64,000 bases of DNA. Origin: Elusimicrobiaceae bacterium. GTDB lineage: Bacteria; Elusimicrobiota; Elusimicrobia; Elusimicrobiales; Elusimicrobiaceae. Location: contig JAFYXM010000003.1 of the NCBI GenBank assembly GCA_017546175.1, forward strand, positions 51,370 to 115,369, in the 5' to 3' direction. Shown piece by piece: positions 1 through 64,000 of this stretch. Below the pieces are notes generated by a model that worked only from the letters and a program-made list of their open reading frames with translations, did no database searches and was not told the DNA's origin. The translations under genes were made by a program, and so were the position numbers. Numbering within the stretch: the stretch's first letter is position 1; the number at the start of each line of letters is the position of its first letter.

Positions 1-2138
1 TAGGCACCGAAGAATAAGGTAAGATTTGGAACTCTTTGCCGGAGTTTATGACGTATGTGTTCCTATTAGGCACCGAAGAATAAGGTAAGATTTGTTATCT
101 TTTAAAGCTTTTATTTCAGTTTCTGTTCCTATTAGGCACCGAAGAATAAGGTAAGATTTGCGCACGTTCCACGGTTACGCTGATGGTGTAGTTCCTATTA
201 GGCACCGAAGAATAAGGTAAGATTTGTTTTTCATTATGATTCTGATAGCTGGGTGGGTTCCTATTAGGCACCGAAGAATAAGGTAAGATTTGTTACCGGT
301 TCATAATCTCCGGCTACAAGTTGTTCCTATTAGGCACCGAAGAATAAGGTAAGATTTGTTTTTTAAATTTTTGTGAGAAAGATTTTGAGTTCCTATTAGG
401 CACCGAAGAATAAGGTAAGATTTGAACCATTTTCCCGTCGTTATTAAATTTTGGGTTCCTATTAGGCACCGAAGAATAAGGTAAGATTTGGGATCAGAGA
501 AGCGGGAGCAATCCAAATCAGTTCCTATTAGGCACCGAAGAATAAGGTAAGATTTGCAAAAGCACCTGCGGTTTTGGTAGAATGTGTTCCTATTAGGCAC
601 CGAAGAATAAGGTAAGATTTGAATAAATATATTATTAGAAAGAGAAAAAAGGTTCCTATTAGGCACCGAAGAATAAGGTAAGATTTGGATACGTCAAAAA
701 GAGGCGTTGTGGCTGTTGTTCCTATTAGGCACCGAAGAATAAGGTAAGATTTGCTATTTTTTTTATTATACTATTAGTATAGAGTTCCTATTAGGCACCG
801 AAGAATAAGGTAAGATTTGTTTTTACGGTTAATGTTCGGGTTTATTTAGTTCCTATTAGGCACCGAAGAATAAGGTAAGATTTGCATAAAACTTGCCCAC
901 TAAAGGAGTGTGAAGTTCCTATTAGGCACCGAAGAATAAGGTAAGATTTGTTTGAGATTTTGACAGGAAAGCATAAAGGTGTTCCTATTAGGCACCGAAG
1001 AATAAGGTAAGATTTGTTAATAAGTGAAACAATGAACAAACAGAAAGTTCCTATTAGGCACCGAAGAATAAGGTAAGATTTGGATATTAAACAACGTATG
1101 GCAGCTACCGTAGTTCCTATTAGGCACCGAAGAATAAGGTAAGATTTGGCTTTAGGTTCGGGCGTTTTACGCGGTGAAGTTCCTATTAGGCACCGAAGAA
1201 TAAGGTAAGATTTGCTAAACGCTTTTTGTTTAATTCTGTGCCGAGTTCCTATTAGGCACCGAAGAATAAGGTAAGATTTGGCTTTCTCCGAAAGTCTATT
1301 TCTTAGTTAAGTTCCTATTAGGCACCGAAGAATAAGGTAAGATTTGGCTTTCTCCGAAAGTCTATTTCTTAGTTAAGTTCCTATTAGGCACCGAAGAATA
1401 AGGTAAGATTTGGGAAGACTTCGAAGACTATATGAGCCTGCAGTTCCTATTAGGCACCGAAGAATAAGGTAAGATTTGACTACCAAAAAATAGAAGTCTA
1501 TGCAAAGCGTTCCTATTAGGCACCGAAGAATAAGGTAAGATTTGCTAACAAAAGCACTTTGTCTTTTGCACCTAGTTCCTATTAGGCACCGAAGAATAAG
1601 GTAAGATTTGAAGAAATACGACCACACAGCTGTGCAGACGGTTCCTATTAGGCACCGAAGAATAAGGTAAGATTTGTAATTTTAAAATGATATGAAGATT
1701 TTCTTGGTTCCTATTAGGCACCGAAGAATAAGGTAAGATTTGCATTTTTTGCAAGTTACGCGCACTGCGGCCGTTCCTATTAGGCACCGAAGAATAAGGT
1801 AAGATTTGTTTAAAAAAATATCAAGTATTATTTTTGATGTTCCTATTAGGCACCGAAGAATAAGGTAAGATTTGACCGGAGAAGAAACTGACAATGAAGT
1901 TTTTGTTCCTATTAGGCACCGAAGAATAAGGTAAGATTTGCAACGAGCGTCTCCAAAGCTTCTTTTTGATGTTCCTATTAGGCACCGAAGAATAAGGTAA
2001 GATTTGTCGTCTTTATATAGTGTTGCCGGGGCGATTGTTCCTATTAGGCACCGAAGAATAAGGTAAGATTTGGACTACACCGTCTAAAGCATATGCGGTA
2101 CGGTTCCTATTAGGCACCGAAGAATAAGGTAAGATTTG
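1..2138 (+). CRISPR. CRISPR array: 32 full copies plus 1 edge-truncated copy of the 36-nt repeat GTTCCTATTAGGCACCGAAGAATAAGGTAAGATTTG; 32 spacers of 29-30 nt; array continues beyond window start
   Basis: Exact repeat found at 59,125,191,...,2037,2103 with 65-66 nt period; partial repeat at 1-28. All copies in the window are identical. The strand is inferred from the GTT... repeat start and from complementarity to the plus-strand tracrRNA anti-repeat. Confidence 0.98.
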
Positions 2139-2153
2139 TATAACTAAAAAATA

Positions 2154-2183
2154 TTGCGAAAATTTATACATTTTTACTATAAT
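2154..2183 (+). promoter_or_regulatory. sigma70-like promoter for tracrRNA (TTGCGA - 18 nt - TATAAT)
   Basis: TTGCGA at 2154-2159 and TATAAT at 2178-2183, placing a start site about 7 nt downstream, just before the anti-repeat. Confidence 0.6.
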
Positions 2184-2189
2184 ATTTAC

Positions 2190-2276
2190 AGAAACCTTAT
2201 TCTTATTTGTGCCTCAACTTAGGTAACAAGGGCATTAAAGCCCGCAAAGGGGTTAGTCCCCACTTAAATTCGTTTT
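2190..2276 (+). ncRNA. tracrRNA: tracrRNA (anti-repeat followed by two GC hairpins and a U-tail)
   Basis: 2194-2228 ACCTTATTCTTATTTGTGCCTCAACTTAGGTAAC is imperfectly complementary to the repeat: 11 bp with GAAGAATAAGGT, 6 bp with AGGCAC, and 7 bp with GTTCCTA plus a bulge. Downstream hairpins are GGGC-ATTAAA-GCCC (2230-2243) and GGGG-TTAG-TCCCC (2249-2261), then CGTTTT. The position between cas2 and the array fits type II loci. The ends are approximate. Confidence 0.8.
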
Positions 2277-2619
2277 AAAAATCCTCAAAGAGTATGAGTT
2301 GATCATACTTTTTGGGGATTTTTTCTTGTCGTAAGGCAGGACCATAGAAGTTTTTTGTAAGACCATATTGTTTATCGGTCATCATCATAAATGCACTTTT
2401 TCCTTGAGGAGGAGTTTGCGGACCTAACTGCTTGATGAGGGCTTGTGCTTGATGCATGGTAGGTAAATTGCGCACATACACGGAATATTGAAGCATAGTA
2501 AACCCATGATGAAGCAATAATTTTCTAAATCCTGCGTACCGCTTTCGCTGGACTTTGGTGTGCGTTGGTAAGTCAAAAACAGCTACTACCCACATAATAC
2601 GCCAACTATTGGGTTTCAT
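2275..2619 (-). CDS. cas2: CRISPR-associated endoribonuclease Cas2
   Basis: 114 aa with a Cas2-like ferredoxin-fold sequence (WVVAVFDLPT...YAGFRKLL...LQYSVYVR). Overlaps the cas1 stop by 14 nt. Confidence 0.9.
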   Translation of the reverse strand: MKPNSWRIMWVVAVFDLPTHTKVQRKRYAGFRKLLLHHGFTMLQYSVYVRNLPTMHQAQALIKQLGPQTPPQGKSAFMMMTDKQYGLTKNFYGPALRQEKIPKKYDQLILFEDF

Positions 2620-3589
2620 CTATAAATTGTCGTGTTTGCCACGATGTAACCGTAGAAGATTTTCCCGGACGAGAAGGAATATTAGGAAGTAGAAGTTTGC
2701 GACGGGGATCTTCCAAGCTGATACAATAACTGTTAATTGCCCAATCAATGCCATGAAATAAGCGGTATTCTTTTCCGGCAATTGAAACTGTACTAGACAA
2801 AAGAGAAGATAATATTTTCTTTTTTATATCTCTATCAAACGCGGAAATATTTTTTTGATAGAAGATATTCCAAACAATTTTATCTACTAAAAATCTAAAA
2901 GGCTCTATAAAATCATCAGCTAAATTAAAAGGATTGTCCTTACGGTGATGTCCGACCCCAAAATTTAAGCAAAGGCCCGCCCCCACCAAACCGCGTGCTA
3001 TAATAGCCCGAAGAACAGCATATCCGTAATTTAAAGATACATTAACGGGGTCCGTGGCGCCCTGTTTATCTCTAAAATCTACATTGGCATTTAAACTCTT
3101 AAAAAATGCTGGCCAATATATATGCGCGGCCTGTGCTTCTCTGCCGCTTTTATCGCCTAATTCAACATGACCAGCAATGATTTTTAAACGAGAGGACAAA
3201 TCGTCATCAAAAAAAGCCGCTGAGCAAGATTGACCATAAATTTTGGACTCTATTAGCTGTGACCACCATTTTTCAAATGTTTCTGTACTCAAGTACTTAG
3301 ACTGTAAAAAAGGTCGTTTAGCGCCGTCTATATTGGCTGCAACGGGCAAAGAAATGGCACAAGGCATATATTTCTCCCCCGCTGATACAATAACAGCACC
3401 GTTTTTGGATAACTCCTGATAAACAGCCAGTGACATAGTGATGCATGGATGAGATAAAATCAGCACAGCGATATCACAAGCGGCAATTAAATGCGTTTCC
3501 CCTGCTTGGGTAAATGTTATTTTAAGCCGCCCCGTATCAATAGAAATTTTAGCTTCTCTGTCTATACTGATTAAATGCTGTATGCTCAT
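2606..3589 (-). CDS. cas1: CRISPR-associated endonuclease Cas1 (type II)
   Basis: 327 aa with Cas1 motifs (LNYGYAVLRAIIARGLV, HHRKDNPFNLADDFIEPFR). 4-nt overlap with cas9. Confidence 0.93.
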   Translation of the reverse strand: MSIQHLISIDREAKISIDTGRLKITFTQAGETHLIAACDIAVLILSHPCITMSLAVYQELSKNGAVIVSAGEKYMPCAISLPVAANIDGAKRPFLQSKYLSTETFEKWWSQLIESKIYGQSCSAAFFDDDLSSRLKIIAGHVELGDKSGREAQAAHIYWPAFFKSLNANVDFRDKQGATDPVNVSLNYGYAVLRAIIARGLVGAGLCLNFGVGHHRKDNPFNLADDFIEPFRFLVDKIVWNIFYQKNISAFDRDIKKKILSSLLSSTVSIAGKEYRLFHGIDWAINSYCISLEDPRRKLLLPNIPSRPGKSSTVTSWQTRQFIDETQ

Positions 3590-6500
3590 CCGTTTTTAAG
3601 TTTTGCAATATCTTCACGAGAAGAAACCAAAGAGTAATTTTTGAGATTTGAAATATATGCCACGTTTCCAGTCGTTTCAGTAACCAGTCTTATTCCAACA
3701 CCGAATAAGGCAGCAAATTTCTGTACTTTATAGAACTGCTTATTTTCTTTATCAAACAAAATATCTCCTGCAAAGATTCTTACTATCCCTTCCGGAATTT
3801 GTTTTTGTTGTTGATATTTCCATAAGGGAATTAAGGCTACGCGTTTACCCGTTTTGGCATCAAAATCCATACAGGCATATCCATAATTCTGATAGCCTTT
3901 GCAATGTTGATTTCCTGATTTATCTTTGGAAATAACTTTTTTATCAGAATTTTCATCAAATTCACGTACACCGCGCCCCACCAAATACATATATTTCACT
4001 TTTTTTACTTTGTTTCCACGATAATAAATACCATCTAACGGATCATCTTTCTTTCCGCATAAAGCCTCTTCCTGCGTCATTCCTTTGGCTATACGCTCTT
4101 TAAATTGACGTAGAATTTCTTCTTTAATCGTATCTGTGAAAAGAAGTTTTTCTAAATTTTCAATTGTTTTCTTCTCATTGGCTTTCAAAAAACTACTCAG
4201 TTCTGCTCTTTTTACAAAACGTTCCACCCCCGTTTTATCTTTCACGACATTATAAGCCGTTTCATCAAAGAAAGCTCCGCTGGGATAGTGATCCGGTTTG
4301 TGCCATACCACATAATTTGTCAGGCGTTTTTGTACTTCTTGGCAAATTTTGGCATACTGAGGGATATTATCCAACATAAAGCCGGCAATATCCTTTTCGT
4401 GAATATGATTTCCGTTATCGTCTATGTATTCTATTTTGTGCAAAGTACCAAAATCCCGATGATGTTTTTCGGCACGTTGTAATAAAGACAAGTTGCACAA
4501 CCCAATGACCGCCGCATCTACGGCATGATGCCTATGATCACATCTCTTATTAAACTTTAATAACGTTTTTTGCTCAGCGCAGAATTTAGCAAAAGCTTTT
4601 TTCTTATCCTTTTCCGTTACAGGTTCTTCCTCTAAAGAAGATGAAAATACCTCAAAATCTTCTTTCAGTTCTTTCAAGTTGTGATAAGACAAACTTTCAT
4701 TAGAAAAAAGTTCCTTCCATTTTTTAGAATCAATTGATTTATTATCTTTATCTAAAAGTTCTTTTCCCTCCTCCAAACGGATATTGGGCAAAACTTTGTC
4801 AAACTGCAAATGACTGCGCAAATAGGCGGTCAGTTCTCCAAAGGTCGGCGTCACTTTCGGACAAACATCTTTACTCCAAGCTAAAACTATATCGCTGATC
4901 CATGCCGTCTGTTGTTTTTGACGATTGTTAAAATCATCTTTTAATTCGGAAGGAATCATTAATAAATTCTTAATCTTACGCAAAATACGCGCCCCTTTTT
5001 GGGAAGGTTTCCATTTTCGTTCTCTTTGGCAAAAATAACCTTTTTTCTCTTTAGAGTATAAAAGCCATAAATGTTGGACAAAGTTAATCAGCGGACTGTG
5101 TTTTCCAAAGGAAAAATCTTGAGTTTCCCCCTTTTTCTTTTTTTCTTTTATTTCCTTGCTAAATTCTCTATAATCATCTATATCTTCTTTAAATATCCAC
5201 TCGTAAGGAAGGCGATTAGATTTATCTTTATTTTTATCCGTAAAAGCCAAAACTTTGTTTTCAAACACATTCGGACCGGAAATATCTCCACGTTGCGGGA
5301 TAATGTGGTCCACTTGGGTCTGATGTTCGTCAAATGCCTGCTCAAAACTTATTGGATTACCGCTATAAGGGCAAGTTTTCTCCTGTTCCAACCACAACAA
5401 ATATTTTTCAATATTACGCGGTGTTACCAGTTTTTTATTCTCTTTTAATTCTTTAATAGCTTTTTGGCGTTCTTCGGCTTGTATTTTATTTTGACTTTCT
5501 AAAAACCGACGGCGGCTGAGTGAATTTTTCATTTCACGGGTCAGTTCCACCACCATTTCACTCGGCTGTCCGTATCTGTTAATAAGATAAGTCAAACTCT
5601 TGCGAAATTCTGTCAAAGCACGCAACATAACAGGGTCATTGATAGCCTCTTGGGCCTTAATAGCTTCTACACTGCGTAATTTACCCGAAGGACGTGGGTT
5701 GTGGTCAGCAAATTCTTGGATGATATCCGCCTCTTCTTCCCCTTGCAAAATTCTTTCCGTAAGCATTGTTAAAGCTTTCACACCATAGGCAGCACGGCCA
5801 GAAGTAAATTCTAAATTTTCTAAGCAATCTTTTTCCTTTAAGCATAAAACAAAATCTGTTCCTTGCTTTCTTTCTTCTGGACTGGAAAAAATATTTTTAG
5901 TTAAGGCATTAAATCTCTCTGTGATATAACTATTTGTATTATCAGAAATATCAGTTAAAGTAGTGATGTTGGCAAAAAACTCTATTACTAACTCTTGTAC
6001 CTTGTCCGTTAAATTGGACCATTCATTTAAAAAACCGATCTTTTCAAAAGCATAAGTGGTAGTATTTCCTTTTATTCCTTCTTTAGCCCCGTTTCGGCGA
6101 TCTGCTGTAAATCTAGCCGTCTGCGGTAAATTTAGCAAAGAATAAATCTTTTTAAAAGGAAAGCATAAAGTTTCGCTGGAATAATCGCTAGTAGCAGTGC
6201 GGATATGTTCAAAAAGATTGGCTTTTTGTGCCAAAGTCAAAGGGTGGGTTTCGCTCTCTCCTTTTTCTGCCCAACGCAAGTTGGCAATTTCTTTTACCAT
6301 GCGGTAAAGTTGATAGGCATTTTGGGCACAAGAAGCACGTTTTTCTTGAGGGAAGATAGAACAATTACCCACCGTTTCCAACTCCCATTTAATGGGACGT
6401 TGATAAAACATAGCCGAATAAAAAGCATCATGCAAAGCAATTTCTTTTTGATTAGGGAAATCGGGAAACATATTCTCACCCCAAACCTTATATGAAGTAT

Positions 6501-7143
6501 TTAATTGAGGATGATGCTTGCTCTGCTGCGCCCAAATTTTTTCAAATTCTTTTTCAATGGCTGTTCGGTATACAAAAGTACCGTCTTCTTCAATTTTACG
6601 CCAAGGCTGCCCTTTATCTGCCTTTTGTTTTTGCTCCCACAAAAGCTGCCCCAATGTCTTATCTTCACCTAAAAGAGTGTTGGTTTGCTTAATTTTTTTA
6701 CCAATTTTCCCCTGCTCCTCTTTTGATAAAAAACCTTTGTATCCTCTATTTTTAACAATATGAGAAAATACTTTCATCAGTTGCGGCAAGGAAATCTTTT
6801 CCTGCACCGCTTTTGCCCGAAGAAAAATAACATCTTCTTTATCCTGCTCTAAATCTTGCTTGGTAATGCCTAGTTGTTCAGCCATGTAGGTTAACTTTCG
6901 TAAACGAGCGGCTTTACGTTCAATTTGTCTACGAATTAACCGAGCAGAACGGCGAGAGGTATTTAAGGTTTCCATCTTTTTGGGCTCCACCGGTTCCCCA
7001 AAAATATAACTGTCCAAATGTTCTAAAGAAAGTATATTTCCCTTCTCATCTGTCTTATATACGGCAACACCTAAAGAGGAGGTCCCTAAATCAAACCCAA
7101 AACGATAAAAATTATCATAAGAAGTTAAAATTTCCTGTTTCAT
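3586..7143 (-). CDS. cas9: Cas9 endonuclease, type II-C architecture (1185 aa)
   Basis: RuvC-I FDLGTSSLGVAV (Asp18), Arg-rich bridge helix RRSARLIRRQIERKAARLRKL, HNH motif QVDHIIPQ...N..L, and RuvC-III HHAVDAAVIG. AAGGAG RBS at 7150-7155. No csn2 or cas4 in the locus. Confidence 0.95.
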   Translation of the reverse strand: MKQEILTSYDNFYRFGFDLGTSSLGVAVYKTDEKGNILSLEHLDSYIFGEPVEPKKMETLNTSRRSARLIRRQIERKAARLRKLTYMAEQLGITKQDLEQDKEDVIFLRAKAVQEKISLPQLMKVFSHIVKNRGYKGFLSKEEQGKIGKKIKQTNTLLGEDKTLGQLLWEQKQKADKGQPWRKIEEDGTFVYRTAIEKEFEKIWAQQSKHHPQLNTSYKVWGENMFPDFPNQKEIALHDAFYSAMFYQRPIKWELETVGNCSIFPQEKRASCAQNAYQLYRMVKEIANLRWAEKGESETHPLTLAQKANLFEHIRTATSDYSSETLCFPFKKIYSLLNLPQTARFTADRRNGAKEGIKGNTTTYAFEKIGFLNEWSNLTDKVQELVIEFFANITTLTDISDNTNSYITERFNALTKNIFSSPEERKQGTDFVLCLKEKDCLENLEFTSGRAAYGVKALTMLTERILQGEEEADIIQEFADHNPRPSGKLRSVEAIKAQEAINDPVMLRALTEFRKSLTYLINRYGQPSEMVVELTREMKNSLSRRRFLESQNKIQAEERQKAIKELKENKKLVTPRNIEKYLLWLEQEKTCPYSGNPISFEQAFDEHQTQVDHIIPQRGDISGPNVFENKVLAFTDKNKDKSNRLPYEWIFKEDIDDYREFSKEIKEKKKKGETQDFSFGKHSPLINFVQHLWLLYSKEKKGYFCQRERKWKPSQKGARILRKIKNLLMIPSELKDDFNNRQKQQTAWISDIVLAWSKDVCPKVTPTFGELTAYLRSHLQFDKVLPNIRLEEGKELLDKDNKSIDSKKWKELFSNESLSYHNLKELKEDFEVFSSSLEEEPVTEKDKKKAFAKFCAEQKTLLKFNKRCDHRHHAVDAAVIGLCNLSLLQRAEKHHRDFGTLHKIEYIDDNGNHIHEKDIAGFMLDNIPQYAKICQEVQKRLTNYVVWHKPDHYPSGAFFDETAYNVVKDKTGVERFVKRAELSSFLKANEKKTIENLEKLLFTDTIKEEILRQFKERIAKGMTQEEALCGKKDDPLDGIYYRGNKVKKVKYMYLVGRGVREFDENSDKKVISKDKSGNQHCKGYQNYGYACMDFDAKTGKRVALIPLWKYQQQKQIPEGIVRIFAGDILFDKENKQFYKVQKFAALFGVGIRLVTETTGNVAYISNLKNYSLVSSREDIAKLKNG

Positions 7144-7177
7144 AATCCGCTCCTTAAAGAAAAAATCTATTAACTGT

Positions 7178-7183
7178 ATTATA
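7178..7183 (-). promoter_or_regulatory. candidate -10 box (TATAAT) of a cas9 promoter
   Basis: TATAAT on the minus strand about 35 nt upstream of the cas9 ATG, downstream of the terminator that ends the preceding operon. The -35 element is unclear. Confidence 0.35.
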
Positions 7184-7248
7184 CTTTTTTATCAAAAAAA
7201 TAATATAAATTATTTATCTTCCTGCCAAAATTTAAAAAAAGACTTTAT

Positions 7249-7294
7249 CAAAAAATATTTAGAGATGGATTTTATTTTTTCAATCCATCTCTAA
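7249..7294 (-). terminator. Rho-independent terminator after the HTH-WYL gene
   Basis: Perfect 13-bp inverted repeat TTAGAGATGGATT / AATCCATCTCTAA (7259-7271 / 7282-7294), followed on the minus strand by ATATTTTTT. Confidence 0.75.
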
Positions 7295-7308
7295 AACAAA
7301 CAAATTTT

Positions 7309-8235
7309 TTATATCTTTTTTTTCTTAGCTTGATAACTGGCCAATATTGTTTCTATTTGCTTGGATAGTTCCGTCGGTTCTTGCACCATAATATGCGGCA
7401 GCCACGCCAAAATGGTGGGCAAAATCTCTTCGTACTTACCTGTAAAACACTCCAAAACAAGACCGTCTTTGGCTGATTTTTTGACTACTTTTTGTTTTGG
7501 GAAGTACTCCTTCTTTTCAAAATAAGGGGCAACTTCGGGGTCTACAAGCAGTTCCACTCGTTTATCGCGCTTATCCTCAAACCATACGGAGGCACTTTCT
7601 TCCAAAATCTTTTCTATCTTTTTGGGCCGTTTGAAGGAAACACCCGTGGGCTTGAGTTCTTTAATTTTATCCAAGCGGAGTTTTAAAATCACATCATCTT
7701 TACCAAGGGCAAGCAAATACCAAAAACCGTCAAACCAAGCGATTTTAAGCGGAGAAATATCTCTGCCCGACAATTTGGACTTATCATACACAATCGTCAA
7801 TTTTTCCTGCTTTTTAATAGCTTTTTCTATCAGTTTACTGTGGGTATCGTCTAAAAAAGCCTGTCCTTTAGGGAGTTTAATGTAAAAGGGGTTTTCTTTA
7901 TCGTTCTGCAAAATGCGGTCCCTCAGGCTGACATAGGTTTCTTGGAAACTTCCCCCCAAAGTACCTGCAATACTGGACAAAAGGGCCAACATGGCGGCTT
8001 CTTTGGCGCTGAGTTGCAGTTTCTGCAAGGAATACCCTTCCACAAAAGCGTACTCCCCTTTACTGGGGTTAGCGATAGGGAAACCCGCACTTTCCAAAAT
8101 CTTTATATCGCGCTGAATGGTGCGCACATTTACCATGAGTTCATCGGCAATATCTGCCAAATACACTTCGCCTTTATCAAACTCGCCTAAAATATACATC
8201 AGACGACTGATTTTATTTAATGTATCCCCTAGCAT
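7309..8235 (-). CDS. HTH-WYL (YafY/PafC-like) transcriptional regulator
   Basis: N-terminal wHTH (ADIADELMVNVRTIQRDIKILESAGFPI), central WYL domain (LTIVYDKS...RDISPLKIAWFDGFWYLLALGKDD...LRLDKIKEL), and a C-terminal WCX-like extension. Confidence 0.85.
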   Translation of the reverse strand: MLGDTLNKISRLMYILGEFDKGEVYLADIADELMVNVRTIQRDIKILESAGFPIANPSKGEYAFVEGYSLQKLQLSAKEAAMLALLSSIAGTLGGSFQETYVSLRDRILQNDKENPFYIKLPKGQAFLDDTHSKLIEKAIKKQEKLTIVYDKSKLSGRDISPLKIAWFDGFWYLLALGKDDVILKLRLDKIKELKPTGVSFKRPKKIEKILEESASVWFEDKRDKRVELLVDPEVAPYFEKKEYFPKQKVVKKSAKDGLVLECFTGKYEEILPTILAWLPHIMVQEPTELSKQIETILASYQAKKKKI

Positions 8236-8269
8236 AAAGCCCCCTTGATATGTTTTGTATATTAAAGCA

Positions 8270-9469
8270 TTATTTCTCTTTCTTTGCTTTCTTTTGCCAA
8301 GGTTTGGGCTCGTTGGAGGCTTTTACAACACCTAACGGAGTCAGTTTGACCAAGATTTTCACCAAGTCTTTTTGGTTTTCCATTACCTCGTCAATATTCT
8401 TATACGCGCTGGGGGCTTCGTCTAACAGGCCTTGCTCGTTCATGCGGTGCACAATGCCTTGGCTGTTTAAGATTTCCTGCTCGTGGGCCAAATCTAAATC
8501 TTTCATGGCTCTGCTGCGCGACATGCACCGCCCTGCCCCATGGGAACAAGATTGCAAAGAACTCTCGTTTCCTAAGCCCTGCACAATGTAGGAGCTCGTT
8601 CCCTGAGAACCGGGGATAATGCCCGTCGTATTTTCGCGTGCCAAAGTGGCCCCTTTGCGGTGCACCCATACTTTGCGGTTGTAATGCTCTTCCGCCGCGG
8701 CGTAGTTGTGGTGGATATTAATTTCCTGTACAAACTCCGCTTGCGGAAATTCTTCCAAAAACACCTTTTTGATAGACGTGGCAATCATTTTGCGGTTTTC
8801 AAAGGCAAAATCCAAGCAGAGTTTCATTTCATTAATATAATCGCCTGCTTCTCGTGTACCGATAGGAAGAAAAGCCAAATCTTGCTTGGCGATTTCTTCT
8901 TGCTTAAACATAGTGCAGAGTTTAACGGCTTTGTCGTTGTAATACTCGGCTACCTGTTTGCCCAAGTTGCGGCTGCCGCTGTGAATCATAAACCAAATGT
9001 GCCCGTCACTGCCGCGCTGAATTTCTATAAAGTGGTTTCCCCCACCCAACGTGCCGATTTGCTTTTGGGCGGAGAAAAATTCCCTTTTACATACTTCCGT
9101 CTTATTCCAACGGGTCAAATCCTGAAAAAGCGGGTTTTCCTGCGCTTCTTTATGGTGAGTAAACCCTACCGGCACGCGGTCGTAGATTTTATCTACAATG
9201 GCCTGCACTTTATCGCGCGTAATATCCGTAAGGCTCGTCTGTACGGCCAACATACCGCACCCGATATCCACCCCTACCATGTTGGGAGAAATGGCATTAT
9301 CTAAGGCCACTACCCCGCCAATAGGCATACCATAACCGCAATGGGCATCGGGCATCAAGCACACATTTCCCACCAAACAAGGGTGCTTAGATAAGTTTTG
9401 CACCTGTTGCATAGCCGCAGGCTCTAAATTTTTACACCAAGATAAAATGTTTTCTGCTAATTGTTCCAT
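8270..9469 (-). CDS. rtcB: RNA-splicing ligase RtcB (3'-phosphate/5'-hydroxyl RNA ligase)
   Basis: 399 aa with all metal/GMP-His motifs present: MPDAHCGYG, GGGNHFIE, IHSGSRNLG, NIHHNYA, SCSHGAGR. Confidence 0.95.
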   Translation of the reverse strand: MEQLAENILSWCKNLEPAAMQQVQNLSKHPCLVGNVCLMPDAHCGYGMPIGGVVALDNAISPNMVGVDIGCGMLAVQTSLTDITRDKVQAIVDKIYDRVPVGFTHHKEAQENPLFQDLTRWNKTEVCKREFFSAQKQIGTLGGGNHFIEIQRGSDGHIWFMIHSGSRNLGKQVAEYYNDKAVKLCTMFKQEEIAKQDLAFLPIGTREAGDYINEMKLCLDFAFENRKMIATSIKKVFLEEFPQAEFVQEINIHHNYAAAEEHYNRKVWVHRKGATLARENTTGIIPGSQGTSSYIVQGLGNESSLQSCSHGAGRCMSRSRAMKDLDLAHEQEILNSQGIVHRMNEQGLLDEAPSAYKNIDEVMENQKDLVKILVKLTPLGVVKASNEPKPWQKKAKKEK

Positions 9470-9479
9470 AATTCATTCC

Positions 9480-9944
9480 TTATACACCTAGTATTTCTAT
9501 TTGGTCTCCATCTTTCATGACAAATTCTGTCCAAGCAAATATATCATCAAGCATACTATCTATTTCTTTATGATCGCTCCATACAGCATCAGGGTAATTG
9601 GTTAAACTATATGTATAATCATAATCGATTTCTTGCTTTACCTGTTGGACATAATCATACATATCCTTAAACGAATTAAAACGAACGAGTTTTCGCGCCT
9701 CATTGAGTAGTTTTAGCCAATCTTGTTTTTTTAATGCATAGCATTCATATATATCTAATCCGCTAAGATCTATTACTATTCCATAAGCAACTGCCAAAAA
9801 TAAGAAATCATCTAGATTGATATAAAGTTGATTTAATCTTCTATCATCCGAAGGGTAACAGTACAATACAATATAGTCGGTAGTATTTCTTTCTTGATTC
9901 AGCTTTTTACTTTTTGGTTTAAAAACTAGATTATTGTTCGTCAT
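9480..9944 (-). CDS. hypothetical protein (154 aa), first gene of the rtcB operon
   Basis: The ORF-track frame was trimmed to the ATG at 9944, which is preceded by AGGAAG. It lies 10 nt upstream of rtcB. I recognise no motif. Confidence 0.6.
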   Translation of the reverse strand: MTNNNLVFKPKSKKLNQERNTTDYIVLYCYPSDDRRLNQLYINLDDFLFLAVAYGIVIDLSGLDIYECYALKKQDWLKLLNEARKLVRFNSFKDMYDYVQQVKQEIDYDYTYSLTNYPDAVWSDHKEIDSMLDDIFAWTEFVMKDGDQIEILGV

Positions 9945-9970
9945 AAGACTTTTTCTTCCTAATCTATAGT

Positions 9971-9994
9971 AAAAACCAAGGGAAAGACTCCCTT
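9971..9994 (-). terminator. terminator-like hairpin immediately upstream of the hyp154 RBS (possible attenuator)
   Basis: On the minus strand: AAGGGA-GTCTT-TCCCTT followed by GGTTTTT. Sits in the leader of the rtcB operon. Confidence 0.35.
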
Positions 9995-10097
9995 TCCACC
10001 CTAGCACGCACTTAAGCGCTTCCTAGGCAGTGGAAAGGTGCATACTTAGAATCCTCTCCTAGGCAGGACTTCCACAATAGTCTTTCCATTGGCACAT

Positions 10098-10134
10098 CAA
10101 AAAGGATAGCCGATCTCTAGGAATCGGACCTTTT
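10098..10134. terminator. bidirectional terminator-like hairpin flanked by an A-tract and a T-tract
   Basis: AAAAAGG-ATAG-CCGAT-CTCTAGGA-ATCGG-A-CCTTTTT. A second ATCGG copy at 10137-10141 offers an alternative pairing partner. Confidence 0.4.
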
Positions 10135-10199
10135 TGTATCGGAGCAGAGACCAGGTGTATGCAACCCTGTGCTAACCCCGACACTTATATCGTAGCATA

Positions 10200-10271
10200 C
10201 GTACGCGACAGCGTATGGTCGTATTAAAAAATATTTTTAAAAAATTTATCACGACCTACTGTTGTCGCGTA
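10200..10271. promoter_or_regulatory. 22-nt-arm imperfect inverted repeat around an AT-rich core; candidate operator with back-to-back divergent promoters
   Basis: GTACGCGACA (10200-10209) pairs perfectly with TGTCGCGTAC (10262-10271), and GGTCGT (10216-10221) with ACGACC (10250-10255). The core is ATTAAAAAATATTTTTAAAAAATTTATC. Candidate plus-strand promoter: TTATCA (10245-10250) - 18 nt - TACTAA (10269-10274). Candidate minus-strand promoter: GTGATA (10251-10246) - 18 nt - TTTAAT (10227-10222). Confidence 0.5.
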
Positions 10272-10280
10272 CTAATGTTA

Positions 10281-10628
10281 TGATAGATATATGAGTAGCA
10301 AAGCGTGGAGATAAAACCTACAGACCGAAGCGCTTGCTACCCAAAAAGATAGGTTTTATAGTAACTCTGTGCAAGTAGAGATGGAGATCTTCTATATTCC
10401 CTATTTAAAAGGCAAAAGGCGGGCTAGACTTGCCAACAGACACGGCTTGCGTAAGCGTGTGAGGCATTTTTAGTTCACCTTTAACCTAAGGGGTGTTAGG
10501 TATTGGCAGTTCTGCTTAACAGTATTTCGGGCACCCGCCCGATCCAGAGCCATGGGGAACAGCACTCCTATAAGCGCTCGGGTTTTACTTAGAGCAGTCT
10601 GAGATACTGCCTAGCACCCTTTTTATTT
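10281..10628 (+). ncRNA. candidate structured RNA or long leader upstream of the NTase operon, ending in a U-tract
   Basis: No ORF of 60 aa or more on either strand. Multiple complementary segments: 10294-10304/10330-10339, 10310-10319/10349-10358, 10439-10447/10452-10459, 10491-10497/10611-10617, 10504-10509/10605-10610, 10511-10518/10588-10596, and the hairpin CGGGC-ACCC-GCCCG at 10527-10540. CTTTTTATTTT at 10618-10628. The 5' end is a guess from the candidate promoter. Confidence 0.4.
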
Positions 10629-10663
10629 TAGAGCTTTATCGCACAAAAACTTATCATACAATT

Positions 10664-11425
10664 ATGAAAGAGAAGATCATTAAAAAATTAGAAGAACTGG
10701 AAAAAGAGCACCATATCAAAATCTTTCACGCGGTGGAATCGGGAAGCCGTGCGTGGGGGTTCGCATCGCAAGACAGCGATTATGATGTCCGCTTTTTGTA
10801 TTATCACCGCCCCGAGTGGTATTTTTCGGTTTCAAAGCAAGCAGATAACCTTGTGCAAATGCAAGAAAACAATTTACTGGATTTTGCCGGCTGGGAACTG
10901 AAAAAAACTTTGCTTTTGCTTATCAAGGGGAATATGTCCTTATATGAGTGGATACATAGCCCTATTGTCTATAAACAAAGCAAAGAATTTGATGCTTTCC
11001 AAGCACTTGCCCAAGAGTTCTACAATCCCAAAGCATTAATGTTTTCATATGTAGGGCTAGCAGAAAACAACTGCAAAGCCTATGCCGACAGAGAAAAGCC
11101 AAAACTTAAAAAGTATTTGTACATTTTGCGCACTTTAGCGGCTTGCCACTGGATAGAACAACGGAAAACTCCTCCCCCCATAGAAATGGATAAACTGAAG
11201 GAAGTTTTCCGCCACGAACCGCTTATATGGGACTTCTTAAACAACTTGATTGAGGAGAAAAAGAAAGGGACAGAGCTGGGCGTTATAGATTCCCCTGTGC
11301 TTATTAACCGGTGGATAGAAGAACAACTATCCTATTATAAGAAGTTAGCCGACAGGTTGCCCGACTCGGTAAAAGATACGACTCTTTTATCAAACTTCTT
11401 TTATAAGACAGTCATGGAGAGATAA
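10664..11425 (+). CDS. Pol-beta superfamily nucleotidyltransferase, RlaP-like (RNA-ligase-associated NTase, COG3541-like)
   Basis: 253 aa with NTase motif ESGSRAWGFASQDSDYDVRFLY (GS...DxD) and a helical C-terminal region. Neighbours rtcB. No clear SD before the ATG. Confidence 0.7.
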   Translation: MKEKIIKKLEELEKEHHIKIFHAVESGSRAWGFASQDSDYDVRFLYYHRPEWYFSVSKQADNLVQMQENNLLDFAGWELKKTLLLLIKGNMSLYEWIHSPIVYKQSKEFDAFQALAQEFYNPKALMFSYVGLAENNCKAYADREKPKLKKYLYILRTLAACHWIEQRKTPPPIEMDKLKEVFRHEPLIWDFLNNLIEEKKKGTELGVIDSPVLINRWIEEQLSYYKKLADRLPDSVKDTTLLSNFFYKTVMER

Positions 11426-11426
11426 A

Positions 11427-11729
11427 ATGAAAACGATTTTATTTGATATAGACGGTACATTGGCAGACTGAAACGGACGGGAAAAGTTCTTAAAACAAGA
11501 AAAACCTGATTGGAAGAACTTTAACGCTAAAGAGGTAAAACAAGATATACTAAACTCCCTCAGAACCCAAGGAAAGGATATTCTTTTTACCATAGATGAC
11601 CGCCAAAGTGTAGTGGATATGTGGCGTGCTAATGGTATTACTTGTTTACAATGTAAAAAAGGAATTATTAGCTTTTATTTTTCGGTAAAATATACAATAA
11701 GCATAATAAAAACATCTATGAGGGTATAG
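11427..11729 (+). pseudogene. decayed HAD-family (T4 Pnk-type) polynucleotide 3'-phosphatase: in-frame TGA at codon 15 and apparent internal deletion
   Basis: MKTILFDIDGTLAD-TGA-NGREKFLKQEKPDWKNF...GKDILFTIDDRQSVVDMWRANGITCLQCKKG. HAD motif I (DxDGT) and motif IV (DD) plus the VVDMW..G..C.Q tail are recognisable. The roughly 60 aa that normally carry motifs II/III are missing. Confidence 0.6.
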
Positions 11730-11731
11730 TA

Positions 11732-12703
11732 ATGTCTTTATTCTTTCTTTTGGCTTTAATCGGAGGATGGTGTCTTATTTTTTGGATAGCCACCCTAATG
11801 GGCAGAAAAGATTTTGCAGTCAATCTTTTTCCGATATTTTTTTTCGTGGTAATAGCCTATTTGTGGGTAAATGCCAACAAGGATACTTATTGGTTCCGAG
11901 GTATTTTCGCAAAACCTGCCGGTAAGCCAAAAGATTTTGTACTACCCCCCAAAAAAACTATCTCTGACGAAACTACCTCCTATTACAGAAAAATAAAAGA
12001 GGCATTAAAATCAAAAAGCGATATTTGCTTTGAATACACCAATATGCAAGGCCAAACTGCCACAAGGCATGTAAGGCCCACGGAAATTTATTTTGCCGGA
12101 TACGGAAAAGTTTACATAAAGGGATTTGATTTAGATAAACAAGAGGAGCGTAATTTTAAGGTGGAAAAAATGAAAAATTTACAAATCCTTTCAAGTAGCC
12201 AAACAAAGAGTACGGATAAAAACTCCGAGTTTCTTTTAACATTAAAAACTTACTCAAAAACCATTTTTATCTTAATCGGCATACAGGCAAGCGGCAAGAG
12301 TTCTTTTGCCAATAGATTTCTGGGAAATTGCACCCACATCAGCCTAGACCAGTTAAACACAAGACGAAACGAAGAAACGGCCTTAAAAGTGGCTCTTCTG
12401 ATAATGAAAGAAAACTGTGTAATAGATAACACCAACCCCACTCGCCAAGAACGCCAAAAATACATTGATTTGGGGAAAAAAGCCGGTTATAAAATAGTGG
12501 GGCTCTATTTTAGCTCCGCAATTAACGAATGTATTAAACGCAACGACAAACGCTTCGGCAAGGCAAAAATACCGCTCAAAGGCCTGCTTGCCACCGCCAA
12601 ACGCTTGCAACAACCGTCTTTGCAGGAAGGGTTTGATGAACTATACTATGTAAAAATAGAAAACAAAGAATTTGTTATTTCCAAATGGGACGAAACACTA
12701 TGA
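11732..12703 (+). CDS. membrane-anchored WYL domain fused to a P-loop polynucleotide-kinase-like (AAA_33) domain
   Basis: Two N-terminal hydrophobic helices (LFFLLALIGGWCLIFWIATL, LFPIFFFVVIAYLWV). WYL-like module ICFEYTNMQGQTATRHVRPTEIYFAGYGKVYIKGFDLDKQEERNFKVEKMKNL. Kinase features: Walker A ILIGIQASGKSSF, then SLDQL, IDNTN and R-rich lid motifs. RBS GAGGG. Confidence 0.75.
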   Translation: MSLFFLLALIGGWCLIFWIATLMGRKDFAVNLFPIFFFVVIAYLWVNANKDTYWFRGIFAKPAGKPKDFVLPPKKTISDETTSYYRKIKEALKSKSDICFEYTNMQGQTATRHVRPTEIYFAGYGKVYIKGFDLDKQEERNFKVEKMKNLQILSSSQTKSTDKNSEFLLTLKTYSKTIFILIGIQASGKSSFANRFLGNCTHISLDQLNTRRNEETALKVALLIMKENCVIDNTNPTRQERQKYIDLGKKAGYKIVGLYFSSAINECIKRNDKRFGKAKIPLKGLLATAKRLQQPSLQEGFDELYYVKIENKEFVISKWDETL

Positions 12704-13455
12704 AATTTGATGAATTTGATAAAAAAATGAGAAAGTTTGAGGAATCGTTGGATCAGGTTATCCCTTCCACTTCCTTTATGGTGGCCCGCCTTGACGGTAA
12801 GGGTTTTACCAAATTAACCAAGAAAGATATGGTTTTGGAAAAACCCTTTGATATCCGATTCAGGGACGCCGTCATCAATACGATTAAATATCTCATGAAC
12901 GGATATTTCCAAATTGCATATGCATACAATGAAAGTGATGAAATTTCTCTTTTATTCAAATCCAATGCAGATAAATTCGGCCGAAAAGTACGCAAATATA
13001 ATTCTATTCTGGCAGCCGAAACCAGTGTGCATTTTTCCCAACAAATCGCACAAAACGCCATTTTTGATTGCCGCATGATTGCCTTGCCCGATATAGAAGC
13101 CGTACAAGATTATTTTGCGTGGCGGCAGACTGATTCCAACCGAAATTCCGTTCTGGCGCATTGTTATTATAAACTGGTAGCCGATGGAAAAACCCCGCAG
13201 GAGGCCGCCGCTTACTTACGCAATTTGCCTTTTCGCGATAAAGTACAGCTTTTGGCTCATTTTGGCATGGAATTAAACGATATTCCCAAGTGGCAACTAT
13301 ACGGAAGTGCCGTCTATTGGCAAGAAAATATCAAACAAGGGCTTAACCCTGCCACCCACACTTCCCAACAGACACTGCGCCATACGCTGACGGTAAATTA
13401 TGACTTACCCGTCGGGGAAGAGTATCGCCGTTTTATTACCCGACAAATTACTTAA
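12700..13455 (+). CDS. Thg1-like protein (TLP), tRNA 3'-5' nucleotidyltransferase
   Basis: MKFDEFDKKMRKFE..., ARLDGKGFTKLTK, EKPFDIRFRD, YNESDEISLLF, FGRKVRKYNSILAAETS. The start was chosen at the ATGA overlap with the upstream stop (12700-12703). Confidence 0.85.
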   Translation: MKFDEFDKKMRKFEESLDQVIPSTSFMVARLDGKGFTKLTKKDMVLEKPFDIRFRDAVINTIKYLMNGYFQIAYAYNESDEISLLFKSNADKFGRKVRKYNSILAAETSVHFSQQIAQNAIFDCRMIALPDIEAVQDYFAWRQTDSNRNSVLAHCYYKLVADGKTPQEAAAYLRNLPFRDKVQLLAHFGMELNDIPKWQLYGSAVYWQENIKQGLNPATHTSQQTLRHTLTVNYDLPVGEEYRRFITRQIT

Positions 13456-13465
13456 CAGGATAATT

Positions 13466-14371
13466 ATGACAAAAAAGAATGTAGAAAAAGAATCTTCCTT
13501 TGAAGGAAAAAAAGATGAGGCTTTAGGAGATCTTTGGGATTGGTTAAATATCAGACGAGAGGATTTGCCTCATTATATCAACTATATTGCAGAAAATGCT
13601 TTTTCTCTGACTTCTGCCAAAAAACCTTTGTTTCAAAATCCCTATAAGCTTTCACAAGTATATCCCCGTTGGCCGGTAGATATGCGCTTTTTATTAACCA
13701 CTACTCATGATCCTAAAAAAGAAACGCGCAATTTGAACTCTTTTTGTATTTTAATGAGAGGTTATCCTAATATTTTAAAAATTACTGAAGTTTTCCCATG
13801 GAAAAGCGGGGTAGAGGGATATGTTAGCGGATCGTTAAATGATGGGCCGTCGGTTGATTTTCTCGCCCCGTTATTTTATCGGGAAGAAGACAAATATCAT
13901 ATAAATATTTGGGTTACGGTCTATCTGAGTGCCATAGCCCTAAAAATGCAGCCAGCTTCGGAAGAAATATTCAATTTTTCCGATGGAGAGCTATATGAAA
14001 TAATGCTAAAAGATTTTTTGAAAGAAAATCCAAGCAAAACAAAAAAAGATTTTCCTCATATTAGGGTATCTACCAAAAATATGACTGCTTTTCTGCCTAC
14101 TGAAACAACCTCTCTCTACCAATACAGAGCAAAAATCTTGAGAGTATTACAGATGGATCCTTTTGAGGATATAGAAATGCACAGCCTATTAGTATTGCTG
14201 ACAGGAAAGTCTCCTAAAAACTCATTAACAATCAATTTGTATGTTAAGAAAAGTGACCTTAATGGATATACCCCCCAAAAAGGTGATTTTATAGAGGGAA
14301 TTTTATGGATGTTTGGCACAACCCACTTTATGACGGGTGCAGTTCCAACAAGCAATGATGTTGTAGAGTAA
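13466..14371 (+). CDS. hypothetical protein (301 aa), last gene of the plus-strand repair operon
   Basis: The ORF-track frame was trimmed to the ATG at 13466 (AGGATAA upstream), 10 nt after the TLP stop. No recognisable motif. Confidence 0.6.
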   Translation: MTKKNVEKESSFEGKKDEALGDLWDWLNIRREDLPHYINYIAENAFSLTSAKKPLFQNPYKLSQVYPRWPVDMRFLLTTTHDPKKETRNLNSFCILMRGYPNILKITEVFPWKSGVEGYVSGSLNDGPSVDFLAPLFYREEDKYHINIWVTVYLSAIALKMQPASEEIFNFSDGELYEIMLKDFLKENPSKTKKDFPHIRVSTKNMTAFLPTETTSLYQYRAKILRVLQMDPFEDIEMHSLLVLLTGKSPKNSLTINLYVKKSDLNGYTPQKGDFIEGILWMFGTTHFMTGAVPTSNDVVE

Positions 14372-14419
14372 ACATATCAAGGTCACAAGTTTATATTATC
14401 CGTACAACCATTTAAAAAG

Positions 14420-14444
14420 GCACTTCATCTGAAGTGCTTTTTTG
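14420..14444 (+). terminator. Rho-independent terminator closing the island
   Basis: GCACTTCA-TC-TGAAGTGC (inner pair probably open) followed by TTTTTTG. Confidence 0.75.
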
Positions 14445-14550
14445 TTGACTAATACCCCCGCACCGACGATATAAATTTGCCCACCTACTCTTAAAAGAGA
14501 TAAAATATATATATCCTTATTTGAAGACTTACTTAAATTCCGGTAAAAAA

Positions 14551-16215
14551 ATGAAATTAAAACCTAAATTGTTAAGCCTTCTCCAACACAGGAAGAAGGA
14601 GTTTCCGCGTGAGAGAATTATCGCGGACCTAACGGCCGGACTGGTGGTAGCATGTATTGCTTTGCCGCTTTCCATCGCTTTGGCCATCGCTTCGGGCGTA
14701 ACGCCCGATAAAGGCCTTATCACGGCCGTTGTGGCGGGATTTACCATATCTCTGCTTGGCGGAAGCCGCGTGCAAATTGCCGGCCCGACGGGGGCGTTTG
14801 TCGTCATTGTGTACGGCATTATCCAGCAGTACGGCATGCAGGGGCTGTTGGTTTCTACCTTATTGGCAGGCATTATTCTAATCATCATGGGGTGTTTGAA
14901 ATTCGGGGCATTTTTAAAGTTTATCCCCTACCCCGTCACTACAGGCTTTACCAGCGGTATTGCAGTGGTCCTTTTCTCTACGCAAATTAATGACTTTTTG
15001 GGATTGGGACTGAGCGAAATTCCATCTGCCTTTTTTGCCAAATGGCAGTTTTATTTTAACAATCTTTCCCATACGTCCATGCCTACATTACTTATGGGAC
15101 TACTGGCATTGGTGCTGATTGTTTTTTGGCCGAAAAGATTTAAACTTTTCCCCGGTTCTTTAGCTGCCTTAGTCATTACGACGGTCATTGTAAAAGTTTG
15201 GGATCTTCCCGTAGCTACGATAGGAAGTACTTTCGGAACTATCAAAACGGGTCTCATTACGCCGCATTTCCCTGATATTAACTTTGACATTATCCTCAAG
15301 TTATTAAGACCCGCTTTTACCATAGCCTTTTTGGCCGGTATAGAAAGCTTGCTTTCTGCCGTAGTGGCTGACGGTATGATCGGCAAAAAACACCGCTCCA
15401 ATATGGAACTGGTGGCCACCGGCTGCGGAAATATCGTTTCCGCGCTTTTTGGAGGTTTGCCCGCTACGGGAGCTATCGCTCGTACGGCAGCCAACATTGA
15501 TAACGGCGGCAGAACCCCTCTTGCAGGCATAGCACACAGCGTATTTTTGCTCATCATGATGCTGTGCCTGATGAACTATATCAGTCTGATTCCAATGACG
15601 GCACTGGCTGCCATTTTGTTTAACGTTTCTTACAGAATGAGCGATTGGAGAAGCTTTGTTTCTTTATTCAAAGCCCCTGCCAGCGATATCTTGGTACTGC
15701 TGGTTACTTTTGCGCTTACGGTAGTGATAGACTTGGTGGCTGCGATAGAGTTTGGCCTTGTTTTGGCGGCCATACTTTTTATGAAACGTATGGCTGATGT
15801 GTACAATGTAACCAATACTGATGATGATATTATGGACGAAGTACACCACAAAGACGATATAGATGCCAAACAAATAGCCAAGCACGTCACCGTGTATGAA
15901 ATTAACGGACCGTTCTTCTTTGGGGCGGCCAATCTTTTTATAGATACGTTAAGCAATATGAAAGATTGCAAAGTATTGGTTTTGAGAATGCGCAGCGTGC
16001 CCGCCATGGACGCCACCGGCTACCACGCCTTGTATAAAATATACAAGCGTTGTCATGCAAGCGGAGTAAAAGTGATCCTTTCTCACTTACAACGCCAACC
16101 GCATAAAATGCTGAACAAATACGGCTTTTTGGATATTATCGGCAAAGCCAATATCTGCAAAAACATAGACGAATCGCTGATGAGAGCGGAAAAAATTATC
16201 TCTGATGCTGATTGA
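14551..16215 (+). CDS. SulP-family anion transporter with C-terminal STAS domain
   Basis: Motifs DLTAGLVVACIALPLSIALAIASG, many TM segments, and a STAS-like tail (VYEINGPFFFGAA...VLRMRSVPAMDATG). ATG at 14551 is preferred over the TTG at 14521. Confidence 0.88.
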   Translation: MKLKPKLLSLLQHRKKEFPRERIIADLTAGLVVACIALPLSIALAIASGVTPDKGLITAVVAGFTISLLGGSRVQIAGPTGAFVVIVYGIIQQYGMQGLLVSTLLAGIILIIMGCLKFGAFLKFIPYPVTTGFTSGIAVVLFSTQINDFLGLGLSEIPSAFFAKWQFYFNNLSHTSMPTLLMGLLALVLIVFWPKRFKLFPGSLAALVITTVIVKVWDLPVATIGSTFGTIKTGLITPHFPDINFDIILKLLRPAFTIAFLAGIESLLSAVVADGMIGKKHRSNMELVATGCGNIVSALFGGLPATGAIARTAANIDNGGRTPLAGIAHSVFLLIMMLCLMNYISLIPMTALAAILFNVSYRMSDWRSFVSLFKAPASDILVLLVTFALTVVIDLVAAIEFGLVLAAILFMKRMADVYNVTNTDDDIMDEVHHKDDIDAKQIAKHVTVYEINGPFFFGAANLFIDTLSNMKDCKVLVLRMRSVPAMDATGYHALYKIYKRCHASGVKVILSHLQRQPHKMLNKYGFLDIIGKANICKNIDESLMRAEKIISDAD

Positions 16216-16221
16216 TTTTAA

Positions 16222-16247
16222 AGCCCTCTCAAAAGGAGGGCTTTTTT
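16222..16247 (+). terminator. Rho-independent terminator after sulP
   Basis: AGCCCTC-TCAAAAG-GAGGGCT followed by TTTTT. Confidence 0.75.
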
Positions 16248-16377
16248 ATGCCCATACCCAAAAGGCCCACCTCGTAAATAGGTCTAGAAACAGGATTGAA
16301 AATACCGTTAATTTTAGTATACTACTGTAGAGCCCTAAGCTATTCAAGCGGGCCTATTACATTTCAAGGAGCTTTGC

Positions 16378-17064
16378 ATGAAAAAATTCTTTGCGTTCGT
16401 AGCGGCATTGTGTGCAGTGTTGCCTTTATCGGGTTGCTTTATTGAAGATGTGCTGGAAGAAGCTATCCCCGGTTTTTCACCTGAGAACTCTCCTATTACC
16501 GATGAGATGAAAGAATTTTATTTTGAATCTCTTTCCGGTGAAGATCCTTTTGTGGTTATCAGAGAACCCAACAGCTTGGGCATTAAGACACCGGGCTACA
16601 ATAATAAATATATCGCTGTAGCCGTATATGAAAGAGATTGTGAAGTATGTCAGGCACAGGCTCCTTATCTTGATAAAATCGCAAAAGAATTTACTCAGCA
16701 AGGAATAGATGTGATTATTATCTTTTCCGACATCATGAATGATTCAGAAAATAAGGAAGTAGAGTGGATTAAAGATTTATCTTACGTCAAAGCTTATACC
16801 AACTTAACTTCTGCTTGTTCTGAAAACGGCGCCTGCCAAGAAGTATTTTTTCCGTTTGGTGAAGGCATGGTAGGTAATGTTTATTACATCAACAAAGTAA
16901 ATGTTTTAAACAAACTGAAATTCTTTGCTTGGAATACCGCTGGAGATCCGGAAAAGGAATATCAGAATATGCGTCAGTCTATCGCGAACCATTTAGGTCT
17001 TAAGGAGATTCAATTTGATCCTCCTACCGTTGGCGGTTGGAATGACCAAAATATAGAAAAATAA
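16378..17064 (+). CDS. lipoprotein with thioredoxin-fold (redoxin/TlpA-like) domain
   Basis: Lipobox LPLSGC. CxxC motif CEVC in the context AVAVYERDCEVCQAQAPYLDKIAKEF. Confidence 0.6.
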   Translation: MKKFFAFVAALCAVLPLSGCFIEDVLEEAIPGFSPENSPITDEMKEFYFESLSGEDPFVVIREPNSLGIKTPGYNNKYIAVAVYERDCEVCQAQAPYLDKIAKEFTQQGIDVIIIFSDIMNDSENKEVEWIKDLSYVKAYTNLTSACSENGACQEVFFPFGEGMVGNVYYINKVNVLNKLKFFAWNTAGDPEKEYQNMRQSIANHLGLKEIQFDPPTVGGWNDQNIEK

Positions 17065-17186
17065 AAAATGTAATAAAGTTGGCAGAATATCTCAAATCAA
17101 AAAAAGGCGGTTTCAATATCATAGTAGACGATAGTTGGAACGTAATAGAAGACGAGATTGTGTTTTAATTAACCTATATTTCAAAA

Positions 17187-17216
17187 CTCCCTATGAGCTA
17201 CACATAGGGAGTTTTT
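17187..17216. terminator. bidirectional terminator between the convergent lipoprotein and rsmF-like genes
   Basis: CTCCCTATG-AGCTACA-CATAGGGAG with AAAA upstream and TTTTT downstream. Confidence 0.7.
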
Positions 17217-17227
17217 CATTTAAAAAC

Positions 17228-18472
17228 TTATAAACTGCGGATACTCCAGTTCTTGGGGTAGAGATTATTGGCACGGCTACCTACATTTTTCATAAAACCG
17301 AGCGGGACTTGGCGGTAGGTAACCAGTACAAACCCATGCGGAATATCTGGTGGCAAAGCAAAAGACTCACGGTGTAAATAGCGGCGTGCCTGCTCTAAAG
17401 AAAGCTCCACCGCGGGAAATTGACTTTTAGTAGTGGCTAAAGAAAGAGCTTGCGCAACAGACGGGATAGATTCTTTACCTTTCACTTCCGGTTGCGCAAT
17501 ACCGTCTGAAAGAAGATGAATAAAAGGATATTTTTTGGTTTGTACTCGCAAAGAAGACGGCAATGTAGCGAAATCTTTTTCTCCTTCTTTTTTACGCAAA
17601 ACCGCCATAAAAAGACCCTCACTCTGCGTAGTTCCGGGGATAAAACGATATACGGGCTGCTGCCAACCGGAAAGCAAACTACCTGTAATATGCCAATCTT
17701 CTTGAATGGGAACTGATAAAATTTCCGCACCCAACTCTTCGGCTATCCAGCGCACGTTTTCTTCATTTTCAAGCAGGTTAAACGTACAGGTACTGTAAAT
17801 CAACAGCCCACCCTCTCTCAGGCAAGGCCAAATATCACGTAAAATTTCGCGTTGACGTTCTTGACAAAAGGCCACATTTTGCAGGCTCCACTCTTCGGTA
17901 GCGGCCGCATCGCGTCTAAAAAGGCCTTCCCCCGAGCAAGGTACATCTGCCAAAATCACATCAAAAACTAAATTTGTTTTGGCAAAATCTTTGGGAGGAT
18001 TATGCGTTACTAATATATCGGGGTGCCCTTGTTTCAGGATATTTTCCAATAAAATATTGGCGCGGCGACGGTCTATTTCGTTACTAATCAACACCGATCC
18101 TTGAGGTAAGGCCGCCCGCATTAAAGTAGATTTTCCGCCGGGGGCGGCACATAAATCTAAGGCACTTACCGGCTCTTTGACCCAATGACGAAGCACATGA
18201 TCTAAAAACATAGACCCTGCCTCCTGCACGTAATAAACCCCTGCATGAAATAAAGGGTCCAACGTAAAATTAGGCCTCTCTTTAAGCCAAAAACCATCTT
18301 TACACCACGGTACGGATACCGCGCCGTCAAAAAGGTTTTCTCCTGTATATTTCCACGGATTAAAACGTACGCTCACGGGTACTTCTTGCTCAAAAGAACG
18401 CAAAAAAGCCTGCCAACGCTGTGGCCCCAGCAAAGCGGAAGTATATCGGGTAAATTCTTGCGGTAAATTCAT
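17228..18472 (-). CDS. rRNA cytosine-C5 methyltransferase, RsmB/RsmF (NOL1/NOP2/Sun) family
   Basis: Motifs DLCAAPGGKST, DVPCSGEGLFRRD, YSTCTF. Start chosen at MNLPQEF. Confidence 0.85.
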   Translation of the reverse strand: MNLPQEFTRYTSALLGPQRWQAFLRSFEQEVPVSVRFNPWKYTGENLFDGAVSVPWCKDGFWLKERPNFTLDPLFHAGVYYVQEAGSMFLDHVLRHWVKEPVSALDLCAAPGGKSTLMRAALPQGSVLISNEIDRRRANILLENILKQGHPDILVTHNPPKDFAKTNLVFDVILADVPCSGEGLFRRDAAATEEWSLQNVAFCQERQREILRDIWPCLREGGLLIYSTCTFNLLENEENVRWIAEELGAEILSVPIQEDWHITGSLLSGWQQPVYRFIPGTTQSEGLFMAVLRKKEGEKDFATLPSSLRVQTKKYPFIHLLSDGIAQPEVKGKESIPSVAQALSLATTKSQFPAVELSLEQARRYLHRESFALPPDIPHGFVLVTYRQVPLGFMKNVGSRANNLYPKNWSIRSL

Positions 18473-18512
18473 TCTCGTCCCTTTGCACGTCAAAATTACG
18501 TTATTATTATAC

Positions 18513-18540
18513 AAAAAGCCCCGACTATCGTGTCGGGGCT
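18513..18540 (-). terminator. Rho-independent terminator after thioredoxin
   Basis: On the minus strand: AGCCCCGAC-ACGATA-GTCGGGGCT followed by TTTTT. Confidence 0.75.
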
Positions 18541-18562
18541 GGCCGAGAAAACCTCTTTCATT

Positions 18563-18883
18563 TTAAATAATACCCTTTATTTTTTCTTCAATGACTTTTA
18601 TCGGCTCTTCTCCCACTAATTGGGAGCTATGTTTTGCATCTTTAAAAAACAGCATGGTCGGCACCCCCCGCACCGCATATTTGGCCGCGGCTTTGGGTGC
18701 ATGGGAAACATTGACCACGCATACTTTTACTTTGCCTTCGTAGCGCTTGGCCACTTCTTCCACCACAGGCACCATACGGTGACAATGCGGGCACCATTCG
18801 GCGTAAAAAACCACCATTTTCGGTTTTTGAAAATTGGATACTTCCTGCTCAAAATTTTTATCATCTACATAAACAATTGCCAT
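18563..18883 (-). CDS. trx: thioredoxin (active site WCPHC)
   Basis: 106 aa with FYAEWCPHCHRMVP...RGVPTMLFF. GGGGGAG RBS before the ATG at 18883. Confidence 0.88.
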   Translation of the reverse strand: MAIVYVDDKNFEQEVSNFQKPKMVVFYAEWCPHCHRMVPVVEEVAKRYEGKVKVCVVNVSHAPKAAAKYAVRGVPTMLFFKDAKHSSQLVGEEPIKVIEEKIKGII

Positions 18884-19015
18884 AACTCCCCCCATTTTTA
18901 AAACTTCCCTGCTAGTCAAAATATAATTGTTTTTCCCTCCTTTTTCTCTCTTTTTTATAGATTAGAAAAGCCCGGCCTTTTTTGTAGGTCGGGCTTTAAA
19001 AGAGCAAGATGAGAA

Positions 19016-21697
19016 CTAACGTCCGCTTTTTTCTATCATATCACGCAAGCGCGTATTAAAAGCGTCGTTCTTTATCAGGTCTTCCACCGTTACATGCATG
19101 CGGTAGCGCCAATAGTGGCGCGGATTGGCTGGCACATTGATTCTTTCTCCCTCAAAGTCTGGATTGCGTAAATCTTCGTCCATAGATGTCCAATCTTGAA
19201 AACCGAGCAGACATAACAAAGAGGGACTTTCTAAATGTTGGCGAACCACTTGTTCACAAACATCCGCCGGTGCTTCTTTGGGCGCCTCACCGCCGCGTCC
19301 TAATACATCATTGTAAAATTGCTGTGTCAAAGCGCGGTCTTCCGTCCACCACAAACGTAGCGGGCTCATGTCGTGCGTAGCAATACAGCAAACGCTCATC
19401 CACGGATATTGGCGCGGAGAAGCAAACGTAACGCCTACTTGCTTCGGCATGCGCTGAATTTCCAAGGTCAGCATTTTTAAATTATCCAACACTGCAGGCA
19501 CACAGGCAGGAATCATACCCAAATCTTCGGCACAAGGCAACATACGGGTAGACTGCGTAACGGCAGGTAATTTAGCCGCTGCTTGTTCGGCCCAAAAATC
19601 ATTGTGGCGTTCATAGAAATAGTGGTTGTACAAACGGGAGAACGCCGCCTGATCTTCCCGAGATAAAGCATTAAACACCCAGTCGCCCAACACGGCAATA
19701 CGCGGGTGAAATTTGCCTTCTTGATTATGGTCCGGCACAAACAAGACTTGATTAATTAAGGTATATAAACCTTCACAAATTTTGTGGGTTTTTTCGTCTT
19801 TTTTATTACCGAGATAGGCCTCTACTTTGCGTTGCGTATCATACTCGGGTAACAGCGCATATCCGTTTTCTTGTGCGGTTAAATAAGCTTCTTTTACTTC
19901 AGCAGCATATTCTCCGAACACAGCCTGCAGCATTTCTTCGCTGATGTAAGGAGTTAAATAAGCATCTTTCCATTCCAATCCGAAGAAACGTTTTATTTCT
20001 TCTTTCGTAAATCCTAGAGCCGGGGCAAATTGCCCCAAAAGCCCTTGCACGCTGTGTAAAGGAATTTCCCAAATGCGGAAGAAACCCAAAATGTGATCCA
20101 CGCGGTAGGCATCAAAATATTCAGCCATTTTTTCAAAACGGCGCAACCACCAACTATAGCCGTCTTTGGCCATTTCAGACCAGTTATACGTCGGGAACCC
20201 CCAGTTTTGCCCCGTAGCAGAGAAAGGATCCGGCGGAGCACCGGCCTGCGCATTTAAATTGTAGAGTTTTGGCTCAGCCCAAGCATCAGCACTTTGGCGA
20301 GATACACCTATAGGGATATCCCCTTTGAGCAAAATACCTTTAGAGCGGGCATAATCGGCTGCGGCCAATAACTGCTTGTGCAAGGTATATTGCACATAAT
20401 AATGAAAAGAAATTTCCTTAAAAGCGGCACTGGTTGGAGCGCACAAAGCAAAAATTTGATCTCTATTGTACACACTAAAACGCGGCCATTTGGAAAAATC
20501 AGGCGTGCCGAATTGATCGCGCAAATAACTAAATGCCGCATACGGCACCAACCAGCGGCGGTTTTTATCAAAAAATTCTTGGTAACCGCGCGTGGTAAAG
20601 GTTTTCCCCTCGTCTTCTTTAAAAGCCGCCTGCAAATAGGCTCTTTTGAGTTTATTTACTTCTTCATAATCTACTTGCGGCAAAGCATTGAGTTTTTTAC
20701 GTTCTTGTTCAAATTGTTCCGCTTGTTTTTTATCTTTCAAGGCAGGCAACTGGTTTAAATCTACATACATCGGGTGCAAGGCATACACCGATACGGCATT
20801 GTACGGGTAAGAATCTGTCCACGTACCTGTCAGGGTGGTATCATTGATAGGCAAAAGCTGAATTACTTTTTGCCCCGATATTGCCGCCCAATCAGCCAAC
20901 GTTTTTAAATCACCGAAATCACCCACGCCAAAGCTTTTTTCCGTACGAATAGAAAACACCGGCAGCACTACGCCGGCCGCTCTCCACGGGGCACGGCCGA
21001 AAAGCGGACATTGATCGGAAAGAACAATGGCCTCTTCATCTTTAATCACGAGAAAAGGAAGTACCCTGTCGGCCCCCTGTTCCCACTCCACAGAGCCGTC
21101 TGTTTTGCGGACTACAAATTTATACAAAGAGCCGCTCTTTATTTTTTCGGCATCTAAAGAAACACTCCACTCATGCAAAGAAGTCTTTTGCATAGTAACG
21201 GCATTTAAAGTATTCCACGCACCCAAGGCTTCTTCCTCACCGCACAAACACAACACTTCTCCTTCTTTGAGTTGAGGAGCAAAAGCACGTAAAATAATGG
21301 TCTTGTTAAAAACAACATCCGCTCCTTTATAATATAAGTGTTCATCTTGCGTGTTGGTATAGGCGGTACTGTAAAGCGCAGACAAGGCAGGAGCGTCACG
21401 CCAAGCATCTCTAAGTTCATAACGTTTGGCAGGATGTTTGCCGGTCACTACCTTGCGCGGTACGGCGCGCCATTCGCGGCGTTTGACGGACCCGTTTTCA
21501 TACACGGCATAGTAGTAAATCAGTTCGGCTCCTTCCGGAAGGGTAATTTCAATAGTAGCTTTCCACGTCTCTCCGTCAGTGGTATGCAATGGCAATACGC
21601 GCTCTCTTCCCGGCATTCCAAAGCCCGATAAACGAAGTACGGCTTTGATTTGTTCTCCCCAACGGGTACGGTACGGCAGCGTAAAATGCAAATGCAT
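19016..21697 (-). CDS. malQ: 4-alpha-glucanotransferase (GH77 amylomaltase) with N-terminal CBM20-like starch-binding modules
   Basis: 893 aa. Two N-terminal beta-rich modules (W..G..I...G, LCGEEEALGAWN). GH77 motifs: SYPYNAVSVYALHP, LKGDIPIGV, YRVDHILGFFRIWEIP, AEDLGMIP. Confidence 0.85.
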   Translation of the reverse strand: MHLHFTLPYRTRWGEQIKAVLRLSGFGMPGRERVLPLHTTDGETWKATIEITLPEGAELIYYYAVYENGSVKRREWRAVPRKVVTGKHPAKRYELRDAWRDAPALSALYSTAYTNTQDEHLYYKGADVVFNKTIILRAFAPQLKEGEVLCLCGEEEALGAWNTLNAVTMQKTSLHEWSVSLDAEKIKSGSLYKFVVRKTDGSVEWEQGADRVLPFLVIKDEEAIVLSDQCPLFGRAPWRAAGVVLPVFSIRTEKSFGVGDFGDLKTLADWAAISGQKVIQLLPINDTTLTGTWTDSYPYNAVSVYALHPMYVDLNQLPALKDKKQAEQFEQERKKLNALPQVDYEEVNKLKRAYLQAAFKEDEGKTFTTRGYQEFFDKNRRWLVPYAAFSYLRDQFGTPDFSKWPRFSVYNRDQIFALCAPTSAAFKEISFHYYVQYTLHKQLLAAADYARSKGILLKGDIPIGVSRQSADAWAEPKLYNLNAQAGAPPDPFSATGQNWGFPTYNWSEMAKDGYSWWLRRFEKMAEYFDAYRVDHILGFFRIWEIPLHSVQGLLGQFAPALGFTKEEIKRFFGLEWKDAYLTPYISEEMLQAVFGEYAAEVKEAYLTAQENGYALLPEYDTQRKVEAYLGNKKDEKTHKICEGLYTLINQVLFVPDHNQEGKFHPRIAVLGDWVFNALSREDQAAFSRLYNHYFYERHNDFWAEQAAAKLPAVTQSTRMLPCAEDLGMIPACVPAVLDNLKMLTLEIQRMPKQVGVTFASPRQYPWMSVCCIATHDMSPLRLWWTEDRALTQQFYNDVLGRGGEAPKEAPADVCEQVVRQHLESPSLLCLLGFQDWTSMDEDLRNPDFEGERINVPANPRHYWRYRMHVTVEDLIKNDAFNTRLRDMIEKSGR

Positions 21698-21828
21698 ATA
21701 ACTTCCTCCAAGAATTAATAAAGTTAAAAGGCGGGACCTGCTTCTTTCATTATAACATTAAGAATAGAAATTGGCACAACGGATTTTTCTCTTCGCTTAC
21801 TTTTCTGCTGATTTGATAAAATATAGAT

Positions 21829-22791
21829 ATGACTAAATTAAAAACAATTTTCTTCGGAACACCCGAAATTTCCGTCCCTTATTTGGAACTATTGCATGAA
21901 CTGACCGACGTGCAAATGGTGGTTACACAGGCAGACAAGCCCCGCGGCCGCGGTATGGTGATTACCCCCTGCCCCGTCAAAGCCCGCGCATTGGAACTGG
22001 GCCTGACGGTGCGTTCCCCCGAAAAAATGAAAGACATTTTTGAAGAAGTGCAAAATACTCCTTTTGAGTTGGGCGTAGCGGTGGCCTTTGGCAAAATTTT
22101 CCGCCCCGACTTTTTGGCACTTCCCAAATTGGGCATTATTAACGTGCATTTTTCCTTACTTCCGCTTTTGCGTGGCGCGGCACCGGTGCAACACAGTTTG
22201 TTTCAAGATTTTAAAACCACGGGTATCAGTGTATTTTGGATTGCCCCCGGCATGGACGACGGGCCGATTCTCCTGCAAAAAGAAATTCCTGTAGATCCGT
22301 CAGACAATGCCGAAACACTTTTTGGCAAACTGATCCCCTTGGGGCTGGCCGGTTTACGGGAAGCCGTAACGCAAATTGAAAACGGTCAAATTACCAAAAC
22401 CGAACAAACAGGCGAGCCTACCTTTGCCCCCATGATCAGCAAAGAAGAAGCTTTTTTAAATTTTCAAACCATGACAGCAGCGCAAATTCATCACAAAGTA
22501 CGCGGCTTGGCCTGTGGCCCTAAACCCCGCACTACAATTTGCTTAAACGGTAAGCAAGAACTCCTGCAAATTTTGCGTACAGAATTAGACACGCAAAATC
22601 TTTCCGCTCAAAGCGGGGCAGGTGCGCTTTTATCCGTTGAAAGCAGCAAGGGATTTTTAGTAAAATGTAAAGAAGGAAATATTTGGATTACCGAGGTGCA
22701 CCCTGCCGGTAAAAAACCCATGTCCGCAGCGGCCTTTGCCAACGGACGGGGACTTAAGCCTGCAGAAAGGGTGTTCGTGAGTAATGACTAA
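21829..22791 (+). CDS. fmt: methionyl-tRNA formyltransferase
   Basis: Motifs IFFGTPEISVPYLE, QADKPRGRG, INVHFSLLPLLRGAAPVQ. Confidence 0.92.
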   Translation: MTKLKTIFFGTPEISVPYLELLHELTDVQMVVTQADKPRGRGMVITPCPVKARALELGLTVRSPEKMKDIFEEVQNTPFELGVAVAFGKIFRPDFLALPKLGIINVHFSLLPLLRGAAPVQHSLFQDFKTTGISVFWIAPGMDDGPILLQKEIPVDPSDNAETLFGKLIPLGLAGLREAVTQIENGQITKTEQTGEPTFAPMISKEEAFLNFQTMTAAQIHHKVRGLACGPKPRTTICLNGKQELLQILRTELDTQNLSAQSGAGALLSVESSKGFLVKCKEGNIWITEVHPAGKKPMSAAAFANGRGLKPAERVFVSND

Positions 22792-23785
22792 TAACACTGA
22801 ACCTAATTTTGAAGAGTTTATCGGAAAGACGAGAAAAACGTCCCGCATCAGATGGTTTGCGGCGGCGGTAATTTTCGTCTTTTTTGCTTTACTGATTTTT
22901 GTTTCTATTGATTGGGTATTGGGTGCTTTGGTGCATACGCGCCAAGAAGTGCAAGTGCCGGACATTACCAAAAAACCCGTCACGACAGCCTTAGACTCTT
23001 TGGCTACCGTTAATTTGGCTTTAAAACAAGCAGGCGTGGAATTTGCCGAAGGCGTCCCCCCCGGCTCTGTTTTGCGCCAAATTCCTTCTGCCGGCAGCAC
23101 CGTGCGTGAAGGACGTGTGATACGCGTATGGATCAGCCAAGGCGACGAAATGGTATTTGTACCGTCTGTGGAAGGGCTTGATTTGCGCGCGGCACAACTG
23201 GCCATTCGTCAAGCGGGTTTGCAAGTAGAAAAAGTGGAAAATGCCTTTTCTTTAACCGTAGAAAAAGGGCTTATCATTTCCCAAAAACCCAAAGCCGACA
23301 GTATGCTTACCCGTGGGGATAAAGTGGTGCTTACTTTATCTAACGGTCAGCCTCCTGCCAGCGTTATTTTGGTACCTGATTTCCGCAATAAAAAACTGGC
23401 CGAAGCTACCCTGTGGGCCAGCACGCAAAATATGAATTTAACCGTGAAAGAAGACCCGAAATCTCCTTTCCCTTATGGCACGATTGCTACGCAATACCCG
23501 TCTGCCGACAGCCAAGTGGCCCCGGGCTCTGCCTTGGAAATCACCGTCAGCCGCCGTGAAGCTTCTGATGATGAAAAGACCTATCACTTACACTATGAGT
23601 TACCGCAAGGTAAAAAACAAATGCGCATCCGTATCGTCATGACCGACGATAACGGCGAAAGAGAAGTGATTAATGAGTCCAAATTACCCGGTAGCAAAAT
23701 AGATTTAGAAATTCCTTATAGCGGTAAAGCGACGTTCCGTATTTTGTCTGATGGTATCTTGGTCAGAGAGAGAGAAATACAATGA
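22784..23785 (+). CDS. membrane-anchored PASTA-repeat protein without kinase domain
   Basis: Short cytoplasmic N-terminus, one TM (WFAAAVIFVFFALLIFVSI), three PASTA-like units (VPDITKK..., VPSVEGL..., VPDFRNK...), and a C-terminal beta-rich domain. Confidence 0.75.
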   Translation: MTNNTEPNFEEFIGKTRKTSRIRWFAAAVIFVFFALLIFVSIDWVLGALVHTRQEVQVPDITKKPVTTALDSLATVNLALKQAGVEFAEGVPPGSVLRQIPSAGSTVREGRVIRVWISQGDEMVFVPSVEGLDLRAAQLAIRQAGLQVEKVENAFSLTVEKGLIISQKPKADSMLTRGDKVVLTLSNGQPPASVILVPDFRNKKLAEATLWASTQNMNLTVKEDPKSPFPYGTIATQYPSADSQVAPGSALEITVSRREASDDEKTYHLHYELPQGKKQMRIRIVMTDDNGEREVINESKLPGSKIDLEIPYSGKATFRILSDGILVREREIQ

Positions 23786-24468
23786 TTACCCAAAACGGCT
23801 CAAGAAATGGTAAAATAATAATAGCGCCTTCCATTTTGTCGGCCGATTTGTGGAACTTGGGACAAGATGTAGAAGCTGTAAGAGTAGCCGGCGCAGATTG
23901 GTTGCACGTGGACGTAATGGACGGACATTTTGTGCCGAATTTAAGCTTTGGTCCGGCAACGGTAAAAAGTTTAAACGGGCGCGCGCAACTGCCCTTGGAC
24001 GTGCATTTAATGGTGCAACGTCCGTTGAAATTTGTAGAGTCTTTTGCCAAAGCCGGAGCTGATTTTTTAACCGTGCACATTGAAGCAGAGGACGACGTAA
24101 AAGAAGCTCTTTTAACCATTAAAAAGGTAGGCGTAAAAGCAGGTCTTTCCATTAAGCCCGATACAGACCCTGCACGCATTCAACCGTTTTTAGATATTTT
24201 AGATTTGGTCTTAGTGATGACCGTACAGCCGGGGTTCGGCGGGCAAAGTTTCTTACCTTCCAGCCCTGCACAAATTAAAGCCGTACGTGAGCTGATTGAC
24301 CAAAGCGGCCGTTCCATTTTCTTAGAGGTGGACGGCGGCATTAATGCCCAAACCGCGCGTGAGGCGGCCCTAGCAGGAGCAAATGCTTTTGTAGCGGGTA
24401 ATGCCATTTTTGCCGCGCAGGACAAAGCACAGGCCTTGCATGAAATTCGCAAGTCCGCCACGATTTAA
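23782..24468 (+). CDS. rpe: ribulose-phosphate 3-epimerase
   Basis: Motifs IAPSILSAD, LHVDVMDGHFVPN, DVHLMV, MTVQPGFGGQSF, EVDGGI. Confidence 0.93.
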   Translation: MITQNGSRNGKIIIAPSILSADLWNLGQDVEAVRVAGADWLHVDVMDGHFVPNLSFGPATVKSLNGRAQLPLDVHLMVQRPLKFVESFAKAGADFLTVHIEAEDDVKEALLTIKKVGVKAGLSIKPDTDPARIQPFLDILDLVLVMTVQPGFGGQSFLPSSPAQIKAVRELIDQSGRSIFLEVDGGINAQTAREAALAGANAFVAGNAIFAAQDKAQALHEIRKSATI

Positions 24469-24512
24469 TTACACCGCCTTGCAAAAGGCGAATAATAAGG
24501 AGAAGTTAACAC

Positions 24513-24767
24513 ATGGCAGTCGTCATTAGATTACAAAGAGTGGGTAAAAAATCCCATCCGCAATACAGAGTCGTAGCGATTGAAAAGAAAACCGCCGTCG
24601 GTTCTGAAGCTAAAGAAGTATTGGGTATCTATCACCCGTGCAACAAAGAAACCGCTGAACAGGTCAAATTGGACATGGCTCGCGTAAACCATTGGATTAA
24701 AAATGGTGCCAAACCGTCTGAAACGGTAGCCAGCTTGATCAAAAAAGCCGAAGCCGCCGCTAAATAA
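24513..24767 (+). CDS. rpsP: 30S ribosomal protein S16
   Basis: MAVVIRLQRVGKKSHPQYRVVA... Confidence 0.93.
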   Translation: MAVVIRLQRVGKKSHPQYRVVAIEKKTAVGSEAKEVLGIYHPCNKETAEQVKLDMARVNHWIKNGAKPSETVASLIKKAEAAAK

Positions 24768-24772
24768 GTTTT

Positions 24773-25003
24773 ATGAAAGAGTTAGCCACTATCCTTCTCA
24801 AATCGCTCTCCGCTAATCCGGACAATGTGGTGGTAGAAGAAAAAGTTGAGAATACGAAAGTTTACCTGACTACCAAAGTATCTGCAGAAGATAAAGGGAA
24901 AGTCATTGGTAAAGACGGCTGTATCATTAAAGCTGTACGCACGGTGCTCAGCGCTGCGGCAGCAAAAAAGAACGTGAAAGTCACGCTCAAATTGGAAGAC
25001 TAA
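24773..25003 (+). CDS. KH-domain RNA-binding protein (YlqC/UPF0109 family)
   Basis: 76 aa with VIGKDGCIIKAVRTVL. Conserved position between rpsP and trmD. Confidence 0.8.
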   Translation: MKELATILLKSLSANPDNVVVEEKVENTKVYLTTKVSAEDKGKVIGKDGCIIKAVRTVLSAAAAKKNVKVTLKLED

Positions 25004-25740
25004 TGCTAAAGGTAGATGTCGTTACCGCTTTTGCCGATATGATAGACGGCCCTTTGGGCCAGAGCATTGTAGGCAGAGCACGCAAGGCCGGTATTATAGA
25101 GCTTGGGTTCACCAACCCGCGCGATTTTACTGACGATAAACACAAAACCTTGGACGACAGACCCTACGGGGGCGGCCCCGGAATGCTGATGAAAGCAGAG
25201 CCGCTCTACCAAGCTATTAAGAAACTTCGCAAAAAAAACTCGGTGGTTATTTTGACAAGTCCGCGCGGACAAAAGTTCACGCAGACCTTGGCTAAAGAAC
25301 TGGCCAAAAAGAAACACCTGATTTTCGTTTGCGGACATTATGAGGGGATAGACGAGCGCGTGTATCCCGAAATGGACATGGAAGTATCGCTGGGAGATTT
25401 TATTCTCACCGGCGGCGAACTGGCAGCGGCTGTGATGATAGATGCAATCACGCGGCTCGTGCCGGGGACTTTCAAAAAACAAGATGTAACTGTTTCCGAA
25501 TCGTTTGAAGAAGGGCTTTTGGAAGCCCCGCAATACACCCGGCCCGAGGTGTGGCGCGGTAAAAAAGTGCCCGAGATCCTTTTAAGCGGTCACCACGCAG
25601 AAATGGAAAAGTGGAAAAGGGAACAAGCGCTGGAATTAACCAAAAAATATAGACCCGATTTGCTAACAACCTCTCAGGCAAAAAAGGCCACAACGAAAAA
25701 GGGTGTCAAAAAGACCCCCAAGAAAAAAACAACGAAATGA
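25003..25740 (+). CDS. trmD: tRNA (guanine37-N1)-methyltransferase TrmD with a Lys-rich C-terminal tail
   Basis: Motifs DDRPYGGGPGMLMK, CGHYEGIDERV, SLGDFILTGGE. The tail is KKATTKKGVKKTPKKKTTK. Confidence 0.92.
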   Translation: MLKVDVVTAFADMIDGPLGQSIVGRARKAGIIELGFTNPRDFTDDKHKTLDDRPYGGGPGMLMKAEPLYQAIKKLRKKNSVVILTSPRGQKFTQTLAKELAKKKHLIFVCGHYEGIDERVYPEMDMEVSLGDFILTGGELAAAVMIDAITRLVPGTFKKQDVTVSESFEEGLLEAPQYTRPEVWRGKKVPEILLSGHHAEMEKWKREQALELTKKYRPDLLTTSQAKKATTKKGVKKTPKKKTTK

Positions 25741-25763
25741 ATTTTCGGAGGAAGTAAAAAGTT

Positions 25764-26153
25764 ATGAACATCAACGAAATTAAACACAATCTTAAAACCG
25801 ATATTCCGTCCTTCAAATCCGGTGATACGGTGCGCGTAAAAGTAAAAGTAGTAGAAGGCGACAATGAAAGAGTGCAAGCTTTTGACGGCGTAGTTATCGC
25901 CCGCAAAGGCAGCGGCATCAGCGAAACTTTCACCGTACGCAAAACCTCTTTCGGTATCGGTGTGGAAAGAATTTTCCCCTTGCATTCCCCCCGCGTGGAA
26001 AGCATTGAAGTATTAAAACACGGCAAAGTAAGAAGAGCCAAACTCAACTTCTTGAAGAAGCTCTCCGGTAAAGCCGCCCGCTTGCAGGAAATCAAAAAGC
26101 CGGTAGCCAAAGCTACGGAAGAAGCTGCCGCTCCTGCCGAAGAGGCCAAATAA
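25764..26153 (+). CDS. rplS: 50S ribosomal protein L19
   Basis: Motifs [36 protein letters not shown]. Confidence 0.93.
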
Positions 26154-26185
26154 CTAGCCTTCGGGCCAATTATTTCCTCCAATTT

Positions 26186-26215
26186 AAAACCCCGCTCTTA
26201 GGAGCGGGGTTTATT
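26186..26215. terminator. bidirectional terminator (rplS / pilin-like gene)
   Basis: ACCCCGCTC-TTAG-GAGCGGGGT flanked by an A-run and a T-rich run. Confidence 0.75.
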
Positions 26216-26223
26216 ATTTTTAA

Positions 26224-26700
26224 CTAGACTTCTTCCCAACCTTGAGCCCACAAACTACGACAAATTTTTTCAGCATATGGGAACTCTTCATAAGCTCCAC
26301 AAAAACGATCCCATTTCCCACTTGATACATTTTGATTAAATTGGAGTTCATACACTAATGAAGAATTTTCTTTTCTTTCTATAAATATTATAAAGCCATC
26401 TTCACTCCATCCAATGGTATATTTAAAATAATTACTGCTACATTTATTATTTTCTTCACAATCGATAATGTGACTGAAATCCATTGATAGCAAATTGGGA
26501 TCAAAATTATTAGTATTTACCCCTCCATTTTCCATTACATAAATATCCAGTGCATGTTGTAGAGCAGAGGCGTTTTGTAGAGCCTCACTTAATCTAGCTT
26601 TTTCCACCGCGGTGGTATATTGTGGCAGAGCTACTGCCGATAAGATACCGATAATCAGTACCACTACTAAGAGTTCTATTAATGTAAAACCTCTTTTCAT
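26224..26700 (-). CDS. type IV pilin-like / pseudopilin protein (prepilin N-terminal methylation motif)
   Basis: MKRGFTLIELLVVVLIIGILSAVALPQY... Confidence 0.85.
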   Translation of the reverse strand: MKRGFTLIELLVVVLIIGILSAVALPQYTTAVEKARLSEALQNASALQHALDIYVMENGGVNTNNFDPNLLSMDFSHIIDCEENNKCSSNYFKYTIGWSEDGFIIFIERKENSSLVYELQFNQNVSSGKWDRFCGAYEEFPYAEKICRSLWAQGWEEV

Positions 26701-26721
26701 TTCTTTTCTCCTTTTTTAGTC

Positions 26722-26768
26722 CAATTTTTCCTACGAAAAAATTGTACAAAAAAAAAAAACCGAGTCAA
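26722..26768 (-). promoter_or_regulatory. conserved pilin promoter cassette: TTGACT - 16 nt (T-run) - TACAAT, with a palindrome overlapping the -10
   Basis: -35 at 26763-26768 and -10 at 26741-26746 (minus-strand sense). Palindrome CAATTTTT / AAAAATTG at 26722-26744. Leader CTAAAAAAGGAG. Confidence 0.6.
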
Positions 26769-26802
26769 GCCCCGCTACACTTTCCCGTCGGATAACAACC
26801 AA

Positions 26803-26865
26803 AAAGCCCTTGTTTTCAACAAGGGCTTTTTATCAAAAAAGAGCACCTTAAAAGGTGCTCTTAAA
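26803..26865 (-). terminator. two tandem terminators after the upstream pilin-like gene
   Basis: AAGCCCTTGTT-TTCA-ACAAGGGCTT and AGAGCACCTT-AA-AAGGTGCTCT, each flanked by A/T runs. Confidence 0.7.
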
Positions 26866-26892
26866 GTTTTTTATATAAAATATCTTATGCAA

Positions 26893-27372
26893 TTACGGCA
26901 TGATATATCCGCCGTTCACTCCATCATGCACACCGCCAAGTTCTTTACAATAATCTTTGGACAAATCGCTATTTAAACAGCGGATAGAATCCAAATTCTG
27001 AGGTAGGACCAAGTAATATATCTCTTTTCCTCCCTTGAAACGATTCGCAAAGATACTTCCAGAATTTTGAAATAGATATTCCCAATTTTTCGTTTTTACA
27101 CAATAACCATTTGAAGAACAGCCCGTTTTTGTAATTTCACCGGGCAAGTCGATATCCAAAGCCGTTTCATCAGTAATAACACAGTCATACCATGCATTCC
27201 CGGCTAATTCACACAGCTCTCTATTTTTATGTAAAGCATTTAAAATAATACGAGCCTCTACAAGGTGGGATTTTTCTACCGCTTTCTCATAACGAGGCAA
27301 AGCAATAGCTGACAAAATGCCGATAATAAGTACAACAACCAACAATTCTATCAAGGTAAAACCTCTTTTCAT
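26893..27372 (-). CDS. type IV pilin-like / pseudopilin protein
   Basis: MKRGFTLIELLVVVLIIGILSAIALPRY... Confidence 0.85.
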   Translation of the reverse strand: MKRGFTLIELLVVVLIIGILSAIALPRYEKAVEKSHLVEARIILNALHKNRELCELAGNAWYDCVITDETALDIDLPGEITKTGCSSNGYCVKTKNWEYLFQNSGSIFANRFKGGKEIYYLVLPQNLDSIRCLNSDLSKDYCKELGGVHDGVNGGYIMP

Positions 27373-27395
27373 TTTTTTCTCCTTTTTTAGTTTTT

Positions 27396-27425
27396 GCTAT
27401 AATTTTATTTCAAAAAAATTATAGC
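27396..27425 (-). promoter_or_regulatory. pilin promoter cassette variant: extended -10 TGCTATAAT inside an 11-bp-arm palindrome
   Basis: GCTATAATTTT / AAAATTATAGC at 27396-27406 / 27415-27425. TATAAT at 27418-27423 (minus-strand sense). Confidence 0.5.
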
Positions 27426-27476
27426 AAAAAAACGGCAAAGATTTTTCTTTTTCCCCGAAGAAAAAACCTCAAACAA

Positions 27477-27505
27477 AAAGTCCCTGTCAGAAACAGGGAC
27501 TTTTA
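27477..27505 (-). terminator. Rho-independent terminator after the asmA-like gene
   Basis: On the minus strand: AAGTCCCTGT-TTCTG-ACAGGGACTT followed by TTTT. Confidence 0.7.
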
Positions 27506-27525
27506 AATAAAAAACTTTTTATTTA

Positions 27526-29700
27526 TTATTTTTCCGTTTCCTTTTTCTTACTACTCTTAAACAAACTGCCGATACCGCTAAAAATTTTCTTTACCGAGCG
27601 GCTGACAAAATTGTTCCCCACCCCTTGCGTAACTGTGGAGAACATGGAAGAAGATAAATTCATTTTTCCCTGCGGCGCGGTCATTGTACCGCCGATGTCC
27701 AACGTCAGTGGCATGATTCCCCCTTCGTAGTGGCGGCCGGGAGCGGCATAAACGGTCATATCCAAGGCCTGCGTTTGAAAATTCATTTCCCCCTGCAAAT
27801 TAAACGAAAGCATATCCGATACAAAAGAGCCTTTTTCCACATCCGCAACACCGTCATTAAACGTAATATCCGTGGCAAACTGCTCAAAGGCCCAACGCCC
27901 GTCTATTTTTTCGCTGTCATGGGGTACCATGATTTGAATTTCTTTGCCGTTTTCGTCCAGTACTGTTTGCACAATCATATCCCCATCACGGTTATTTTTA
28001 TCCGCACCGCCGCCAAGGCTGCTGAGTACCCCAAATACATTTAAGCTGTTAATCACATCGCTCACCACTTTTAAAGAGCTAAACATTACTTTCGTCACGG
28101 CATTGGCATTGGTAAGGCGGTTTAAGTCCTTTATTTCCCCCTGCCCCGTACTCAAAGCCAAAGTCCCATGCGCTTTGGAAAGGGCCGCCGTGATATGGCG
28201 CATATCGGCGGCAAAGTGAATGTCTTTTCCGTAGATAAACGGTGCATCTAAAGAAGCGATATCCACATTCACTTTGGCATGAATGGGCGGAAAAGGCCAT
28301 GCATTTTCTTTCGTTTCTGCTTTCTGAGCAGGAGTTTGCTGCTGTTGTTTGGGCGTAGGTAAAGCAAGACGGTCTGCTTTAAAATCAGCATTCAACGTGA
28401 TATCCTGCTCGGTGCGAGCCAAAGCCAAGCTCCCACGGAAAGGTCCGTCGTTTAAAATTCCTTCCAATTTCTCTATTTTAAGCTGATTCAAGCTTTCCAG
28501 CAGGACCTGTGTGTTAAATTCTTTCAGAGTTCCCACAATGGGCATATACGCGGCAACAGATTGCAAAATAATATCAGCCTGCAGCTGTTGCTCGCTGGCT
28601 TGCGCCGTCGCTTTCACGATACCGCCTAATTGATACGGCTGCAACATAGGTACCGCCTGAGAAATACCGGTCAAATTTAGCTGCGCATCTCCGTTTACGC
28701 TAAAGGAAAGAGGCTCGGCCCAAGATAAATTACCTCGTAGAGAAACCGCAGAATCCATAGCGGAAAAGTTAAATTTAGAAATATCCAAGCGCTGTTTTTG
28801 CAAATCAGCCAAGGCGGATAAATCCAAAGTAAATTTTTTAATAAAAAACTCAGGGATATCAGAAACCAAAAAATCGGCCAGTTTTTGATTGATATTTTTC
28901 CCCTTCACGGAAAGGCTTATATCGGGAGTTTGAAAATTTTTAACCTTTCCCTCGGCCACAAACACACCCCCCTCATGCTTGATAACCCCATGTTTAAGCA
29001 ACACTTCGGCCAAGGTCAAATCCATTTTTTGCAAGTTAATAAAAGTGGCAATCCCCATTTCTATTTTTTGAGCGGGCCAAACGGAGTTTTGATATAAAAG
29101 ATCGGCATTGATGTTAAGCGGAAAGCTTTTATCAAAAGAAAAATTTTGCACGGAAAGATAAACGTCGTTCAGTTCTATACTTTCGGCTTTTTGTTCGTCT
29201 GAGAAAGAAAAACGGCTGTTGCGCAAAGTAAAATTTTTTAAAGATAAATCAGGAAAAGAAACTTCTTTTTTTTCTTGAGCAGTTGTATCTTTTACGCCAG
29301 AGGACAGACCAAACAAACCGTCAAAATTAAAACGGCCTCCCTCGTGACGGACAATTTGGGCCGATAATTGCTCCAATAAAACAGCATCTATTTTAATATG
29401 CCCTTTCAATAAATACCACGGATTCCAGCGAAAGAAAATTTCTTTAGCGGAAAACAATTCTTGCGCCTCTTGCGGCGTAGCGGAAAAAGCAATTTTCACG
29501 TTTTTTATGGCAAAACCCGAAAAGCGCAAAACCACCTGCTGCATTTCCACAGGGCGGCCCGCAAAATCTGTTACTTTTTGCTGCAGGAAATTTTGCACAG
29601 GGCGCAAAGGGACAATCCCTTTGAAAATAATTTCCATATTTAGCCACATTCCCCCGATAATGGCTAAAATGATGTAAAGCCCGTTAAGACACTTTTTCAT
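27526..29700 (-). CDS. AsmA-family outer-membrane biogenesis protein
   Basis: 724 aa with an N-terminal anchor, then a long beta-rich repetitive region and an AsmA-like C-terminus. The call rests on architecture rather than on a strict motif. Confidence 0.6.
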   Translation of the reverse strand: MKKCLNGLYIILAIIGGMWLNMEIIFKGIVPLRPVQNFLQQKVTDFAGRPVEMQQVVLRFSGFAIKNVKIAFSATPQEAQELFSAKEIFFRWNPWYLLKGHIKIDAVLLEQLSAQIVRHEGGRFNFDGLFGLSSGVKDTTAQEKKEVSFPDLSLKNFTLRNSRFSFSDEQKAESIELNDVYLSVQNFSFDKSFPLNINADLLYQNSVWPAQKIEMGIATFINLQKMDLTLAEVLLKHGVIKHEGGVFVAEGKVKNFQTPDISLSVKGKNINQKLADFLVSDIPEFFIKKFTLDLSALADLQKQRLDISKFNFSAMDSAVSLRGNLSWAEPLSFSVNGDAQLNLTGISQAVPMLQPYQLGGIVKATAQASEQQLQADIILQSVAAYMPIVGTLKEFNTQVLLESLNQLKIEKLEGILNDGPFRGSLALARTEQDITLNADFKADRLALPTPKQQQQTPAQKAETKENAWPFPPIHAKVNVDIASLDAPFIYGKDIHFAADMRHITAALSKAHGTLALSTGQGEIKDLNRLTNANAVTKVMFSSLKVVSDVINSLNVFGVLSSLGGGADKNNRDGDMIVQTVLDENGKEIQIMVPHDSEKIDGRWAFEQFATDITFNDGVADVEKGSFVSDMLSFNLQGEMNFQTQALDMTVYAAPGRHYEGGIMPLTLDIGGTMTAPQGKMNLSSSMFSTVTQGVGNNFVSRSVKKIFSGIGSLFKSSKKKETEK

Positions 29701-30244
29701 TTCTCCCCCTCCGGCTATATATACAACCGCAATACGTTTGATTGTATAACTGCATTTCTTTGTTTAATGCGCGGCGCAACTCCTCCAGTCCCCCTTTGCG
29801 CCAGTTCGTTTCATCATAGGGTATTCCCACTTTTTCTGCCGCTTTGCGTCCTTGTTCGTTTACTTGCGCCAAATCTTTGTGGCGGGATATGCCTAAAACG
29901 GACGAAAATGCCGCAAAACCATTTTCTTTAGCATATTGGGCCGTACGCAGCAAGCGCAAATAAAAACACGCGCTGCACCGCTTTCCGCGCTCCGGTTCGC
30001 ATTCTAAACCTTTGACCGCTTCTTGCCAAACCTCCGGCTCATAGGGAAGTTCTACAAAAGGTACCCCCAATTTTTCACACACCCTTTTATTTTCCAATAA
30101 ACGCTTTTGGTATTCTTGCGCTTGGTCAATGTTCGGGTTATAAAATAATACGCTAAATGAGCGCTCTTGCAAGGCCAATTTTTTAATTACACCGCAAGAA
30201 CAGGGCGCGCAACAAGATAATAAGAGGAGTTTTTCTTCGGACAT
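29684..30244 (-). CDS. queH: epoxyqueuosine reductase QueH (DUF208)
   Basis: Motifs LLLSCCAPCS, FYNPNI, RCSACFYLRL, YNQTYCGCIYS. Confidence 0.85.
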   Translation of the reverse strand: MSEEKLLLLSCCAPCSCGVIKKLALQERSFSVLFYNPNIDQAQEYQKRLLENKRVCEKLGVPFVELPYEPEVWQEAVKGLECEPERGKRCSACFYLRLLRTAQYAKENGFAAFSSVLGISRHKDLAQVNEQGRKAAEKVGIPYDETNWRKGGLEELRRALNKEMQLYNQTYCGCIYSRRGRNEKVS

Positions 30245-30275
30245 AACTTAATTATAGCAGTTTACTCAGCACGCA

Positions 30276-30302
30276 AAAAAGCCGCCCCGAAAGGCGGCTT
30301 TT
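30276..30302 (-). terminator. terminator after rpsA
   Basis: AAAAGCCGCC-CCGAA-AGGCGGCTTTT, with TTTTTT following on the minus strand. Confidence 0.75.
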
Positions 30303-30319
30303 CAATTACACGTCTAAAC

Positions 30320-31510
30320 TTAGTTTTCTTCGGTCTCGGTTTCTTCGGTTTTGAAAGAATCTTCCAAGAGTTGACCCAAAGTCGGGCGCGGGGCTTGTTT
30401 TAAGTATTGAGCCACCACTTTGCGGTTTTGGGCTTGGTCGTATTTCTTAACGGAGAGGTTGACCGTGAAGGTTTCCGGATTGACACCGACTACCAAAGCG
30501 GTAATCACATCACCCACATTGGCCGTAAATTCGCGGCCCATTTCAAAGGGGCTGATGAAAGCTTTGGTATTGTTTTTACCGATGGTGCATTCCACGCCTT
30601 CTTCTTCAGAAATCTTTTCAATTTTGGCTTTGACGGAGCTCTTGTACGGATAGCGGCGTTTCAAAGCGTCGGCCGGATTTAAGAAAAGTTGTTTCAAACC
30701 AAATTCGAGTCTCGGGGTTTCTTTGTCCAATTTTAATAATTTGGCTTTCAAGCGTTGACCGCGGCGGAAATTGGCAATAGCGGTTTCGGGTTCTTTCCAA
30801 GCAATATTTTCCAAGGTTACAATGCCTTCAATACCGTGGAAGCGCAAGAACAAGCGTTCTTTATCTACTTTGGCTACCACTACGCGCAAAATTTCGCCTT
30901 CTTTAATTTGGCCTAATACTTCGGTGCGGCGCACGGCTTCATCTTCTTCCAACACTTGTTTGCGCGAAACAATGAGTTTTTGTTTTTCTTTAGAAAATTC
31001 TACGATAACGGCTTTAATTTTAGCACCGACGGGCAAATAATGTTTGTAAGCAGTGTGAAGCTCAGACAAAGAAAGAGGCATAAAGCCGCTAACGCCCAAT
31101 ACTTCCACAATATAACCGCCTTTTACCGTTTGCAAAATTACGCCTTTGACGCGTTCTTTGCTGTCATAAGCAGCTTTACACAAGTCCCAACCTTTCATTT
31201 CCAAGGCTTTTTTATGAGACAAGATAGAGTGTCTTTCGTCGCTACCGCGTTTAACGAGCACAGCAGAAACTTTTTCCCCCACGGCGGGCAAGGTTTTGCC
31301 GTCAAATTCGGAAACCAAGATGGCTCCTTCTTTTTTGGCGCCGGTATCAACCAAAATATAATCTCCGGAAATTTGTACAACCGTTACTTCCACAATCTCA
31401 CGTTTATTCAACTGTTCAGATAAAGACTCTTGTTGAGCGATCAACTGGTCCATAGTCATTTCAGCTTCGTTGATCTCTTCCGTGGTTTTGATTTCTTCGT
31501 TCATTGTCAT
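30320..31510 (-). CDS. rpsA: 30S ribosomal protein S1 (short form with multiple S1 domains)
   Basis: 396 aa with repeated S1/OB units (e.g. GVILQTVKGGYIVEVLGVSGFMPLS). The cmk-rpsA neighbourhood is typical. Confidence 0.8.
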   Translation of the reverse strand: MTMNEEIKTTEEINEAEMTMDQLIAQQESLSEQLNKREIVEVTVVQISGDYILVDTGAKKEGAILVSEFDGKTLPAVGEKVSAVLVKRGSDERHSILSHKKALEMKGWDLCKAAYDSKERVKGVILQTVKGGYIVEVLGVSGFMPLSLSELHTAYKHYLPVGAKIKAVIVEFSKEKQKLIVSRKQVLEEDEAVRRTEVLGQIKEGEILRVVVAKVDKERLFLRFHGIEGIVTLENIAWKEPETAIANFRRGQRLKAKLLKLDKETPRLEFGLKQLFLNPADALKRRYPYKSSVKAKIEKISEEEGVECTIGKNNTKAFISPFEMGREFTANVGDVITALVVGVNPETFTVNLSVKKYDQAQNRKVVAQYLKQAPRPTLGQLLEDSFKTEETETEEN

Positions 31511-31558
31511 AAGTCCTTATTTACGCCACGCTCTTACGAGTTAGGCGCGTTCCTCCGT

Positions 31559-32152
31559 TTAGATAGTAATTGAATTTATTTTGTCCATTATTTCATTGGC
31601 AAATTGTTTATATTGCGCCTTAGGTTCTAAGGCGGGGTCCTTCTGCAAGGTAATCGGTGTGCCGAATTTTAGGCGGATTTTACGCACCCACGGCCAACCA
31701 AACGTACCTTCTATTTTTACGGGTAACACGGGCGCACCCGTTTTATATACTAAAAATCCGATTCCGCTTTTGGGCTTTTGCGGTTTTCCCGTTTTGGAGC
31801 GAGTCCCCTCTGGAAACATCACCACACTTTCGCCTTTATTCAAAGCATGAATGGCCCCTTCCAAAGCACCGAAATCGCCAATTGTGCGTTTGCGATCTAC
31901 GGAAATATAACCGCAACGGCGGAAAAACCAACCAAGCACAGGGATTTCAAACAGTTCCTTTTTGGCCATGAAGCGAGAATCGCGCACTAAACCCGCAAAA
32001 CCGCCGATGGCCGGAGGATCGGCATTGGATAAATGATTGCCGGCAATAATCAGCGCACCGGTTTTGGGAATATTTTCCAAACCTTCTACGCGGAAATCAT
32101 AAAAAACTTTAAAGAACACCCTTGCACTAAATTTTACCAAATTAAGAAGCAT
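31559..32152 (-). CDS. plsC: 1-acyl-sn-glycerol-3-phosphate acyltransferase
   Basis: Motifs AGNHLSNADP, FPEGTRS. Confidence 0.85.
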   Translation of the reverse strand: MLLNLVKFSARVFFKVFYDFRVEGLENIPKTGALIIAGNHLSNADPPAIGGFAGLVRDSRFMAKKELFEIPVLGWFFRRCGYISVDRKRTIGDFGALEGAIHALNKGESVVMFPEGTRSKTGKPQKPKSGIGFLVYKTGAPVLPVKIEGTFGWPWVRKIRLKFGTPITLQKDPALEPKAQYKQFANEIMDKINSITI

Positions 32153-32825
32153 ACTTGTTAATTTCCTTTAAAACAGCCTCAATAACCTCAGACATATTCA
32201 GGTTTGAAGTGTCAATTTTCACGGCATCTTCGGCCGGTTTTAACGGAGAAGCCGCACGGGTACTGTCGCGCAAGTCCCGCTCTTTAATGGAGGCTAAAAT
32301 TTGCTCGTAATCGGCAGGATTTCCTTTAGAAACCAATTGTTTTACACGACGGTTGGCCCTTTCCTCGGCGGTAGCGTCCAAATAAATTTTCACTTCCGCA
32401 TCGGGAAAAACCACCGTGCCGATATCGCGCCCCTCCATGATAATTCCGCCGTCACGGCCTGCCTGACGCATTTTTTCGGTCAGTACCGCACGTGCCGCCG
32501 CATGGGTGGACACTTTACTTGCCGTTTGGGCAACTTCATCCAAGTGAAGCTTACCTCCCAAATATTCTCCGTCCACAAACATTTTCAAAGTTGCGTCCGG
32601 TTGTCGCTCAAAAGTAAATTGCATTTTTTGGGCCGTTTCCAATACAGCTTTTTCATCGGCCGGGTCCACTTGTTTGGCAAATACCTGATACGCCAAAGCC
32701 CGATACAGCCCGCCGGTACTCAAAAAGCCATAACCCAATTTTTCAGCCACGGCACGCCCGACGGAGGACTTCCCCGTTCCCGCCGTACCGTCTATGGCAA
32801 TCACCAAACCTTTTGCTCTAGCCAT
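32142..32825 (-). CDS. cmk: cytidylate kinase
   Basis: Motifs IAIDGTAGTGKSSVGR, GRDIGTVVFPDA, RRVKQL. Confidence 0.92.
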   Translation of the reverse strand: MARAKGLVIAIDGTAGTGKSSVGRAVAEKLGYGFLSTGGLYRALAYQVFAKQVDPADEKAVLETAQKMQFTFERQPDATLKMFVDGEYLGGKLHLDEVAQTASKVSTHAAARAVLTEKMRQAGRDGGIIMEGRDIGTVVFPDAEVKIYLDATAEERANRRVKQLVSKGNPADYEQILASIKERDLRDSTRAASPLKPAEDAVKIDTSNLNMSEVIEAVLKEINKYAS

Positions 32826-33910
32826 TAAGCGGCCTCCAAGCTGCTGGTTACCCCGCGGATAGCCATCATCAAAGCATCGGGGCTGCTGGCGGCTGCCAAG
32901 ACCTGTTCCATGTCCACTCTATTGGTTTTATAAAGAGCGGCTAAAGATTGGTCGAAAGTATTCATTCCGTAGAATTCGCCATTTTGCATGGCTTTTGTCA
33001 AATCGCCCACGCGGTTTTCCAAAATCAACTTACGCGTTTGCGGAGTGGAAACCATGATCTCCAAAGCGGGCGTCATGCCCGGTTTGATCGTCGGCAAAAG
33101 ACGCTGACAAATAATACCGCGAATTAATTCGGAAAGTTGCAAACGCACTTGTGCTTGTTGTTCCACAGGGAAAGCATCCGTCAAGCGAGAAAGGGTTTGC
33201 GGCACGTTAACCGTATGCATGGTAGATACTACCAGCTGGCCTGTTTCGGCTGCGCTGATAGCGGCGCGCATCACTTCCGTATCGCGCAATTCGCCGATCA
33301 TAATCACATCCGGATCCTGACGCATGGCTGCGCGCAAAGCACCCGTGTAAGAAGGAGTATCTACCCCCAGCTCCATTTGGCTGACGATACATTTATTTTC
33401 CGTATGCACAAACTCAATAGGATCTTCAATGGTCAAAATATGTCCGTTGCGGGTACGATTGATATAATCAATCATTGCCGCCAAAGTAGAGGTTTTACCG
33501 GAACCGGTCATACCCGTTACGATAATGAGTCCACGGCGGTTATCGGCAATTTTTTTAATCACATCTTCCGGTAAACTTAATTCTTTGAATGTAGGAATTT
33601 TCAAGGGAATATGACGAATAGCCATAGCTACCTTGGTAGATTGACGAAATACGTTAAAACGGAAACGGCCGTAAGATTTGGCATCTAAAGAAAAGTCCAC
33701 CGTGCTGTATTGCTCAAAAATTCTGCGTTCACGTTCCCCCATACAGGCATAGGCCATTTTTTTAGCTTCTTCGTTAGAAACAAAAGAATCATCAATGGGT
33801 TTAATCTGACCGTGTAAACGCACATATGCGTTAGAGTTACCGCGAATATGCAAACCGCTGGCTTTATTATCAACCACTGTTCTAAGTAAACTTTGTAATC
33901 CTACGGGCAT
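32825..33910 (-). CDS. pilT: type IV pilus retraction ATPase PilT
   Basis: Motifs ASGLHI, VTGMTGSGKTST, TIEDPIEF, IMIGELRD, STMHT. Confidence 0.9.
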   Translation of the reverse strand: MPVGLQSLLRTVVDNKASGLHIRGNSNAYVRLHGQIKPIDDSFVSNEEAKKMAYACMGERERRIFEQYSTVDFSLDAKSYGRFRFNVFRQSTKVAMAIRHIPLKIPTFKELSLPEDVIKKIADNRRGLIIVTGMTGSGKTSTLAAMIDYINRTRNGHILTIEDPIEFVHTENKCIVSQMELGVDTPSYTGALRAAMRQDPDVIMIGELRDTEVMRAAISAAETGQLVVSTMHTVNVPQTLSRLTDAFPVEQQAQVRLQLSELIRGIICQRLLPTIKPGMTPALEIMVSTPQTRKLILENRVGDLTKAMQNGEFYGMNTFDQSLAALYKTNRVDMEQVLAAASSPDALMMAIRGVTSSLEAA

Positions 33911-33921
33911 GGGTTTCTCCT

Positions 33922-35070
33922 CTAATAAGTTTTGGTATTCTTTTTCCGACGTAAAAAGGCAGGAATCAACATACTATCTTCTGATTCGGGCTGCACTTTT
34001 GGCTCATCAAACGTGGCAAAAACATTCTTTTTTAAATCGTAGTCCGTTCTTTCCGGAGCAATCGGACGACGGGAAATAAACACATTTGCTTTTTCTTCGC
34101 TAAATCCGGTAGCGATAACCGTTACTTTAAAAACTCCTTTTAAAGCAGAGTCATAGGAATGGCCGAACATGACGATAGAATCATTGCTGGCATATTGGCG
34201 AATTAAATTCATCACCTCGCCTTGCTCCATCAGAGTCAAGTCTTCATCGGCTAAAAAGTGAACGATAAATCCTTTCGCTCCGCGAATATCGGCATTTTCC
34301 AACAACGGAGAAGAAATAGCCTGCTTCACAGCCGCCAAATGGCGCCCGGGGCCGCTGGCCTCCCCGATACCGATTAAAGATTTATGAGAATGGCACATGA
34401 CCTTGCGTATATCGTTAAAGTCAATATTCACTTCCCCCGGTTTGGTAATTACTTCCGCAATACCCTTAACCGCTTGCAAAAGCACTTCATCTACCATGTG
34501 GAAAGCATCGCGGGAAGAAGTTTCGGGGTCAATATTGGCGAATAATTTTTCATTCGGCACGATAATCATAGAATCTACGTGCTTTTGCATTTCTTTAATA
34601 CCCTCATCAGCTTGTTTTTCACGCACGTATCCTTCAAAATTAAAAGGTCGAGTCACTACCCCGATAACTAATAAATCATCGCCATAAATTTCTTTAGCCA
34701 GTTTGGCTAAATACGGGGCCACACCCGTTCCGGTACCACCGCCCATACCGGCCGTGATAAACAATAAATCTGTTTGCCCGATAATAAGTTTTAGCTTTTC
34801 TTTAGATTCTTCCGCCGCACGGCGCCCTTTTTCAGGGTCTCCGCCGACTCCTAAACCCTTCGTAATTTTTTCCCCTACCTGTACCAAATAAGGGGCTTGG
34901 TTACGGCGTAAATCTTGCGCGTCCGTATTGACGGCAATAAAATCAATATCGCGCAAACCGGCATTCACCATGTGATTAATGGCATTTCCGCCGCCGCCGC
35001 CTACACCTATTACTTTAATTTTGGCTTTCTTCGTTTCAAACGAATCTGCCGCCATAAATAAATCGTTCAT
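33922..35070 (-). CDS. ftsZ: cell division GTPase FtsZ
   Basis: Motifs GVGGGGGNAINHM, NTDAQDL, GMGGGTGTGVAP. Start chosen at MNDLF, which is preceded by GGGAGAGGA; the alternative upstream ATG at 35097 is not excluded. Confidence 0.93.
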   Translation of the reverse strand: MNDLFMAADSFETKKAKIKVIGVGGGGGNAINHMVNAGLRDIDFIAVNTDAQDLRRNQAPYLVQVGEKITKGLGVGGDPEKGRRAAEESKEKLKLIIGQTDLLFITAGMGGGTGTGVAPYLAKLAKEIYGDDLLVIGVVTRPFNFEGYVREKQADEGIKEMQKHVDSMIIVPNEKLFANIDPETSSRDAFHMVDEVLLQAVKGIAEVITKPGEVNIDFNDIRKVMCHSHKSLIGIGEASGPGRHLAAVKQAISSPLLENADIRGAKGFIVHFLADEDLTLMEQGEVMNLIRQYASNDSIVMFGHSYDSALKGVFKVTVIATGFSEEKANVFISRRPIAPERTDYDLKKNVFATFDEPKVQPESEDSMLIPAFLRRKKNTKTY

Positions 35071-35089
35071 AATCCTCTCCCGTGGTTTA

Positions 35090-36340
35090 TCAACCACCGA
35101 ACAAGTCTAACCCTTTAAAGAAACGGCCTATTTTCCCAAAAGCAGAACCGCCTTTGTCATAGCGCTCCCGAGTATAATCGTCATAAGAGGAATTATCGGA
35201 AGCAGAAATAGCCAAGGCCAAAGCCGTGCTATATACGGGATCAAGAAATTCTTCGTCACAGGTGACCAAATCGCGCTGTACTGCGCCGCGGCGCACTTCT
35301 TTGAGGCCCAAAATATTGACCGCTTGATCGGTCATACCGGGCATCAAGCTACCGCCTCCGGTCAGTACCCCTACGATAGCCAAGTTTTTATAACCCGACG
35401 TAGCAATACAATGCTGAATTTGCTCAAACAGCTCTTCCACGCGGGGTTGAATGATATCTAAAATATAGCTCTTTTTAATATTGTGAGTGCTGCGTCCGTC
35501 CAAAGAAGGAACGGGGATTTCCCCTTCTTCGTCTAAGAAAGTAGGGAAAGCCACGCCATATTTTTCTTTAATTTCTTTGGCATTAAAACGAGAAGTATGA
35601 AGCAGGCGGGATAAGTCGCTCGTAATCAAATCACAACCATAGGGAATATCTCTGGAAAATTTCAAAATACCTTCAATATAAAGACCTACAGACATCGTTT
35701 CACCGCCGAGGTCAATAATCATAGCACCGATTTCTTTTTCTTCTTGCGTAAGTACGCAATCGCCCAAGGGAACCAGTCCGTAAAAAGTGCCGTCTATTTT
35801 ATAACCGGGGCGCTGAATGGCTTTGGCTAAATTGTTAATATGCGTGGAAGAACCGGTGGTAATATGTACGTCCACTTCCAGTAAAGAGCCTTCCATACCT
35901 TCGGGGTTGGAAATACCGCGCAATTTATCAATGGCAAACCCTTGCGGAATGACATTGATAATCTCATTGTCATTTTTAATGGGCATAGCTTTGGCATTTT
36001 CAATAGCCAACTCCATATCTGCTTGGGTAATTTCTTTATCAATACGGGAAATATTGTATGTACCGTGATTGGAAAAAGATTCCAAATGAGCACCGCGCAC
36101 GCCGACAAACAAATTGCTGATGTCTTTATTGAGTTCGTGTTCTATACCGCCCAACAGCTGCGTAACGGCAGTAGAAGTTTGGCGAATGTCAGATACCACC
36201 CCTCCACGAACTCCTTTACAAGGAATGCTTCGTCCGGTTAAAACTTGCAAAGTATTGGTTTGAGCATCATGCGCAGCGGCGATAGCCGTTAGTTTTCCGC
36301 TGCCGATATCAAGTCCTGCAATAATATTTGGTTTAGCCAT
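35090..36340 (-). CDS. ftsA: cell division protein FtsA
   Basis: Motifs AGLDIGSGK, IDLGGETMS, actin-like fold. ATG at 36340 preceded by AGGTG. Confidence 0.92.
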   Translation of the reverse strand: MAKPNIIAGLDIGSGKLTAIAAAHDAQTNTLQVLTGRSIPCKGVRGGVVSDIRQTSTAVTQLLGGIEHELNKDISNLFVGVRGAHLESFSNHGTYNISRIDKEITQADMELAIENAKAMPIKNDNEIINVIPQGFAIDKLRGISNPEGMEGSLLEVDVHITTGSSTHINNLAKAIQRPGYKIDGTFYGLVPLGDCVLTQEEKEIGAMIIDLGGETMSVGLYIEGILKFSRDIPYGCDLITSDLSRLLHTSRFNAKEIKEKYGVAFPTFLDEEGEIPVPSLDGRSTHNIKKSYILDIIQPRVEELFEQIQHCIATSGYKNLAIVGVLTGGGSLMPGMTDQAVNILGLKEVRRGAVQRDLVTCDEEFLDPVYSTALALAISASDNSSYDDYTRERYDKGGSAFGKIGRFFKGLDLFGG

Positions 36341-36384
36341 AAAATTCACCTGCTTAAAAAATCTCTTACTGTATATTATAAAAA

Positions 36385-37203
36385 TTAATGGGCCGTCTGT
36401 CTTAAAAAAACTTTCCCGTCGTCAAAATACGTAAAATCTAACTCATGCGGATGAGGATAACCCTCTTTAGCAATTTTTTCTATTTGGGCGGCACGGCGGG
36501 CTTTTTGACGTAATTTTTTAGCTTGCCCGAAATTAATCACACACCCGTCCGGCATGTGCATGCGTACCGTATCGGCAGACGGATCAAAATGCAAAAAAGC
36601 AAAATCCAGCTGGTCTTTGAGCTTTAAGGAGCTTTCCACCAAGTCCACAAATTCTTTGCCCAGTTTTTCCGGTATTTTCCCCTCCAATTCTACGTAAGGA
36701 ACCGTGGAAAGCGGGTCCGGATTGGAATCGGCATAGATAGTACTGTCTTGGTCAATAAAACGTACGCTTTGATCCGGCAAAATAAATTTGGCAATCGGTT
36801 GGCGGCGTTGAATCGCAATTTTTAATTTACCGCTCATAAGACCTCTTTTTACCGATACGTGGCGAAGTTGGGGATATTTTTTGATAAGGCGAGTTTGTAA
36901 AGAAACGGCATTTTTAACGGAAAAATCTTTATTTACCAAAGATTCGGTTTCTTTTTGGATTTGTTTGGCCAATACCCCATCCACCCCTGTAATAAACAGT
37001 GCGGTCGGTTTCCAGTTGCCCAAACGAGAGGCAGAAAAGGCCCGATAGGCTTTGGTAATGCCTAAATACGAGGCAAAGCAAAGAGCGATAAACACCAAAA
37101 AGAAAACAATAGATTTAAAAAAAGAAAGAGAAGGTTGCTTACGGACTTTTTTCTTTCTGCCTAGAGAAGTAGCAGCCGGACGATAATAGTCATATTTTTT
37201 CAT
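36385..37203 (-). CDS. ftsQ: cell division protein FtsQ (POTRA domain)
   Basis: N-terminal TM, POTRA-like region, and position upstream of ftsA-ftsZ. Confidence 0.75.
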   Translation of the reverse strand: MKKYDYYRPAATSLGRKKKVRKQPSLSFFKSIVFFLVFIALCFASYLGITKAYRAFSASRLGNWKPTALFITGVDGVLAKQIQKETESLVNKDFSVKNAVSLQTRLIKKYPQLRHVSVKRGLMSGKLKIAIQRRQPIAKFILPDQSVRFIDQDSTIYADSNPDPLSTVPYVELEGKIPEKLGKEFVDLVESSLKLKDQLDFAFLHFDPSADTVRMHMPDGCVINFGQAKKLRQKARRAAQIEKIAKEGYPHPHELDFTYFDDGKVFLRQTAH

Positions 37204-37227
37204 GCGTCAAATCCGTAAAAAAAGAAA

Positions 37228-37310
37228 TGGGCGGAAAGGGAGTTGAACCCTTAAGGACTTTCGTCCACACGGTCCTGAGCCGTGCGCGTCTGCCATTCCG
37301 CCACCCGCCC
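37228..37310 (-). tRNA. tRNA-Leu (anticodon CAG), long variable arm, no encoded CCA
   Basis: The reverse complement reads GGGCGGGTGGCGGAATGGCAGACGCGCACGGCTCAGGACCGTGTGGACGAAAGTCCTTAAGGGTTCAACTCCCTTTCCGCCCA. The acceptor stem pairs, with one G-U at the seventh pair. The anticodon loop is CT-CAG-GA and the T-loop is GGTTCAACTCC. Confidence 0.9.
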
Positions 37311-37365
37311 ATCACATACTATATTTTAGAATATTGCGTCCCCTTTTGCAAGGGAACTTGATTTT

Positions 37366-37397
37366 ACCGACGGGATAGTTTCCCGTCGGTAAAACAA
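37366..37397. repeat. perfect palindromic hairpin between pyrR and tRNA-Leu
   Basis: TTTTACCGACGGGA-TAGT-TTCCCGTCGGTAAAA. The A/T tracts are part of the stem, so there is no free U-tail on either strand. Confidence 0.5.
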
Positions 37398-37404
37398 ATC
37401 TGTT

Positions 37405-37956
37405 TTATTTCACTTCGTGTTGACCGCCTATGTTATGCACAATGCAGTCATCACCGTCTTTTTCTTTTAAGTGTACGTGGATAATATCGTCCGCTTCCGT
37501 ATGCACATGACGGCCCGTAAATTCGGAATAAATGGGCAATTTGTGATGTCCGCGGTCCACCATGACCAAAAGCTCCACCTTACCGGCACGGCCAAACTGA
37601 GCCAAGGCCTCCAAGGCACACAAAACCGTACGACCGGAATAGAGTACATCATCGGCTAAAATGACGGTTTTTCCTTCAATTTCCGTACCCAAAGAGGTAC
37701 TTTTCATTTGAGGGTCTTGAGCTACTAATGTCAAATCATCACGGTAAAAGGTAATATCCAACTCTCCTAAAGCAGGAGCGGTACCCGTTATTTTTTCAAT
37801 CCGTTCTTGCAAACGCTTGGCTAAATAAGCACCACGGGTTTTGATACCCACTAAACAATAGTCGTTAAGATTGGGATATCTTTCCACTATTTCACAGGCT
37901 AACCGGTCTAACATCGCTTTTACGTCATTTTCACTGGCAATTATTTTTTTCATCAC
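37405..37956 (-). CDS. pyrR: bifunctional pyrimidine regulatory protein PyrR / uracil phosphoribosyltransferase
   Basis: Motifs LVGIKTRGAYLA, ILADDVLYSGRT. Confidence 0.9.
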   Translation of the reverse strand: MMKKIIASENDVKAMLDRLACEIVERYPNLNDYCLVGIKTRGAYLAKRLQERIEKITGTAPALGELDITFYRDDLTLVAQDPQMKSTSLGTEIEGKTVILADDVLYSGRTVLCALEALAQFGRAGKVELLVMVDRGHHKLPIYSEFTGRHVHTEADDIIHVHLKEKDGDDCIVHNIGGQHEVK

Positions 37957-37993
37957 TTCCTCCCGTAAAATTAAAAGTGGAATTGGGAAAGAA

Positions 37994-38464
37994 TTAAAAG
38001 CGTATGGAATTTTTAAATCCCTTTTCCATTTCGCGGTTTAAGTCTTTCTTCTTTAAACTTTCCCGTTTATCGTAATTGTGCTTACCTTTGGCAAGGGCCA
38101 ATTTTACCTTCGCCCAACCGTTCTTAAAATAAATCTCCAAAGGCACTAACGTTTGACCTTTGATTTCTGCTCCGGCATAAAGTTTGCGGATTTCTTTTTT
38201 GTTTAACAACAATTGGCGCGTACGCACCGGATCAGGCTCTGATAAAGAATTAAACTTGTACGGCTTAACATACATATTTAAAAGGGTGGCTTGGCCGTTT
38301 TCTACCCGCACAAAAGCTCCGTCCAGACTTACTTCCTTCTGACGGATAGACTTTACTTCTGCTCCTAACAAAGACAAACCCGCCTCAAACGTTTCCAAGA
38401 TAAAATAATCGTGAAACGCTTTGCGGTTGGTGCAGACCACTAAAATGCCAGATTTTTTATTCAT
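37994..38464 (-). CDS. smpB: SsrA-binding protein SmpB
   Basis: Motifs NRKAFHDYFILETFEAG..L.G.EVKS, RTRQLLLNKKEI, KGKHNYDKRE. Start at MNKKSG. Confidence 0.92.
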   Translation of the reverse strand: MNKKSGILVVCTNRKAFHDYFILETFEAGLSLLGAEVKSIRQKEVSLDGAFVRVENGQATLLNMYVKPYKFNSLSEPDPVRTRQLLLNKKEIRKLYAGAEIKGQTLVPLEIYFKNGWAKVKLALAKGKHNYDKRESLKKKDLNREMEKGFKNSIRF

Positions 38465-38600
38465 CGCTATATGATAGCAAATTTCCAATTTCACTAAAAA
38501 TCGGATATTTAAAAAATACTTACTTTTTTCCTCTCCCCAAAAATTTTCTTTTTAGCTATAATAGGGAATAGGAAGTTTTTACGATGGTCAGGAGGGGTTT

Positions 38601-39584
38601 ATGGATATCACAACGCTTAACAAGCAAGTACAAACCGAAAGCTTGTTTTTACAAGATTTGAAAAGAGAAGTAAGCAAAGTAATCGTCGGACAAGAAGAAC
38701 TGGTGGAAAAAATGCTGGTGGCCTTGCTGGCAGACGGACATATTTTGATTGAAGGTGTGCCGGGACTGGCTAAAACCTTGGCCGTTAAAACGTTGGCCAG
38801 CGCTATCCATGCCCAATTCCAACGCATTCAGTTTACGCCGGACTTATTGCCTGCCGATATCACGGGTACGCTGATTTTCAACCCCAAAGACGGCCTTTTT
38901 TATCCTAAAAGAGGACCTATTTTTTCCAATTTTGTATTGGCTGATGAAATCAACCGCTCTCCTGCCAAAGTGCAAAGTGCCCTTTTAGAATCAATGCAAG
39001 AACGCCAAGTAACCATCGGGGAACAAACCTATAAACTCCCCTCTCCCTTTATGGTGTTGGCCACCCAAAACCCGGTAGAGCAAGAAGGAACGTATCCCCT
39101 GCCGGAAGCACAAGTGGACCGTTTTATGCTCAAAGTGTTAATCAGCTATCCCACTAAAGAAGAAGAAAAGCTGATATTGGAAAGAATGTCTTCTCATCAA
39201 AAAATCACACTAAACAGCTCCGTCACGCCGGAAATGATTTTAAAAGCACGTAGCGTAGTAGATGGTATCTATGTAGATGAAAAAATCAAAAACTACATTG
39301 TGGATCTTGTTTTTGCCACTCGTGACCCCAAAGCTTATAAGTTGGAAGATTTAGCTTCCTTTATCAATTATGGGGCCAGCCCGCGTGCCACCATTTTCTT
39401 AACACAAGCAGCCAAAGCCTATGCTTTCTTAAACGGACGCGGATACGTCACACCGGAAGACATCAAGGCCATCGGGGCCGACGTTTTGCGTCATCGTGTA
39501 CTGCTTACGTATGAGGCAGAAGCCGAAAACGTAACTTCGGATCAAATCGTTAAACGTATTTTTGAAGCGGTAGACGTACCTTAA
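38601..39584 (+). CDS. MoxR-family AAA+ ATPase
   Basis: Motifs GHILIEGVPGLAKT, FVLADEINRSPAKVQSALLE, ATQNPVEQEGTYPLPEAQVDRF. Confidence 0.92.
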   Translation: MDITTLNKQVQTESLFLQDLKREVSKVIVGQEELVEKMLVALLADGHILIEGVPGLAKTLAVKTLASAIHAQFQRIQFTPDLLPADITGTLIFNPKDGLFYPKRGPIFSNFVLADEINRSPAKVQSALLESMQERQVTIGEQTYKLPSPFMVLATQNPVEQEGTYPLPEAQVDRFMLKVLISYPTKEEEKLILERMSSHQKITLNSSVTPEMILKARSVVDGIYVDEKIKNYIVDLVFATRDPKAYKLEDLASFINYGASPRATIFLTQAAKAYAFLNGRGYVTPEDIKAIGADVLRHRVLLTYEAEAENVTSDQIVKRIFEAVDVP

Positions 39585-39606
39585 TTCAAACCTTGGGGGG
39601 AAGTAA

Positions 39607-40503
39607 ATGCGCATGGATACTGCCGACATTTTGAAAAAAGTACGGCAAATTGAAATACAAACCGGAAAGTTGGTGGAAGAGACTTTTGCCGGCGAGTATT
39701 TGAGTGCGTTTAAAGGGCAAGGTATAGAATTTGCCGAAGTGCGCGAATATACCCCCGGAGATGATATTCGCTCCATTGATTGGAATGTTACGGCCCGCAG
39801 CGGCACGCCTTACGTCAAAAAATTTAATGAAGAACGTGAGCTGACCCTCATGATTGCTTGTGATGTGTCTGCCTCTCTTCGTTTTGGCTCTTTTGACAAA
39901 TTTAAACAAGATGCCGCCGCGGAATTGGCGGCCTTGTTTGCTTTTTCCGCTCTTAAAAACAGCGACAAAGTGGGCCTTTTGCTTTTCTCGGACAAAATAG
40001 AGCTTTTTGTCCCCCCCAAAAAAGGGAAAAAACACATTCTGCGCTTAATTCGGGAATTGGTAGCCTTTGAACCTACCGGCACGGGTACGGACCTTGCTTT
40101 AGCCTTAACCACTTTGAGTAAAGTAATCAAACGGCAGGGTATTTTGATTTTGATTTCAGACTTTTTAGCCGAAGCTTCCTCCTTTGAAAAACAACTTCGT
40201 TTAGCTTCCAAAAAGTTTGATCTGATCCCTGTTATTTTACAGGACCGCTTGGAGCAAACTTTGCCGCGGCTTCCTATTTGCTTGGACATACAAGACCCCG
40301 AGACGGGTCAAGAGAAATTTTTGTCATTAGGAAGTCCTCATTTAAACGCGATGTTACAACTGTATAAAGATACTTGGCAAAGTGAACTTTCTGCCTTATT
40401 TAACCCTTTAAAGATAGAGGCCATTACCGTATCTACGGATCAGCCTACGGCAGACCCCGTGATTCGGTTTTTTAAGCAACGCGCCAAGAAGGTAAGAGTA
40501 TGA
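39607..40503 (+). CDS. DUF58 (vWA-like) protein, MoxR partner
   Basis: Motifs EFAEVREYTPGDDIRSIDWNVTAR, DVSASL. Confidence 0.85.
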   Translation: MRMDTADILKKVRQIEIQTGKLVEETFAGEYLSAFKGQGIEFAEVREYTPGDDIRSIDWNVTARSGTPYVKKFNEERELTLMIACDVSASLRFGSFDKFKQDAAAELAALFAFSALKNSDKVGLLLFSDKIELFVPPKKGKKHILRLIRELVAFEPTGTGTDLALALTTLSKVIKRQGILILISDFLAEASSFEKQLRLASKKFDLIPVILQDRLEQTLPRLPICLDIQDPETGQEKFLSLGSPHLNAMLQLYKDTWQSELSALFNPLKIEAITVSTDQPTADPVIRFFKQRAKKVRV

Positions 40504-41420
40504 GAAAATATTTAATTTTGGCTCTTTTGTTTTCTTGTTTTTCTACGATTGCTTGGGCGCAGGAAATCAATATTCTGTCCGAACAAATACCGCAGCAAAC
40601 CCCTTTTGCCAAGCCTTTTGATGTACGCTTTGAGGTGGGGCATACCACCGGATATGTAGTAGAAGTGGATAAAGAATCTTTACCTGCAAATTTTGAATTA
40701 ATCCAAGAGAAGACGAATACTCTTTCCCCCGCTACCCAAGCATACAACTTTACCTTTATACCTTTCACCTTAGGCGTTTCCACCTTTACGGCGGTGACTT
40801 TTCAATTAAAAGAATCGACCGGCGGAAAAGTGCTGGCCGAGGCTCAAACAGAAGTAAAAAATATTACCGTTCAACCGGTAAAATTTTACGATGAAAAAAC
40901 GTTGCGTGATATCCGTCCGCCATATATTCCGGCCAGTCTGTTTATTTGGCTCTTATGTGCTCTGGCGGCTGTTATATTGTTCTTGACGATTAAACACTTT
41001 TACAGAACGGTAAAGCAAGATCACATGGCCTTAAAAGCCCAGCAGGATAACCGCCCTGCTGATGTAATTGCTTTGTCTAAAATACAACTGCTCTTGCAAA
41101 GCGGTTTGTGGGAGAAAAAACAATACAAACTTTTTTATATAGAACTGGGCGAAATTTTGAAAGAATATTTCTGGCGCAGATTTTCTTTAGATGTTTCGTC
41201 GGACACATCAACCGAGCTTTTGCGCCGCGCAAAAACCGTACCGGAGCTGACACGCATGTTAATGCCTTTGCGGGAATATTTAAGTTCTTCCGATTTGGTT
41301 AAATTTGCCCAAGTGGCCCCCTCTGCCGATGCCATGCAAAAAGACGTACAGGCCGTGCAAGATTTAGTGCGGGAAACAACCCCTAAACCCATCATCACCA
41401 AGGAGGAGACCCATGTTTAG
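40500..41420 (+). CDS. membrane protein, third gene of the MoxR-DUF58-Bat operon (DUF4381-like)
   Basis: Signal peptide and a central TM (LFIWLLCALAAVILFLTI). The call is positional, by analogy to the Bacteroides aerotolerance operon. 4-nt overlap with the upstream gene. Confidence 0.5.
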   Translation: MRKYLILALLFSCFSTIAWAQEINILSEQIPQQTPFAKPFDVRFEVGHTTGYVVEVDKESLPANFELIQEKTNTLSPATQAYNFTFIPFTLGVSTFTAVTFQLKESTGGKVLAEAQTEVKNITVQPVKFYDEKTLRDIRPPYIPASLFIWLLCALAAVILFLTIKHFYRTVKQDHMALKAQQDNRPADVIALSKIQLLLQSGLWEKKQYKLFYIELGEILKEYFWRRFSLDVSSDTSTELLRRAKTVPELTRMLMPLREYLSSSDLVKFAQVAPSADAMQKDVQAVQDLVRETTPKPIITKEETHV

Positions 41421-42543
41421 TATTTTCTTTTTCTGCTCTTTGGCAGGGCTGTTTGTCAGCTTGTTATTGTCCGTTTTTTTGCGGAAATTTCCCCGTATTT
41501 CCAGTGCGGCTATACTAATTTTTACCTGCACCACCTTACTGCTGCTTGCTGCAATGATTGTGGAAAGAATGAGTGCAGGGCATTTTAGTTTCTTGCAACC
41601 GGCCTTTCTTTTTCTTTTGCTTTTACCTATTTGCGCGTTGGCTTTGCGTTTATTTTTTGGCAGGCTTTTCACAAGACCTATTGCCTATCCTTTGGCAGGT
41701 GTTTTACCTAGCACTGTTTCTCTTTCCGCCTTGGCTAACCGATATTTACCTTTATTACTAAAATTATCGGCCCTGTCTTTATTTATCATTGCATTGGCTC
41801 GCCCCGTGGCAGTCAACACTACCAAGCTTCCCCCCACGCAAGGTATTGATATTATGATGATTATAGACGGCTCTGCCAGTATGGCCAATCAAGACTTTTT
41901 TCCCAATCGTTTTGTAGCGGCCCAAAAAACCGCCAATAATTTTATCAGCAAACGTTTTAATGACCGAATCGGTTTAGTTGTGTTTGCGCGCGACGTCACC
42001 TTATCGGCTCCTTTGACTTTAGATCATGATGCCGTGCAAGAATTGGTAGCCTCTTTGTTTATAGGCATTGTTAATCCGCAACTGACAGCTATCGGTGATG
42101 CCTTGGGGGTAGCTGCCAAACATCTTAAAGACAGTTCCGCCAAGAGCAAAATTATTTTACTGTTGACAGACGGTTCCAACAATGCCGGCACCATAGACCC
42201 CGTTTTAGCGGCCAAATCTGCCGCCGCTTATGGCATTAAGGTGTACACCATTGCCACGGCCAGCCCCCCCGGCACAAGTGTATTTTCCAGCACGGAAGAT
42301 GAAATAGACGAAGGGCTACTGATCAACATTGCCAAAGAAACCGGCGGTGAGTTTTACCGCGCCAAAAATGAACTGGAATTGCAAAACATTTATGACAAAA
42401 TTAATGAATTGGAAAAGACCGATTTTACCCAAACCGATATCGTCAGCCGCACCGATATTTACCGTCCGTTTCTGCTCATAGGTCTGGCTTTATTGCTTTT
42501 GGCATTTGCACTGCGCAAACTAATACTTATTAAGGTGCCTTAA
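41413..42543 (+). CDS. batA: BatA-like vWA-domain membrane protein
   Basis: N-terminal TMs, vWA MIDAS motif IDGSASM, LLTDGSNNAG, and a C-terminal TM. Confidence 0.8.
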   Translation: MFSIFFFCSLAGLFVSLLLSVFLRKFPRISSAAILIFTCTTLLLLAAMIVERMSAGHFSFLQPAFLFLLLLPICALALRLFFGRLFTRPIAYPLAGVLPSTVSLSALANRYLPLLLKLSALSLFIIALARPVAVNTTKLPPTQGIDIMMIIDGSASMANQDFFPNRFVAAQKTANNFISKRFNDRIGLVVFARDVTLSAPLTLDHDAVQELVASLFIGIVNPQLTAIGDALGVAAKHLKDSSAKSKIILLLTDGSNNAGTIDPVLAAKSAAAYGIKVYTIATASPPGTSVFSSTEDEIDEGLLINIAKETGGEFYRAKNELELQNIYDKINELEKTDFTQTDIVSRTDIYRPFLLIGLALLLLAFALRKLILIKVP

Positions 42544-42544
42544 T

Positions 42545-43564
42545 ATGGAATTATTTGAACAACCCATCTATTTCTTGTATTTTATCGGCGCCTTGGCTGC
42601 CGTAGGGATTATTTTTTGGTCGGGACGTAAGCTCAAAGCGCGTGTTTTGTCCGCGTTGTTTGGTCCGTTAGCTTACAGACGTTTATTAGGTGGAGAAGAT
42701 GCGTTTAAAAAGTTAAAAACCGTTTTATTTCTTCTCGGATTGTTTTTTCTCTTTACCGCTTTGGCAAAACCTCAATGGGGGTTGGAAATTGTAAAGGCGG
42801 AAGGAAACTTTGTGCAAGCGGTAATCGCTATAGACGTATCCGCCTCCATGCGCGCCAGAGATGTGCAGCCGGACCGGTTAACCAGTGCCAAAAACATGCT
42901 GCGTATGCTTATTTCCCATTTAAAAAACGAACGTATCGGATTAATCGCTTTTACTTCTGAAGCTTTTGTGCAATGTCCTATTACCACGGATGAAGAAGCA
43001 TTAAAATATTTTATTTCTTCTCTCAATACGGACATGATTCCCTCGGCCGGTACCTCTTTGGCAGCCCCGGTCAAATTGGCCGCGCACATGCTATCTAAAT
43101 ACCCCGGTAAAAAGGCCTTAATTTTACTTACTGACGGTGAAGACCACGAGCCGCAAGAATTAAAAGAAGCTCAAACCATAGCCCAAAAAGAAGGCATTAA
43201 AATTATTGCCATAGGTATCGGCACGACGCAAGGGGAATTAATTCCGCAAAGAACAGATGTATCGGGCAGAATTTTAGAGTATAAAAAAGACCGCGAAGGA
43301 AAAACGGTTGTTACCAAATTAGATGAAAAAAGTTTAGCCGCTTTAGCCGCCGCTACCGAAGGAGTATATATAAAATATACCACCCCTGCACAAGTAGCGG
43401 AAAAAGTGGAACAAGCCATGCGCAATTTGGACCGCAGTCGTTCCGCCGCCTCTGCCAGAGCCGGATATAAAAACCGTTATCAAATACCGCTTTTCTTGGC
43501 TATCTTGTGTTTGGCAGGGTGGATATTATTGCCTTACAGACCGAAGGCGGTTCAAAAAAAGTAA
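42545..43564 (+). CDS. batB: BatB-like vWA-domain membrane protein
   Basis: Motifs IDVSASM, LLTDGEDHE; terminal TM. Confidence 0.8.
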   Translation: MELFEQPIYFLYFIGALAAVGIIFWSGRKLKARVLSALFGPLAYRRLLGGEDAFKKLKTVLFLLGLFFLFTALAKPQWGLEIVKAEGNFVQAVIAIDVSASMRARDVQPDRLTSAKNMLRMLISHLKNERIGLIAFTSEAFVQCPITTDEEALKYFISSLNTDMIPSAGTSLAAPVKLAAHMLSKYPGKKALILLTDGEDHEPQELKEAQTIAQKEGIKIIAIGIGTTQGELIPQRTDVSGRILEYKKDREGKTVVTKLDEKSLAALAAATEGVYIKYTTPAQVAEKVEQAMRNLDRSRSAASARAGYKNRYQIPLFLAILCLAGWILLPYRPKAVQKK

Positions 43565-43578
43565 AATAGAGGCTATAT

Positions 43579-44235
43579 ATGAAAAAATTATTTTTTCTTT
43601 TCCTTTTTCTTTTTTTCACACAGGCCCTTTTTGCAGGTGTGCGGGGGCAATTGCGCCAAGGCGGTAAGTTTTACAATGATCAAAAATACGGTTCTGCGTT
43701 AAATCATTACAACGAAGTATTAAAGAAAAATCCCAATAATCAACAAGCCCTTTTTAATGCAGGCAATGCTTATTACCGCTTAAACGAATATACCCAAGCG
43801 GAAGAAGCTTTCAAAAAAGCGGCCGAACTCTCCGGAGATTACGGGCAACATGCTTTATTTAATTTAGGAAATACCTATTATAAAGCCGGCAAAAAAGAAG
43901 AAGCCAAAAAAGCTTTCCAAGAGGCTATCCTGAAAGACGGCTCCGATAAAGAGGCCATGCACAATTTGCAGTTGATTTTGCAAGAAGAACAACAACAAAA
44001 GCAAAACAATCAAAATAATAATCAAAATCAAAACAATAACTCTGATAATCAAGATCAGCAAGATGATAACAATCAGGCTCAAGCGCCCGACCAACAAAAT
44101 GACAATCAAAAGCAACAAGGCCAACTTAGCAAAAGTGATGCAGACCGTATTATGTCTATGGCGCGGGAAAATGAGCAAAAATCTCCTTCCGGCAGCCGTG
44201 GGAGGCCTGAAAAAATAGTAGATAAGGATTGGTAA
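43579..44235 (+). CDS. batC: BatC-like TPR protein with a Q/N/D-rich low-complexity tail
   Basis: TPR units (ALFNAGNAYYRLNEYTQAEEAFKKA...). The tail is QEEQQQKQNNQNNNQNQNNNSDNQDQQDDNNQ... Confidence 0.7.
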   Translation: MKKLFFLFLFLFFTQALFAGVRGQLRQGGKFYNDQKYGSALNHYNEVLKKNPNNQQALFNAGNAYYRLNEYTQAEEAFKKAAELSGDYGQHALFNLGNTYYKAGKKEEAKKAFQEAILKDGSDKEAMHNLQLILQEEQQQKQNNQNNNQNQNNNSDNQDQQDDNNQAQAPDQQNDNQKQQGQLSKSDADRIMSMARENEQKSPSGSRGRPEKIVDKDW

Positions 44236-44237
44236 AT

Positions 44238-46055
44238 ATGTGGAAACTCTTTTTATTATCTTTTTGTTTTTGGATTTTTCCGTTTCCGGCTCAAGCGGCA
44301 TTAGATTTAAACGGAGTGTCCATTACGGCTTCTGTCAACAAAACTTCCATTACGTTGGAAGATGAACTTTCCTTAACGGTCACCATAGAAGGTGCAGCCG
44401 GAGAAATTGTACCTCAGTTGCCCAGTATGCCAGCGTTTAATGTATATCAGCGCTCTTTTGTACAACAAACCAATAATTTTCATATTACCACCACTTACCA
44501 ATATGTTTTATTGCCTCGTTTTCCGGGAAAAACGACGATTGGCCCTATTACGCTAGATTACGGAAATAAAACTTATAAAACAGATCCTATCTCCGTAACG
44601 GTATATCGTTCCCCCCGTCAACCGGCCCAAACAAAAACACGAAATACAACATCAACGGCCACACAGAAAAAAGCCAAACAGTATGCCCAAGCTCCGGCCG
44701 ATATGCCTGCTCTGGAAAAAGACCTTTATAATAGAGCGGCACGTTTAGGCAATAAAGACTATTTTATGGTGGCAGCCGTTAGTGACAAAACCCCTTATGC
44801 CAATCAAACCATTACATTGGCCGTTAGATTTTATTATGCCCGCCCTTTTATGGGTACTGCCCCCTATACTGCCCCCGCCATTAATAATTTATTTATGGAA
44901 GAAATCGGACGCTCCGAAGGACGTCAAATTATTGACGGAAAAACATATATTTATACAGAAATTCGCTACTCTTTATCCGGGGTTACCGCTACGGAAGCCA
45001 GCATCGGGCCGGCTTCCATTAAGTACGTACCGGAAACGCGCTTAAATTTGTCCATGTTTGACAAAATGTTTGCCACTATGGGGCAAGAGCCGCAAACCGT
45101 ACAATCTAATTCCATTTCTTTGCAAATTCGCCCTGTACCTACTTTTGCCCAACCCAAAAGCTTTTACGGAGCAGTAGGAAGCGGATATACTGTTTCCGCC
45201 ACCGTTGACCGCGAAGAAGTGGAAGCCGGAGATGCCATTAATCTAACCGTAAAAGTAAATGGTCCCGGCAACCTAAAGCCTACGTCAGACTTAAAATTGC
45301 CTACGATTGCCGGATTCAAGACCTATGATGTGGTGTCCACTTCCGGTATGGTACCAACCAACGGAGAACTCAGAAGTTACAAAATTTTCAAAACGGTTTT
45401 GGTGCCGGCCGCTTCAGGCACCTACAGCATACCGTCTTTGCCGTGGTCTTTCTTTGACCCCGATACCCATGATTACCGCACTATTTATACCGAGCCTATC
45501 TCCGTAAAAGTAACCCCCAGCACCCAAGCCGATGCCGGATTTGATTTTTCAAATCAGCAAGACTTGGGGAACGGGTTTAGGCAATTAGGGCGCGATATTT
45601 TGTATTTAAAATCAAACTTAAATACCGATACAGACAGCTTTTTGTCCAAAATCGGGAAAATGAATTGGCTCATATATATAGCCTTAATTGCTTTAGGCTT
45701 ATGCGGCCTCTTTGCTTTTGCAGATAAAAAGACATTGGCCCAAAAACATGCTTTAGCCAAAGCCAAAGCACAACTTAAGAACGCTTATCACGAAGAGGTC
45801 ATATCCGATACATTAAGCACTTACTTGCAGGTGCGTTATCAGGTAAATACGGGCAGTCTGCCGCTGAGAGAGATTTCAGCCGCGTTAAAGCAGAAATCTT
45901 GCCCCTCTGCCTTGATAGAGAGATTTGAAGTTTTATGGCAAAAGTTAGATGCAGCGCGTTTTGCTCCGGTAGATATGCAAGGCGAAGGAACGCACGAACT
46001 GGCCGCGCAGGCATTAGAGCTGATTAAAGACATGGATAAGGAGAGTAAAAAATGA
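44238..46055 (+). CDS. batD: BatD-like (oxygen tolerance family) protein
   Basis: Signal peptide, repeated beta-sandwich-like regions, a C-terminal TM, and operon position. ATG at 44238 preferred over the TTG at 44229. Confidence 0.7.
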   Translation: MWKLFLLSFCFWIFPFPAQAALDLNGVSITASVNKTSITLEDELSLTVTIEGAAGEIVPQLPSMPAFNVYQRSFVQQTNNFHITTTYQYVLLPRFPGKTTIGPITLDYGNKTYKTDPISVTVYRSPRQPAQTKTRNTTSTATQKKAKQYAQAPADMPALEKDLYNRAARLGNKDYFMVAAVSDKTPYANQTITLAVRFYYARPFMGTAPYTAPAINNLFMEEIGRSEGRQIIDGKTYIYTEIRYSLSGVTATEASIGPASIKYVPETRLNLSMFDKMFATMGQEPQTVQSNSISLQIRPVPTFAQPKSFYGAVGSGYTVSATVDREEVEAGDAINLTVKVNGPGNLKPTSDLKLPTIAGFKTYDVVSTSGMVPTNGELRSYKIFKTVLVPAASGTYSIPSLPWSFFDPDTHDYRTIYTEPISVKVTPSTQADAGFDFSNQQDLGNGFRQLGRDILYLKSNLNTDTDSFLSKIGKMNWLIYIALIALGLCGLFAFADKKTLAQKHALAKAKAQLKNAYHEEVISDTLSTYLQVRYQVNTGSLPLREISAALKQKSCPSALIERFEVLWQKLDAARFAPVDMQGEGTHELAAQALELIKDMDKESKK

Positions 46056-46771
46056 AAAGATATCTTTTAGCTTTCTTATTGGCTTGCTGTTGTGCTTTTT
46101 CTCTCCATGCCGGTGATTTGCAAGAAGCTGAGCAATATTATCGGGAGGGACGCTTTGCCGCGGCTTTGGGAGCTTATGAAAATTTGCTCAAAAACTACCC
46201 AAACGACCCTCATCTTTACTACAATATAGGAAACTGCTATTTCAAAATGGGTAGCCGAGGGTTAGCCATAGCCAATTATTACCGCGCTTTCCGTTTGGCC
46301 CCCAGAGATACAGATATTCGGCATAATCTGACCCTGTCTTTAGAAGCGGCAGGAGAGCGGTTTGTGCCGGCGGGAATGCCCGTTATTTTACACAAAGCAT
46401 TCTTTAGTTTGACAATTTTGGAATTAAAGGGCCTAACGATCCTTTCTTTATTGTTGTTTTGTGTTTTAGCAGGGTTTTGGCTCTGTAAACGCAAAGCAGG
46501 GTGGTTGGTTTGTATTTCTTTGGCCGTTCTGTTGTTGATGAGCGGTTGGTATTTTTGCAGAGATCATGCCGACGCAGTTTCTTTAGCGGTAGTGGCTGCT
46601 CCCACAGCCGAGCTTAGAAGCGGCCCGGGAAACAACTTCCCCGCCAGTGCCAACGTGGCCCAAGGCCATTTGTTGGTCGTGCTGGACTCTAAAGACCATT
46701 GGGACGAAGTGATTATCAAATCCCAAGCAATCAAAGGCTGGATAGCCGCCAATGATTTAGAAAAAATATAG
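46052..46771 (+). CDS. batE: BatE-like TPR plus SH3-like protein
   Basis: TPR units (YYNIGNCYFKMG...), TMs, and a C-terminal SH3-like segment (LRSGPG...GHLLVVLDSKDHWDEV...GWI). Confidence 0.7.
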   Translation: MKRYLLAFLLACCCAFSLHAGDLQEAEQYYREGRFAAALGAYENLLKNYPNDPHLYYNIGNCYFKMGSRGLAIANYYRAFRLAPRDTDIRHNLTLSLEAAGERFVPAGMPVILHKAFFSLTILELKGLTILSLLLFCVLAGFWLCKRKAGWLVCISLAVLLLMSGWYFCRDHADAVSLAVVAAPTAELRSGPGNNFPASANVAQGHLLVVLDSKDHWDEVIIKSQAIKGWIAANDLEKI

Positions 46772-46783
46772 AGGAATTTATAT

Positions 46784-47341
46784 ATGTTTTTACACAAAGA
46801 AGCCGATGAACTAATTGCAGCCGTTACGTACGTCAAAGAGAATTTGGCAGAAAAAGTGGAAGAGTTAGCCAATCAAATCATTGTTGCTTTTAACAATGGT
46901 AAAAAAGTGATTTTAATGGGAAACGGCGGCAGCGCCGGTGATGCACAACATATTGCGGCAGAGTTTGTGGGACGTTTTAAAAAAGAGCGCAAATCTTTCC
47001 CTGCTATTGCTTTAAATACCAACACCTCTACTTTGACGGCCGTTGGCAATGATTACGGGTATGATGTTGTTTTTTCCCGTCAAATAGACGGCTTTGCTCA
47101 GCAAGGGGATGTGGTTATCGGTATCTCTACTTCCGGAAACAGTAAAAATGTAGAACTGGCCTTAGAACTGGCCAAAAAACGTGGTTGTTATACGGCCGCT
47201 CTTTTGGGTAAAGACGGCGGAACAATCAAAGACAAGGTAGATTTGCCTATTATCGTAAAATGGCCCAATACGCCCCGCGTACAAGAGTGTCATATTTTTA
47301 TCGGTCACAGTGTGTGTGACTTGGTGGATCAAGCTTTTTAG
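46784..47341 (+). CDS. gmhA: phosphoheptose isomerase (SIS domain)
   Basis: Motifs GNGGSAGDAQHIAAEFVGRF, GISTSGNSKNV, VQECHIFIGH. Confidence 0.85.
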   Translation: MFLHKEADELIAAVTYVKENLAEKVEELANQIIVAFNNGKKVILMGNGGSAGDAQHIAAEFVGRFKKERKSFPAIALNTNTSTLTAVGNDYGYDVVFSRQIDGFAQQGDVVIGISTSGNSKNVELALELAKKRGCYTAALLGKDGGTIKDKVDLPIIVKWPNTPRVQECHIFIGHSVCDLVDQAF

Positions 47342-47349
47342 GAGAATCT

Positions 47350-47796
47350 ATGAAAGTAGCCGTTGCCTGTGATCATGCCGGATTTCCTTTGAAAGAAACC
47401 GTCGTCAATAAAATCAAATCTTTAGGCCATGAGGTCATTAACTGCGGTACAGATGATACCCAACGGGTAGATTTTCCCGATCATGCTGCCAAAGCGGGCC
47501 ACCTGCTGCAAGCCCAAGAAGCGGACCGTGCCGTACTCATTTGCGGAAGCGGTATCGGTATGTGTATTGCGGCCAATAAAATGCACGGTGTATATGCCTG
47601 TGTGTGTCACGACAGTTACTCTGCCCGCCAAGGTGTGGAGCATGATGCCATGAACGCTCTTTGCTTAGGTGCTATGGTCATCGGGCAAAACTTGGCTGAA
47701 GTATTGGTAGAAGAATTTTTAAAAGCCGAATATTTTAATACCGGCAATTACAAAAAACGCGTAAATAAAATTTTAGCGTTAGAAGAAAAATTTTAA
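47350..47796 (+). CDS. rpiB: ribose-5-phosphate isomerase B
   Basis: Motifs VACDHAGFPLKE, LICGSGIGMCIAANK. Confidence 0.9.
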   Translation: MKVAVACDHAGFPLKETVVNKIKSLGHEVINCGTDDTQRVDFPDHAAKAGHLLQAQEADRAVLICGSGIGMCIAANKMHGVYACVCHDSYSARQGVEHDAMNALCLGAMVIGQNLAEVLVEEFLKAEYFNTGNYKKRVNKILALEEKF

Positions 47797-47814
47797 AACT
47801 TGAAATAAGGATGT

Positions 47815-49488
47815 ATGACCCCTATGAAAATGAACGCAAACCCCATGGCGGAAGGGATTATCCGCGAAGGTATTATTAAATTGGAAAACTTGGACTTTAA
47901 CGGTAAATTTTGGTCTAAAGATCCTACTTTGTGGAAAAAAGATCCCGAACACCAAGAGCTTATTAAAAACTTTTTGGGCTGGCAAAAAGTCTATGACTGG
48001 ACATTAGAACACATTGAAGATGTACTCAATTTTGCCCAAGAAGCCAAAAAAGATTATAAATATTGCGTGGTTATGGGAATGGGCGGCAGCAGCTTAGCGC
48101 CCGAAGTATTTCGCACTTTGTTCGGCAAGCAATCCGGCTATCCGGAACTTTTTGTATTAGACAGCACCAACCCCGATTGGGTGGCTGATGTCCGCAGCAA
48201 AATTAATCCGGCCGAAACCCTTTTTATCTTTGCCAGCAAATCTGGCGGTACGGTGGAGCCGTCTTCTCAGTTTGCTTATTTCTTTGAGGAAGTCAAAAAA
48301 GCCGGCGTCAAAAATGCGGGTCATCATTTTATCGCCATTACTGATGCCAACACCGGCTTACAGGAATTGGCTAAGAAAAATAAATTCCGCAAAATTTTTA
48401 CCAACCCTTCCGATATTGGCGGTCGTTTTTCCGCTTTGTCTTTCTTTGGTATCGTGCCTGCCGCCATCATGGGCGTGGACGTAGTAAAAATTTTAACCAA
48501 AGCCAAAGAAGCAGCCCTGACATATGCCGCCGATGCTCCGGTAAAAGACAATTTAGCCGTCAAATTGGGTGCTTATATGGGGGCTTGCTACTCCAATCAC
48601 AGCAAAGACAAAATGACGGTTTTAGCCCCGCAAGAAATAGCCACCTTCGGTTTGTGGGCTGAGCAATTGGTTGCAGAATCTACCGGTAAAGAAGGCAAAG
48701 GGATTGTACCTGTGGTGGGTGAAGCTTTGCACCGCAACTTTGACTACCGCGAAGACCGCTTTTTTGTATATTTAGCCGCAGACACGGACGATAACAAACG
48801 CGTGGCCGAAATTGCCAAAGATTTGGCCGAAAGAGGCTTCCCTATCGTCACGATTTGCATGGAAGACAATTATCAATTAGGCGCCATGTATCTCTTGTGG
48901 GAAATTGCCACCGCCGCTGCCGGTGCTATTTTAGCCATTGATCCTTTTGATCAACCCAATGTGCAAGAAGCTAAAACCTTGACCAAAAACGTCCTGTCCA
49001 AACTTTCTGCCGGAGATATCCCTGCCGAAGTAACGGCTCCGTTAATTGTCTCTAAAGATTTGGCTGATGAAGTAAAGCTAAATACCTTAGCTCAAGATTT
49101 CTATTCCATATTAGAAAGCAATGATTATGTGGCTATTCTGCCCTATTTATGGCCTTCTAAAGAAATTGACGAAGCCTTGAACCAGTTGCGCGATAAAATC
49201 TTGTGCCGCACCAAACGCTCCGTCGTATTTGGTTACGGTCCGCGCTACCTGCACTCCAGCGGTCAGCTGCACAAAGGCGACGGCAACAACGGTGTCTTCC
49301 TCTTGATCTCTGCTGATCCGCAAGAAGACGTCAAGATCCCGGGTCAAAGCTATACGTTCGGTCAGCTTTGTAACGCGCAAGCCTTGGGTGATTTCCAAGC
49401 CTTGGAAAACAAAGGCCGCCGCGTAGTGAAGTTGCACTTGCAACAACCCGTAGCTCAAGCTATCAAAAAACTGAGCGACTTATTCTAG
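47815..49488 (+). CDS. pgi: glucose-6-phosphate isomerase (the PGI type also seen in transaldolase-PGI fusions)
   Basis: Motifs MGMGGSSLAPEV, FIFASKSGGTVEP, DIGGRFSALS, ESTGKEGKGI. Confidence 0.8.
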   Translation: MTPMKMNANPMAEGIIREGIIKLENLDFNGKFWSKDPTLWKKDPEHQELIKNFLGWQKVYDWTLEHIEDVLNFAQEAKKDYKYCVVMGMGGSSLAPEVFRTLFGKQSGYPELFVLDSTNPDWVADVRSKINPAETLFIFASKSGGTVEPSSQFAYFFEEVKKAGVKNAGHHFIAITDANTGLQELAKKNKFRKIFTNPSDIGGRFSALSFFGIVPAAIMGVDVVKILTKAKEAALTYAADAPVKDNLAVKLGAYMGACYSNHSKDKMTVLAPQEIATFGLWAEQLVAESTGKEGKGIVPVVGEALHRNFDYREDRFFVYLAADTDDNKRVAEIAKDLAERGFPIVTICMEDNYQLGAMYLLWEIATAAAGAILAIDPFDQPNVQEAKTLTKNVLSKLSAGDIPAEVTAPLIVSKDLADEVKLNTLAQDFYSILESNDYVAILPYLWPSKEIDEALNQLRDKILCRTKRSVVFGYGPRYLHSSGQLHKGDGNNGVFLLISADPQEDVKIPGQSYTFGQLCNAQALGDFQALENKGRRVVKLHLQQPVAQAIKKLSDLF

Positions 49489-49497
49489 TTTTACCTC

Positions 49498-49527
49498 AAG
49501 GCGGCGCCTGTAACGCCGCCTTTTTTA
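49498..49527 (+). terminator. Rho-independent terminator after pgi
   Basis: AAGGCGGCG-CCTGTAA-CGCCGCCTT followed by TTTT. Confidence 0.8.
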
Positions 49528-49534
49528 TGTATTT

Positions 49535-50764
49535 ATGAAAAAACTTTTTATCCAAACTTACGGCTGTCAAATGAATATTGCCGACTCTGAGGAAATGGCC
49601 GCTCACCTCTTAGCGCGCGGTTATATGCCGACGGAAAACTTAGATGAGGCAGATTTAGCTCTTATCAATACCTGCACCGTGCGCGACCATGCCGAGCACC
49701 GCGCCCTTTCCTTTTTGGGTCGCTTGCGCAAGTGGAAACGGGAAAACCCCAAACGCATCATCATTTTTGCAGGGTGCGCCGCGCAACGTCTGGGTGAAAA
49801 GCTTAAAAAAACGTTTCCTTATTTAGATTTAGTTTCAGGGGCCAAAGAAATAGACCGTTTTGCCGAGCTATTAGACAATAGTGCCCTTTTTATCCCTTCC
49901 GGCACTCAAGAAAACAAACCTCAAAGCTCTATTACAGGATATGTCACCATTATGCGCGGGTGCGATTTTGAATGCAGCTACTGCATTGTGCCGTCCGTAC
50001 GCGGCCCGGTGCAATGTTTACCCTCCGCTGAAATTTTGAAAAATGCCGCTCAAAAGGCCGCCCAAGGATATAAAGAAATCGTACTTTTAGGCCAAACGGT
50101 CAATGCATGGAAAGAAGAAGGCAAAACTTTTGCAGATTTACTCAACGAAGTTTCTTCCATTGAAGGAGTGGAGCGAGTGCGTTTTGTCAGTCCGCACCCT
50201 ATTTTCATCACAAACGATTTTTTAAAAGCAGTGGAAAACAACCCCAAAATTGCCCGTCACATTCATTTGCCGGTACAAAGCGGATCCACTAAAGTTTTAC
50301 AAGAAATGAAGCGCGGCTACAGCCGTGAAATTCTATTGGAAAAATTGGACGCTTTAAAAAAGCGCGGCTTTGCCATCAGCACTGATATTATTGTGGGTTT
50401 CCCGACAGAGACGGAAGCAGATTTCCAAGAAACGCTCTCTTTGGTGGAGCGGGTGCATTTCTCGGCGGCGTATTGCTTTAAATACTCCCCCCGCCAAGGC
50501 ACCCCTGCTGCGGAAATGACACTATTTCCTGAAAAAATACTGGAAGAAAGACTGGATATTTTGTTAAATAAAGTGAAGGGTTTGGCAGAAAGCGCCTACC
50601 GCGCCCAACTGGGCAAACCCGTACAGATTTTAATGGAAACGCCGAATAAGGGCCGCACGTCGGACAATTTTTGGGCACAAACTCAAAAAGAATATCCCAT
50701 AGGCTCTGTGGTAAACACGGAAGTTGTGTCCGTGGAAGATACTTTACTTTTGACGAGGGACTAA
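49535..50764 (+). CDS. miaB: radical-SAM methylthiotransferase MiaB family
   Basis: UPF0004 N-domain (QTYGCQMN), radical-SAM motif CDFECSYC, and a TRAM-like C-terminus. Confidence 0.85.
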   Translation: MKKLFIQTYGCQMNIADSEEMAAHLLARGYMPTENLDEADLALINTCTVRDHAEHRALSFLGRLRKWKRENPKRIIIFAGCAAQRLGEKLKKTFPYLDLVSGAKEIDRFAELLDNSALFIPSGTQENKPQSSITGYVTIMRGCDFECSYCIVPSVRGPVQCLPSAEILKNAAQKAAQGYKEIVLLGQTVNAWKEEGKTFADLLNEVSSIEGVERVRFVSPHPIFITNDFLKAVENNPKIARHIHLPVQSGSTKVLQEMKRGYSREILLEKLDALKKRGFAISTDIIVGFPTETEADFQETLSLVERVHFSAAYCFKYSPRQGTPAAEMTLFPEKILEERLDILLNKVKGLAESAYRAQLGKPVQILMETPNKGRTSDNFWAQTQKEYPIGSVVNTEVVSVEDTLLLTRD

Positions 50765-50766
50765 TT

Positions 50767-51231
50767 ATGACTAAACAAACTTTTTCCGAAAAACGTAAAC
50801 ACCGCCGCATGCCGGTAATCAGCAATTTAATTGAGCCGGTCAATTTGTATTACAAAACCCAAGACGGAAAAGAAACTTCTCTCGTGGCTATTTTGGCTGA
50901 TCTCTCTGCCTCCGGTATGCGCATGATCAGCTTTTTGGGAGCCCCGCTGGCCGATCACTTTTCTATCAGCTTGCAGTTACCTGCCATGGAAAAAATGGAA
51001 ATCAAAGCCCGCACAGCATGGCTGAAACAAAAAGAAAATGTTTTTACCGTGGGTATTGAGTTTACGGACATGAAGCCCGAAAATGCCGCCATTATCAGTG
51101 CCATGGCTGATGATTTTAATGATTGTGATACGCGCATTCTCTTGCGCTTGCCCGAAGTGTGTGTAGGCACCTGTAAAGCCTGCCGCATCTGCAACAAAAT
51201 TCAAAAAGACGAAACTTTATTTGAAGATTAA
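50767..51231 (+). CDS. PilZ-domain protein with a Cys-rich C-terminal tail
   Basis: RxxxR-like KHRRMPV and D.S..G motif ADLSASGMRM. The tail is CDTRILLRLPEVCVGTCKACRICNK. ATG at 50767, just after the miaB stop. Confidence 0.7.
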   Translation: MTKQTFSEKRKHRRMPVISNLIEPVNLYYKTQDGKETSLVAILADLSASGMRMISFLGAPLADHFSISLQLPAMEKMEIKARTAWLKQKENVFTVGIEFTDMKPENAAIISAMADDFNDCDTRILLRLPEVCVGTCKACRICNKIQKDETLFED

Positions 51232-51258
51232 AAATCATACTACTGCTAAAAAACCGCT

Positions 51259-51289
51259 CCAAAAGGGGCGGTTTTTTATTGCAAGCTAA
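51259..51289 (+). terminator. Rho-independent terminator after the PilZ gene
   Basis: AAAAAACCGC-TCCAAAAGGG-GCGGTTTTTT. Confidence 0.75.
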
Positions 51290-51306
51290 TTTACTAAAAT
51301 ATAGGT

Positions 51307-52242
51307 ATGAAACACATTGTGATAGCAGGCCCCACCGCCAGCGGAAAAACGGAACTGGCCTTAGCCTTGGCGCGCAAGCTCAATACGGAAATTATCTCTG
51401 CCGACTCTCGGCAGGTTTTCCGCGCGCTTACCGTCGGCACCGCTAAGCCGCAAGGCCATTGGCAAGACGGTAAATATCGGGTGGAAGGAGTACCCTATCA
51501 CTTGGTGGACTTTTTAGACCCGACGGAAAGCTTTGACGTTTCTTCTTTCTGCGCTTGCTCCCAAAAGCTGACGGACGGCGCCCCCGACAAACCCTTTATT
51601 TTTGCAGGCGGTACGGGTATGTATATCCATGCACATTTTGTGGGGTTGGACCCTCTTCCCCCCTCAGACCCTGCCTTGCGTGCAGAACTAACAGCTTTTG
51701 CCGAAAAAAACGGCAAAGAAGCCTTGCATGAGCGCCTTGCGCAATTGGACCCTGTTTCTGCCAATCAAATCCCTGTGGGCAATATTCAGCGCGTCATGCG
51801 CGCGGTGGAAATCAGCCTGCTCTCGGGCCAAGCGGCCTCTAGCTTAAAATCGGGCAATTTCTTTGGGCAGTTCCCTGCAGAAAAGGCTTTACTGGTATAT
51901 TTAAATTGGGATAAAGAATTGTTAAATAAGCGCATTGAACAGCGCACCCAAGCCATGCTCACCCCCATGGCAGAAGAAACGCGCGCTTTGCTTAGTAGCG
52001 GAGCAAGTGAAAATTGCAACGGCCTGAAAAGTCTGGGCTACCCACAAATTTTAGAATGGCTAAAAGGCGAAAAAAGTAAAGAAGAAACCTTGGAAAAAAT
52101 CATAACGCTCACCCGCCAATACGCCAAGCGCCAACGCACCTGGTTTAACCGATATAAAAATGCCCTGCGGTTGGACTTTTCTGCACCGCAGGACTTTGAC
52201 GTAGAAAAAATTACGGATAGAATTTTAGAAGAGTATAATTAA
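51307..52242 (+). CDS. miaA: tRNA dimethylallyltransferase
   Basis: Motifs IAGPTASGKT, ISADSRQVFR, TAKP, YAKRQRTWF. Confidence 0.92.
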   Translation: MKHIVIAGPTASGKTELALALARKLNTEIISADSRQVFRALTVGTAKPQGHWQDGKYRVEGVPYHLVDFLDPTESFDVSSFCACSQKLTDGAPDKPFIFAGGTGMYIHAHFVGLDPLPPSDPALRAELTAFAEKNGKEALHERLAQLDPVSANQIPVGNIQRVMRAVEISLLSGQAASSLKSGNFFGQFPAEKALLVYLNWDKELLNKRIEQRTQAMLTPMAEETRALLSSGASENCNGLKSLGYPQILEWLKGEKSKEETLEKIITLTRQYAKRQRTWFNRYKNALRLDFSAPQDFDVEKITDRILEEYN

Positions 52243-52715
52243 TCGTTCAATTCTCTAAGATCGGTTAATTCATATCCTTGGCTTTCTAAAGATTTACAAA
52301 TTTTATAGCCCAGATCCGTATGAGCCTCACAGAATTGTTTGCCGTCTTCAGATAAATACTTTACATATTCTACCCAGCTACTATCTTGATAACCGATATC
52401 ATAATTATCTTTTCTCTCGGTTATTGATATCCCTTGATCAAAAGAATATATATAATGTTTTGTAAGATAATCTCCGTCCCATTCGCCGCCACTTAGCTCC
52501 AAATAATCTTGTACACTTCCTATACAAACATTGTCATTTCCACATTCCAACGCACGCAATTTCACCTGCTCTTGTATGTATTTTAAATTACTCAAAGCTT
52601 CCGTCAAGCGTGCCTTTTCTACCGCCACGGTATATTGCGGTAAGGCCACCGCAGATAATATACCTATAATGAGTACCACTACTAACAGTTCTATCAATGT
52701 AAAACCTTTCTTCAT
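52239..52715 (-). CDS. type IV pilin-like / pseudopilin protein
   Basis: MKKGFTLIELLVVVLIIGILSAVALPQY... Confidence 0.85.
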   Translation of the reverse strand: MKKGFTLIELLVVVLIIGILSAVALPQYTVAVEKARLTEALSNLKYIQEQVKLRALECGNDNVCIGSVQDYLELSGGEWDGDYLTKHYIYSFDQGISITERKDNYDIGYQDSSWVEYVKYLSEDGKQFCEAHTDLGYKICKSLESQGYELTDLRELND

Positions 52716-52743
52716 TTCATTTCTCCTTTTTTAGTTTTTGCTT

Positions 52744-52790
52744 CAATTTTTCTTTCAAAAAAATTGTAGCAAAAAAAAAAAACCAGTCAA
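52744..52790 (-). promoter_or_regulatory. conserved pilin promoter cassette: TTGACT - 16 nt - (TGC)TACAAT, with a palindrome overlapping the -10
   Basis: -35 at 52785-52790 and -10 at 52763-52768 (minus-strand sense). Palindrome CAATTTTT / AAAAATTG at 52744-52766. Near-identical to the 26722-26768 cassette. Confidence 0.6.
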
Positions 52791-52844
52791 GCTTTTTCTT
52801 TTTTCTACCGAAACAACAACCAATAATTTATACAATAAAACTAT

Positions 52845-54089
52845 ATGGAAAAAGTGATTCTTATCGGGGCAAGCTTAAAAACAGATTTTACCCACTCTCA
52901 CGCACTGGAAGAGCTGGCCCGTCTGGCTGAAACCGCCGGCGGAAAAGTGTGCGCCGCCTACCATGTGCGCGTGCAAAGCTTCAATGCCGCCACCTTAATC
53001 GGCACGGGCAAACTGCAGGAAATTGCCGCCGAATGCGAAAGCCAACAAATAGACTCCGTCATTTTTGATGAAGAAATCACCCCTGCCCAACAGAAAAATT
53101 TAGAAGATATTTTACCTGCCAAAGTAATAGACCGCACGCGCCTGATTTTAGACATCTTTGCCCAGCGCGCTCGCACCCAAGAGGGAAAACTGCAAGTGGA
53201 GCTGGCGCAACTAAACTATTTGCTTCCGCGCCTGAGCGGTAAAGGAACGGCCATGATGCAGCAAAAAGGCGGTATCGGCATGCGCGGACCGGGAGAACGC
53301 AAACTGGAGTATGACCGCCGCCGCTTGCGCGCGCGCATCAGCCGCTTGGAACAAGAAATAGAACAAGTAAAAAAAGAACGTTCCCTGCGCCGCGAAAAGC
53401 GCCAACGTGTACCCCTACCGCAGATTGCCCTGATCGGATATACCAATGCCGGCAAAAGCACGTTGCTCAACAGCCTTACCCAAGAGCAGGCCGTCTATGC
53501 CGACGATAAACTCTTTGCCACCTTAGACCCTACCACCCGCCGCGTACCCATGAAAGGTGGCGGACAAATGCTCTTTACCGATACGGTGGGTTTTATTCAA
53601 AAGCTCCCCCACTCCTTGGTATCGGCTTTCCGTGCCACCTTGGAAGAAACGGCTTTTGCCGATGTGCTTTTGCACGTGCATGACAGTGCCAGCGAGGAGC
53701 GCGAAACACAAAGCCAAACGGTACATCAAATTTTGACCGATTTGCAGGCTTCTCGTCTACCGATTATTGACGTGTTTAATAAAACCGATTTACTTTCTGC
53801 GCCGCGTTTGCAAGCACTTAAAAAAGCTTATCCGCAAGCTATCTTTATCAGCGCACAAAACGCAAAAGGGCTAGACAGCCTGCTCAAAGCCGTAGAAAAA
53901 GCGCTCAAAACCAAATGGAAAGTCCGCCCCTTGCAACTCAGTACAAAGCAGGCGGACATGATCGGACAAATCTACACGCGCTCTTTGGTGCTTTCTTCCA
54001 CCGCCACCGCTGACGGCGGACTAAAGCTTAAAATTATGGCTACAGACGGCAACTACTCTGAACTTTTGAAAAAAACTACCTTGCCATAG
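52845..54089 (+). CDS. hflX: GTPase HflX
   Basis: Motifs GKLQVELAQL.Y..PRL, GYTNAGKSTLLN, DTVGFI, NKTD. Confidence 0.92.
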   Translation: MEKVILIGASLKTDFTHSHALEELARLAETAGGKVCAAYHVRVQSFNAATLIGTGKLQEIAAECESQQIDSVIFDEEITPAQQKNLEDILPAKVIDRTRLILDIFAQRARTQEGKLQVELAQLNYLLPRLSGKGTAMMQQKGGIGMRGPGERKLEYDRRRLRARISRLEQEIEQVKKERSLRREKRQRVPLPQIALIGYTNAGKSTLLNSLTQEQAVYADDKLFATLDPTTRRVPMKGGGQMLFTDTVGFIQKLPHSLVSAFRATLEETAFADVLLHVHDSASEERETQSQTVHQILTDLQASRLPIIDVFNKTDLLSAPRLQALKKAYPQAIFISAQNAKGLDSLLKAVEKALKTKWKVRPLQLSTKQADMIGQIYTRSLVLSSTATADGGLKLKIMATDGNYSELLKKTTLP

Positions 54090-55077
54090 ACACATCAGCA
54101 ATATCGTCAGCCGACATATTGCCGAATACTTCTTCGGGCTTGGCTTGCGTCAGCTCCGCTCTTTGCCCCGAAATGCCCACAAAGCGCGGGCTGGAGCCGG
54201 ACTCATGGAAAGAAGCAATCGTTGCGCGAATAAAATTGACATTACTGCGGTTAAACGGCGTGAAAAGAAAATAATCAGACGAATAGGGAATAGAGCCGAT
54301 CGGTTTATCATTATTATCATACAAGGTCAGCTGGGTTTCCCCGCCGATTTTGCCCGACACAATACCCACAATATCTCCCCCCGGCACCACCACACCGCCG
54401 CCGCTCATACCGTGCACAACGCCAAAGTTGCTGCCCATAAAATGGCGCAGCTCCGTGAAATAATAAAAATCATCAGTAAAACTTTCCTGATAATAAATCC
54501 CGTCGGGTTGTATGGTAGGAACGGCCAAAGGGTCCAACATATGACGGGCCGCATTAATGCTCAGCAGTTTGGGACGCGCCGAAGAAAGCACATTCCATTG
54601 GTAGCGCTGTTCGGAATTTTCAGAAAGCTTTAACTTTTGCAAAAATTGTTCCTCATCAATATATTCTTTTTCTTTGGCATCATAAAAAGAATATTGCACC
54701 TCTTTAGGATCAAAGCGAATCAGCGCCACATCATGCCGAACGCTTTTGCTCTTTCTGGGTATATATTCGCGCGGCACAAACACTCTGGCATCAGAAGCCG
54801 TATGTTGCACACGCGCCGAAGCCTGCAAGTTGCCTTGGAGCAAGTCTAAAGTTAAGGTGCATTCTTTGTTGCAGACGGGGCTTACGCAGTGCGCGGCGGT
54901 CAAATACCACTTGGGCAAAATACGCACAGCATGGCACTTGCCGCTTTCTCTGGAGTTTTGTACCCAAAGTAAGCTTTGGGTGGCAAAGTCTTCAGCCTCA
55001 AAGGCGCTTTGTCTTTCTTCGGCAAAAGCCGGGAAAGAAGAAAGTAAAAGCGCGATAAATAAAAATTTTTTTAGCAT
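54076..55077 (-). CDS. secreted trypsin-like (S1 family) serine protease
   Basis: Signal peptide MLKKFLFIALLLSSFPAFA, catalytic His motif LTAAHCV, and Ser motif GMSGGGV. Its 3' end overlaps the hflX 3' end by 14 nt (convergent). Confidence 0.75.
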   Translation of the reverse strand: MLKKFLFIALLLSSFPAFAEERQSAFEAEDFATQSLLWVQNSRESGKCHAVRILPKWYLTAAHCVSPVCNKECTLTLDLLQGNLQASARVQHTASDARVFVPREYIPRKSKSVRHDVALIRFDPKEVQYSFYDAKEKEYIDEEQFLQKLKLSENSEQRYQWNVLSSARPKLLSINAARHMLDPLAVPTIQPDGIYYQESFTDDFYYFTELRHFMGSNFGVVHGMSGGGVVVPGGDIVGIVSGKIGGETQLTLYDNNDKPIGSIPYSSDYFLFTPFNRSNVNFIRATIASFHESGSSPRFVGISGQRAELTQAKPEEVFGNMSADDIADVSMAR

Positions 55078-55195
55078 ATTTCGCCACACTCCTAAAATGC
55101 CTGTATCTTTTTTAGTCTATATAATAAAAGCCTTTTTGCCAAGATGCTTTAGATTTTTCTCTTGCCCGCGGCTCCAAACTTTATATAATAAATAT

Positions 55196-55822
55196 ATGAT
55201 GATAAAAGTACTCTTACTGGCGTTGTTTAGTTATTTACTCGGTGCCGTACCTACCGGCTACCTGATTGCCCGCAGAGTGATGGGCATTGATATCCGTCAG
55301 CACGGCTCCGGCAACCCCGGCGCAGCCAATGTCTACCGCACGGTAGGCAAATGGGCCGGCATCACTACTTTCTTAATTGACGGTTTGAAAGGCTTTATCC
55401 CCGTCTGCATTGCTTTACATGTTTTCCCCGGAGAATATTGGCAAGCCATTTTGTGTGGTACTATTGCCATTCTGGGCCACATGTGGACCATTTACCTCAA
55501 ATTCCGTGGCGGAAAAGGCGTAGCCACCTCTGCCGGTGTATTTGCCGCTTTACTTCCGATTCCGACCGCCTTGGCCTTTACGGCTTTTGTGATTTGTGTA
55601 GCCTTGTGGGGGCGCATCTCTATCGGATCTATTACGGCTTGTTTGGTACTGCCTATCAGCGGTTACTTTATCGGTCATCATTCCATTACCGTAGATATTA
55701 TGTCCACCGCTATCGGTTTGTTGGTCATTTACAAGCACGTACCCAATATTAAACGTCTTTTGGCTAAAAAAGAATTGGCCTTTGAAGACGGCTCTAAAAA
55801 AAGAAAAAATGAACATAAATAA
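55196..55822 (+). CDS. plsY: glycerol-3-phosphate acyltransferase PlsY
   Basis: Motifs YLLGAVPTGYLIAR, GSGNPGAANVYR, FRGGKGVAT. The long track ORF from 54746 is an antisense read-in and was trimmed to the ATG at 55196. Confidence 0.9.
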   Translation: MMIKVLLLALFSYLLGAVPTGYLIARRVMGIDIRQHGSGNPGAANVYRTVGKWAGITTFLIDGLKGFIPVCIALHVFPGEYWQAILCGTIAILGHMWTIYLKFRGGKGVATSAGVFAALLPIPTALAFTAFVICVALWGRISIGSITACLVLPISGYFIGHHSITVDIMSTAIGLLVIYKHVPNIKRLLAKKELAFEDGSKKRKNEHK

Positions 55823-56813
55823 AATTACAGTTTTCGGTGCCGGCATTTGGGGCAGTGTGATTGCCCAACACTTAGCTAAAAACGGCTATAAAGTGAGCTT
55901 GTGGGAGTACAACCAGCAGCTCTTGGGTGTACTTAAAACCATCGGCCGCCACCCGAATATTCCTAATTTTAAAATTCATGACAATATCGCTCTTACGGGT
56001 GATGTGGCGGAAGCTGTGCAAGACACGGATATGATTGTCTTTGTCATTTCTTCCAAAGCCATTCGTGCTTTCTGCCGCGAACAATTAAAACCTTTGCTCA
56101 ACGGCAAAGTATTGCCCGTAGTCAGTGCTTCTAAAGGCATTGAGGACAAGAGCTTTAAAACCATTTGTGAAATCATTGAGGAAGAACTCCCTCAGCTCAA
56201 AGATAAAGTGTTGGCTTTTACCGGCCCGAGCTTTGCCTTGGAAGTGGCGCAAAACGTACCCACCAAGATTATGCTCGCCGGCAAAGATGCCGTACTGGTG
56301 GACGAAATCCGCCAAGTGTTTGATTCAGACCCTATTATTATCGTACCCAGCTCCGACCGCCGCGGTGCCGAATATGGCGGCGCTATTAAAAACGTGCTCG
56401 CTATCGGTTGCGGTGTGATTGACGGTATCAGAGACGGGGCCAATTCCAAAGCGGCCTTGATTACGCAGGCTTTGGAAGAAATGAACGATATCATTGTCAG
56501 CCAAGGCGGTCAAAACAGTACGGTGTACAGTTTGGCCGGTTTTGGTGATGCGATTTTGACGGGTATGTCCGCCATTTCCCGCAACCGCCGCTTGGGCGAA
56601 AAACTGGGTGCGGGGCTTTCTTTAGAGGAAGCGCAAAAAGAAGTAGGCACCATTGCAGAAGGGGTCAACTCCGTACAAAGTGTGTATGATATCTCTTGCA
56701 AAAATAATTTAAATACGCCGATTATTCATGCCATTTGGCAAATCGTCTGCCAAGGTGCCCGCCCGCATGCATTGTTGCAAGCGATGGGCTTTGTCAACCG
56801 CGGAGATAAATAA
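55809..56813 (+). CDS. gpsA: NAD(P)H-dependent glycerol-3-phosphate dehydrogenase
   Basis: Motifs ITVFGAGIWGS, GPSFALEVA, KNVLAIGCG, AEGV. Confidence 0.92.
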   Translation: MNINKITVFGAGIWGSVIAQHLAKNGYKVSLWEYNQQLLGVLKTIGRHPNIPNFKIHDNIALTGDVAEAVQDTDMIVFVISSKAIRAFCREQLKPLLNGKVLPVVSASKGIEDKSFKTICEIIEEELPQLKDKVLAFTGPSFALEVAQNVPTKIMLAGKDAVLVDEIRQVFDSDPIIIVPSSDRRGAEYGGAIKNVLAIGCGVIDGIRDGANSKAALITQALEEMNDIIVSQGGQNSTVYSLAGFGDAILTGMSAISRNRRLGEKLGAGLSLEEAQKEVGTIAEGVNSVQSVYDISCKNNLNTPIIHAIWQIVCQGARPHALLQAMGFVNRGDK

Positions 56814-56824
56814 GGATTGATTTT

Positions 56825-57088
56825 ATGAATAAAGATGATGTGGTGCGCCATTTAACCCGCCACGTGTTGGATAAAAAACAGGCCAAAGTGTCCGTAGATA
56901 AAGTGTTTGAAATTATCAAACACGGTCTTAAGCGTGACGGGAAAGTGGTAATCAGCAATTTCGGGACCTTTCATTTAAAGACGGCCCGCCCCGTTCAGCG
57001 CCACAACCCCAAAACAGGCGAAAAAGTGCAAGTACCCGCCAAACAAAAGGTACGTTTTAAGCCGTCGGCTAATTTACTCAACAAATAA
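56825..57088 (+). CDS. hup: HU/IHF-family DNA-binding protein
   Basis: 87 aa with motifs FGTFHLKTARPVQRHNPKTGEKVQVPAKQKVRFKPS. Confidence 0.9.
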   Translation: MNKDDVVRHLTRHVLDKKQAKVSVDKVFEIIKHGLKRDGKVVISNFGTFHLKTARPVQRHNPKTGEKVQVPAKQKVRFKPSANLLNK

Positions 57089-57090
57089 AG

Positions 57091-57117
57091 AACCCCGAGT
57101 TAAACTCGGGGTTTTTT
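57091..57117. terminator. bidirectional terminator after hup
   Basis: AACCCCGAG-TTAAA-CTCGGGGTT followed by TTTT. Confidence 0.8.
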
Positions 57118-57132
57118 ACTGAAAAATCTTTA

Positions 57133-57930
57133 TTACAACACCTGCTTTAGCTCTATCGGCAGTTCCGTCTTCTCCACCGCCAACACCGTATGGGTATTGG
57201 TCTTCTTATCCAAGCCAAACACATTTACTCGGTAGGCAACCACCAACTGTCCGTCTTTTACTTCGGCAGATACGATTTCAAAAATATTATCAGGCAAGTT
57301 GCTGTCCGACTCCAAAACTACCAGCATTTTTTTGCCAAAGTCCACTTCGGGGTATCCCCCTCTGGCACGGGTTTTGAAAAGTTTATATTCGTCCGTATTT
57401 TTAATCAAAAACGTTTTGACAGGAGCAGCAATTAAGCTGATTTTGCTTTCTTCATCTTCCTTGGCTTCTACGTTTTGTTGAGGTCCGATAGATACCACTT
57501 CTTCACCGGTTAAATTAAGCGCAAGCGGTTCCTCTTTTTGCGCAGAACGAACCGTATTATTTTTACCCACATAGTCTTCGGCGGCATAGGTGGCTTTTTG
57601 AGGGTCTTTCGGCAAAATTTCCGCAATTTCAGAAAAGTCCACCGTTGCCACTTGGTTGGCACTTTCTTGCGGTTGTGTTTCTTCTTCCACTTCTTCCAAA
57701 GGTGGCACGTCCATGCCCAAAGCTTCCGCCGCCACTGCCTCGGCCGCAGCCATATCTTCGGCAGGGATATTATCAAAGATGCCAAAAGCTTCCCCGTCAG
57801 CTTGATAAAGCTCCTCCACTTCTCCTTTGGGTGCATTTAAATTGGGAAGTTGTCTAAAAAACCACCCCCCTGCCAAAAATGCCGCCACCAAGAGCAAAAC
57901 CCAAGCAATCGGTTTTAACTTATTTGCCAT
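57133..57930 (-). CDS. hypothetical membrane-anchored protein with an acidic linker
   Basis: N-terminal TM (IAWVLLLVAAFLAGGWFF), an E/A-rich region, and a C-terminal beta-rich domain. The start is uncertain (57930 or 57945). Confidence 0.5.
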   Translation of the reverse strand: MANKLKPIAWVLLLVAAFLAGGWFFRQLPNLNAPKGEVEELYQADGEAFGIFDNIPAEDMAAAEAVAAEALGMDVPPLEEVEEETQPQESANQVATVDFSEIAEILPKDPQKATYAAEDYVGKNNTVRSAQKEEPLALNLTGEEVVSIGPQQNVEAKEDEESKISLIAAPVKTFLIKNTDEYKLFKTRARGGYPEVDFGKKMLVVLESDSNLPDNIFEIVSAEVKDGQLVVAYRVNVFGLDKKTNTHTVLAVEKTELPIELKQVL

Positions 57931-58339
57931 ATCCTTCCTTTTCATCGTAAGAAGCCGTGATGATAGAGCGCAAACCGCCGCGCGGCGTAAATTCGCCTTT
58001 AATAGTAGCGCGTTTGGGCTTGCAGGCTTTGACCACGTCATCTAAAATTTTATTGGCAATATTCTCCATAAAAATACCCATATCGCGGTATTCCAAGAGA
58101 TAAAACTTTAAACTTTTCAGTTCCAAACACAAATCATTGGGTACATAATCAATGGTGATAATGCCAAAGTCCGGCAAACCCGTTTTGGGGCAGACGGAAG
58201 TAAATTCCGGTAGTTCAATTCGGATATTGTAATCGCGTTTATACTGGTTGGGCCAGCATTGAATCTCCGGCAAGACCGCATCCGCATTTTTGCGGGCGTG
58301 GTCAGAAGTGTATCCAAAATCAATATCTTTCGTCGTCAT
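57920..58339 (-). CDS. queF: NADPH-dependent 7-cyano-7-deazaguanine reductase QueF (type I)
   Basis: Motifs EFTSVCPKTGLPDF, LKFYL..YR, FME. The ATG overlaps the ATPase stop (ATGA). Confidence 0.88.
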   Translation of the reverse strand: MTTKDIDFGYTSDHARKNADAVLPEIQCWPNQYKRDYNIRIELPEFTSVCPKTGLPDFGIITIDYVPNDLCLELKSLKFYLLEYRDMGIFMENIANKILDDVVKACKPKRATIKGEFTPRGGLRSIITASYDEKEGYGK

Positions 58340-60288
58340 TTTATGTTTAATAACCTCGCTGAATTTATAAAAATTACGGCTACTGCCAGCACCATGCCCA
58401 CCGGTACCACACACCACATATACGTCTGAGGCACCGGAACAAACAAAAGCACTGCTATTAGCGCTAAATTACACAATACAGACAATACTACATTGCCGCG
58501 TATGCGGCTAGCCAAAGAATTATTCATGCGGAACAAATCTGTAATGGCGGCTAAATCTGTACGTTTTAAAATAATATCTACCCAATTATTATATACATTT
58601 TTACCCGATGAAAATACTACCCCCGCATCGGCCCTTAACAACGCAGTAATATCATTAAATCCGTCCCCCACCATTACTGCTTTTTTACCCAGCGCACTAA
58701 AATTACCCAAAATTTCTGCCTTGGTTTGCGGTAGTACGCCAAAATTGTAATTAGTAATGCCAATTTCTTGGGCAATACCGGCAACAGATGCTTCATTATC
58801 ACCGGACATCAAAATTACTTCTTTTCCCATATCTTTAAGTGTTTGCACCATTTTGGCAGCTTCGGGGCGAAGCTTATCATCTAAAGACACATATCCTAAA
58901 TATTTCCCGTTCTTGGCACCGCAAATCACTGCTTGACCACCGCTTGGGCGCTGCGGAATATGTACTCCTTTCTCTTTTAACCACTCAGGACGCCCCGCCA
59001 AGAAGATATTTTTACCCGAGGTAGCATTAACCCCCAACCCCGGTAAAACATCAAAGCAAAGCAGTTTATGCGCCTCTACACCTTGTTCTTTAGCATAGAT
59101 GTTGACCGCATTGGCAAAGGGACCATCCACCATTTGCTCGGCCGTAGCCAAACACACCAATAAATCTCTTTTCGTTTTTTCATCTGCGGCATATACTTCA
59201 TGCACGCGCAGCTCGCCATACGTCAAAGTCCCCGTCTTGTCAAAAAACACCGCATCAGCCTTTTTTAATACGTCCAAAGCTCCCAACGCTTGCAAAATAA
59301 TTTTCTTTCGTCTGGCACCCAATTTCACAAACCAAGAGGGAAAGGCCGAACAAAAGAAAAAAGAGATAGGACACGCAAGCCCCATCACTAGCAGCAAAAG
59401 CCCTAGCGTATGCAACGGACGACGGTAATCTCCCGCCCAGTAGAAATAAGTATATGCAGCAAAGGCCGCTATTACGGCAATTATCAATAAATAGGGGGCA
59501 TAACCGTCCAAGTCATCTTTACGCACGCAACGGCGACGTTCGCTATTTTTAATGGCAGAAATAATGCCGGAAATCACACTTTGATTTAACCCCTTCGTTA
59601 CGCGGACCATGATGTCGGCCCCTTTATTTAAAGTACCCGCATACACGCGGCTTCCGACCGCTTTGGCCGTAGGAAGCATATTACCGGTAATCAAGCTCTC
59701 ATCAATAGCCGTTTCCCCTTTGGCAATTTCTCCCTCACAAGGGATGCGTTCCCCTGCTTTTACGCGGATAATATCTCCTTCTTTAAGTTCGCGCGCAAAA
59801 ACCATCAGCTCCCGCTGCTGCCCATTCACTATTCTGCCCGACTTAGGTAAAAAATCATCTAATTTTTTGATAAAGACTTTGGTTCTTTCTTTGCGGCGGG
59901 AAATACGGGAGCAGGTCCACAAATAAACCATCACCGTGCAGGACAGGCAAACATATAAATCTGGCGCACTGCCGGCCAAAGGACTGACAAAAAAAGTTTT
60001 GGATAAGCCGTAACAAAAACAAGACAATACCGCCAACGCCGCAAGGGTAGACAAAGAAAAACGGAAAGATTCTAAATCTCGCCATGCACTTTTAAAAAGC
60101 ACATCGCCACAGCAAAGCAAGTTAAGCAAAACCAGTACAAAAATACCCGTAGCCGAAGCCCCAATCATTAGTGAATAAATCACCAAGACCAAAAAACACA
60201 CAGATAAAAAGAATCTGTAGGAATATTTTTTAGCGGGGACAGACAAAGCGGCACTTTCCGATGCCGTATGCTTACGGGAGGACTTCAT
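58336..60288 (-). CDS. P-type ATPase, P1B-like but with atypical signature motifs; no N-terminal metal-binding domain
   Basis: Motifs DKTGTLT, MSGDN, GDGFND. Where P1B pumps normally have CPC, TGE and HP, this protein has ACPIS, TGN and DGP. Confidence 0.75.
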   Translation of the reverse strand: MKSSRKHTASESAALSVPAKKYSYRFFLSVCFLVLVIYSLMIGASATGIFVLVLLNLLCCGDVLFKSAWRDLESFRFSLSTLAALAVLSCFCYGLSKTFFVSPLAGSAPDLYVCLSCTVMVYLWTCSRISRRKERTKVFIKKLDDFLPKSGRIVNGQQRELMVFARELKEGDIIRVKAGERIPCEGEIAKGETAIDESLITGNMLPTAKAVGSRVYAGTLNKGADIMVRVTKGLNQSVISGIISAIKNSERRRCVRKDDLDGYAPYLLIIAVIAAFAAYTYFYWAGDYRRPLHTLGLLLLVMGLACPISFFFCSAFPSWFVKLGARRKKIILQALGALDVLKKADAVFFDKTGTLTYGELRVHEVYAADEKTKRDLLVCLATAEQMVDGPFANAVNIYAKEQGVEAHKLLCFDVLPGLGVNATSGKNIFLAGRPEWLKEKGVHIPQRPSGGQAVICGAKNGKYLGYVSLDDKLRPEAAKMVQTLKDMGKEVILMSGDNEASVAGIAQEIGITNYNFGVLPQTKAEILGNFSALGKKAVMVGDGFNDITALLRADAGVVFSSGKNVYNNWVDIILKRTDLAAITDLFRMNNSLASRIRGNVVLSVLCNLALIAVLLFVPVPQTYMWCVVPVGMVLAVAVIFINSARLLNIK

Positions 60289-60295
60289 AAAAACC

Positions 60296-61288
60296 CTATT
60301 TTCCGACGTTTAAGAAACGGTTGGCTACGACATGTTTGCGGCCGTTTTCCGTAGTCATCATGCGGATTTTGCCTTGATAACGGCGGGCATTGGCAGGGTC
60401 TAAACGACGAGCTGCCAAATAATGCTGCGTAGCCTCTACCGGAGATTCCAAAGCCAACATATCGCCTAACATATCATAGATAGGGGCATAATTAGGAGCA
60501 TACATTTTGGCACGTTCTGCATAGGCTACGCCCTGTTCGGTATCGCCTTTGCTGAACAAGAGCTCTGCCGCGTAATAATACGGCATGGCATAATCTTCAC
60601 GCAAAGCGATGGCTTTTTGGAAATCGTCCATTGCATTTTGGAAATGGCCCATTTTTACAAAAGCACGGCCCCTTTCCAAGTAAGCACGCGGATTGTTCGG
60701 CTCCAACTCCATTAAGATAGAATAATCTTCCGCCGCACTGGCATAATATCCTGCAGCAAAGAAAGCCAACCCGCGATTTAAATACAACAAGGCAAATTTA
60801 TCATCTAAAGATTGTACTTCGGAAAAATCAACCAGTGCTTTGCTTAAGCGGCCTTGTTGGCTGTAAGCTACTGCACGATTTAACAAAGCCATCAAGTAAT
60901 TAGGACGCAACAAAAGGGCTTGGTTCAGCTGCAAGACAGCTTCGGAATAGCGGCCTTGATCAATATATAAAGCGGCTAAATTGTTGAAAAGTTCCGGACG
61001 GCGATACTCCAAGGAAATAGCCTTTTCATAGTCTTTTTCAGCCAGTTTTTTATTTTTCTTGGCCTGTTCGGCATCTTTGACTTTTAGTTGTTCGTACAAA
61101 AGCCCGCGACTGACGTAAGAGGCATAATGTTGCGGATTTTTTTTGATAATGGTGGAATAAGTTTGAATGGCTTTTTCCAACTGACCTTTATCGGTTAAAA
61201 TTTGCGCTTTGCGAAACAGCTTATCTTCACTGGAACTGCAAGCGGCAAAAAATACAACAGACAAACAAAGCATTAAAAGTTTTTTCAT
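60296..61288 (-). CDS. TPR-repeat lipoprotein
   Basis: Lipobox FFAACSS and multiple TPR units. Confidence 0.75.
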   Translation of the reverse strand: MKKLLMLCLSVVFFAACSSSEDKLFRKAQILTDKGQLEKAIQTYSTIIKKNPQHYASYVSRGLLYEQLKVKDAEQAKKNKKLAEKDYEKAISLEYRRPELFNNLAALYIDQGRYSEAVLQLNQALLLRPNYLMALLNRAVAYSQQGRLSKALVDFSEVQSLDDKFALLYLNRGLAFFAAGYYASAAEDYSILMELEPNNPRAYLERGRAFVKMGHFQNAMDDFQKAIALREDYAMPYYYAAELLFSKGDTEQGVAYAERAKMYAPNYAPIYDMLGDMLALESPVEATQHYLAARRLDPANARRYQGKIRMMTTENGRKHVVANRFLNVGK

Positions 61289-61812
61289 TTTTCCTCCTGA
61301 ATCGGCGCTTTTTTACTAAACAAAAGCGCAAAGGCGAGCATCACTCCGCCCACGGTAATAAAACTATCGGCCGCATTAAACACCGGCCATACACGTAAAT
61401 CAATAAAATCTACAACAAACCCTAAGGTTATTCTATCATAAAGATTGCCCAATGCACCGCCCAAAATGAGGACCAGCCCCCACTTTACCAACGACCCCAT
61501 GGAGCAAAACTCTTTCCAACTTTTGAGCAAATAAGCAATGATGAGCAGAGAAACGATAATCAAAATCAGGTTTCCCCCCTGCATCATACCGAATGCCGCC
61601 CCCGTATTTTGCACATAACGCAAATGCAAAAACGGCGCTAATAGTATATCCTTATTTTCCAAAAATACAAGCGTCAACCGTTTGGTTATACGGTCCACTC
61701 CCAACAAAACAACAAGGGTAATGAGCACAGCTTTATGACGCCGTGCCCAATCCCAAATTATGCCAAGTCCCTTACGCAACGGTCTGCTCCTCAGGTACGC
61801 TGAGCCCCTCAC
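61285..61812 (-). CDS. lspA: lipoprotein signal peptidase II
   Basis: Motifs NTGAAFG, VVDFIDL, FNAADS. Conserved ileS-lspA synteny. The start is uncertain: the GTG at 61812 would overlap ileS by 41 nt. Confidence 0.8.
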   Translation of the reverse strand: MRGSAYLRSRPLRKGLGIIWDWARRHKAVLITLVVLLGVDRITKRLTLVFLENKDILLAPFLHLRYVQNTGAAFGMMQGGNLILIIVSLLIIAYLLKSWKEFCSMGSLVKWGLVLILGGALGNLYDRITLGFVVDFIDLRVWPVFNAADSFITVGGVMLAFALLFSKKAPIQEEK

Positions 61813-64000
61813 GCTGCAATACTTCTACGCAGCGGTCGCACAAATCACCATGAGCGCGGCCTGCGGCTCCGACTTCCTTTTTCCACTGCCAGCAACGGGC
61901 ACACTTTTGACCTTCGGCATGTTCTACCACAATTTCCAAAGGCAAAGTACCGGCTGATACTTCCACGCAAGAGACGATAAAAATTTCAGACCACAAAGCA
62001 GAATTCTCTTCCAAGAATTTCTTTGTTTTTTCATCATTGGTCTTGAAAATCACTTTTGCTTCCAAGGAAGATCCGATAACACCTTTTTGGCGGGTTTCTT
62101 CCAAAGCTTTCTGCACATCTTCGCGAATTTGGCGAATTTTGTTCCATTTTTCTTCCAAGGCCGCATCAGCAGTTAAAGAGGCATGCTCCGGCATATCGGA
62201 AAGGAAGATGCTCTTGGGCAAATCTTTGCCGGCAGGAATTTTTAACAGTTCTTGCCAAGCTTCTTCACAGGTAAAGCACAATACAGGGGCCGTAAGCTGC
62301 AAGAGTGTGCGCACAATTTCGGCCAAAGCGGTTTGTGCACTTCTGCGCGCAGCAGAAGAGGCTCCCAAGGTGTAAAGTCTGTCTTTAGACGCATCCAACA
62401 AGAAAGAAGACAAATCTAAAATACAGAAGTCCGTAATAGCGCGCATGGCACGGCGGAAGTTAAAATCTTCGTAAGCAGAGCGCACTTCGGCAATCAATTT
62501 ATCCAAGCGGCCCAACATATAGCGGTCCATTTCGGCTAATTTTTCAGCAGGCACACCATGCACAGCAGGGTCAAAGTCGGACAAGTTCCCCAACGCATAG
62601 CGAATGGTATTGCGCAATTTACGATAGGTATCAATCGGGCCGCCCAAAATTTCCTCGGAGATGCGCACATCGCCTTGATAATCAGAGAACGCCACCCACA
62701 AACGCAAAATATCGGCCCCGTATTTATTGATTACATCTTCGGGGTCTACGCTGTTGCCCAAAGATTTGTGCATTTGGCGGCCGTCTTGTGCCAACACCAT
62801 ACCGTGGGTCAAAATAGTCTTAAAAGGAGCTACCCCTTCTAATGTAAAAGAAGGAATATAAGAGCTTTGGAACCAACCGCGGTGCTGGTCAGATCCTTCG
62901 GAATAGACATCGGCAGGGAAACTGAGTCCGCGGTCTTTGACCACCGCTGCCCAAGATACACCGCTATCCAACCAAACGTCTAAAATATCGGTTTCTTTGC
63001 GGAATTCTTGGCAACCGCATTCACAGGTGTAACCCTGCGGCATCAGTTTTTCCACCGGATCAATAAACCAAAAATCAGACCCTTCGTTCATGGCTCTTTC
63101 TTTAATGAAGCTAAAAAGCTCATGATTGATTTGGGCTTTGCCACATTTTTTACAATATAAAATCGTAACGGGGGATCCCCAGAAGCGCTGACGAGACAAA
63201 CACCAGTCGGGGCGTAACCCAATCATAGAGCGCATGCGTTCGTCGCCGCCGGCAGGATAGAATTTTACATTGTCCAAATTCTTCATCAGTTTTTCACGCA
63301 GACCGTCTTTGTCAATGCTCATGAACCATTGTTCGGTAGCGCGGAAAATAATCGGGTTATGGCAGCGCCAACAATGCGGATAGCTGTGCACGATTTCTTG
63401 CTCTTTAATCAAGCTGCCCAATTCGCCTAATTTCTTGACCATGAGCGGATTGGCCTCAAATACGTGCATACCTTCAAACACACCGGCATCTTTGGTATAG
63501 CAGCCTTTTTCATTGACGGGACAGAAAACTTCTAAACCCCATTGTTTGCCGGCACGGAAGTCGTCTTCACCATGACCCGGAGCGATATGCACAATACCTA
63601 CCCCCGCGTCCATGGTTACAAAGTCCGTCCAGATAATCGGGTTTTGCTTTTGCGTAAGCGGATGATAGTATTTCAAACCGACCAAGCTCTCGCCGCGCAC
63701 GGCGCTGACTTTTTTGGCGTCCAGTTCGGTATTTTTCAAAAATTCTTCGGCCAGTTTATCGGCTACCACATAGTATTCGCCGGTTTTATTGTCTTGAAGA
63801 ACGGCATAGTCTTCGTCTTTATTCACGGCAGCTGCCATGTTGGAAGGAATGGTCCACGGGGTGGTGGTCCATACACCTAAAGAGACGGGTTTAGAAAAAT
63901 CTAAATCTCCAAACACTTCAGAGGTGGCATTAACCAGTTTAAACCGCAGGTAAATGGAAGAAGAGCTGACATCATGATATTCCGTCTCCGCATCAGCTAA
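61772..64000 (-). CDS. ileS: isoleucyl-tRNA synthetase, 5'-truncated by the window edge
   Basis: The frame is open to position 64000 (LADAETEYHD...). Motifs KMHKSLGN (KMSKS) and a C-terminal zinc-finger CARCW...CDRC. Confidence 0.93.
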   Translation of the reverse strand, partial: LADAETEYHDVSSSSIYLRFKLVNATSEVFGDLDFSKPVSLGVWTTTPWTIPSNMAAAVNKDEDYAVLQDNKTGEYYVVADKLAEEFLKNTELDAKKVSAVRGESLVGLKYYHPLTQKQNPIIWTDFVTMDAGVGIVHIAPGHGEDDFRAGKQWGLEVFCPVNEKGCYTKDAGVFEGMHVFEANPLMVKKLGELGSLIKEQEIVHSYPHCWRCHNPIIFRATEQWFMSIDKDGLREKLMKNLDNVKFYPAGGDERMRSMIGLRPDWCLSRQRFWGSPVTILYCKKCGKAQINHELFSFIKERAMNEGSDFWFIDPVEKLMPQGYTCECGCQEFRKETDILDVWLDSGVSWAAVVKDRGLSFPADVYSEGSDQHRGWFQSSYIPSFTLEGVAPFKTILTHGMVLAQDGRQMHKSLGNSVDPEDVINKYGADILRLWVAFSDYQGDVRISEEILGGPIDTYRKLRNTIRYALGNLSDFDPAVHGVPAEKLAEMDRYMLGRLDKLIAEVRSAYEDFNFRRAMRAITDFCILDLSSFLLDASKDRLYTLGASSAARRSAQTALAEIVRTLLQLTAPVLCFTCEEAWQELLKIPAGKDLPKSIFLSDMPEHASLTADAALEEKWNKIRQIREDVQKALEETRQKGVIGSSLEAKVIFKTNDEKTKKFLEENSALWSEIFIVSCVEVSAGTLPLEIVVEHAEGQKCARCWQWKKEVGAAGRAHGDLCDRCVEVLQREGLSVPEEQTVA

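Follow-up and report, generated by a model that had tools for sequence, protein, structure and literature searches.

A conserved bacterial operon pairs a polynucleotide kinase (PNK) with a Thg1-like protein, and in 2010 the kinase was proposed to make the 5'-phosphate substrate of its partner (Anantharaman, Iyer and Aravind 2010, PMC2904730). Thg1-like 3'-5' polymerases (TLPs) activate a 5'-monophosphate with ATP (PMC6471195; PMC4820378). RNA 5'-OH kinases are also found in tRNA splicing in Mucorales (9d8a/9drz; PMC11571804). WYL domains, for their part, were catalogued in 2014 in fusions to Cas3, a 3'-5' exoRNase, Mrr, HNH, an SF1 helicase and an AbiGII nucleotidyltransferase (PMC4012209), and biochemical work on Pif1-WYL has treated the WYL domain as an accessory module for ssDNA binding (10.1101/163188). 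In WYL transcription factors, WCX domains from the two protomers complete the ssDNA pocket, and the ssDNA-contact positions of CapW are S144, R164, R168 and R184 (PMC11662680). The WYL protein WYL1 of Cas13d binds ssRNA and reportedly modulates an RNA enzyme post-transcriptionally (PMC5935466).

The window analyzed here (the whole 64,000-nucleotide stretch of Elusimicrobiaceae DNA) holds a gene in which a kinase of the operon type is joined to a WYL domain behind a hydrophobic hairpin (Table 1). Its 323-aa product has an exact match in nr, MBR5608809.1 ('WYL domain-containing protein [Elusimicrobiaceae bacterium]'). On the one hand, the gene order, the coupling and the predicted role are those of the Thg1-associated PNK, and the kinases are 45-64% identical. 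On the other hand, the Thg1-associated PNK is a stand-alone protein of ~146-200 aa, whereas the 323-aa protein adds 175 residues that comprise a transmembrane (TM) hairpin, a linker and the WYL domain. The PNK-Thg1 pairing is thus already known from 2010, and the TM and WYL extension of the kinase is what is new relative to that operon. A GAGGG Shine-Dalgarno sequence lies 7-8 nt 5' of the ATG, and scans of the flanks for promoters, terminators and Rfam families returned nothing above chance. Codons 45-100 contain no ATG, GTG or TTG, so that the WYL domain is translated only together with the hydrophobic N-terminus; an internal start bypassing the TM region was rejected on this ground.

Table 1. 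Features of the kinase gene and of its neighbourhood, with positions in the window
Feature	Position	Strand	Evidence
wHTH-WYL-WCX regulator between cas9 and rtcB	7309..8235	-	Pfam HTH_11, WYL, WCX; PADLOC WYL 5e-31
RtcB 3'-phosphate RNA ligase, divergent	8270..9469	-	PF01139 372.7 bits
175-aa uncharacterised protein upstream of rtcB	9480..10007	-	no Pfam match
RlaP (RNA-ligase-associated Pol-beta nucleotidyltransferase), first gene of the + cassette	10664..11425	+	PF10127 237.9 bits
PNKP-type HAD 3'-phosphatase pseudogene (MKTILFDIDGTLAD, in-frame TGA, ~56 aa deletion)	11426..11731	+	comparison with intact gene in L001
Gene for TM hairpin, WYL and polynucleotide-kinase-type kinase, 323 aa	11732..12703	+	ORF; Pfam WYL and AAA_33 above cutoff
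Two hydrophobic helices, residues ~2-22 and ~26-48	11735..11875	+	Kyte-Doolittle, AlphaFold2
Basic Pro/Lys-rich linker, residues 51-78, predicted disordered	11882..11965	+	pLDDT 54-61 and 33-43 (two models)
WYL domain: N-terminal helix (residues 79-93) and five-stranded SH3-like barrel (residues 97-153)	11966..12190	+	Pfam, AlphaFold2, Foldseek
Ser/Thr/Lys-rich linker between WYL and kinase, residues 154-175	12191..12256	+	pLDDT 62-73 and 33-56 (two models)
Polynucleotide 5'-kinase-type P-loop domain, residues 176-323	12257..12700	+	PF13671, TIGR01663, PNKP alignment, Foldseek
Thg1-like 3'-5' polymerase (TLP)	12700..13455	+	Pfam Thg1 100.6 bits, Thg1C 46.8 bits

The first-pass annotation, which was made from the sequence alone, had proposed an AAA_33/T4-Pnk-like kinase with GIQASGKS, IDNTN and an R-rich lid, and both the domain and its motifs were confirmed. 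PF13671 (AAA_33) matches with 45.7 bits (cutoff 27), the best NCBIfam match is the kinase half of PNK-3'Pase (TIGR01663, 9e-13) with bacterial Pnkp at 1e-6, and the best sequence match in the PDB is the kinase domain of mammalian PNKP (1.8e-7). Foldseek ranks 1-17 were occupied by PNKP, the Mucorales RNA 5'-OH kinases and CthPnkp (E 6e-10 to 8e-7). Small-molecule kinases, which had been named as the possible alternative, appeared at ranks 19-30, with gluconate kinase at rank 20 (6e-6), and are disfavoured: the domain is nearer to polynucleotide kinases in sequence and in fold. Specifically, it has in common with PNKP, T4 Pnkp and Clostridium thermocellum Pnkp the kinase fold, the Walker A motif, the catalytic Asp, VIDNTNP and the Arg lid. 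Within the Walker A motif (G183-IQASGKS-190), G183, G188 and K189 are invariant across homologues, as is D206, which aligns to the catalytic Asp of the PNKP 'HVNRD' motif and is followed by the nearly invariant R211. In the PNKP alignment, K189/S190, D206 and D232-N235 fall on the catalytic motifs of PNKP, and GIQASGKS, IDNTN and the Arg-rich lid (R270/R274) are invariant or nearly so across homologues. These features suggest that the C-terminal domain would have RNA 5'-OH polynucleotide kinase activity. A PNK3P/HAD domain was not matched by Pfam in the 323-aa protein.

The TLP start at 12700 overlaps the kinase stop (12701-12703) in an ATGA, and this junction bears out the translational coupling claimed earlier. 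Of 80 GTDB genome loci, 73 have a Thg1-like gene immediately downstream of the kinase homologue, and 67 of 80 metagenome loci with a related kinase hold one (140/160 in total). The coupling behind the suggestion of the first-pass annotation that the kinase supplies 5'-phosphate to the Thg1-like enzyme is therefore real, but the idea itself is not new, having been published in 2010 (PMC2904730). Directly 5' of the kinase lies the HAD phosphatase pseudogene, which had been overlooked. Its intact counterpart is a 152-aa gene in a related locus (L001 7583-8041, by frame-translation comparison), where a PNKP-type HAD phosphatase gene directly upstream of the kinase recalls bifunctional Pnkp, and Pfam HAD_PNKP matches the HAD homologues in L001 and L002. 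In contrast to bifunctional PNKP, the phosphatase is a separate gene, which in the window is a pseudogene, the kinase is without an FHA or ligase-partner domain, and the partner of the Elusimicrobiaceae kinase is a 3'-5' polymerase and not an ATP-dependent ligase. Rescue of the HAD gene by TGA recoding was rejected, since TGA also serves as the stop codon of the kinase gene and the remnant of the HAD gene has, in addition, a large deletion. In a Lachnospiraceae genome, a homologue of the 175-aa protein (E 1e-12) is encoded two genes upstream of kinase-Thg1, which makes this protein a possible accessory of the cassette. Gene content varies among related loci: L002 has a fragmentary RlaP, and L004 is without RtcB, RlaP and the regulator. 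Together with the HAD pseudogene found here, this marks a locus that is variable and in erosion. The 5'-OH ends that the neighbouring RtcB requires would be destroyed by a 5'-kinase.

At the N-terminus, hydropathy and structure prediction agree on a two-helix hairpin spanning residues 2-48, in line with the two hydrophobic helices noted in the first reading. Kyte-Doolittle maxima reach 2.3 in each of the segments ~1-24 and ~27-48 (19-residue window), and no 19-residue value exceeds 1.2 beyond residue 60; AlphaFold2 returned helices at residues 3-22 (20 residues) and 26-51 (26 residues) with pLDDT 81-91. Both hydrophobic helices are of bilayer-spanning length and show a positive-inside bias, with net positive charge C-terminal to TM2 and, in the diverged allele P0008, an acidic inter-helix loop. 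For each of several diverged alleles, shuffled sequence yields a stop-free frame of 84 codons with a probability of at most 0.005, and omega for the TM region is 0.44. From hydropathy, charge distribution and AlphaFold2, the hairpin is predicted to be an N-in/C-in membrane anchor. The linker that follows (residues 51-78) has an omega of ~0.6 and is mosaic between alleles.

The WYL-like module proposed for the middle of the protein proved to be a WYL domain. PF13280 matches residues 85-152 with 36.7 bits (cutoff 21.8), the PADLOC WYL models match the protein at 7e-12, and AlphaFold2 confirmed the fold (pLDDT 95-98), in which a helix precedes a five-stranded barrel. The N-terminal module was modelled separately, as WYL proteins were misplaced onto the kinase when WYL-only and kinase-only proteins were aligned together; in the full-length model (pTM 0.51) the WYL domain is poor, since the alignment is shallow there. 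The best 32 Foldseek matches in the PDB were all WYL proteins (PafBC, BrxR, CapW, DriD, WYL1; E down to 3e-6), and the WYL family profile recovered PafBC (5e-24), BrxR (1e-11) and the Pif1-WYL chains 8bns/8bnv (5e-11 to 1e-9). Through the BrxR alignment, the four contact positions of CapW correspond to T111, K126, K130 and R140. T111 aligns with the contact Ser, K126/K130 align with the two Arg of the RWHVR motif (a conservative replacement of Arg by Lys), and the WYL family alignment shows R112 and R140 to be nearly invariant; conserved basic residues therefore line the ligand groove. The protein thus has the WYL fold of DriD, PafBC, CapW and BrxR (wHTH-WYL-WCX) and keeps basic or hydroxyl residues at the ssDNA-contact positions. 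Unlike them, it is without wHTH and WCX, its output is an enzyme and it has a predicted membrane anchor. Pfam returned no HTH family at E <= 0.1, the N-terminus being the hydrophobic hairpin, and no match to WCX (PF25583), the WYL domain being followed by a 22-residue linker and then by the kinase. Because WCX is absent, the mode and affinity of ssDNA binding are uncertain for this WYL domain. It most likely binds single-stranded nucleic acid, in the form of RNA ends or fragments. Derivation from the neighbouring wHTH-WYL-WCX regulator was rejected (BLASTP E = 7.2).

The use of WYL at the level of an enzyme had been presented as notable, which is overstated given the precedents in PMC4012209 and in Pif1-WYL (10.1101/163188). 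Pif1 with a C-terminal WYL domain (Thermotoga elfii; 8bns/8bnv) is, like the protein described here, a fusion of WYL without HTH or WCX to a nucleic-acid enzyme. It differs in that Pif1 is a soluble helicase with the WYL domain at its C-terminus and a DNA context, whereas here the enzyme is a kinase, the WYL domain is N-terminal and the location is predicted to be the membrane. WYL1, retrieved as Foldseek match 6oaw, is a separate soluble protein that acts in trans on a CRISPR effector and has an RHH domain but no kinase. Closer in layout are small membrane-anchored WYL proteins (P0103, P0104, P0105, P0109, P0116 and P0117), which share the order of TM segment, charged linker and WYL. Among the first seven matches listed in an exhaustive HMMER search, the five best non-self matches were small proteins with an N-terminal TM segment and a C-terminal WYL domain, the closest WYL sequence relatives reached up to 56% identity, and some TM-anchored matches carried an HNH domain between TM segment and WYL (P0118, P0129 and P0140). 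As the nearest listed relatives of the WYL domain are small membrane-anchored WYL proteins, TM and WYL appear to have been a pre-existing module that was grafted onto the kinase. That the two form one such module had been overlooked by the first-pass annotation. None of these small TM-WYL proteins carries a kinase, and the contexts inspected are defence-like or uninformative, not RNA repair. A homology search with the stand-alone protein P0103 (contig of 988 nt) returned only P0103.

Our preferred reading, to which we assign a probability of about 0.6, is that the protein is a membrane-tethered RNA 5'-OH kinase of a PNK-TLP 5'-end repair module, in which the WYL domain serves as an accessory capture or localisation module. 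A stand-alone kinase of ~150 aa would have gained a ready-made N-terminal unit consisting of membrane hairpin, disordered basic linker and WYL domain, and the hairpin would place WYL and kinase at the cytoplasmic face of the membrane. There, the kinase would turn 5'-OH ends, for example those of tRNA cut by ribotoxins or RNases, into 5'-monophosphates; the coupled Thg1-like protein would adenylylate the 5'-phosphate and rebuild lost 5' nucleotides by templated 3'-5' addition. The WYL domain would act on its flexible tether as it does in Pif1, capturing or localising the substrate, rather than as a rigid allosteric switch.

That it might nevertheless be such a switch, with RNA or DNA fragments turning the kinase on or off so that TLP repair takes place only upon nucleic-acid damage, is the most probable of the other explanations, although we consider it unlikely. 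In DriD, PafBC and CapW/BrxR, the WYL domain relays ssDNA binding allosterically, the residues that would contact a ligand are kept here, and a WYL regulator is already used in the neighbourhood (7309..8235). Gating would also settle the conflict with the need of RtcB for 5'-OH ends. However, the known allostery runs through linker helices and a WCX dimer, both of which are absent, and the ~22-residue linker between WYL and kinase (residues 154-175) was modelled with low confidence and has an omega of ~1, with low AlphaFold2 confidence between the domains of the full-length model. Moreover, in Pif1, the sole biochemically studied WYL-enzyme fusion, the WYL domain is an accessory binding module (10.1101/163188). 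Tethering or recruitment is therefore favoured over allostery, because the linkers flanking the WYL domain are flexible (low pLDDT, omega 0.6-1.0) and WCX is absent together with HTH.

The distribution of the fusion bears on a further, improbable, explanation, in which a recent deletion or recombination joined a neighbouring TM-WYL gene in frame to a working kinase by accident and the N-terminal module is idle or being lost. A search for the same architecture found it in other assemblies, all of them from close relatives (>=73% identity) in Elusimicrobiaceae metagenomes. This confinement to a narrow Elusimicrobiaceae lineage had been overlooked. A whole-protein scan for close relatives gave no match in GTDB genomes, IMG/VR or JGI metagenomes, and WYL occurred in none of 160 related kinase loci, all of which are kinase-only, with stand-alone proteins of ~150 aa; this indicates that the fusion is dispensable for PNK-TLP function generally. 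Such a narrow distribution speaks for an accident, and the nearest kinase homologues (64% identity) are without the N-terminal extension. The locus is, furthermore, highly mosaic and decaying, with the HAD pseudogene, the RlaP fragments and swapping of the N-terminal 85 codons between alleles, and on a related contig (L007) the TM-WYL part ends at a stop codon after the WYL domain. Against an accident, the frame is intact in every variant, covering at least nine protein clusters (90% identity) from independent assemblies, and purifying selection acts on the WYL domain (omega 0.26) to a degree comparable with the kinase (0.20). These same observations led us to reject a frameshift or assembly artefact, and they dispose of the concern that the architecture might be a frameshift fusion unique to one genome. 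The hydrophobic hairpin is also retained in the P0008 allele in spite of its very different sequence (dN 0.85). Finally, membrane anchoring recurs in the PNK-Thg1 kinase family, as judged from the sequences of independent TM-anchored kinases: P0014 has a TM segment and a kinase, followed by Thg1, and P0021 has four TM segments and a kinase.

It is quite improbable that the WYL domain senses a second messenger (c-di-GMP or another cyclic or linear oligonucleotide) and so ties the activity or localisation of the kinase to a signalling state. A c-di-GMP-perceiving WYL transcription factor has been reported (PMC11880434), WYL was first proposed as a sensor of modified nucleotides (PMC4012209), and stand-alone TM-WYL relatives occur in defence-like contexts (AIPR; DUF4007/Sel1), other contexts being short or uninformative. 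Yet the WYL ligands characterised by structure are mostly single-stranded nucleic acids, the cassette has no cyclase or messenger-making gene, and nothing in the sequence points specifically to a small ligand. A different substrate altogether, such as DNA 5'-OH ends or a non-nucleic-acid compound at the membrane, with an incidental Thg1 linkage in this lineage, is very improbable: although mammalian PNKP, the closest solved relative, is a DNA kinase, characterised WYL domains mostly bind ssDNA and the AAA_33 superfamily includes small-molecule kinases, the coupling to the TLP is conserved in 140/160 related loci, RtcB and RlaP in the cassette are both RNA enzymes, the catalytic Asp and the Arg that are usual in polynucleotide kinases are invariant or nearly so, and the Foldseek E-values of polynucleotide kinases are about four orders better than those of gluconate kinase and PFK2.

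Beyond the preferred reading of a tethered repair kinase, we tentatively consider a broader and rather doubtful possibility, namely that TM-hairpin-WYL is a portable membrane sensor of single-stranded nucleic acid, put on varied effectors (an RNA 5'-kinase, HNH or none), that here would both confine 5'-end healing to the inner face of the membrane and activate it. If true, repair could be sited where ribotoxins being imported or nucleic acids entering the cell are first encountered, and the kinase could be kept off the 5'-OH ends set aside for ligation by cytosolic RtcB. RNA repair would then be spatially organised, with WYL switching a repair enzyme directly and not through transcription. The fusion is young, belongs to one uncultured Elusimicrobiaceae lineage and sits in a decaying locus, and the kinase-Thg1 logic has already been published, all of which limits the impact. 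Nevertheless, a P-loop kinase joins the enzymes that are directly fused to WYL, and small membrane-anchored WYL proteins come into view as a family not yet described. Thg1-like polymerases occur widely in bacteria, as do their partner kinases, and the tethered WYL variant offers a handle on where such repair may take place and on which RNA ends it may act.

A GAGGG motif lies upstream of the target gene's ATG, at a spacing suited to a ribosome-binding site. The gene product has an exact match in nr (MBR5608809.1) with only the generic annotation "WYL domain-containing protein [Elusimicrobiaceae bacterium]", which assigns the window to an uncultured Elusimicrobiaceae genome of gut or rumen origin. 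No alternative ATG, GTG or TTG start was found in codons 45-100, and the WYL domain can therefore not be translated without the hydrophobic N-terminus. The two N-terminal hydrophobic helices described in the first-pass annotation were recovered by hydropathy and by modelling: residues ~1-24 and ~27-48 are hydrophobic (Kyte-Doolittle mean up to 2.3, and no higher than 1.2 anywhere beyond residue 60) and form a helical hairpin in the AlphaFold2 (AF2) model (H3-22 and H26-51, pLDDT 81-91). Positive charge builds up C-terminal to the second helix, and the inter-helix loop is acidic in P0008, a diverged allele of the target. Judged from sequence, this pattern is consistent with an N-in/C-in hairpin that would leave the WYL and kinase domains in the cytoplasm.

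The middle region scored 36.7 bits against Pfam WYL (cutoff 21.8). AF2, given an alignment built from the nearest relatives, modelled it as a helix plus a five-stranded barrel (pLDDT 95-98). The best 32 Foldseek matches of this model in the PDB were all WYL proteins (PafBC, BrxR, CapW, DriD, WYL1), and the profile of the target's WYL family matched PafBC at 5e-24 and BrxR at 1e-11. The CapW residues that contact ssDNA (S144, R164, R168, R184; PMC11662680) correspond, via the BrxR alignment, to T111, K126, K130 and R140; R112 and R140 are near-invariant in the family alignment. The C-terminal domain matched Pfam AAA_33 (45.7 bits), and its top NCBIfam matches were the kinase part of PNK-3'Pase and then bacterial Pnkp. 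The top PDB sequence match was the mammalian PNKP kinase domain (1.8e-7); in the alignment D206 falls on the PNKP catalytic Asp and VIDNTNP is identical in both. In the full-length model this domain reached pLDDT 84-96, and its best 17 structural matches were polynucleotide or RNA 5'-OH kinases, with gluconate kinase at rank 20. Both the WYL fold and the polynucleotide-kinase-like P-loop domain claimed initially are thus borne out, the latter being PNKP-type by sequence and fold and not a small-molecule kinase.

This combination is rare. Each of the 160 comparison loci encodes the kinase as a stand-alone protein, and no WYL domain of the target's type was detected in or near the kinase ORF in these loci (positive controls, 1e-45). 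Among 102 homologues from a 5.8-billion-protein database, the TM-WYL-kinase architecture occurred only in a group at 73% identity or more, and the closest kinase homologues (64% identity), likewise from Elusimicrobiaceae, are devoid of the N-terminal extension. When the WYL region was searched exhaustively with HMMER against 1.84 billion cluster representatives, WYL and kinase were found together only in the query's own cluster. The WYL fusion partners listed by Makarova et al. 2014 (Cas3, exoRNase, Mrr, HNH, SF1 helicase, AbiGII nucleotidyltransferase, BRCT and TerB) do not include a kinase (PMC4012209), and a WYL-PNK fusion was not found in the literature searched.

An artefactual fusion was ruled out by selection and by the intact frame and helices of a diverged allele. 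Omega values between the target and its relative at L001 were 0.26 for WYL, 0.20 for the kinase, 0.44 for the TM hairpin and 0.6-1.0 for the two linkers. The first ~85 codons exist as two very different alleles (window 11732-11986 versus L004 8001-8260; dN 0.85), whereas the WYL and kinase regions beyond them are nearly identical. The reading frame of the L004 allele is nevertheless open (shuffle probability about 0.001), and its two hydrophobic helices are preserved. Another contig (L007 471-730) carries the alternative N-terminus, followed by a 56%-identical WYL domain and a stop codon. The fusion is a maintained gene, and these sequence comparisons indicate a recombinational mosaic with recombination inside the gene.

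The adjacent wHTH-WYL-WCX regulator was rejected as the source of the target's WYL domain, the two not being closely related. Among the first seven rows of the HMMER search, the top five non-self WYL matches (P0103, P0104, P0105, P0106 and P0109) were small proteins in which one or more N-terminal TM segments lead through a charged linker to a C-terminal WYL domain. Since the best relatives are TM-WYL proteins, TM plus WYL is the older module, grafted onto the kinase. P0103 lies in a locus homologous to L004, has the N-terminus of the P0008 allele and ends after WYL, on a contig too short to show the sequence 3' of it. Further TM-WYL examples ranked lower, TM-HNH-WYL proteins among them; these are putative membrane-anchored nucleases with the target's type of WYL. 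Relatives of this kind include P0118, P0129, P0140 and P0114 (small TM-HNH-WYL proteins and one HNH-WYL protein). Two stand-alone TM-WYL genes have as neighbours an abortive-infection gene (AIPR) or a DUF4007/Sel1 cluster, in keeping with the broader association of WYL with conflict systems. A side finding is that these small WYL proteins with a membrane anchor apparently form an undescribed family.

Membrane anchoring was also gained independently in the Thg1-associated kinase family: P0014 (L093 84-758) has TM segment(s) straight before the kinase and a Thg1-like gene directly after it, and P0021 (L095 60-959) has four TM helices and the kinase, both without WYL. Membrane tethering of this kinase may be a recurrent theme. 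Separately, in some kinases of this family (P0022, P0024 and P0034) the N-terminal ~220 aa form an uncharacterised domain in which a CxCGxxxCAGF motif is conserved; the domain may bind zinc and could serve as a further accessory module.

Features of the window around the target gene
Feature	Coordinates	Strand	Remarks
CRISPR array	1-2200	-	type II; at least 33 copies of the 36-nt repeat GTTCCTATTAGGCACCGAAGAATAAGGTAAGATTTG, 30-nt spacers
cas2, cas1, cas9	2275-7143	-	type II CRISPR-Cas; cas9 = 1185 aa
wHTH-WYL-WCX regulator	7309-8235	-	between cas9 and rtcB
RtcB		-	neighbour of the regulator
175-aa protein	9480-10007	-	uncharacterised; upstream of rtcB
RlaP		+	5' of the HAD pseudogene
PNKP-type HAD 3'-phosphatase pseudogene	11426-11731	+	directly upstream of target
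Target gene	11732-12703	+	ORF, 323 aa
Thg1-like gene	12700-13455	+	directly 3' of target
301-aa protein	13466-14371	+	no Pfam match; 11 nt past the end of the Thg1-like gene
SulP transporter		+	3' of the 301-aa protein

The stop codon of the kinase overlaps the Thg1-like start in an ATGA (12700-12703), as first reported. When GTDB species representatives were scanned with the kinase alignment, a Thg1-like gene was directly downstream in 73 of the best 80 of more than 525 matching loci; among JGI metagenome loci, 67 of the best 80 contained one. This pairing is an already known operon: Anantharaman, Iyer and Aravind 2010 described the association and proposed that the polynucleotide kinase makes the 5'-phosphate substrate of Thg1 (PMC2904730). 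The initial suggestion that the kinase supplies 5'-phosphate ends to the coupled enzyme is reasonable but not new. Overall, the three modules stood, and the reading first placed on them was supported in part.

The rest of the cassette varies. The HAD pseudogene reads 'MKTILFDIDGTLAD', with an intact DxDGT motif and then an in-frame TGA, and has lost ~56 aa by comparison with the 152-aa gene that is intact at L001 (7583-8041), where the gene order also differs. L002 retains fragments of HAD (89 aa) and RlaP, and at L004 only the kinase and Thg1 remain, beside a MerR gene. The RNA-repair cassette is in flux, with the kinase-TLP (Thg1-like 3'-5' polymerase) pair as its stable core. The 301-aa protein has 13 homologous clusters in metagenomes (54-98% identity), and no gene was called in the ~700 nt past the Thg1-like gene at L002 and L004. 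A homologue of the 175-aa protein (L017 4736-5275, Lachnospiraceae; 27% identity, E 1e-12) lies two genes upstream of a kinase-Thg1 pair, and this protein may be an unrecognised accessory of RNA-repair cassettes. The regulator, also placed between cas9 and rtcB in L001, L002 and L012, might act on the CRISPR-Cas genes or on the RNA-repair cassette. One CRISPR spacer is apparently duplicated (units at 1228-1359).

According to PMC6471195 and PMC4820378, TLPs repair 5'-truncated tRNAs by activating the 5'-monophosphate with ATP, followed by templated 3'-5' addition. We propose that the target protein would sit on the cytoplasmic face of the membrane, where its WYL domain would bind single-stranded nucleic acid and its kinase would phosphorylate 5'-OH RNA ends, which the TLP would then extend. 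By analogy with Pif1-WYL, in which WYL is an accessory ssDNA-binding module of the helicase (10.1101/163188), we favour a role in capture or localisation over rigid allosteric gating. The gating suggested in the first-pass annotation is possible and would ease a conflict with RtcB, since a free 5'-kinase would presumably eliminate the 5'-OH ends required by RtcB. However, the target's linkers are low-confidence and poorly constrained, AF2 confidence is low between WYL and kinase, and the target has neither the WCX nor the linker-helix apparatus by which CapW or DriD pass on the allosteric signal (PMC11662680); for these reasons capture or localisation is preferred. The fusion is real and unreported in the literature searched, yet narrow, young and only putative in function: a new, lineage-specific domain fusion within an RNA-repair module that is itself already known.
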